Assembly (NCBI GenBank): GCA_031367385.1
Contig: JANLPS010000297.1
Location: 1 to 29,796 of the forward strand
Direction of reading: 5' to 3'
DNA length: 29,796 nucleotides
Source of the DNA: Archangium sp.
Lineage (GTDB): Bacteria; Myxococcota; Myxococcia; Myxococcales; Myxococcaceae
Below the pieces are notes generated by a model, which was given only the letters and a program-made list of their open reading frames with translations, ran no database searches and had not been told where the DNA came from. Below are positions 1-29,796 of this stretch, in pieces (position 1 is the first letter of the stretch; the number at the start of each line of letters is the position of its first letter). The position numbers and the translations under genes are program-made.

Positions 1-1
1 G

Positions 2-565
2 GCGTACTTCGATGCCGAGTCGTTTTTTCGCAGCACGGTCGAGAACGAGGGCCGCCCCACCGCGCGAGGCACGCTGCTGATTGAAGCCGCCGTGCGAAAC
101 GCGTTGTTTTTCGGGCAGTTTCTCGAGGCCGTGCTGCTGCAAAACGGGTTTCGAACCTCCCGCGCGCAAGACAAGACGCTCAACGTGTGGCGCTTTCGGG
201 TCTTCGATGAGCCGGTCGAGGTCGCGTTGACCGCGAGCACGCTGTTCGTCAAAGGCGGAGAGCCCGTCAAAGGCCGCCCCGGCACTGATCTCGTCTCGAA
301 GTGGGGCAAGTCGTTCGACGGCGCGTTCGCTCCGGGGCACGTATCGCTGCTGATCGACCTGGGGCAGCTGCGCCGCGAGCTGATGGCACCGCGGTTCATC
401 GAAGGGCTCGACCCCCGCCGGGTCGTCACCGCTCAGGCAATTGCGCAGACTTTGCTCGACCGGCTCACCCAGCTCGACGTGGTACTGGTCGATGTCGCTC
501 CCGATGCACGCGGCGCATCGGTGCAGGCCGTCGTTCGCGCGCGCCCCCGGGAGAAGTCGGAGTGA
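2..565 (+). CDS. Hypothetical protein, 5'-truncated (C-terminal part only)
   Basis: The frame of ORF 92..565 is open back to the window edge (AYFDAESFFRSTVENEGRPTARG...). Its TGA (563-565) overlaps the next gene's GTG (GTGA). No family recognised. Confidence 0.75.
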   Translation, partial: AYFDAESFFRSTVENEGRPTARGTLLIEAAVRNALFFGQFLEAVLLQNGFRTSRAQDKTLNVWRFRVFDEPVEVALTASTLFVKGGEPVKGRPGTDLVSKWGKSFDGAFAPGHVSLLIDLGQLRRELMAPRFIEGLDPRRVVTAQAIAQTLLDRLTQLDVVLVDVAPDARGASVQAVVRARPREKSE

Positions 566-1227
566 TCGAGGTCACCGTTCGATTCTTCGCGGTCACACGC
601 GAGAAGGTTGGGCGCTCGGTGGCGAAAGTGTCGCTCGATGCGCCGCACACCGTCGCTCACTTGAATGAAGTACTGGTGCGCGAATTTCCCGCGCTGGTGC
701 CGCTGATGAAACACCTGCGCATCGCCGTCGATCAGGAGTTCGCTTCGAACCACACGCTGCTCCGCGAGGGCATCGAGGTCGCGCTGATTCCTCCCGTCGC
801 GGGAGGGTCGGGTGAGTGCTTCTGCGTCGTCGAGACGACGCTCGATGTGCAGACCGTGATCGGTGCGGTCTCGGGGCCTGATCACGGCGGGGTCGTCTCG
901 TTCACCGGAGTCGTTCGCAACGCCACCAAGTCGCGCGCCGTGACGAAGCTCGAATACGAAGCCTTCGCACCGATGGCCGAGAAGGTGTTTCGCGCCATCG
1001 CCGACGAGGCGCGCGTGAAGTGGCCTGGAGTGCGAATCGCCGTGATGCATCGCGTTGGAACGCTGGTGCCCGGGGAGCTCGCGGTGGTGATCGCGGCCTC
1101 AGCACCGGGCAGGCACGACGCCTTCGCAGCGTGCTCGCACACCATCGAGCGCTTGAAGGCCGACGCCCCGATCTGGAAGAAAGAATTCTTCGAAGACGGC
1201 GAAGTGTGGGTGGGCCTGGGCCCGTAG
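562..1227 (+). CDS. moaD-moaE: Molybdopterin synthase MoaD-MoaE fusion protein
   Basis: The N-terminal ubiquitin-like domain (VTVRFFA...IAVDQEF...VALIPPVAGG) is followed by MoaE motifs (GGVVSFTGVVR, LEYEAF, HRVG, APIWKKE). GTG start placed at 562 from the overlap with the upstream stop. Confidence 0.92.
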   Translation: MIEVTVRFFAVTREKVGRSVAKVSLDAPHTVAHLNEVLVREFPALVPLMKHLRIAVDQEFASNHTLLREGIEVALIPPVAGGSGECFCVVETTLDVQTVIGAVSGPDHGGVVSFTGVVRNATKSRAVTKLEYEAFAPMAEKVFRAIADEARVKWPGVRIAVMHRVGTLVPGELAVVIAASAPGRHDAFAACSHTIERLKADAPIWKKEFFEDGEVWVGLGP

Positions 1228-1246
1228 GTTTGGTATTGCCCGCCGA

Positions 1247-3205
1247 ATGCGCCACGAATTTCGATTCGCCCTCATCGGGCTCGCCTTGGGTCTGGCGATC
1301 GCCACGATGCCAGGGTGCACCAAGAAGTGCGACGTCAGCTCTTGCCCGACGGGTTGTTGCTCGGCCGCCGGTGAGTGCAAGCCAGGCACCGCGCTCGACG
1401 CATGCGGTGTTGGCGCGAACGCCTGCTCGACCTGCAATGGCGGCAGCTGCAACGCCGGCGTGTGCTCGAACGGCACGGTGCATGGCGACGGCGGCGTGAT
1501 CGTCGCTCCGGCCGATGCGGGCCACATCACCTGCAAGACCGACGACGAGTGCGCGGTCTTGGCCAACGGTTCGGTCTGCGATACCCGCAGCGGTGACTGC
1601 GTCGCCGGCAAAGGGTGCAACGACGTCACCAACTGCCAACCCGACGACCCGACCGACCCTTGCTACCAGCTTGGGGTGCAGTGCCGGTGCGACACCCGCG
1701 ATGCGCCCGACACCACCACCCATGGTACCTGCCGCCGCCGCAAAGGCGCATGCGAACCCTGCACCACCGACGCAGAATGCGGTGATGACCCGGTGATCTT
1801 CGGGCCTCCTGGCATCGGCTACGGCAAGTGCCGCGCGATGACCGGCGACACCAGCGGCGCGAAGTTCTGTCTCTATCAACGGGTCGGCGCGTGCTCGTGC
1901 GGCAAGGTGCAAGACACCGAAGGCCTGTGCCGCCCGGTGAACAACAGCTGCACCGAGGTGGGCTGCCGCAACGATAAGAACTGCTCGAACAATACGGTGT
2001 GCACCGTGAATCTGCCCGATGGCGCCGGTGCCTGTGGCGGCGTCTGCAAGCCCCGCTGCCGGTGGGACTTCGACACCCGTGAGCTCGCCATGCCTGGCTG
2101 CCCCGGTGGCCAGACCTGCTGGGTCGACAGCGCCAACCTCGACGCGGGCTCGTTGTTCTATGGCTCGGGCCGCTGCACTGCTCCGTGTGCGGGTGATGCC
2201 GATTGCAAGGCTCCGATGAATGCGTTCGGCGGGGCCAACCTGGTGTGCGCGGGTGAAAAACTGAAGAGCGGCGGCAACGATGCCAAGCGCTGCCGCGCCG
2301 ACGGCCAGTGCATGGACGACTTCGAGTGCCCTGACTTGCCAAGCGATCAACCTCCGCTCGGGTATTGCGACAAGGGCTCGCGCACCTGCAAGACCGATTG
2401 CCGTGAGGGCAGCGACCCGATCAGCGGTAAGCCGTACCGAGACTGCCGAATGCCGTACGGGTGCAGCGGCGGCACCTGCAAGTTGCTCAGCTGTTTGCAG
2501 CAGGGCGGGGCGAACATCGCGTGCGTGCGCGGCCAATTCTGCTGCGGCGAAGACAAAGACGGAGACGGCAAGGCAGACCCGTGCCCTCCAGTCGCTGAGC
2601 AAGACGCGGCGGGGTGCTACGACGCTCCGAAGCCGCCGTTCTGTACGGCCTGCATGAACAACGACAGCTGCAAGAGCCCGACGTTGCCGGCGTATTTGAA
2701 CGGCGCGTGCACCAATGGCTCGAAGGCGCCCTCGTGCAGCACCTTGCCGCCCATCTGCATCAATGTCGGCCAGAAGCCCGGCGGAGGAGACGTCAAGGTC
2801 TGCGCCGTGCCCACGTGGAACGACGACACCAAGATCAACGGGCGCTTCAAGTACTCGCTTGGCTGCCCGCAGGGGTACGACATCAGGTTCTTGCGGCACG
2901 ACTTCGCCGAAGACGGCATCAACTATTGCAAGAGCGACGCTGACTGCAACAAGGGTACGACCAGCGGCAAGTGCGAGGTCGACCCCGACATTCGATACGC
3001 AGACGGTGGCACGGGCATGTCGTGCCGGTGCGACGCAAACTCGGGCAAGAGCCAGTGCCCGCAAGACTCGGCGAACAACATCGCGACCGAGTGCCGCGTG
3101 GCCTCGTCGGGCCGCACCTTCTGCATCGAGTCGGCGGTGTGCGTGCCGGGCAACGGCATCGCGTATCTGCCTCCGGGCGCGCCGTACTACGGCTGCGGTT
3201 TGTAA
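1247..3205 (+). CDS. Large cysteine-rich secreted lipoprotein
   Basis: Signal peptide with lipobox-like MPGC. Many CxxDxxC-type units (CKTDDEC, CTTDAEC, CRNDKNC, CAGDADC, CMDDFEC, CKSDADC) and a DKDGDG Ca-binding-like motif. Confidence 0.85.
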   Translation: MRHEFRFALIGLALGLAIATMPGCTKKCDVSSCPTGCCSAAGECKPGTALDACGVGANACSTCNGGSCNAGVCSNGTVHGDGGVIVAPADAGHITCKTDDECAVLANGSVCDTRSGDCVAGKGCNDVTNCQPDDPTDPCYQLGVQCRCDTRDAPDTTTHGTCRRRKGACEPCTTDAECGDDPVIFGPPGIGYGKCRAMTGDTSGAKFCLYQRVGACSCGKVQDTEGLCRPVNNSCTEVGCRNDKNCSNNTVCTVNLPDGAGACGGVCKPRCRWDFDTRELAMPGCPGGQTCWVDSANLDAGSLFYGSGRCTAPCAGDADCKAPMNAFGGANLVCAGEKLKSGGNDAKRCRADGQCMDDFECPDLPSDQPPLGYCDKGSRTCKTDCREGSDPISGKPYRDCRMPYGCSGGTCKLLSCLQQGGANIACVRGQFCCGEDKDGDGKADPCPPVAEQDAAGCYDAPKPPFCTACMNNDSCKSPTLPAYLNGACTNGSKAPSCSTLPPICINVGQKPGGGDVKVCAVPTWNDDTKINGRFKYSLGCPQGYDIRFLRHDFAEDGINYCKSDADCNKGTTSGKCEVDPDIRYADGGTGMSCRCDANSGKSQCPQDSANNIATECRVASSGRTFCIESAVCVPGNGIAYLPPGAPYYGCGL

Positions 3206-3801
3206 GTCTTTTTACCCAACACCATCGCCTCGACGCCCTGACGCAACGCGGCCGTCGCGGTGACCGTGCTCGCCGGGGGCCGGCTCAGCGTGGCCGCCCC
3301 GTGCGCCATGAACCAGACCTGGTGCGCCGTGACCTCGACCTCTTCGGCGGTGATCAGCTTCGCGCCGACCAGCGCCGTCACGGCTGAGATCAGCTCGTTG
3401 AAGGCGTCGTTCGAGGCCGTCGCCAGCTCGGGGTATTTTCGAAACTCGAGCCCGATGTTGAACATCAGGTCGAGCCGCTCTGGGTATTTCTGGCCGAAGA
3501 GCACGTAGCTCTCGCCCTGGCGAAGCAGGCCCTCGACCGGGTCTTTCGTGCTCAGCCGAGGTGCTCGAAGCGCGTCTCGAAACCCGATGAACGCTTCAGT
3601 CGCGGCGGCGGCGAGCAGGGCCTCCTTGTCGGCGAAGTGGCGGTAGACCGCTGCGCCCGAGACGTCGAGCAGGCGGGCCGCCCCGGTCAGCGAGACCGCC
3701 CGTGCGCCCTTGGCCTTGGCCAACTTGAGCGCGGCATCGATCAGCGACCGACGCAGATCTCCATGATGGTACGCTCCTTTACGCTTCGCCTTCGCAGTCA
3801 C
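3187..3801 (-). CDS. TetR/AcrR family transcriptional regulator
   Basis: N-terminal YHHGDLRRSLIDAA...SLTGAARLLDVSGAAVYRHFADKEALL helix-turn-helix and a C-terminal VWFMAHG motif (WHG-type). Confidence 0.92.
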   Translation of the reverse strand: MTAKAKRKGAYHHGDLRRSLIDAALKLAKAKGARAVSLTGAARLLDVSGAAVYRHFADKEALLAAAATEAFIGFRDALRAPRLSTKDPVEGLLRQGESYVLFGQKYPERLDLMFNIGLEFRKYPELATASNDAFNELISAVTALVGAKLITAEEVEVTAHQVWFMAHGAATLSRPPASTVTATAALRQGVEAMVLGKKTYKPQP

Positions 3802-3834
3802 CCCGCGACCATACCGTCTCGCATGTTGCTTGCC

Positions 3835-3851
3835 ATAACATTCAATGTTAT
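3835..3851. promoter_or_regulatory. Putative TetR operator, perfect palindrome ATAACATT-C-AATGTTAT
   Basis: An 8-bp perfect inverted repeat with a 1-bp spacer, in the 60-bp AT-rich gap between the divergent TetR and oxygenase genes. It lies between candidate -35 TTGCTT (3826-3831) and -10 TATTCG (3849-3854), overlapping the latter. Confidence 0.75.
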
Positions 3852-3861
3852 TCGTATTTAC

Positions 3862-5292
3862 ATGGAACCTACGATCGAGCTTCTGGGGGCGCAGTCTCCA
3901 TTTCGTTCAAACCTCTCGCGCCTTGAGGCCTCGGTGAAGGTGACCGGGGTGTTGCCCGAGTGGTTGACGGGGCAGGTGGTCCGAACGGCTCCGGCGGTGT
4001 TTCAGGCGCCGGGGTGGCAGGCCGGGCACTGGTTCGACGGGTTGGGCATGCTGTATGCGTTTCGGTTCGACGCGAAGGGAGCGGTGTCGTTTCGGCAGCG
4101 CTTGCTCGAGAGCACGATGGCGAAGGCGCCCGGCAAGCTGGCCTCGTTCGGCACGTCGATGCAGCGCGGGTTCTTCAAGCGCCTGTTTCAGCCGATACCG
4201 CCGCAGTCTGACAACACCAACGTGAACATCTTGCCGTACGGCGATGAGCTGGTCGCGATGACCGAGACCTCGACGCAGTGGGTGGTCGACCCCGAGACGC
4301 TCGAGAACAAGCGCACACTCCATTGGGAGGGCGATGAGCCGACCAACATGCTGGCGCACCCGCACTTCGACTTCGAGCGCAAGGTGATCGTCAATGTCGG
4401 CACGGTGTTCGGCCGCACATCGGCGCTGTCGGTGTTCGAGCATGGGCCCAACGAGCGAAAGCGGCGTGAAATCGGCCGTTGGGAGCTCAAGCGGGTGCCC
4501 TACGTGCACTCGTTCGGGCTGACGTCGAAGCACGCGGTGCTCATCGCGCACCCCTTCGATGTGTCGTCGCTGTCGATGCTCTGGTCGAACAAAGGCTACA
4601 TCGATCATTTCAAGTGGAGCGCAAGCCAAGGCACTCGTATCGCGGTCATCGATCGTTCGACGGGGGCGGTTCGTGAGCACCAGACGAAGGCCTTGTTCAC
4701 GTTTCACACGGTGAATTCGTTCGAAGAGGGCGACACGACAGTGGTCGACACGATCGCCTACGACGATGTCGAGGTGTTGCGACACCTGTCGGCGAGCGCG
4801 ATGTCGCATGGGTACCCGAACCTGAAATCGAAGCTGGTTCGGTTGCGCATGACGAAGGGCGTTGACGAGGCCACGGTCACGCAGCTGAGTGACACGTTCT
4901 TCGAGTTTCCCGCGATTCATTACAAACAGTTCGCTGGGCGGGCGTACCAGACGACCTGGGGTGCGTCGCTGTGGTCGCCCGAAGGAGGTGCCTTGCAGTC
5001 GCGAATCGTGAAGATCGACGTCGCGACCGGGCGAACGGCGCGCTTCGAAGACCCTGACTTCGTGTTCGGTGAGCCGCTCTTCGTGCCCAAGCCTGACGCG
5101 AAGGGTGAACAAGATGGGGTGCTCCTGACCGTCGGCTCGCACCGAAACGAAGACCGGGCCGCGCTCCAGATTCTCAGCGCGCAGTCGCTCGAGTCAATCG
5201 CGAGGGCCGAAGTCGACGTACCACTGCCTCTGGGGTTTCACGGCTCGTATTTAAGGGGGGCTGGCGAGCATGGGCAGCGCCCACCGCAGTGA
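3862..5292 (+). CDS. Carotenoid cleavage oxygenase / RPE65 family protein
   Basis: Motifs G.LPEWL.G, HWFDGLGM, DNTNVN, FEFP and GEPLFVP, with four iron-ligand His in AHPH, YVHSF, FHTVN and GFHG. Start moved to ATG 3862 because the longer ORF overlaps the TetR gene. Confidence 0.92.
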   Translation: MEPTIELLGAQSPFRSNLSRLEASVKVTGVLPEWLTGQVVRTAPAVFQAPGWQAGHWFDGLGMLYAFRFDAKGAVSFRQRLLESTMAKAPGKLASFGTSMQRGFFKRLFQPIPPQSDNTNVNILPYGDELVAMTETSTQWVVDPETLENKRTLHWEGDEPTNMLAHPHFDFERKVIVNVGTVFGRTSALSVFEHGPNERKRREIGRWELKRVPYVHSFGLTSKHAVLIAHPFDVSSLSMLWSNKGYIDHFKWSASQGTRIAVIDRSTGAVREHQTKALFTFHTVNSFEEGDTTVVDTIAYDDVEVLRHLSASAMSHGYPNLKSKLVRLRMTKGVDEATVTQLSDTFFEFPAIHYKQFAGRAYQTTWGASLWSPEGGALQSRIVKIDVATGRTARFEDPDFVFGEPLFVPKPDAKGEQDGVLLTVGSHRNEDRAALQILSAQSLESIARAEVDVPLPLGFHGSYLRGAGEHGQRPPQ

Positions 5293-6402
5293 CGCTACGA
5301 GGATCACCGCCACCGTCATCACGCTCAGCTCGAAGCCACCCAGTCGCGGCTTGCCAAATGCCGCGTTGAATATCGGCCGCTCAATCGCCAACAACAGCAC
5401 GATGAACGCCCCGATCGCTCCAAGCGCGAATGATCGGTTCCACTCCAGCGCTTTGTACAAGTCAGCGCCCGGTCGCTCGAACAGCAACCCGCTGAACGCC
5501 AGCGTCAAATCAATCACCGGTGCAGCGAACATCACCATGAACACCGCCGGGCGCAGCCATCGGGTGACGCGCGGCACCACGACCCCCGCGAACGACGCGA
5601 TGACCACCGACCAGATCGCCGGGGCGATGCTCATCAAGAACGGGGGGAACTCGTGCGCCTCGTCGAATTGCACGGCGCCGAATCGAAACCCGTCGTCATC
5701 GAGCGAGGGCAGCAGTTGAATCATCTCGACGCTGCCGCCCAGGGCCGTGCCGGCCGCGACGTGCGCCAGCTCGTGCATGCCGACCCCGAATAGAAGCACG
5801 AAGGGTAGGGCGATCACCCACCGGCCATGTGCACGCACGAAGGCACTGAGCTGCCACCGGCGCGGGCGCGAAAACACGGCGACCGGTGTGGCCAGCGCGA
5901 GACTCGAAACGGGTAAACCCGCTCCCACCACCGCAAGAAACAGATCAGACCGAACACGCCAATGCGCGGCGAAGAATGCGCACGCAATCACCACCGTGGG
6001 CCAGACCTGCAACACGCCGGTGAAGTCACCGGTCGGGTCACCGGTGAGCAATGCCTTTACCTGGCACCCGACGTCGACGAGCGGAGCCACCCACAACACC
6101 ACCCACCACCCCGTCGAGGCGCGCCGAGCAACCAAAGCGAACGCACTGGCCCATGCCATCGAGAGCACTGCAGGCGCTACCAACACCCAGCGCACGCCGC
6201 TCGGGCTGACCTCGAACCACGGCGCGAGCACCGGGTGCGCGGTGCCGAGCTGCACCCAGGTCACGCCTCCGAGTCGGCCGCCATTGAACCAGCCGACCAC
6301 CACGTGCACTCCCGCGTGCACGAAGGCCCACAGCACCAACGCGAAGGGCAACCACACCACTGATCGCAACGCCCGTTGCCAGCGCGCGGCGTAACGAAGC
6401 AT
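5251..6402 (-). CDS. Integral membrane protein with two M50-peptidase-like halves (one intact HELAH motif)
   Basis: Multiple hydrophobic segments. MHELAHVAAGTALGG in the second half and degenerate VHAGVHVVVGWFNGG in the first. The ancestral start may be 6468 (see findings). Confidence 0.7.
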   Translation of the reverse strand: MLRYAARWQRALRSVVWLPFALVLWAFVHAGVHVVVGWFNGGRLGGVTWVQLGTAHPVLAPWFEVSPSGVRWVLVAPAVLSMAWASAFALVARRASTGWWVVLWVAPLVDVGCQVKALLTGDPTGDFTGVLQVWPTVVIACAFFAAHWRVRSDLFLAVVGAGLPVSSLALATPVAVFSRPRRWQLSAFVRAHGRWVIALPFVLLFGVGMHELAHVAAGTALGGSVEMIQLLPSLDDDGFRFGAVQFDEAHEFPPFLMSIAPAIWSVVIASFAGVVVPRVTRWLRPAVFMVMFAAPVIDLTLAFSGLLFERPGADLYKALEWNRSFALGAIGAFIVLLLAIERPIFNAAFGKPRLGGFELSVMTVAVILVASLRWALPMLASPP

Positions 6403-6643
6403 CGGTCAGCCCCGAAACGCCAGCGACGAGGCGACCAGGAACGGCATGAGTCGGTCAGTGCGCAACATGTCTCCCGCTTTCGTCGAGGCTGCGGGCAGCG
6501 CATACCGCAGGGGCGCTCGCTTGAGACGCGTCACGAACGCTCTTACTGTAAGTGACTGATTTAACTGAAGGCCATGCAGCCTCTTGGCCGGTTTTCGCTC
6601 GAGGCCACGCAAAATCTGCGGGCGGCGCGCGTCCCGTCGAGAA

Positions 6644-7439
6644 ATGGCCATTGGTTCTGTTTCAGCTGCGGCTCCCGTCGTGCTTGGTGATCGCTTCGAG
6701 CCCGCTCCGACGGAGGTGATCAAGACCGGCGGTCAACCGATCGCCCAGCGCAGGCTGGGGGGCAAAATCAACCGAGTCGATCGAGGTCACCTCTTTTCAG
6801 GTCGCCCCCGGGTGGACACAGAACACGCTCATCGCGCAGCTGTGCCCGGGCAGACGCTCGACCGGCCCTGACCTGCTCTTCGGCACGGCCGCTGACGGCT
6901 CGATTCGTGCGTTCGCTGCGCCAGGCCTCAAAGGCAAGGTGGCGATCAATGACAGCGTCACCGTCGACGGGCAGAGGTATTCGCTCTTCGCGCAATAGCT
7001 CGGCATGAACGTGCCGCTGCGCGGCTGGCTCCGTGCTTCTTGGCGACGTGCGCGCCGTCATGGAGGGCGAGCGGCGGGTGACCTCGAAGGCGAGCTGGAC
7101 GAATTCGTTCGAGCCGTACCGGCTTTCACCCCTGCCGCCGAGCCCGGCAGTGGTCAAGAATGCACTGGAGCAATATCAGTCGATGTTCGTGCAGACCAAT
7201 CGCGACACCGGCTCGGTCCTCCTGAGCCTGAGCCGTGGCAAAGACTCCAACATCGACTTCACCGCCCTCGAAAACGGCACGTCAGGGTGCATGGCGCTGG
7301 GCCCAGGCGGGTGCTCGAAGGCGACGAGGTCGGCCTGGTACGCGCTGCAATTCTCAAAGAACTCGCCGACCCCAAATCGGCCGGCAACACCTACTTCTCG
7401 AACGAGCTCAAGGCCCTGCTCGTGCGCCTCGAGCGCTGA
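6644..7439 (+). pseudogene. Frameshifted or degraded hypothetical gene
   Basis: Protein-like text switches frames: MAIGSVSAAAP... (from 6644), then KSTESIEVTSFQVAPGW...DGQRYSLFAQ* (TAG 6996-6998), then LLGDVRAVMEG...DFTALENG, then RRVLEGDEVGLVRAAILKEL...LLVRLER* (7439). Confidence 0.55.
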
Positions 7440-7442
7440 ACG

Positions 7443-9080
7443 CTAGGGCGCCCGAAACTGCCGCGACGAGGCGACCACCGCCTGGTACTTCGCGATTTCT
7501 TCGGCGACCCGTTGCTCCGACCAGCCCAATCGCAACGCCATGCGAGCCGCGATCTTCGCTGCTGCGCCCAGGCCCTGATCTCGGCCGCGCAAGACCAACG
7601 GCACCCGACGCGACATCACGTCATCGAGCGTGCGAGCGAATTCATGGTCGACCGCTTCGTCGACCTGGGCGAGCAAATACGGCAGCTCCGGGTCGAGCCC
7701 CTCGCCGGCGCTCGGGTCGTGTCTGATTCTCGCCAGCACCTCCGTCGCGCGAGACCCATACGTCTGCACGAAGTACCGCGAGCGAGGCGAGTTGCCCAGG
7801 GCGCTCTCGAGCGAGTGGAGCGCTTCGTCAGATTCACTGATGCCCTCCGCGCCCGGCAAAGGCCGCTCGGCCGTGGTCGATTTCACCTGCGAGCCGAGCT
7901 GGTGCGCCGCGCGGTCGACGACCTCCATTGCCATGATTCGGTAGGTGGTCAGCTTGCCGCCCGCGATCGTCAAGAAGCCGGGCCGCTCGTACAGCATGTG
8001 CTCGCGCGAGACGTCTGACGCTCCAGCGGTCGCGTCGGCTGGCTTGAGCAGCGGCCTGAGCCCCGACCACGTCGACAGCACGTCATCGGGCGACAACTTC
8101 GACTCGGGGAAGTAGGTGTTCGCCGTCTCGAGCAGGTAGTCGATGTCTTCTTTCGTTGGCTCGACCTTGTCTGGAGACCCATCGAAGTAGGTGTCAGTTG
8201 TACCCACCACGCTCCGGCCCAGCCCCCAGGGTATGCAGAAGACCGCCCGGCGATCGCGCGGGCTGAGCAGCATCAGCGCGTTCTCGACTGGCAGGCGCTT
8301 CGAGTCGACGACCACGTGCACGCCCTTGGTCGGCTTCAGAATCGGAGCCTCTCCGAGCAGCGCCCGCACCTCGTCGCTCCATGGGCCGCTGGCGTTGATC
8401 ACGACTTTGGTGGCGACCTGAATCGAAGTGCCGGTCTCGGTGTCGACCACATGCACGCCGGTGATTCGATCGGTGCCGTCTCTGACGAGCTTGTCGGCCT
8501 TGGCGTGGTTGAGCACCACCGCTCCGAGCGCGCGGGCATCGAGCGCGTTCTCGAGGGTCAGCCGCGCGTCGTCGGTGACGCAGTCGTAATAGAGAATGCC
8601 GCCGTTGAGCCCATCGGTCTTCAGCCAGGGCTCGAGCTGGTGGGTCTTCGCAGCGCCGTAGGTGCGGTGATTGCGGTACGCCCCGAAGAAGCAGAGCGCG
8701 TCGTAGATCCACAACCCGATGTCCAACGTGAGGAGCCAGCGGGGGTCACCTTTGAAGTTGGTGACCAGAAACGGCTGTGGCCGCACCAGGTGGCGCGCCA
8801 ATTTCATCAGCCGTTTTCGCTCGTTGACCGATTCGAAGACCAGCTTGAACTCGGCGTGCTCGAGGTAGCGCAAGCCGCCGTGAATCAGCTTCGAAGACTT
8901 CGAAGAGGTGCCGCTGGCGAAGTCGTCTTTTTCGACCAGCGCGACCTTGAGCCCTCGCAGCGCCGCGTCGCGGGCGATGCCGGTGCCGGTGATGCCTCCG
9001 CCGACGACGAGAATGTCGAAGGTGTGGGTCGAGAGCGCGTCGAGGGCCTGCTGTCGCTGCGCGTTGGGGCTTGCTGCCAT
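7443..9080 (-). CDS. glpD: FAD-dependent glycerol-3-phosphate dehydrogenase
   Basis: GGGITG FAD motif, DFASGTSSKSSKLIHGGLRYLE, GTTD, GLRPL and GGKLTTYR. Start is ATG 9080 or GTG 9098. Confidence 0.95.
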   Translation of the reverse strand: MAASPNAQRQQALDALSTHTFDILVVGGGITGTGIARDAALRGLKVALVEKDDFASGTSSKSSKLIHGGLRYLEHAEFKLVFESVNERKRLMKLARHLVRPQPFLVTNFKGDPRWLLTLDIGLWIYDALCFFGAYRNHRTYGAAKTHQLEPWLKTDGLNGGILYYDCVTDDARLTLENALDARALGAVVLNHAKADKLVRDGTDRITGVHVVDTETGTSIQVATKVVINASGPWSDEVRALLGEAPILKPTKGVHVVVDSKRLPVENALMLLSPRDRRAVFCIPWGLGRSVVGTTDTYFDGSPDKVEPTKEDIDYLLETANTYFPESKLSPDDVLSTWSGLRPLLKPADATAGASDVSREHMLYERPGFLTIAGGKLTTYRIMAMEVVDRAAHQLGSQVKSTTAERPLPGAEGISESDEALHSLESALGNSPRSRYFVQTYGSRATEVLARIRHDPSAGEGLDPELPYLLAQVDEAVDHEFARTLDDVMSRRVPLVLRGRDQGLGAAAKIAARMALRLGWSEQRVAEEIAKYQAVVASSRQFRAP

Positions 9081-9103
9081 GTGATGCAAGGGCTCCACGA
9101 AAG

Positions 9104-9526
9104 TCAGATTTTGCGCCGCTTACCCGTGCGCTTGTAGGTCAGATAGTCGCTGACAATGGTCGAGTGATCAAAACAGAGATCTTTCGGTATCGCGTCGTGG
9201 CTGAAGGCTTTGGCTTCGGCCGCATCATCTGAACCACTGGGCTCGCCCTCGGCCCACCCGATGAACACGGTCGAAATCGTGTGTTTTCGGGGGTCGCGGG
9301 CCGGGTCTGAGTACGTGAAGAACTGCTCCGAGAGGTCGACCTCGAGGCCGGTCTCTTCACGCACTTCGCGCACGCAGGCCTGGTGCAGGGGCTCGCCTTC
9401 GTCGACGAAGCCACCGGGCAGCGCCCAGCCCAGCGGAGGGTTCGAGCGGCGAACCAGTACGATTCGGTCGCCGGGCAGCTCGACGATGCAGTCAACGGTC
9501 GGAGTCGGGTTTTTGTACGCCGGCAT
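9104..9526 (-). CDS. Nudix hydrolase (ADP-ribose pyrophosphatase-like)
   Basis: Nudix box [24 protein letters not shown], with [14 protein letters not shown] and FDH motifs. Confidence 0.92.
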
Positions 9527-9567
9527 TTTCGGAAGCCTCAGCTTAGCCGTTGGCGTACGGTGCGCGG

Positions 9568-10017
9568 GTGCGATTGTTGCCGCGACTCGTGATCTTCTCG
9601 GTGCTGGGCCTCGCTTCGTGCCGCACCCACACGTTGGAAGACGGCACGTATCAGCTCACGGTCAAAGACGTGCTCCGCGATGACTGTGGTCTGGCCGCGA
9701 CCGGCGCGCTGAATGCGACCGCCGTGCTGGTCACGACCGGCAACCAGGTGAAGCTGAAGTACAGCTACTTGGATTTGCAGATGTACGGGAACTATCAGGT
9801 GAACCTCGAGCAGATGGTACTCGATGCGACCGGCGTGAACCTGACGACGGCCGTACGGGGCAATCAGTGTCTGCTCGACAGCATCTCGCTGCACATGGAC
9901 ACCGAGAATCAGACGGCGAGATCATTCTCGGGCACGATGAGCTTCTTCTTCGACGCGCGGGCAGACACCTGTGTGTGCCGCGTGTGGGCCACCTACGAGG
10001 CGCAGAAGGTACCCTGA
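9568..10017 (+). CDS. Hypothetical lipoprotein
   Basis: From GTG 9568: [18 protein letters not shown] lipobox, followed by a beta-strand-rich mature domain with 4 Cys. Confidence 0.75.
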
Positions 10018-10040
10018 GTTGACGAGGGGTGTCCCAAGTC

Positions 10041-10130
10041 GCTCATCCTGAGGCTCTCGAAGGATGAAGCTACCGGTTTCGAAAACGTCACTCGCTCAGG
10101 ACAGGGTCCTTCGAGCCCTTCAGGACGAAC
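10041..10130. repeat. REP-like imperfect inverted repeat / stem-loop between convergent genes
   Basis: GCTCATCCTGAGGCTCTCGAAGGA (10041-10064) pairs with TCCTTCGAGCCCTTCAGGACGAAC (10107-10130) at 19 of 24 positions by Watson-Crick pairing, plus G-U pairs. Confidence 0.7.
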
Positions 10131-10134
10131 GGGG

Positions 10135-10596
10135 TTAGACGCGGGCGTCTTCAGCCGAGATCAGCGCGAAGATCGCTTCGGCCGTGGTCGCTGACAGAAT
10201 CGAGTCTTTGAGCGCATCGCTTCGAAACAACCGGCTCAGCTTCGAGAGCGCCTTCAAATGCAGCCCCGGAGAGTTGTCTGGCGCGACCAGCGCGAAAAAG
10301 AAATGCGAGCGCTGGTTGTCACGCGCTTCGAATTCAACACCCTCGTGTGACACGCCGAAGCACGCCACCAGGTTCGAGATCTCGGCCAGCCGGCCGTGCG
10401 GTATCGCGACGCCTTTCTCCATGCCGGTCGAGCCGATCTTCTCTCGCTCTTGGAGCACGTGCAGAAATCGCAGCTCAGGCACTGCGCGGTCGGCGCGACC
10501 CAGCGCGGCGGCGAGCTCTTTGAGCACGTCGGCTTTGGTCTTCGCCGACAAATCGGCCACGACCGCTTCTGGCTTGAGAAACTCGACGATGCGCAT
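10135..10596 (-). CDS. ptsN: PTS IIA nitrogen-regulatory protein
   Basis: REKIGSTGMEKGVAIPHGR phospho-His motif and HLKALSKLSR, in the rpoN-hpf neighbourhood. Start set at ATG 10596 (MRIVEFL). Confidence 0.9.
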   Translation of the reverse strand: MRIVEFLKPEAVVADLSAKTKADVLKELAAALGRADRAVPELRFLHVLQEREKIGSTGMEKGVAIPHGRLAEISNLVACFGVSHEGVEFEARDNQRSHFFFALVAPDNSPGLHLKALSKLSRLFRSDALKDSILSATTAEAIFALISAEDARV

Positions 10597-10703
10597 TGCC
10601 GCCGGGTGGATACCCGAGCGCAAAAAAGGTGGCAAGGCGGGAACGCGCTGGTCGTGCTGATCACCCGCCACCTGGCCCTCTCGATTCTGTGTATCGTCAC
10701 CCG

Positions 10704-12491
10704 GTGTCGAGCCGGGTGGTGTGTCTGCTGCTGGGAGCAACGCTGATCGCGTCGTGCGCCCACTCGCCCGGGCCCGTCGTTCGAGCCCCGAACCTCAAAC
10801 CGAAGCCCCGCACGCCTGAAAAACCAGCGGTTTCTGCGCACACCAGCCCACCTGCGCCGCCAACGGTCGAGAGCCTGATGGCCGGCTTGAGCCTCGAAGA
10901 GAAGGTCGGCCAGGTGATGATGGTCGGCTTCAACGGGCAGACCGTCGACCCAGGCATCGAGGCCCTGCTCACGGGCTACCACGTGGGGGGCGTCTGCATG
11001 TTCGGCCGAAACATCTCGAGCGCCCAGCAGATCGCCACGCTGAACGACGAGGTTCGAGCGTTGATGGCTGACGGAGTGCCCCCGTTCATCACCGTCGACC
11101 AAGAAGGCGGCAACGTCGTGCGCATCGCCGACGGCAACGTGGTGCTGCCCGGCAATATGGCCCTGGGCGCCACCCGCGACACCGCCCTCGCCTACGAGGC
11201 CGGCCTTGCGCAGGGAGAAGACCTGCACCGCCTGGGCTTCAACATGAACCTGGCGCCGGTGCTCGACGTCAACTCCAACCCCAAGAACCCGGTCATCGGC
11301 ATTCGGTCGTTCGGCGACGACGTCGCCCTGGTCAGCGCCATGGGGGCCCAGTTCGTCAAAGGCCAGCAGGCCGCCGACATCGCCACCGTCGCCAAGCATT
11401 TTCCCGGGCATGGCTCGGTCGACGCCGACTCGCACAAGGTGCTGCCGGTCATTCAGACGCCCGCGGCCGAGCTTCGACGGCAGCTTCAGCCCTTCTCAGC
11501 CGCGATGGCCGAGGGTCTCGACGGCATGATGACCGCCCACATCGCCACGCCGACCCTGTCGAACGGTGACGACACGCCGGCGACGCTGTCGCACCGGGTG
11601 CTGGGGGAGCTGCTGCGCAAGGAGATGAAGTTCGACGGCCTGGTGCTCACCGACGAGCTGGAGATGGACGGCATCGCCCGCAGGTACGGCGTCGGGCACG
11701 CCGCGGTGATGGCTCTCAACGCGGGGGCCGATATGGTCCTCATCCCCTGGCGGGCTGAGAAGAAGGTCGAGGTCTTCGAGGCGCTCCTGGGCGCGGTGAA
11801 GAGCGGAGACCTCCCCCTGGAGAAGCTCGAGACCGCAGTGCGCAGGGTACTGACCCTGAAGCTCAAGCGCGGAGCCTTCGAGCAATTGGCGCCCCGGGCC
11901 CAGCGCCTCGCTGCACTGGGGGGCAAGCGGCCGATCTCCGCGAAGATCGCCACCGCGGCGATCACCTTGCTGCGTCTCGACAAGAAGCTCTACCCGCTGC
12001 GCCACCCGAAGAACGTGGCGCTGATCACCACCGAGGCCTCGCTGGCCGCCGCCATCGCGCGCCGAGTGCCGGGCGTGAAGACGCTGGTCGTCGCGGCGTA
12101 CCCGTCGCCGCAGTCGATGCCGGCGCTCAAGCAACAGGTCAACACGATGGCGAAAGAGGCCGACGTGGTGATTGTCAGCTTGGTGAATACCCGCCAAGTC
12201 GAGCTCTTCAACATCGCAGCGCTCTCGAACAAACCGCTCGTCGCGATCGTGATGGGCGTGCCGTACCTGGCGCTGCAAGTGCCCCAAGCGTCGGTGATCT
12301 TGAGCACCTATTCGTACCGCGACAGCGCCTCAGAAGCCGCGGCCGCCTCGCTCTTCGGAGAGCAGGGCACGCCGGGCAAGCTGCCAGTCGCGATGAGAGC
12401 GTTGCCGTTTGGCTTTGGTCTGAACCCAGTGACGCGCAAGGTGCGTCAGGCATCACTGGGCTCGAGGCCGTTGACAGCGGTACAGCCGTAG
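10704..12491 (+). CDS. nagZ: GH3 beta-N-acetylhexosaminidase, lipoprotein
   Basis: Motifs VDQEGG, APVLD, RSFG, KHFPGHG...DSH (NagZ signature) and TDELEM, plus a C-terminal GH3 domain. Lipobox LIASC. Exact start uncertain (GTG 10704/10716/10719). Confidence 0.88.
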   Translation: MSSRVVCLLLGATLIASCAHSPGPVVRAPNLKPKPRTPEKPAVSAHTSPPAPPTVESLMAGLSLEEKVGQVMMVGFNGQTVDPGIEALLTGYHVGGVCMFGRNISSAQQIATLNDEVRALMADGVPPFITVDQEGGNVVRIADGNVVLPGNMALGATRDTALAYEAGLAQGEDLHRLGFNMNLAPVLDVNSNPKNPVIGIRSFGDDVALVSAMGAQFVKGQQAADIATVAKHFPGHGSVDADSHKVLPVIQTPAAELRRQLQPFSAAMAEGLDGMMTAHIATPTLSNGDDTPATLSHRVLGELLRKEMKFDGLVLTDELEMDGIARRYGVGHAAVMALNAGADMVLIPWRAEKKVEVFEALLGAVKSGDLPLEKLETAVRRVLTLKLKRGAFEQLAPRAQRLAALGGKRPISAKIATAAITLLRLDKKLYPLRHPKNVALITTEASLAAAIARRVPGVKTLVVAAYPSPQSMPALKQQVNTMAKEADVVIVSLVNTRQVELFNIAALSNKPLVAIVMGVPYLALQVPQASVILSTYSYRDSASEAAAASLFGEQGTPGKLPVAMRALPFGFGLNPVTRKVRQASLGSRPLTAVQP

Positions 12492-12495
12492 AAAG

Positions 12496-13077
12496 TTACT
12501 TCTTCACCGCGCCTGCTTCGATGTGACCGAATTGACCGTCTTTGCGGCGGTAAATCACGTTCATCTCCATCGTGGTCGAGTTGGTGAACACGTAGAACTC
12601 GTTGTTCATCAAATCGAGCTGCATGATCGCCTCTTCGAGCGCCATCGGCCGCAGCAAGAACTCGTTCTTCTTGATCACCTTGGCCAGCGCGTCGGGCGTG
12701 TTGACCTCGGGCTGCTCCATCTCGACGACCGCGTGTCGCACGCGCATGTGCTCGACGAGATCTTGCCGGTGGTGCACGCGCTCTTTGCCGTGGTGGCTCT
12801 TCAGCTTCTCTTTGTAGCGCTTGAGCTGCCGCTCGATCCTGTCCATCGCGAGGTCGATCGACGCGTACATGTCTTCACTGCGCTCTTTGCCGCGCAGCAG
12901 GTACGTGCCCGAATGAATCGTGATGTCAGCTTGGTGGAGGTGCCGGTCGAGCGACAGAACGACATGGGCGTCGCTCGCCTTCTCGAGATACTTGTTCACG
13001 CGTTCGACCTTCTCCTGGGCGTAGTTCTTGAGGGAGTCGATCGGGTCGAGATGGCGGAACGTGATGTTCATTTGCAT
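12496..13077 (-). CDS. hpf: Ribosome hibernation promoting factor (long HPF / sigma54 modulation protein)
   Basis: MQMNITFRH, DMYASIDLAMDRIERQLKRYKEK and C-terminal PMALEEAIMQL...FYVF...YRRKDG. AGGAGG RBS upstream. Confidence 0.95.
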   Translation of the reverse strand: MQMNITFRHLDPIDSLKNYAQEKVERVNKYLEKASDAHVVLSLDRHLHQADITIHSGTYLLRGKERSEDMYASIDLAMDRIERQLKRYKEKLKSHHGKERVHHRQDLVEHMRVRHAVVEMEQPEVNTPDALAKVIKKNEFLLRPMALEEAIMQLDLMNNEFYVFTNSTTMEMNVIYRRKDGQFGHIEAGAVKK

Positions 13078-13225
13078 TGCGTGCTTGCCTCCTGCGTACG
13101 GGTGAAGATCAGCGACACGTGGTCGGTCAATCAGACGTCACGTGTGGCTGAAACGCAACGGTTCGAAGTCGATTCCCGTTTGATTTCGCGCACCTCGCCC
13201 GTGCCCCGCCCAGGCGGTGACGGCG

Positions 13226-14044
13226 TTAAGACGCGCGCGCGACCCAGGTGCGAATCATCGCCCGCTGGGCCTCGCCCAGGTCGAGCAGCTTCACTGAGAA
13301 CCCCGGCGCTGGCGTCGTTCGAACGCCGACCACCCGACCCGATGAGTGAATCTGGGTCACGTGACCTTCGAAGCCAATCGTGATGTCGGCGGGTGTGTTC
13401 ACCATCAGCTTCTCAGCCGAGGCGACGAACAACGAGTCGTGCTTCCACGTGTTTTCGAAGTCGGCGGTGAACGGCTGCAGATCTCCGCGCGCCAGAATCA
13501 GCCGCACATGAATCATGCCACCGCGCCACCGAACTTGAAGGGTGGTGGCCTGCATCGCCGAAGCCGACGGGGCCGAGGGCTTGCTCGCGCGAAACTGCCG
13601 CTCGATGTCGACCATGCGCTCAGAGAGGGCGATGAAGGCGTCTTCACAGGCCAACCGCAGCTCAGGCGTCGCCTCAGGGGGCAACCGCCCAGGCACGTAG
13701 CGGTACACCAAGCTGAAGAACGCGGCGCGCCAGGCTTCACGCGACCCGTTCTGCGGCACTCGAAACACCTCTTCGCTCGAGCGCCCCTTGATCGAGGTCA
13801 ACCATTCGCGAATCTGCTTCGTCGCGTCGGCCTGGGCGTAGGCCAGCTCGTCAGCATTCTTCGGAGTGACCGCGAGTGCCTGCTGAATCTCAGGCACTTC
13901 ACGCACCGGCACGAAGGTCTTGCCGTCTTTCGAGACCGCGCGAACGTCGTTGAGCTTGCCGCGCAGCGCCAGGTCGCGAACGACATCGAGCCCGACCGGG
14001 CCCAAAACGCGCGCATCGGAGTCAGCGAGCCAGAATGAGCTCAC
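13226..14044 (-). CDS. Hypothetical protein: GYF_2-like N-terminus, degenerate J-domain-like middle, PilZ-like C-terminus
   Basis: FWL...VLGPVGLDVVRDL..RGKL; EVFRVP...AWRAAFFSLVYRYVPGR; SLFV...GRVV...PGFSVKLLDL. The start overlaps the upstream stop (ATGA). Confidence 0.65.
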   Translation of the reverse strand: MSSFWLADSDARVLGPVGLDVVRDLALRGKLNDVRAVSKDGKTFVPVREVPEIQQALAVTPKNADELAYAQADATKQIREWLTSIKGRSSEEVFRVPQNGSREAWRAAFFSLVYRYVPGRLPPEATPELRLACEDAFIALSERMVDIERQFRASKPSAPSASAMQATTLQVRWRGGMIHVRLILARGDLQPFTADFENTWKHDSLFVASAEKLMVNTPADITIGFEGHVTQIHSSGRVVGVRTTPAPGFSVKLLDLGEAQRAMIRTWVARAS

Positions 14045-14424
14045 GCCTTGGCTCCGGGCGCCGCTTCCAACGCGCCCCGCACCACGTTCTGCACCTCGAG
14101 TGGGTGAAAGGGCTTCACCAGAAAGCCGTGGGCACCGTCAGCCAGCGCTTGCTGCACCAGCGACTCGGTGTCGAGCGAAGAGATGACCAGAATGCGGGTC
14201 TTGAGCCCCTTCGCGCTGAGCGCCTTGAGCAGCTCGAGGCCGCTCCGGCCCGGCATGATCAGGTCGAGCAACAAGACCGCGGGCGGCTTGCGCTCGATCT
14301 CGACCAACGCGGCGTCGCCAGAGTCGGCCTCGCGAACATTGCAGGGCACGTCGGCCAGCGCGTCTCTGAGCATTGCACGCAGCAGACGATCGTCATCGAC
14401 GATGAGCACATCAGGAAGCGCCAT
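14041..14424 (-). CDS. Single-domain response regulator (CheY-like receiver)
   Basis: VLIVDDD, LLLDLIMP phosphoacceptor, ISS and KPF motifs, with no output domain. Confidence 0.93.
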   Translation of the reverse strand: MALPDVLIVDDDRLLRAMLRDALADVPCNVREADSGDAALVEIERKPPAVLLLDLIMPGRSGLELLKALSAKGLKTRILVISSLDTESLVQQALADGAHGFLVKPFHPLEVQNVVRGALEAAPGAKA

Positions 14425-14445
14425 GGTGGTAACCCCTGTGACAGA

Positions 14446-15954
<1,509 letters not shown>

Positions 15955-15972
15955 GGCGCAGATTCCTCCCGG

Positions 15973-16101
15973 ACAAAATGCATGCCAACCCTATGTCATC
16001 GCACGTTGACCCGCCACGGCTGATTTCATGCCAATGGTCGAAAACATTGAAAAGACTGGTGAAAATTCGACTTGGGGCCGCTCACTACACAGAGCATGCC
16101 T
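15973..16101 (-). promoter_or_regulatory. Three sigma54-like (-24/-12) elements upstream of rpoN
   Basis: Minus strand: TGGCATGCATTTTGT (15973-15987), TGGCATGAAATCAGC (16019-16033; exact GG-N10-GC) and AGGCATGCTCTGTGT (16087-16101). Confidence 0.5.
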
Positions 16102-16111
16102 GTCTGCAGTT

Positions 16112-16843
16112 TCACGACAGTTTGAAGTTTTCACCCAGGTAGACCGAGCGGGCCTTGGGCGATTGGGCGATCTCGTTCGGAGTGCCCTCTTCAAGAATTC
16201 GGCCGCTCGCGATGATGTACGCGCGGGTGCAGATGCCGAGGGTGTCACGCACGTTGTGATCGGTGATGAGCACGCCCAGCCCCTTGTCGGCGAGTCGGCG
16301 AATTTCTTTCTGCAGCTCGCCCACGTTGATTGGGTCGACCCCGGCGAAGGGCTCGTCGAAGAGCATGAAGCGGGGCTTGGGCAGCAGGCTTCGGGCGATC
16401 TCCGCGCGGCGCCGCTCACCCCCTGAGAGGGTTTCGCCGAGGCTGTTCTGCACGTGGCCCAGACCGAATTCGTCGATGATGTGGCTCGCCACCTGCTCTC
16501 GTTCTTTCGACGAGGTGCCACCTTGCAGCTCGAGCACGGCGAGCATGTTCTGCCTGACCGTGAGCTTGCGAAAGATCGAAGCTTCTTGGGGCAGGTACCC
16601 CAGGCCGGCTCGGGCGCGGTGATGCATCGGGAGCGAGCCGAGCTCTCGCCCCGCCAGGCTCACCGACCCTGCATCGGGTCGAACCAGCCCGACGACCATG
16701 TTGAACGAGGTCGTCTTGCCGGCGCCGTTGGGCCCGAGCAGGCCGACGATCTCGCCCTGGCGCACCTCGAGGTTGACGCCGTCGACCACCCGGCGGCCGC
16801 CGTAGGTTTTTTGCAGGCCAGTGGCGCGGAGCACGTCGGTCAT
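16112..16843 (-). CDS. lptB: LPS export ABC transporter ATP-binding protein
   Basis: GLLGPNGAGKTT, YLPQEASIFRKL, LSGGERRRAEIAR, DEPFAGVDPI and ITDHNVRDTL. ATG 16843 overlaps the lptA stop. Confidence 0.97.
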   Translation of the reverse strand: MTDVLRATGLQKTYGGRRVVDGVNLEVRQGEIVGLLGPNGAGKTTSFNMVVGLVRPDAGSVSLAGRELGSLPMHHRARAGLGYLPQEASIFRKLTVRQNMLAVLELQGGTSSKEREQVASHIIDEFGLGHVQNSLGETLSGGERRRAEIARSLLPKPRFMLFDEPFAGVDPINVGELQKEIRRLADKGLGVLITDHNVRDTLGICTRAYIIASGRILEEGTPNEIAQSPKARSVYLGENFKLS

Positions 16844-17676
16844 TTCTTGGGCTGCTTCTTGTCGACCTCGATGATCGAGGTGACGTTCTCGACCTCGAGC
16901 TTGTCGGCGGCCTGGTAAAAGATGACCTTGGTGCCCTTCATGCGGTTTCGGTCTTGGCGGGCCTCGGGGTTGCCGGTCACGACGAGCACTCCGCGCAGGG
17001 CGTCGTAGTCGGCGCGTTGGCCTCGGGCCCACTTGTTGCCTTGGGTCGCCTCGACGCCTCCGTGGCCTTCGATCTTCGTGATGGTGCCCTGATCGTCGTA
17101 GGTCGCGGTCATCACCGGGGCCAAGAGGGTGGTGTCGCCGCGCTTGGCCTTCACGTGGCCCGACCACGTGGCCTGCGATTGGTGCTCGTCGAGTACCAGC
17201 GAGTCGGCGTCGATGGCGATCTTGTCAGGAGCGCCTCCGTCGACCTGGTTGTCGACCCGGGTCTTGGCTTTGGTGACCACGATTCGCTCGGAGCCGTTGA
17301 CGAAGGTGACCAGGGTGCCGGTGACCTCGCGCTTGCCCTGGCGCGCCTGGGGGTTGCCGCGCACCAGCAGCACGTCGGTGGCGTTGTCGTAGTCGGCTTC
17401 GTCGCCGGCGGCCCAGCGATCTTTGTCGACGGCGACCACGTTGCCGCGGGCGAGCAGCTTGGTGATCTCGTGGGTCTGCCCGTAGAGCACGATCAACCGG
17501 TCGCAGGTCATGGTCAGCGTGTCGCGGAGCACTTTGACGTGCCCGGTGTACTCGGCGTTTTGCTCTTTGTTCACCACGTCGAAGTGGTCGGCGGTGATCT
17601 GCGCGGGGCGCTTGAAGAGCACTCCGGCGTCGGGGGCGCTGAGCACCACGAGGGCGGCGGCGAGCATCGCGCTCAC
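16840..17676 (-). CDS. lptA: LptA/OstA family protein with two tandem beta-jellyroll domains
   Basis: Signal peptide and two homologous units (ITAD...YTGHVK...ARGNV...ADYD...GNPQARQ and IDAD...WSGHVK...GHGGV...ADYD...GNPEARQ), directly upstream of lptB. Confidence 0.88.
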   Translation of the reverse strand: MSAMLAAALVVLSAPDAGVLFKRPAQITADHFDVVNKEQNAEYTGHVKVLRDTLTMTCDRLIVLYGQTHEITKLLARGNVVAVDKDRWAAGDEADYDNATDVLLVRGNPQARQGKREVTGTLVTFVNGSERIVVTKAKTRVDNQVDGGAPDKIAIDADSLVLDEHQSQATWSGHVKAKRGDTTLLAPVMTATYDDQGTITKIEGHGGVEATQGNKWARGQRADYDALRGVLVVTGNPEARQDRNRMKGTKVIFYQAADKLEVENVTSIIEVDKKQPKK

Positions 17677-18185
17677 GGAGCGGCTCCCTTGGTTCGGGTG
17701 TCGGCGGCGGTGAAGCTGGCGTGCTCGGTCGCGAAGTCGACGGTGAAGGCCTTTGCGTCGAGTGAAAACTTCGGGTGCTCGAGGTGTACGCCGGTGTCGC
17801 CATGGGCTCCGCCTCGCGGGCCGAGCGACTTTTCGTAGGTCGCGATCGGCGCGTGGCCTTCGACCCCGTCGGGAGAACGAAAGGTGACGCCGTCGGAGCC
17901 GACGATTCGGCTCTCATTGGCGTTGCCGCCGACGGTCTTCGAGGTCAGCACGGTGCCCGAAGCGAGCGTCGCGGTGACTTGGGAGGCGGTCAGATCGGTG
18001 CTTTCACGCATCAGGTCGAGGTACGGCATGGTCGCCGTCATGTGCAGGGTATTGCCGCGGTAATTTCGCAGCGTGACCCCGCGGAGCACGATGTCGGGCG
18101 GCGGCTGGCTGGTGGCCACGACGCTGGCCGGCGCGGAGAGGCCGCAGGCTGCACAGAGAACGAAGGCGGTGCACCAGCGGGTCAT
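17673..18185 (-). CDS. lptC: LptC-like beta-jellyroll protein (possible lipoprotein)
   Basis: Hydrophobic N-terminus ending CAAC, beta-rich sequence, coupled to lptA by a 4-bp overlap. Assignment is mainly from synteny. Confidence 0.65.
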   Translation of the reverse strand: MTRWCTAFVLCAACGLSAPASVVATSQPPPDIVLRGVTLRNYRGNTLHMTATMPYLDLMRESTDLTASQVTATLASGTVLTSKTVGGNANESRIVGSDGVTFRSPDGVEGHAPIATYEKSLGPRGGAHGDTGVHLEHPKFSLDAKAFTVDFATEHASFTAADTRTKGAAP

Positions 18186-18246
18186 GGGCTGACGTCTTCT
18201 AGCGCGGTTTGGGAGCGTGCGTACGCCGCGAAGGCGTCTGCGCGGC

Positions 18247-19062
18247 TCAGTGGCCCTCGAGCGCTTCGACCTCTTTCAGGTCGTTGGGGGCGCTGGTGGT
18301 GAAGACCACCTTGAGCCCTTTGATTGCCTTGAGCCGCGCGAGGTGGGCCGCGTCGGGCTGGGCCGCTCCGAGGCAGACCACGCGCAGGTTTCGCAACGCA
18401 GGCTCGTCGCAGAGCGCGTCGACCCACCCGTTCGCGATCTGCGAGAGATCGGGCGCGGGCTGGCCGGGAGTCGGCACCCACCACGCCTGGTTGAGCGCAA
18501 GGTACTGCAGCGCGCTCAAGCGGTCGGCGATGGCACGCAGCCCGGCCCCGGTGATGTTGTTGTACGTCAGGTCTAACCGGAGGAGCCCTTCGAAGGCCGG
18601 CGCGATGCGCTTCAGCGCTGCGTCATCGAGCTTGTTGGCGACGAGGCTCACGAATGAAAAGCGTCGCAAGGGCAGCTTTGAAAAGGGCTCGTGCGAGGCC
18701 CTTTTCTTCAGCGAGGTCACGCCGACCCAAAGCCGCGGGTTGAGCTGCGAGATGAGCTCGAACCCCGCCACCAGCTGCGGCGCCTCGGTCACCACGCCGC
18801 GCACCAGCCCATGCTCATCGAAGTCGAACCGTCGAAGGTACGGTCGCGCCGGGCCGACCAATTTTCCCCAGAGCTTTTGAAGTTGCTCGAGGCGCTTCTG
18901 CTGCGCTGGGGTTCGCTTTGGCAGGAGGCTGAGCTGAATGAGCTCACCGCGAGGCTCTTGCGCTTCGATCAGCGCGTCGGCCCACACCCGCAGCGCATCG
19001 AGGTTGCTCGGGTCTCGAAAGTAGGTCTCGCGCACCCGGCGAGTCGCATCGTCGTCACCCAT
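18247..19062 (-). CDS. Leucine-rich-repeat protein with a TIGR02996-like N-terminal domain
   Basis: N-terminal DPSNLDALRVWADALIEAQEPRGELIQL; LRR-like LSLVANKLDD-type, LLRLDLTYNNITGAG and LQYLALNQ segments. Confidence 0.75.
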   Translation of the reverse strand: MGDDDATRRVRETYFRDPSNLDALRVWADALIEAQEPRGELIQLSLLPKRTPAQQKRLEQLQKLWGKLVGPARPYLRRFDFDEHGLVRGVVTEAPQLVAGFELISQLNPRLWVGVTSLKKRASHEPFSKLPLRRFSFVSLVANKLDDAALKRIAPAFEGLLRLDLTYNNITGAGLRAIADRLSALQYLALNQAWWVPTPGQPAPDLSQIANGWVDALCDEPALRNLRVVCLGAAQPDAAHLARLKAIKGLKVVFTTSAPNDLKEVEALEGH

Positions 19063-19071
19063 CGACGACGA

Positions 19072-20805
19072 TTAATACGGCACATCTTTGAGATTATCGA
19101 GCGGCTCACGCGACCGGGTCGCCGAGCTCGGCCGTCTCTGCAATGCGCTCAGCTCGACCGTCAGCGCGACATCGGCCATCGGTGAAATGGTTCGAGTCGC
19201 GGGCGCATACCCGTCGTGTCTGAACACCAGCTGCGCCGTTCGCCCAGGCTCCCAGTCGAGCTTCATCGGAGTCGTACCGATGATCGCATCGCCCTCGAGC
19301 ACTGTCGCATGGCTCGGCTGACTGTCGATCTGCACCATGATCGGGGCCGGCGCCGGGGGCTCGTCGACGACGGGTTCGGGCTCGACCGCCGCGGTGGCCG
19401 GCGTCGCTGCTGCCGGAGCAGGGCCATACTGAGCGCTGATGCGCCCGACGAGGCGGGGGGTTCGAATCGTCCAGCCAAGAGCTCCGAGACCGAGCAACAT
19501 CGTTGCTGCCACGACGACGAACGGTGTTCGCGAACGCAGCTGCCGGTGCTCGAGCTCGAGCTCTTTTTTTGCGGGGGCACGAGCGTCGAACACGTGCTGG
19601 AGGGCCGTAATGACGTCTCCCATCGACGGCGGGCGCTGCTCGGGCTGCTTGCGCAGCATCTGCATCACCAGCGTCGCCAGTCGCTCGGGCACCGGAGCAC
19701 AGTCGCTGGGCAGCGTCATCGATGGAGGTGGCTGGTGAATGTGGGCGGCGATCACCAGCGAGGGAGTCTCACCCTCGAACACCGGGCGCCCGGTGACCAG
19801 CTCATAGAGAATGAGCCCGAGCGAGTAGATGTCGCTGCGAGAGTCGACCGGCAACGTCGCCGCCTGCTCGGGCGACATGTATCGCGGCGTACCCATCAGC
19901 AGGCCCGAGCCGGTGGTGTGCGCATCGCTCGCCGTGCCAGTGGTGACCTTGGCGACGCCGAAATCGAGCACCTTGACGAAGTCGGGGCGATCATCGCGCT
20001 GCAAGATGATCACGTTGTCGGGTTTGAGATCGCGGTGCACGACGCCTCGTGAGTGCGCCGCGGCGAGCGCTCGGGCGATCTGCAAGCAAATGCCGATTGC
20101 GCGCCCGACCGGCAAGAGGCCCGCTTCGTTCAACAGCTCGCTCAAGGTTCGGCCCTCGAGGTATTCCATTACGAAGTAGAAGCGGCCATCGCTCGTTCGC
20201 CCGAAGTCGGAGATGTCGACGATGTTGTGCTGGCCGATGTGCGAGCAGGCGACCGCTTCACGCTTGAAGCGCTCGACGAAGTCGGGGTCGTTGCCGAGCT
20301 CGCGCCTCATCACCTTGATCGCCACCGTCTTGTCGAGCTCGACGTGCAGCGCCCGATAGACGTCGCCCATACCGCCCGACGCGACCTTGGCGACGATGCG
20401 ATAGCGGCCATCGATGTCTTCGGTCTGCCACAGCAGAATCGGCAGAGGGGAGGGGGCTGGCTCGAGCGCGCCCGTATCGAAGCGCGGCGCCGAGGCACGC
20501 TCGACGATCATGTCAGTGGTGCCAATGCGCAGCCGCGCGCCCTCACCGAGCATCGCCCGGTGAATCGCCGCGCCATTCACCAGCGTCGCTCCGAGGCCGG
20601 TGAGGTCTTCGACCCAGACCGTGCCGTCGCCTTGCTGAGCCACCCGAGCGTGCGCCGGGCTCACCAGCGTGTCGTGCAGGCGCACCGAGTTGCCCTCATC
20701 TGAGCCGAAGGTCACGTGATCGACGATCGGGTACCGCTCGCCCTGCGCGGGGCCCGTCACGGCGCGGAGTCGATAGGTCGGTTGGCGGCTGGGGCTCAGT
20801 GACAT
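19072..20805 (-). CDS. Membrane Ser/Thr protein kinase (FHA-like - kinase - TM - PEGA)
   Basis: ASGGMGDVY, VAIK, HRDLKPDN, DFG, GTPRYMSPE and SDIYSLG; a TM segment FVVVAATMLLGLGALGW; C-terminal IDSQPSHA...GTTP PEGA-like domain. Confidence 0.95.
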   Translation of the reverse strand: MSLSPSRQPTYRLRAVTGPAQGERYPIVDHVTFGSDEGNSVRLHDTLVSPAHARVAQQGDGTVWVEDLTGLGATLVNGAAIHRAMLGEGARLRIGTTDMIVERASAPRFDTGALEPAPSPLPILLWQTEDIDGRYRIVAKVASGGMGDVYRALHVELDKTVAIKVMRRELGNDPDFVERFKREAVACSHIGQHNIVDISDFGRTSDGRFYFVMEYLEGRTLSELLNEAGLLPVGRAIGICLQIARALAAAHSRGVVHRDLKPDNVIILQRDDRPDFVKVLDFGVAKVTTGTASDAHTTGSGLLMGTPRYMSPEQAATLPVDSRSDIYSLGLILYELVTGRPVFEGETPSLVIAAHIHQPPPSMTLPSDCAPVPERLATLVMQMLRKQPEQRPPSMGDVITALQHVFDARAPAKKELELEHRQLRSRTPFVVVAATMLLGLGALGWTIRTPRLVGRISAQYGPAPAAATPATAAVEPEPVVDEPPAPAPIMVQIDSQPSHATVLEGDAIIGTTPMKLDWEPGRTAQLVFRHDGYAPATRTISPMADVALTVELSALQRRPSSATRSREPLDNLKDVPY

Positions 20806-22469
20806 GGCTGCACCATGCCCGTGGTGACGTCGAACTCGCAGGCGTCTTTATGGCCGCAGGCGCAGTTGTCGCCGTTGCAGTCTTTGACCTTGCCGCACCC
20901 ATTGACGAAGGTTCCGGTCTCTCCACACCCCGGTACTCCGGTGGCTGGGCTGAAGGCCTTTTGGCGGCCCATGGGCTCTGCCATGACGGCGCCCCAGCCG
21001 GCCTTGCCGTCACCCTCGCACGGAGTGCCGAGGCCATTGGCCGCGCACACCGACGCGAAGCTGCAGCCCGTGAACCCCTCGGCGTACTGAAAATCGGGAG
21101 ACCCGCTGCAGTCGTAGTCGAAGTTGCCGCACGCGCTTGCTTTCGTGAAGTACCCTTTTTGGCCCGGCTTCGCGTCGGCATCGGTGTCGCAGCAGTCGTT
21201 TTTGTTCGACACGTAGCCGGTCGGGGCTTTGGGCTTCATACCGCAGACCGCTTGCGTCACGCGTGGGTCGCCCGCGCCGTCTTGGTCTGCGTCGCGGTAG
21301 AAGGTCTGCGATTGCGGCGCCGCCGAATCGACGCAAGTGGGGCGGCCGGTCGTGCATTGCGTGGTCCCCGCGGCGCAGGGCGCCCCGGGGTTGGTCGTGC
21401 AAGAGGCCCCGCTGACACAGGGGGTGCAGATATGCGCTGGGTCGCAGACCTGGTTGGTGCCGCAGCTCGCCCCGACGGTCTTGGGCGCTCCATCGACGCA
21501 CGTTCGCAGGCCGGCGGTACAGGCCGTGATACCCGCGAAGCACGGGTTGGGGTTCGTCGCACAGGCTTCGCCCGGGGCGCAGAGGCCGCAAAAGCCGGCC
21601 CCGTCGCAAATCGCCGCGACTCCGCAGACTTCACCCGCTTTCTTGGGTTCTCCGTCGGCGCATACCGAAGCCCCCGAGCCACACGACGTGACCCCGAAGC
21701 GGCACTTCGATGGGTTGGTACCACAGCTTTTGCCTGCTTCGCAGCTGACGCAACTGCCACTGCTGTTGCAGACCAGTGTGCCCCCGCATTCGGTACCCGT
21801 TGGTGCTTGCTTCGCGTCGATGCACGTCGGTGTTCCGGTGGCGCAGGAGGTCAGCCCTTCGAAGCAGGTTGCCCTCGGGTTGCTCGCGCAGGACAGCCCT
21901 GCTGCGCATTCGATGCAAACCCCTGCGGCGCTGCAGACCTTGTTCTCGGCGCACGATTGGCCGGCGCTCTTGCCGTGGCAGACGTTGGGGTCTTGGCAGC
22001 TCCCGTTGTGGCATTGGCCCTCGTCGCACACCACGCCGACGCAGGTAACATCGACACAGGCACCTCCAACACAGGCGGCACCCTCGAGACACACCGAGGC
22101 GCCGCACACCCGGCTGACGCAGCTGCCCTGAACGCAAGTGAAACGGCTGTCGCACGGTATGCGCAAGCAGGTGGTCTGGGTGCAGCGCCCTCCGAGGCAC
22201 ACCTGGTCGGCTGAACAAGTGCCTTCGACACAGCTTCGGCCGAGGCAGGCACCCTCGAAGCACGTCTCGCCAGAGCCACAAGCCGGAGCACAGGTGGCGC
22301 ACCGGCCGCCGTCGCACTCTGCTCCGCCGTCGGTGCTGGTAAGCTCGAGCGTGCACCCACCGTTGCCGGCGCGGCAGTCAGCCAGGCGCTTGTCGAAATC
22401 GATGCACCCCATGCTTACAGTAGTCATGACTACCATCGCTATGGATGGTATGCGCGCGCCGGCCCTCAC
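20796..22469 (-). CDS. Cysteine-rich repeat lipoprotein
   Basis: GTG 22469 overlaps the upstream stop and gives a signal peptide ending VSMGC. Four ~54-aa CxxNP...C...G...C...C.D repeats and a FYRDADQDGAGD motif. Confidence 0.82.
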   Translation of the reverse strand: MRAGARIPSIAMVVMTTVSMGCIDFDKRLADCRAGNGGCTLELTSTDGGAECDGGRCATCAPACGSGETCFEGACLGRSCVEGTCSADQVCLGGRCTQTTCLRIPCDSRFTCVQGSCVSRVCGASVCLEGAACVGGACVDVTCVGVVCDEGQCHNGSCQDPNVCHGKSAGQSCAENKVCSAAGVCIECAAGLSCASNPRATCFEGLTSCATGTPTCIDAKQAPTGTECGGTLVCNSSGSCVSCEAGKSCGTNPSKCRFGVTSCGSGASVCADGEPKKAGEVCGVAAICDGAGFCGLCAPGEACATNPNPCFAGITACTAGLRTCVDGAPKTVGASCGTNQVCDPAHICTPCVSGASCTTNPGAPCAAGTTQCTTGRPTCVDSAAPQSQTFYRDADQDGAGDPRVTQAVCGMKPKAPTGYVSNKNDCCDTDADAKPGQKGYFTKASACGNFDYDCSGSPDFQYAEGFTGCSFASVCAANGLGTPCEGDGKAGWGAVMAEPMGRQKAFSPATGVPGCGETGTFVNGCGKVKDCNGDNCACGHKDACEFDVTTGMVQPCH

Positions 22470-23455
22470 GGCAGCACCCCGGTCAGGCCCAGGCTGGCCC
22501 CGCCTGGGAACAGTGAGACCACCGGTGAAACCGGGGCCTCCGCGGTGGTTGCCAAGAAGATGATGCTGGTGACTGCGCCAACACCCGCCAGGCCGACTCC
22601 GACCCAGCCGAGGGTCTGCTCGGTCTTGCCTCTCACGGCGAGGTCTTGCGCTCGAGCCGTCACTCCGCCGTGGCTGGCCAACTCGAGGTCGAGGTCTTTC
22701 GCCGCGGTCGCCGCCATGACGAACCCTCCTGCCGCCAGGCCCGCTCCGACGGCCGTGGCGGTGATTGGGAGCCATGCAAATTTTCGCAATGGATACTGTC
22801 GCGAAGGTGACGTTCTGAAGCTCTTGAGCTCACCCGACGGGTCGCGGCTCAGGGGGTCGCCAGGGGCTGGCTTCTCTGGTTCGAGCGCAAAGGCGGGGAG
22901 CGCGGGCGGCTGAAGCACGTAGGAAAGCTCCATCGACTTGTGGGTCGACATGACGAAGCTGCGGGAGACCGTCTCGAGCCCGGCATGAGCGATTCGCACC
23001 CGGTGGTCGCCTGGCGGCAGCTCGACGAAGGCAGGGGAGCGGCCGATCGCCGCGCCATCGATCAAAATCAAGGAGTCAGCAGGCTCGGCCAACACCATCA
23101 GCTGCTGAACTCCTTTGGCCTTGAGCTGACGCTCGAGGCCGACAATCGCGCCATCGACCTCTTCGCGGTCGGCCGCGTCAGGTCGCTCTGCGAGATAGCT
23201 GCGGTAGGCCCTGAGCGCCGCAGGCGCGTTGCCAAGCTCTTCATGGCAGCGCGCAATGTTGAAGTAGATGGCCGCGTGCGGTTTCAGGGTGTAGGCCTTC
23301 TCGAATTGGCCCGCGGCAGCCGAGAATTGGCCCGCGCGAAACAGCTCTTGGCCTGAGAGAAATGCCGCGCGCGCTGCTGCGTCGACCGAAGCCGTTGGGG
23401 CTGCCGGAGTCGCGACACAGACGATGGCAACCGACAGCGCTCCGAGAAACGGCAT
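22466..23455 (-). CDS. TPR + PEGA domain exported protein
   Basis: Signal peptide; TPR helices (AAGQFEKAY, IYFNIARCHEELG); PEGA domain (EPADSLILIDG...GRSP...LPPGDHRVRI); Gly-rich hydrophobic C-terminus. Confidence 0.88.
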   Translation of the reverse strand: MPFLGALSVAIVCVATPAAPTASVDAAARAAFLSGQELFRAGQFSAAAGQFEKAYTLKPHAAIYFNIARCHEELGNAPAALRAYRSYLAERPDAADREEVDGAIVGLERQLKAKGVQQLMVLAEPADSLILIDGAAIGRSPAFVELPPGDHRVRIAHAGLETVSRSFVMSTHKSMELSYVLQPPALPAFALEPEKPAPGDPLSRDPSGELKSFRTSPSRQYPLRKFAWLPITATAVGAGLAAGGFVMAATAAKDLDLELASHGGVTARAQDLAVRGKTEQTLGWVGVGLAGVGAVTSIIFLATTAEAPVSPVVSLFPGGASLGLTGVLP

Positions 23456-23647
23456 ACGCGCCCCTTGTGCAACTCACAGGCCTTCGGCGGTCGTGAAATA
23501 GGAGGGAGCTGGCGGAGGGGATGCCCGCATTTTCGCCATGCCGAGCGCCGATGGTGCAAGCTCGCCACACCCCTTCAGCCCCACGCAGATGCCACGTTTC
23601 AACGAGTTATGACCACTCGTGTGCACAAGAGCGCCGCAACGAGCGGC

Positions 23648-24136
23648 TCAGGCATTGGCGGCTTCGTGCAGCTTCATCGCTTCGCGGCTGAACGCGGCCA
23701 GGCGGTAGAGCACAGTGCGGCGAGAGACGCCCAGTGTAGCGGCGACCTTCGACTGATCCATGCCCTTGCCGTGGTAGAGCATCGCGGGGGTTCTCAGGGC
23801 CTCGGGCGAGTTGTCGAGCACGTGGTTCGCGAAATTGCGAGCCACCACCATCTCCTCGAACTCGTCGTCGACCATGTCGGGTACGTGCTCGACCGGCTCA
23901 GCGTGGCGCTTCGAATCGCGCAGCACATTGAGGCAGTGGTTCGTCGTGATTCGGTGAATCCACGGGAGCACGGCGTCTTCACTTGGCGCCGAGTCGATGT
24001 GCTTGAGCACCTTCATGAACACGTCTTGGGTCGCGTCTTCGGCGACGACCTGGTTCTTCAACAGACGGCGGCAGCGCGCGTAGATGGTCGGCCCATACTT
24101 GGCGTACATCGCTTCAACTCGGTTCGTCGCAGCCAT
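23648..24136 (-). CDS. ECF-type RNA polymerase sigma factor
   Basis: Region 2 AEDATQDVF...WIHRITTNHCLN and region 4 helix-turn-helix VAATLGVSRRTV. GAGGAAG RBS before ATG 24136. Confidence 0.93.
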   Translation of the reverse strand: MAATNRVEAMYAKYGPTIYARCRRLLKNQVVAEDATQDVFMKVLKHIDSAPSEDAVLPWIHRITTNHCLNVLRDSKRHAEPVEHVPDMVDDEFEEMVVARNFANHVLDNSPEALRTPAMLYHGKGMDQSKVAATLGVSRRTVLYRLAAFSREAMKLHEAANA

Positions 24137-24300
24137 GGGGTCTTCCTCGGGCGAGCAGCAAGTACGAACTACTTGCCTACATGGTCGTACCCGGGGAGAC
24201 CGAAGTTGCGCGAGGCGGCAGACAGATCGTGCCAATTGATTTGCCCTCCCACGCCAGCACTCAACGCATTGTATTCGCAGCCGAATTACTGATTTTCACA

Positions 24301-24321
24301 ATAGAGTCTTGACGACTCTTT
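24301..24321. promoter_or_regulatory. Putative NrtR-type operator overlapping a sigma70-like promoter
   Basis: ATAGAGTC-TTGAC-GACTCTTT palindrome (GTC-N5-GAC core) centred on TTGACG (24309-24314), with TATGAC 17 bp downstream. It lies upstream of NAD salvage genes. Confidence 0.65.
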
Positions 24322-24355
24322 TTATGATATATATGACTCTTTCACGGAGATCTTC

Positions 24356-25801
24356 ATGAGCGCACCGCTGCTGGCAACCGACGGGTACAAGTTTTCGATG
24401 GCCGAGGCGGGGTGGCCACTGCGCCGGGAGACCTTCTATTCGTCGCATCGGAAGGGTGGCCTGCAGGTGCTGCCTTTCGATGTCGAGGCGGAGCTGGCTT
24501 TGCTGATGCCGGTCGCGCAAGCGGGCGACTGGGAGTGGCTTCGTAATCATGATTATGAAATGGGCGGGGGCTTCAAGGCCGCCATCGCCACCTACGCGGT
24601 CACGGTGCGGGCCCTGCCTCGCTTTTCGGTCTTTCACGATCGGGAGCCGATCTTTTCGATCACCGGCCCCTCGGCGCTGGTCTCATGGCTCGAGCCGCTG
24701 GTGCTGACCTGGAACTACCGAATTCAAGTCGCGACGGTTGCGTTGCTTCGACCCGAGGCATTGGGGCAATCGGTGGGCACCGTGACCTGCGAAGCCCAGC
24801 GTGACCTGGTGCTTCGAACCCTCGACGCGGTTGGCGTCAAGGCGCCTCCGATTCGGGTCGATGCCGATGGCTACATCGAGCGCGTTCGGGCTCAAGCGGC
24901 GGCCCTGGTCGCAGTGACCGCCGACGCGGGGAGGATCTTCGAGGTCGGCCTGCGAGCGGCGAGCTGCCTCGAGCAGCACTTGCTCGCGCTCGAGGGCTGC
25001 AAGGCCGCGGGCGTGATGCGCACCAGCAACGTGTACGGCGCGAAGGTCAAGGGCCTGGTGCCCGTCGGCACGATGGGGCACGAGCACATTCAGCGGTACG
25101 GCAGTGACCCGGCCGCGTTTCGCGCGATGATTGAGCGGCGTCACCAGCGTTCGAGCTTTCTGCTCGACACGTTCGACACCATCACTTCGGGGCTGCCGGC
25201 GGCCTTCGAGATCATGGCCGAGCGCAAGGGTGCGCACGACTCGATTCGCTACGACTCGGGTGACAAGGAGCTGCAGTACCGGCACGCCGCGAAGCTGGCG
25301 AACGCGATGGGTTTGCGGCCGGTTCAAATTCTCGAAGACGGGTTCGATGAAGCGCAGACCAGGCGCTTCGAAGCGCTCCGCGTCGAGCTCGGCGTGCGAC
25401 CCGAAGAGCAAGTGTATGGGTACGGCGGGTATCTCGTGGCACAGACCTCTGGTTCGGCGCTGACCCGAGACCGGGTCTCGGCGGTCTACAAGCTGTGTCA
25501 AACCGGGCAGCGCGCGACGATGAAGTTCGGCAACGAAGCCGGCGCGGGCAAAGAGAGTCTCCCCGGGCGGCCGGTGTTGTTTCGACGAGGCGCGGGGGTC
25601 AGTGGCCCATTCGGCATCGTCGGGCAAGCAGGCGAAGCGCCTCCGCCCGGGTACGCGGCGCTCGACGCGGTCGCCGATCTTCAGACAAATCTTCGCGTCG
25701 CACGCGAGGTCGCCTCGGCTGATTTGCGCCTTGGGCTTTCGGCGCAGACGCAGGCGCTCACCGACTCGCTCCGCACGGCCGCGTTTGGAGTGAAAACATG
25801 A
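24356..25801 (+). CDS. pncB: Nicotinate phosphoribosyltransferase (divergent)
   Basis: ATDGYKFSM, FEVGLR, TSNV, GTMGHE (phospho-His motif), LLDTFD, IRYDSGD and VYKL. GGAG RBS upstream. Confidence 0.88.
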   Translation: MSAPLLATDGYKFSMAEAGWPLRRETFYSSHRKGGLQVLPFDVEAELALLMPVAQAGDWEWLRNHDYEMGGGFKAAIATYAVTVRALPRFSVFHDREPIFSITGPSALVSWLEPLVLTWNYRIQVATVALLRPEALGQSVGTVTCEAQRDLVLRTLDAVGVKAPPIRVDADGYIERVRAQAAALVAVTADAGRIFEVGLRAASCLEQHLLALEGCKAAGVMRTSNVYGAKVKGLVPVGTMGHEHIQRYGSDPAAFRAMIERRHQRSSFLLDTFDTITSGLPAAFEIMAERKGAHDSIRYDSGDKELQYRHAAKLANAMGLRPVQILEDGFDEAQTRRFEALRVELGVRPEEQVYGYGGYLVAQTSGSALTRDRVSAVYKLCQTGQRATMKFGNEAGAGKESLPGRPVLFRRGAGVSGPFGIVGQAGEAPPPGYAALDAVADLQTNLRVAREVASADLRLGLSAQTQALTDSLRTAAFGVKT

Positions 25802-26751
25802 CGCGCGAGAGCCGTGCGTACTTGACCGGGGCCAGCGCACGAGCCAGGGCATTCGACATCACGCCTGCGGTGACGGCTGCCCGCGGCGCGTTCGAGAAAT
25901 TCGCACTCGATGAGCCGCTCGCCGACGCGCTCGAGCGCTCAGCGGGCGAGGCGACGGTCGAGTTTGAGACGACGTCTGGAGAGATGCCTGCCGCTGGCGC
26001 CTTTGAGAAGTTCGCATTCGACGAGCTGCGAGCCGGCGCGCTCGAGCGCTCAGCGTGCGAGGCGACGGTAGAGTTTGAGACGACGTCTGGAGAGATGCCT
26101 GCCGCTGGCGCCTTTGAGAAGTTCGCATTCGACGAGCTGCGAGCCGGCGCGTTTGAGCGCGCAGCGTGCGAGACGACGGTCGAGTTTGAGATGACGTCTG
26201 GAGAGAGGCCTGCCGCCGGCGACTTCGAGAACTTCGCATTCGACGAGCTGCGCGCCGGCGCGTTCGAGCGCGCAGCGGGCGCGGCGACGGTCGAGTTTGA
26301 AACGACGTCTGGAGAGAGGCCTGCCGCCGGCGCCTTCGAGAAGTTCGCATTCGACGAGCTGCGCGCCGGCGCGTTCGAGCGCGCAGCGGGCGAGGCGACG
26401 GTCGAGTTTGAAACGACGTCTGGAGACGTGCCTACCGAAAGCGCCTTCGAGAAATTCGCACTCGACGGCACGCCCGCGAACGCGCTCGACTGCAAAGTGG
26501 GCGCGGCGCCAGTCGTGTTCGAGACGACGTCTGTCGCGAAATTCGCATTCGACGGCCCGCTCGCCGACGCGCTTGAGTGCACATTCGACCTGGCCTTGGC
26601 GGTCGCGTTCGCCGCCGGCGGTGCACTGGTGGCTGCACCGGGCGCCGAGACCCCCTCAGTCCTCCCTGGCCTTGCGCACGACAGGCTCGTCGCTCGCTCG
26701 GAGATTATCAGCGCGGTGATTCATTCGTCGGCTTCGGGAGCGTTCATATGA
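25798..26751 (+). CDS. Hypothetical acidic tandem-repeat protein (37-aa repeats)
   Basis: The ORF fills the gap between pncB and PP2C exactly, with ATGA overlaps at both ends. Repeat consensus AFEKFAFDELRAGAFERAAGEATVEFETTSGE(M/R)PAAG. Confidence 0.55.
   Translation: MTRESRAYLTGASARARAFDITPAVTAARGAFEKFALDEPLADALERSAGEATVEFETTSGEMPAAGAFEKFAFDELRAGALERSACEATVEFETTSGEMPAAGAFEKFAFDELRAGAFERAACETTVEFEMTSGERPAAGDFENFAFDELRAGAFERAAGAATVEFETTSGERPAAGAFEKFAFDELRAGAFERAAGEATVEFETTSGDVPTESAFEKFALDGTPANALDCKVGAAPVVFETTSVAKFAFDGPLADALECTFDLALAVAFAAGGALVAAPGAETPSVLPGLAHDRLVARSEIISAVIHSSASGAFI
25888..26590. repeat. 111-bp tandem repeat: 5 full units plus degenerate 6th and partial 7th
   Basis: The anchor TT(C/T)GAGAA recurs at 25891, 26002, 26113, 26224, 26335 and 26446, an exact 111-bp period. 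Confidence 0.95.
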
Positions 26752-27428
26752 TTCGCGGCGCGTCGGTGATCGGCCGGGAGCACGTTCGGTTGGGCCGCAA
26801 CAATCAAGACGCGTGGGCGAGCGCAGAGCACCGACGTGCCCAGACCATCGTCGTCGCCGACGGCTGTTCGAGCGAAACGAATTCAGAAGTCGGCGCCCAA
26901 CTGGCGTCGCGGTGGCTCGCTCGGTGGGTTGCACAGCACTCAGCTGACCAAGCCCTCGATGCCCAGCTCGCGCTCGATGCGACCCGCGCGTTGACGGCTT
27001 GGCTGTATCGCCTCGCCAGCTCGCTCGATGGCGACGAGGCGAGCGTGATTCAGCACTACCTGCTCTTCACCGTGCTCTGCGCGACGTCGTTCGGCGACAG
27101 CACACTGGTGTTCGGCATCGGCGACGGCGTGGTGCAGGTCGACGAGCGGCTGATTCTCCTCGACTCCGGCCCCGAGAACGCGCCGAGCTACATCGCCTAC
27201 CGCCTCACCGGAGCGACCAGGCCCGAGCCGCAGATTCATTTCATCGGCACCGCGCGCCAGGTCACACTGATGACCGATGGGCTCGAACCCGTCGCCCACC
27301 GCGCCACCACATTGCTCTCAGAGCTGGGAGCGAACCCCCGCGCACTGCAACGGCGATTGAACGTTTTTTCCGAGACCGAACGGCTGCTCGACGACGCGAC
27401 GATCGCGACCCTCGCGGTGGAGGCGTGA
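26748..27428 (+). CDS. PP2C-family phosphatase (TerY-P/YegK-like)
   Basis: GASVIGREH...NNQDA, VVADGCSS, GIGDG, MTDGL and DDATI motifs. ATG 26748. Confidence 0.9.
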   Translation: MIRGASVIGREHVRLGRNNQDAWASAEHRRAQTIVVADGCSSETNSEVGAQLASRWLARWVAQHSADQALDAQLALDATRALTAWLYRLASSLDGDEASVIQHYLLFTVLCATSFGDSTLVFGIGDGVVQVDERLILLDSGPENAPSYIAYRLTGATRPEPQIHFIGTARQVTLMTDGLEPVAHRATTLLSELGANPRALQRRLNVFSETERLLDDATIATLAVEA

Positions 27429-29185
27429 TGGACGTCTTCCTCGCCAATGCCCGCGTTCACCTCGACGACTCCGACCTTCTCGGCGAAGGCGGCGAAGCGC
27501 GCGTGTACCGCTACAAAGACCTCGCGTTGAAGGTGTTTCATGCGGTCACCCCTGGCACCCCTGAGGCCACGGTTCGCGCGCAAAAGCTGAAGAAGCTCAA
27601 CGCGTTTCCCGGAGGGTTGCCGCTCGAGGTGGTCGCGCCGACGGGGCCGTTGACCGACGCCAAGAGCCGGGTCGTCGGCTACGCGATGAAAGCAGTCACA
27701 GGTGAAGACGTCGGCCGGCTCGGCTCTCGCAAGCGACGCGCGAGCAACCTCGAGGTCACCGAGCTGTTTTGCAACTTGCAGCGCGTGGTCAGCCAGCTGC
27801 ACGCGAGCAAGGTCATCATCGGCGACTTCAATGACGGCAATGTGCTCTTCACTCGCACCACGCCGTACCTCATCGATGCCGATTCAATGCAGTTCGCCGG
27901 CATTCCATGCGCGGTCGGCCACGAGAAATTTCTCGACCCGGCGCTCTATGGAGTCGACCTCGCTGCCGCCCCGCGCTTCACCGAGGGGAGCGACTGGTAC
28001 GCCTGGGCGGTGATGCTGTTCTCGAGCCTGATGTACGTGCACCCGTTCGGTGGCACCCACGCGAAGCTCGGCACGCTCCTGCGCCGGGCCGAAGCGCGCC
28101 ACTCGGTGCTCAAGCCCGATGTCACCTGGCCCCGGCTCGCCGCTTCGCGGAGCTGCCTGCCCGACGACGCGCTGCACTGGTTCTCATCGGTCTTCGATCG
28201 CGACGAGCGCAGCGTGCCACCGCCAGCGATGACCTCTCTGCGCTGGTCGAAGTGCAAGTGCGGCACCGAGCATGCGCGTGCGGTGTGCCCTGAATGTCAC
28301 GCCCTCGGAGCGCCGATCGTCAGGCAGGTCTTGCGCGCCAAAGGCCGATGCGTCGCGCGCACCGCATTTCAAACCGGCGGTCGAATTCTCGCGGCCGCGA
28401 TGCAGGGTGGCCTGCGCTACGTGTACGAAGAGAACGGCGTCGTACGCAGAGAAGACGGCAGCCACGTGGGCTCGGCGAACGCGACGGGCCACTATCTGCT
28501 CTCGGGTGCCACGACCTGGGCGCTGAGCGCCGGCGGCGATGTCGAGCGGGTGGTGAATGGCAAGGTGACCGAGCGCCTGCACACCGGCGTGCGCGCAGGC
28601 ACCGCCGTCTTTGGAGCCTCGACGAGCTCGAGCTATCGGCAGGAGCACGAGTGGTTGATCGAGGTGAACTCCGGCTCGCGCGTCGGTCAAGTGCTCGAAG
28701 GCCAGACTTGGCTCTGGTCGGGCGAGCGCTTGTCTCTGGGGTTCTACCGGGCGGGCGGGTTCACCCACGCTTTCTTGATTCGCGCGGGGAGGGCAGGGCT
28801 GGTGCAGCTGGCCGCTCCAGCATGGGCCGGCCGTATCGTCGAGGCCAACGCGGTGTTCGACGCACACCACGCGCTGCTTTCGGTCGTGACCGATGCCGAT
28901 GGCAAAGAGACCGTGCATCGCACCTTGTATTCAGACGGCGGCGCTCTGCTCGCGCGCGGCACCGGTGGCCCAAAAGGCAACGCGGCATTGATGAACGGCA
29001 AAGTCGTGCTCGCCACCGATGGGGGCCTGGTGCTGCTCAAGGTCGATTCAGGTGTGTTTCTCGAGTCGGTTCATTTCGCCGACACCCAGCCCTTCGTCAG
29101 CGCGGGAGACGAACTGCTGCCTCAGCCCGACGGCTCGTTGCTGGTCGTCGGGCCCCGCGACATCACCCAGCTCACTCTCACGTAA
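27428..29185 (+). CDS. Atypical Ser/Thr kinase (YegI/TerY-P-like) with Zn-ribbon-like motif and beta-rich C-terminal domain
   Basis: GEGGEARVY, ALKVF, IIGDFNDGNVL, LIDADSMQ, SDWYA and HPF; CKC...H...CPEC. ATG 27428 overlaps the PP2C stop (TGATG). Confidence 0.88.
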   Translation: MDVFLANARVHLDDSDLLGEGGEARVYRYKDLALKVFHAVTPGTPEATVRAQKLKKLNAFPGGLPLEVVAPTGPLTDAKSRVVGYAMKAVTGEDVGRLGSRKRRASNLEVTELFCNLQRVVSQLHASKVIIGDFNDGNVLFTRTTPYLIDADSMQFAGIPCAVGHEKFLDPALYGVDLAAAPRFTEGSDWYAWAVMLFSSLMYVHPFGGTHAKLGTLLRRAEARHSVLKPDVTWPRLAASRSCLPDDALHWFSSVFDRDERSVPPPAMTSLRWSKCKCGTEHARAVCPECHALGAPIVRQVLRAKGRCVARTAFQTGGRILAAAMQGGLRYVYEENGVVRREDGSHVGSANATGHYLLSGATTWALSAGGDVERVVNGKVTERLHTGVRAGTAVFGASTSSSYRQEHEWLIEVNSGSRVGQVLEGQTWLWSGERLSLGFYRAGGFTHAFLIRAGRAGLVQLAAPAWAGRIVEANAVFDAHHALLSVVTDADGKETVHRTLYSDGGALLARGTGGPKGNAALMNGKVVLATDGGLVLLKVDSGVFLESVHFADTQPFVSAGDELLPQPDGSLLVVGPRDITQLTLT

Positions 29186-29197
29186 AGGAGGTTCACC

Positions 29198-29796
29198 ATG
29201 TCGTTGCCGTTACCGTCGTTTTACGAGCCGAAACAAGTGCCTGCGCTGTACCTGGAGCGCGCGGGGTTGGTCGCCGATGCCGGCGAGGCTTTCGCCAAGC
29301 ATCACGGCATCAAGCCCGCGGGCGCAGACAAGTTCAAGATCGCCGCTTTCGGCATCGATGTGCAGGTGGGCTTCTGCACGCCTGGCGCGAGCCTCTTCGT
29401 GCCCGGCGCGGTGGAGGACACGCAGCGCACCATCGAGTGGCTGTACCGAAACCTGGGTGAGATCAGCGGGCTGTTCTTCTCACTCGACACCCATCGCATG
29501 TTTCAAATCTTTCACCCCTCGTGGTGGGTCGACGCGAAGGGCAATCACCCGGCTCCGATGACGCCGATTTTTCACGAAGAAGTGCGCTCAGGAAAATGGA
29601 CGGCGGTCACCCACCCGAAGGAGAGCCTCGAATACGTGAAGAAGCTCGAGACCACCGGCAAGTACGTGCTCACGGTGTGGCCGTACCACACGCTGCTCGG
29701 CGGCCTTTCTCACGCGTTGGTGCCAGCGATGATGGAGGCGTCGCTCTTTCACGCCGCCGCGCGCAAGCACCAGACGCACTTCGAGACCAAGGGCAC
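29198..29796 (+). CDS. pncA: Nicotinamidase / isochorismatase-like cysteine hydrolase, 3'-truncated
   Basis: Not in the ORF track because it runs off the edge. AAGGAGG RBS and ATG 29198. Hand translation gives MSLPLPSFY...GIDVQVGFC...SLFVPGA...SLDTH...IFH...WPYH...ETKG. Confidence 0.85.
   Translation, partial: MSLPLPSFYEPKQVPALYLERAGLVADAGEAFAKHHGIKPAGADKFKIAAFGIDVQVGFCTPGASLFVPGAVEDTQRTIEWLYRNLGEISGLFFSLDTHRMFQIFHPSWWVDAKGNHPAPMTPIFHEEVRSGKWTAVTHPKESLEYVKKLETTGKYVLTVWPYHTLLGGLSHALVPAMMEASLFHAAARKHQTHFETKG

Follow-up and report, generated by a model that had tools for sequence, protein, structure and literature searches.

Salvage of NAD+ by the deamidating route runs from nicotinamide to nicotinate through PncA and from nicotinate to NaMN through PncB, after which NadD and NadE complete NAD+; the repressor NrtR is released from DNA by ADP-ribose. 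The defining paper on TerY-P systems is reportedly that of Anantharaman, Iyer and Aravind in 2012. In the available excerpts of PMC10542128, TerY-P kinases are defined as carrying a C-terminal zinc ribbon. YegI of E. coli is reported to be an active kinase, and its substrate is named as an open question (10.1101/819920, in excerpt). Phage-borne NAD+ rebuilding has been described for NARP1 and NARP2 (10.1101/2024.02.11.579819) and NARP3 (PMC13464706), which, in the excerpts of these sources, use Adps/Namat, Nampt/Nmnat or PnuC/NadR. A full-text literature search returned no paper joining TerY, vWA or PP2C to a nicotinamidase or to NrtR; Anantharaman, Iyer and Aravind 2012 and De Souza and Aravind 2012, either of which may list the neighbourhood, lay outside its scope.

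The locus described here lies in a window of 29,796 nucleotides that is the entire contig C390. Re-reading of the sequence confirmed five ORFs, all on the + strand, in the order pncB, a repeat ORF, PP2C, a YegI-like kinase and a long-form nicotinamidase (PncA). The co-oriented operon proposed in an earlier note was confirmed, including the successive ATGA, ATGA and TGATG overlaps and the 12-bp gap. The PncA ORF is cut at the contig end. The earlier note had suggested looking past position 29796 for a vWA/TerY gene, and both the remainder of PncA and a TerY-like vWA gene were found on contig C535. We infer from the sequences that the two contigs join, so that the vWA gene would be the next gene after PncA and complete the TerY-P triad; 8 of 75 bp at this join are mismatched. 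The features are as follows.

24301..24321, + strand: predicted NrtR operator, 21-bp palindrome (match to the GT-N7-AC core, conservation in relatives)
24356..25801, + strand: divergent nicotinate phosphoribosyltransferase (PncB), 481 aa (TIGR01513, structural relatives, motifs)
25798..26751, + strand: lineage-specific repeat ORF, 317 aa (missing in relatives, no codon-position bias)
25877..26533, no strand assigned: tandem array with a 111-bp unit, 5.9 copies and 88% matches (one open frame per strand)
26748..27428, + strand: PP2C-type phosphatase, PphC/YegK-like, 226 aa (PF13672, BLASTP to E. coli PphC)
27428..29185, + strand: YegI-like Ser/Thr kinase, 585 aa (hhalign to YegI, fold model)
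29198..29796 (contig end), + strand: long-form nicotinamidase (PncA), first 199 of ~323 aa (catalytic residues, fold)
Contig C535, L001 6454-6900, minus strand: C-terminal part of PncA (adjoining contig by the putative join)
Contig C535, L001 5636-6436, minus strand: TerY-like vWA gene, 266 aa (PF00092, MIDAS, hhalign to YegL)
Contig C183, 4356-5081, in trans to the operon: nrtR (NF050029)

The repeat ORF is ATGA-coupled at both its ends, and the earlier note had counted it among the operon genes. It is missing in a same-genus genome and in 10 other relatives, and a search for homologues in 150 family genomes gave nothing beyond chance-like matches of about 75 nt. Among five copies of the repeat, the variable columns fall 8/8/9 at codon positions 1/2/3, and the 33/78 synonymous/non-synonymous differences match those of the other five frames; no trace of selection is seen. 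The protein collection searched has no entry identical to the repeat ORF product, and all Pfam and NCBIfam matches are under cut-off. Missing in relatives and showing neither codon bias nor a trace of selection, the ORF was rejected as a functional member of the operon: it is a private 111-bp tandem insertion, a passenger.

The operon is preceded by the sequence ATAGAGTC-TTGAC-GACTCTTT, which overlies a TTGACG -35-like hexamer and contains the palindrome AGAGTC-N5-GACTCT at 24303-24319, the sole site at one mismatch or fewer across the 7.97-Mb genome. With up to two mismatches, the palindrome stands upstream in 26 of 28 related triad operons, compared with 11 of 5000 random genome stretches, which bears out the single palindromic operator claimed earlier. 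A strict sigma-70 scan called no promoter at the operator, and the same site was also listed as terminator-like. Two operator variants occur upstream, one for each PncA clade, and both share the GT-N7-AC form. The palindrome here fits the GT-N7-AC core of NrtR sites as given in the available part of PMC2330246. A search for an NrtR-Nudix gene outside the window, another of the earlier suggestions, located one nrtR in trans on C183; it encodes a Nudix-wHTH repressor (NF050029, E 6.7e-51, under the 400-bit cut-off of that model) and is 65% identical to the nrtR inside the operon of one relative (G022). The palindrome is a predicted NrtR site, and the operon is likely NrtR-repressed. A second operator-like site, upstream of a transaldolase/fsa gene, scored 24.6 (29.8 for this operon, at most 15.9 for all others); it is kept in 0 of 17 relatives and was not counted as support.

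The first gene of the operon encodes a protein colinear with NAPRT that has all of the TDxYK, TSN, GTxxH and RxDSGD motifs, with TDGYK, R200, T223-S224, GTMGH242 and RYDSGD invariant. It matches TIGR01513 (E 4.6e-33) at 115 bits against a cut-off of 297 and PF04095 at 14.5 bits against 20.8, and among solved structures it is closest to E. faecalis NAPRT 2f7f (E 2e-19) and to human NAPRT 4yub. PncB is a divergent subfamily under every NCBIfam cut-off and outside any named equivalog; its motifs and homology nevertheless uphold the PncB assignment, and its residues and fold point to nicotinate as the probable substrate. Searches of the genome, which is 98% complete, turned up no further NAPRT or NAMPT; that the operon holds the only NAPRT found is a circumstance that the earlier note had named as counting against its proposal.

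Seven PncA residues, D54, D97, H99, W161, H164, K198 and C249 (numbered as in the G001 orthologue, 92% identical to the present PncA), are invariant across all 95 rows that were classified in an alignment of 99. C249 falls outside the window, on C535. We take D54, K198 and C249 to be the Asp-Lys-Cys catalytic triad and D97, H99 and H164 the Asp/His/His metal site, as placed by alignment to 3pl1. A domain search gave no Pfam match for PncA, and a PDB search with the truncated hydrolase as a single sequence gave no match. For the model of the G001 protein (pLDDT 68.5), six of the seven fold matches at E < 1e-3 are nicotinamidases, including the top ones. The invariant catalytic set and these fold matches bear out the earlier assignment: PncA is a predicted nicotinamidase, its substrate being deduced from residues and fold. 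Three other PF00857 cysteine hydrolases in the genome were rejected as PncA, as DxH and WPxH motifs were not found by eye.

The divergence of both enzymes raises another possibility, namely that the hydrolase and the phosphoribosyltransferase act on a nicotinamide-like compound, in a route that detoxifies it or builds an NAD+ analogue. The hydrolase without a Pfam match and the phosphoribosyltransferase under all cut-offs, with RA/RS where Gram-positive-type NAPRTs carry RR, would fit this, as would a NadM-like/SAM-methyltransferase fusion that comes after nrtR here and at the loci of two relatives. We consider it improbable, because the DxH, WPxH, K and HC motifs agree with those of nicotinamidases, which are also the top fold matches, and because the searches of this genome gave no other NAPRT or NAMPT.

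The kinase has the motifs GDFNDGN (132-138) and IDADS (149-153) and the invariant residues K35, D133, N138 and D150, and resembles YegI in a DxD that replaces DFG and in a GD-type catalytic loop. A kinase domain (1-275) is followed by a four-cysteine zinc ribbon (C276, C278, C287, C290), the feature of the TerY-P definition, and by an all-beta C-terminal domain (~300-585). The hhalign alignment to E. coli YegI (99.6%, E 9e-24) runs through the zinc ribbon. The model (pLDDT 93.8) has a Hanks-kinase fold (Z ~19); the top Foldseek matches of the whole model are LRRK2 kinase-WD40. The C-terminal ~290 aa are beta strands and likely form a propeller according to the model, the WD40 matches coming from the whole model and not from the domain alone; the ESM Atlas gave no usable match for this domain. 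PP2C matches PF13672 (E 2.3e-20) and E. coli PphC (BLASTP, E 1e-6), and its residues D21, D38, D126, D177, D215 and D216 are each conserved in 90% or more of the 62 rows. The vWA protein matches PF00092 (E 1.3e-6) and YegL (hhalign 89%, E 2e-6), and its MIDAS, D65-S67-S69/T136/D172, is intact and invariant over 59 rows. A vWA protein with MIDAS, a PP2C and a kinase with zinc ribbon are accordingly all present, the first on the contig that putatively adjoins, and the YegL/K/I-type membership claimed for PP2C and kinase extends to all three proteins.

The conserved unit is PP2C-kinase-PncA-vWA. Among 301 genomes of the phylum searched, all 126 that bear the kinase also hold the cassette PncA and 26 have PncA without the kinase, counts that overstate independence as the genomes are kin. 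In 19 of the 20 kinase loci that were fetched, PncA comes after the kinase, and in the twentieth the contig stops within the kinase; PncA is also carried by 18 of 21 viral kinase loci, giant phages included. The link is kept in two PncA clades ~40% identical and in CPR-type loci. In a midpoint-rooted quick tree the triad-less PncAs nest among triad-linked ones, forcing at least three changes. The co-conservation of the pnc genes with kinase and PP2C envisaged earlier thus holds for PncA, while pncB is not a fixed partner of the triad; pncB is one of the variable NAD-gene neighbours of the cassette, together with nrtR, nadE, nadD-like, NAD kinase and ADP-ribosylglycohydrolase genes. Viral cassettes lie near nadE, pncB or nadD-like genes at several loci. 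In the present genome nadA, nadD and nadE lie elsewhere, which answers the earlier suggestion to look for NadD and NadE.

The earlier note had also proposed an anti-phage system. A TerY-P-type defence with NAD+ salvage as helper would suit the homology of the triad to E. coli YegL/PphC/YegI and the stand-alone antiphage action of TerY-P-like modules (citing Gao et al. 2020; PMC10542128, in excerpt), and PADLOC gave weak matches to PD-T4-6 (E 1e-5) and PDC-M21C (E 4e-6). These matches are generic to kinase and PP2C, with none for vWA or PncA. The kinase is single-copy, in 112 of 140 family genomes, at a stable site with recurring housekeeping neighbours (ECF sigma at 17 loci, lptA-like at 16, glnS at 13, rpoN at 11), and no nuclease, helicase or mobile gene lies beside the locus in this genome. 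A core locus that holds the sole NAPRT, is linked to NAD metabolism by an NrtR-type operator and is carried as a whole cassette by phages makes a defence function unlikely, and the proposal was not sustained.

PncA/PncB identity, TerY-P membership, NrtR and the co-conservation of kinase and PncA therefore lead us to infer NAD recovery as the role of the locus. We propose an NAD+ salvage operon, likely NrtR-repressed, whose PncA sits inside a TerY-P cassette that would control it by phosphorylation, and we lean, by a small degree, towards this reading of the sequences. On cleavage of NAD+, whether by the cell's own sirtuins or ADP-ribosyltransferases, by rival toxins or by defence NADases, ADP-ribose would lift NrtR repression of the operon and the nicotinamide set free would be recovered by PncA and PncB. 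The pair of kinase and PP2C may set PncA activity, directly or via the vWA adaptor. The near-invariant C-terminal serines S244, S246 and S251 of vWA are candidate phospho-sites. A triad-specific phospho-site in PncA was looked for and not found: the 99-row alignment contains no Ser/Thr confined to triad-linked copies. Residue 229 is Phe in nearly all of these but Leu in 22 of the 25 copies that lack the triad, a contrast with few independent events behind it. A complex prediction for PncA and vWA (G001 pair, 59-row alignments) gave no answer (score 0.00) and was counted neither for nor against.

The same co-occurrence data would fit NAD-stress signalling, with PncA or its product serving as input and the kinase phosphorylating other cell targets after NAD+ breakdown; the triad would then be co-induced with salvage without gating it. 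The all-beta domain of the kinase could dock such targets. Of the 126 genomes with the kinase, 83 have at least two PncA matches, the two of the present genome being halves of one gene; the second copies examined form triad-less pncB-pncA pairs, with the operator in 2 of 10, and such a pair, where present, would bypass a simple flux gate by the cassette PncA. A second PncA, outside any triad, is found in most cultured-type myxobacteria, and the cassette copy is therefore dispensable there for basal salvage. In 25 of 80 PncA loci the triad is missing with all catalytic residues intact. In genomes like the present one, however, a single PncA that shares its operon with pncB serves both roles, the triad-linked PncA retains its full catalytic set instead of having decayed to a sensor, and no conserved effector gene lies nearby, so that we regard signalling as possible but doubtful.

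If phosphorylation does gate PncA, a post-translational control layer would be added to bacterial NAD+ salvage. We tentatively extend this to propose, with less confidence than for the operon itself, that the cassette PP2C-kinase-PncA-vWA works as a phosphorylation switch, so far undescribed, at the step where NAD+ salvage begins, common to myxobacteria, CPR bacteria and giant phages, and that PncA or vWA may be the first defined substrate of a TerY-P kinase. In phages the cassette might provide a further NAD+ route, deamidating and kinase-controlled, against NAD-depleting immunity, which would widen the set of counter-measures that phages are known to use against NAD+ depletion. The triad is tied here to one assayable enzyme, which gives a concrete candidate substrate with nicotinamide deamidation as read-out. 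PncA of M. xanthus DK1622 (ABF89544.1) shares a 90% cluster with a triad-linked copy and is likely open to standard genetics.

As in the NrtR regulons of Rodionov et al. 2008 (PMC2330246, in excerpt), pncA and pncB here follow a 21-bp palindrome of GT-N7-AC form that overlaps promoter elements, and the genome has a gene for a Nudix-wHTH repressor. Unlike in those regulons, both enzymes are divergent long forms; the available part of that source lists no kinase, phosphatase or vWA members and contains neither 'Myxococcus' nor 'von Willebrand'. With the NARPs it shares phage-borne NAD+ rebuilding genes, but here the predicted route is the deamidating PncA-PncB one, with a putative kinase switch, and is mostly cellular. 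The Gao 2020-type TerY-P kinase has a fused C-terminal OB-fold; the C-terminal ~290 aa of the present kinase are beta strands, which may or may not form such a fold. YegI is reported to be an integral membrane protein (10.1101/819920, in excerpt) where this kinase ends in an all-beta domain. The vWA protein, PP2C and atypical Ser/Thr kinase with zinc ribbon are all homologous to those of E. coli yegL-pphC-yegI. In contrast to that triad and to TerY-P systems, the locus has an NrtR-type operator, a core single-copy distribution and no DNA-processing partners, and PncA is placed between kinase and vWA in the order PP2C-kinase-PncA-vWA.

The five genes, the overlaps and the palindrome described in the earlier note are all present, as an ORF and palindrome check confirmed, and the window holds further genes around them:

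24301-24321: palindrome with an AGAGTC-N5-GACTCT core, upstream of pncB
24356-25801, plus strand: pncB
25798-26751, plus strand: repeat ORF
26748-27428, plus strand: PP2C phosphatase
27428-29185, plus strand: kinase
29198-29796, plus strand: predicted nicotinamidase PncA, cut by the contig end
18247-24136, minus strand: divergent cluster of an ECF sigma factor, a TPR-PEGA protein, a 659-aa cysteine-rich repeat protein, an FHA-Ser/Thr kinase-PEGA protein and a 271-aa leucine-rich-repeat-like protein
9104-9526, minus strand: stand-alone Nudix hydrolase, like ADP-ribose pyrophosphatase domains
1247-3205 and 3637-5292: second cysteine-rich repeat protein (652 aa), and another ORF beside a TetR-like regulator, presumably carotenoid oxygenase-like by its motif

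The ECF sigma gene also adjoins the operon at 17 loci of relatives, and the Nudix hydrolase, 15 kb away, could be a source of ribose 5-phosphate from ADP-ribose. The window makes up all of contig C390 (29,796 bp), which belongs to a 7.97-Mb genome (65% GC, 98% complete) whose closest named relatives, among the matches listed, are Myxococcaceae MAGs; the window sequence was also found in sediment metagenomes from two studies.

The last ORF runs past the contig end, and the C-terminal 148 residues of PncA lie at the end of a second contig, C535, followed by a 266-aa vWA gene of the kind that the earlier note had proposed to look for beyond 29796. We infer this join, because the 75-bp overlap has 8 mismatches, although its last 38 bp are identical. 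It is backed by the order kinase-hydrolase-vWA-TIGR02996 in a same-genus genome (G001) and by the single copy of each of these genes here. In one study, contigs from two runs span 26560-29796 unbroken with 24 differences and extend past both ends. Short contigs, which likely belong to a co-occurring relative, carry the C535-type letters at 29737-29758, and therefore the first bases of C535 probably derive from that relative. A TIGR02996/LRR gene (L001:4222-5613 on C535, minus strand) directly follows the vWA gene here and in G001, has homologues in 19 related loci, and may be co-transcribed with it.

The proposed TerY-P membership was borne out: following the triad definition in the available parts of PMC10542128 and PMC4978471, PP2C, kinase and vWA are homologous by sequence and profile comparison to E. 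coli PphC, YegI and YegL, respectively, the kinase through the zinc ribbon, with metal and catalytic residues conserved in all three. The kinase model (pLDDT 93.8, pTM 0.55) shows a Hanks fold (Z about 19) followed by a C-terminal half that is all beta; the first-ranked Foldseek hit was the LRRK2 kinase-WD40, which suggests a propeller. YegI, with similar atypical motifs, was described as an active kinase of then unknown substrate (10.1101/819920, in part).

PncA had no match in Pfam or NCBIfam. A profile of its family matched M. tuberculosis PncA first (E 6e-4), the predicted structure of the G001 orthologue (pLDDT 68.5) resembled nicotinamidases best, and D54, D97, H99, W161, H164, K198 and C249 (G001 numbering) are invariant in 95/95 classified rows of a 99-row alignment; many family members carry the database label 'nicotinamidase'. 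The pncB product scores under all curated family cut-offs (Pfam, NCBIfam) and aligns over its length to the E. faecalis and human NAPRT, with Thr-Ser at the position of their TSN, which would mark use of nicotinate rather than nicotinamide. No other NAPRT-like gene was found in the genome. Since nadA, nadD and nadE, the latter two also sought by the earlier note, are present elsewhere in it, salvage is complete and not the sole route.

Because kin genomes are not independent, the following counts are only descriptive. In 20 loci fetched from the best kinase matches, PncA (19/20) and vWA (18/20) follow the kinase, the misses being contig ends, and the upstream gene is pncB in 10 (plus G001) and nrtR in 8. 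Of at least 341 PncA relatives, the top 80 were classified: kinase and/or vWA adjoins PncA in 51 loci (all three triad genes in 38), 25 have no triad gene and 4 were not judgeable; pncB-PP2C-kinase-pncA occurs in 22, pncB without the triad in 13, and same-strand nrtR in 27. The co-conservation survey proposed earlier came out one-sided: across 301 phylum genomes (including one unpublished, G073, on which no claim depends), PncA (152) is present in all 126 genomes with the kinase and in 26 without it. The examined cultured-type genera have two loci, nrtR-PP2C-kinase-pncA-vWA and a separate pncB-pncA pair, which are merged into one operon in the present lineage; in a quick midpoint-rooted tree with long branches, triad-less PncA copies nest among triad-linked ones. 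Some cultured-type Myxococcaceae loci (L033, L036, L038, L039) carry several kb of foreign DNA between kinase and pncA, for example L039, and L036 and L038 have an ordinary Gram-positive-type pncB nearby, head-to-head.

The repeat ORF, a 111-bp array of 5.9 copies inserted between pncB and PP2C, was rejected as a system member: it is missing from G001 and other relatives, where pncB and PP2C nearly abut (spacing -14 to 122 bp in 10), has no homologue in 150 family genomes (39 give short weak matches only), and varies among copies with no codon bias. Translational coupling is kept at both its ends, which would keep the downstream genes translated. L022, L027 and L028 have differing low-complexity or long insertions at the PP2C start or inside PP2C, and the junction seems to tolerate insertions repeatedly.

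The palindrome contains the GT-N7-AC core of NrtR sites (Rodionov et al., PMC2330246, in part). As a query taken from the window alone, with up to 2 mismatches, it was found upstream of 26/28 triad-linked pncB genes, 2/10 triad-less ones and 11/5000 random stretches; in another clade, the variant GTGTC-N5-GACAC precedes 7/8 nrtR genes. The NrtR-Nudix gene sought earlier exists once in the genome, in trans on contig C183, and its G022 orthologue lies within the operon. Directly after nrtR, a 458-aa protein in which a NadM-like nucleotidyltransferase domain is fused to a class I SAM methyltransferase (L138:5090-6466 on C183; L026:4726-6105; L057) could modify a pyridine nucleotide; it comes last in the G022 operon, pncB-PP2C-kinase-pncA-vWA-nrtR-fusion. 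A second strong NrtR-like site (L170:2161-2181; C50:21660), with a transaldolase/fsa gene on one side and a divergent 190-aa ORF, presumably 2OG-Fe(II) oxygenase-like, on the other, was not counted, being conserved in 0/17 relatives.

Outside the myxobacteria, the PP2C-kinase-PncA-vWA cassette stands among nadE, NAD kinase and pncB genes at two loci labelled CPR and one labelled Gammaproteobacteria, with nadD-like genes in 2/3, nrtR in 2/3 and an ADP-ribosylglycohydrolase in 1/3. In IMG/VR, kinase and vWA occur at 6/6 PncA loci and PncA at 18/21 kinase loci, sets that share 4 contigs and include near-duplicates and perhaps non-phage contigs. In three phage records (462-595 kb), PncA, vWA and PP2C all fall inside a 9-kb stretch, and two of these records have the kinase as well. 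Among 86 neighbours scanned at 16 viral loci, NadE turned up at three loci, whereas NAPRT, a NadD-like protein and NrtR each turned up at a single one; one viral locus (L130/L157) has both NadE and PncB. In a 436-kb giant viral contig from IMG/VR, the cassette has a major vault protein homologue with MVP shoulder and Vault_3 domains (L146:2477-5083) some 1 kb upstream.

These phage copies, the single-copy state of kinase (112/140) and pncB (113/140) in family genomes, the recurring housekeeping neighbours in relatives and PADLOC matches confined to generic kinase/PP2C models argue for NAD+ recovery and make an anti-phage weapon, which the earlier note had also considered, less probable. For such recovery, we think it somewhat probable that ADP-ribose from NAD+ cleavage would lift NrtR repression, PncA and PncB would convert nicotinamide back into NaMN, and the kinase/PP2C pair would set the predicted PncA activity, directly or via the vWA protein. 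The candidate sites for the latter route are the vWA C-terminal serines S244, S246 and S251, conserved in 98-100% of 59 rows; the same helix also carries serines in E. coli YegL. In PncA, a search for triad-specific Ser/Thr residues found none (95 classified rows). A signalling role for the triad instead of gating PncA fits as well, since many relatives have an extra, ungated PncA (at least two matches in 83/126 kinase genomes).

No description of this cassette was found in the literature searched, whose coverage left out the TerY-P-defining paper. In their available parts, PMC9503650 mentions neither nicotinamidase nor PP2C, PMC2887360 has no 'nicotin' term, and PMC12484599 reports a PncA-like gene in phage G with no mention of PP2C or von Willebrand; none describes the cassette. 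This locus contributes a form in which pncB, triad and pncA are merged while nrtR stays in trans, a dependence of kinase on PncA that runs one way only, and a system without the repeat ORF. The system differs from NARP1/2 and NARP3, as far as their available descriptions go, in its enzymes.
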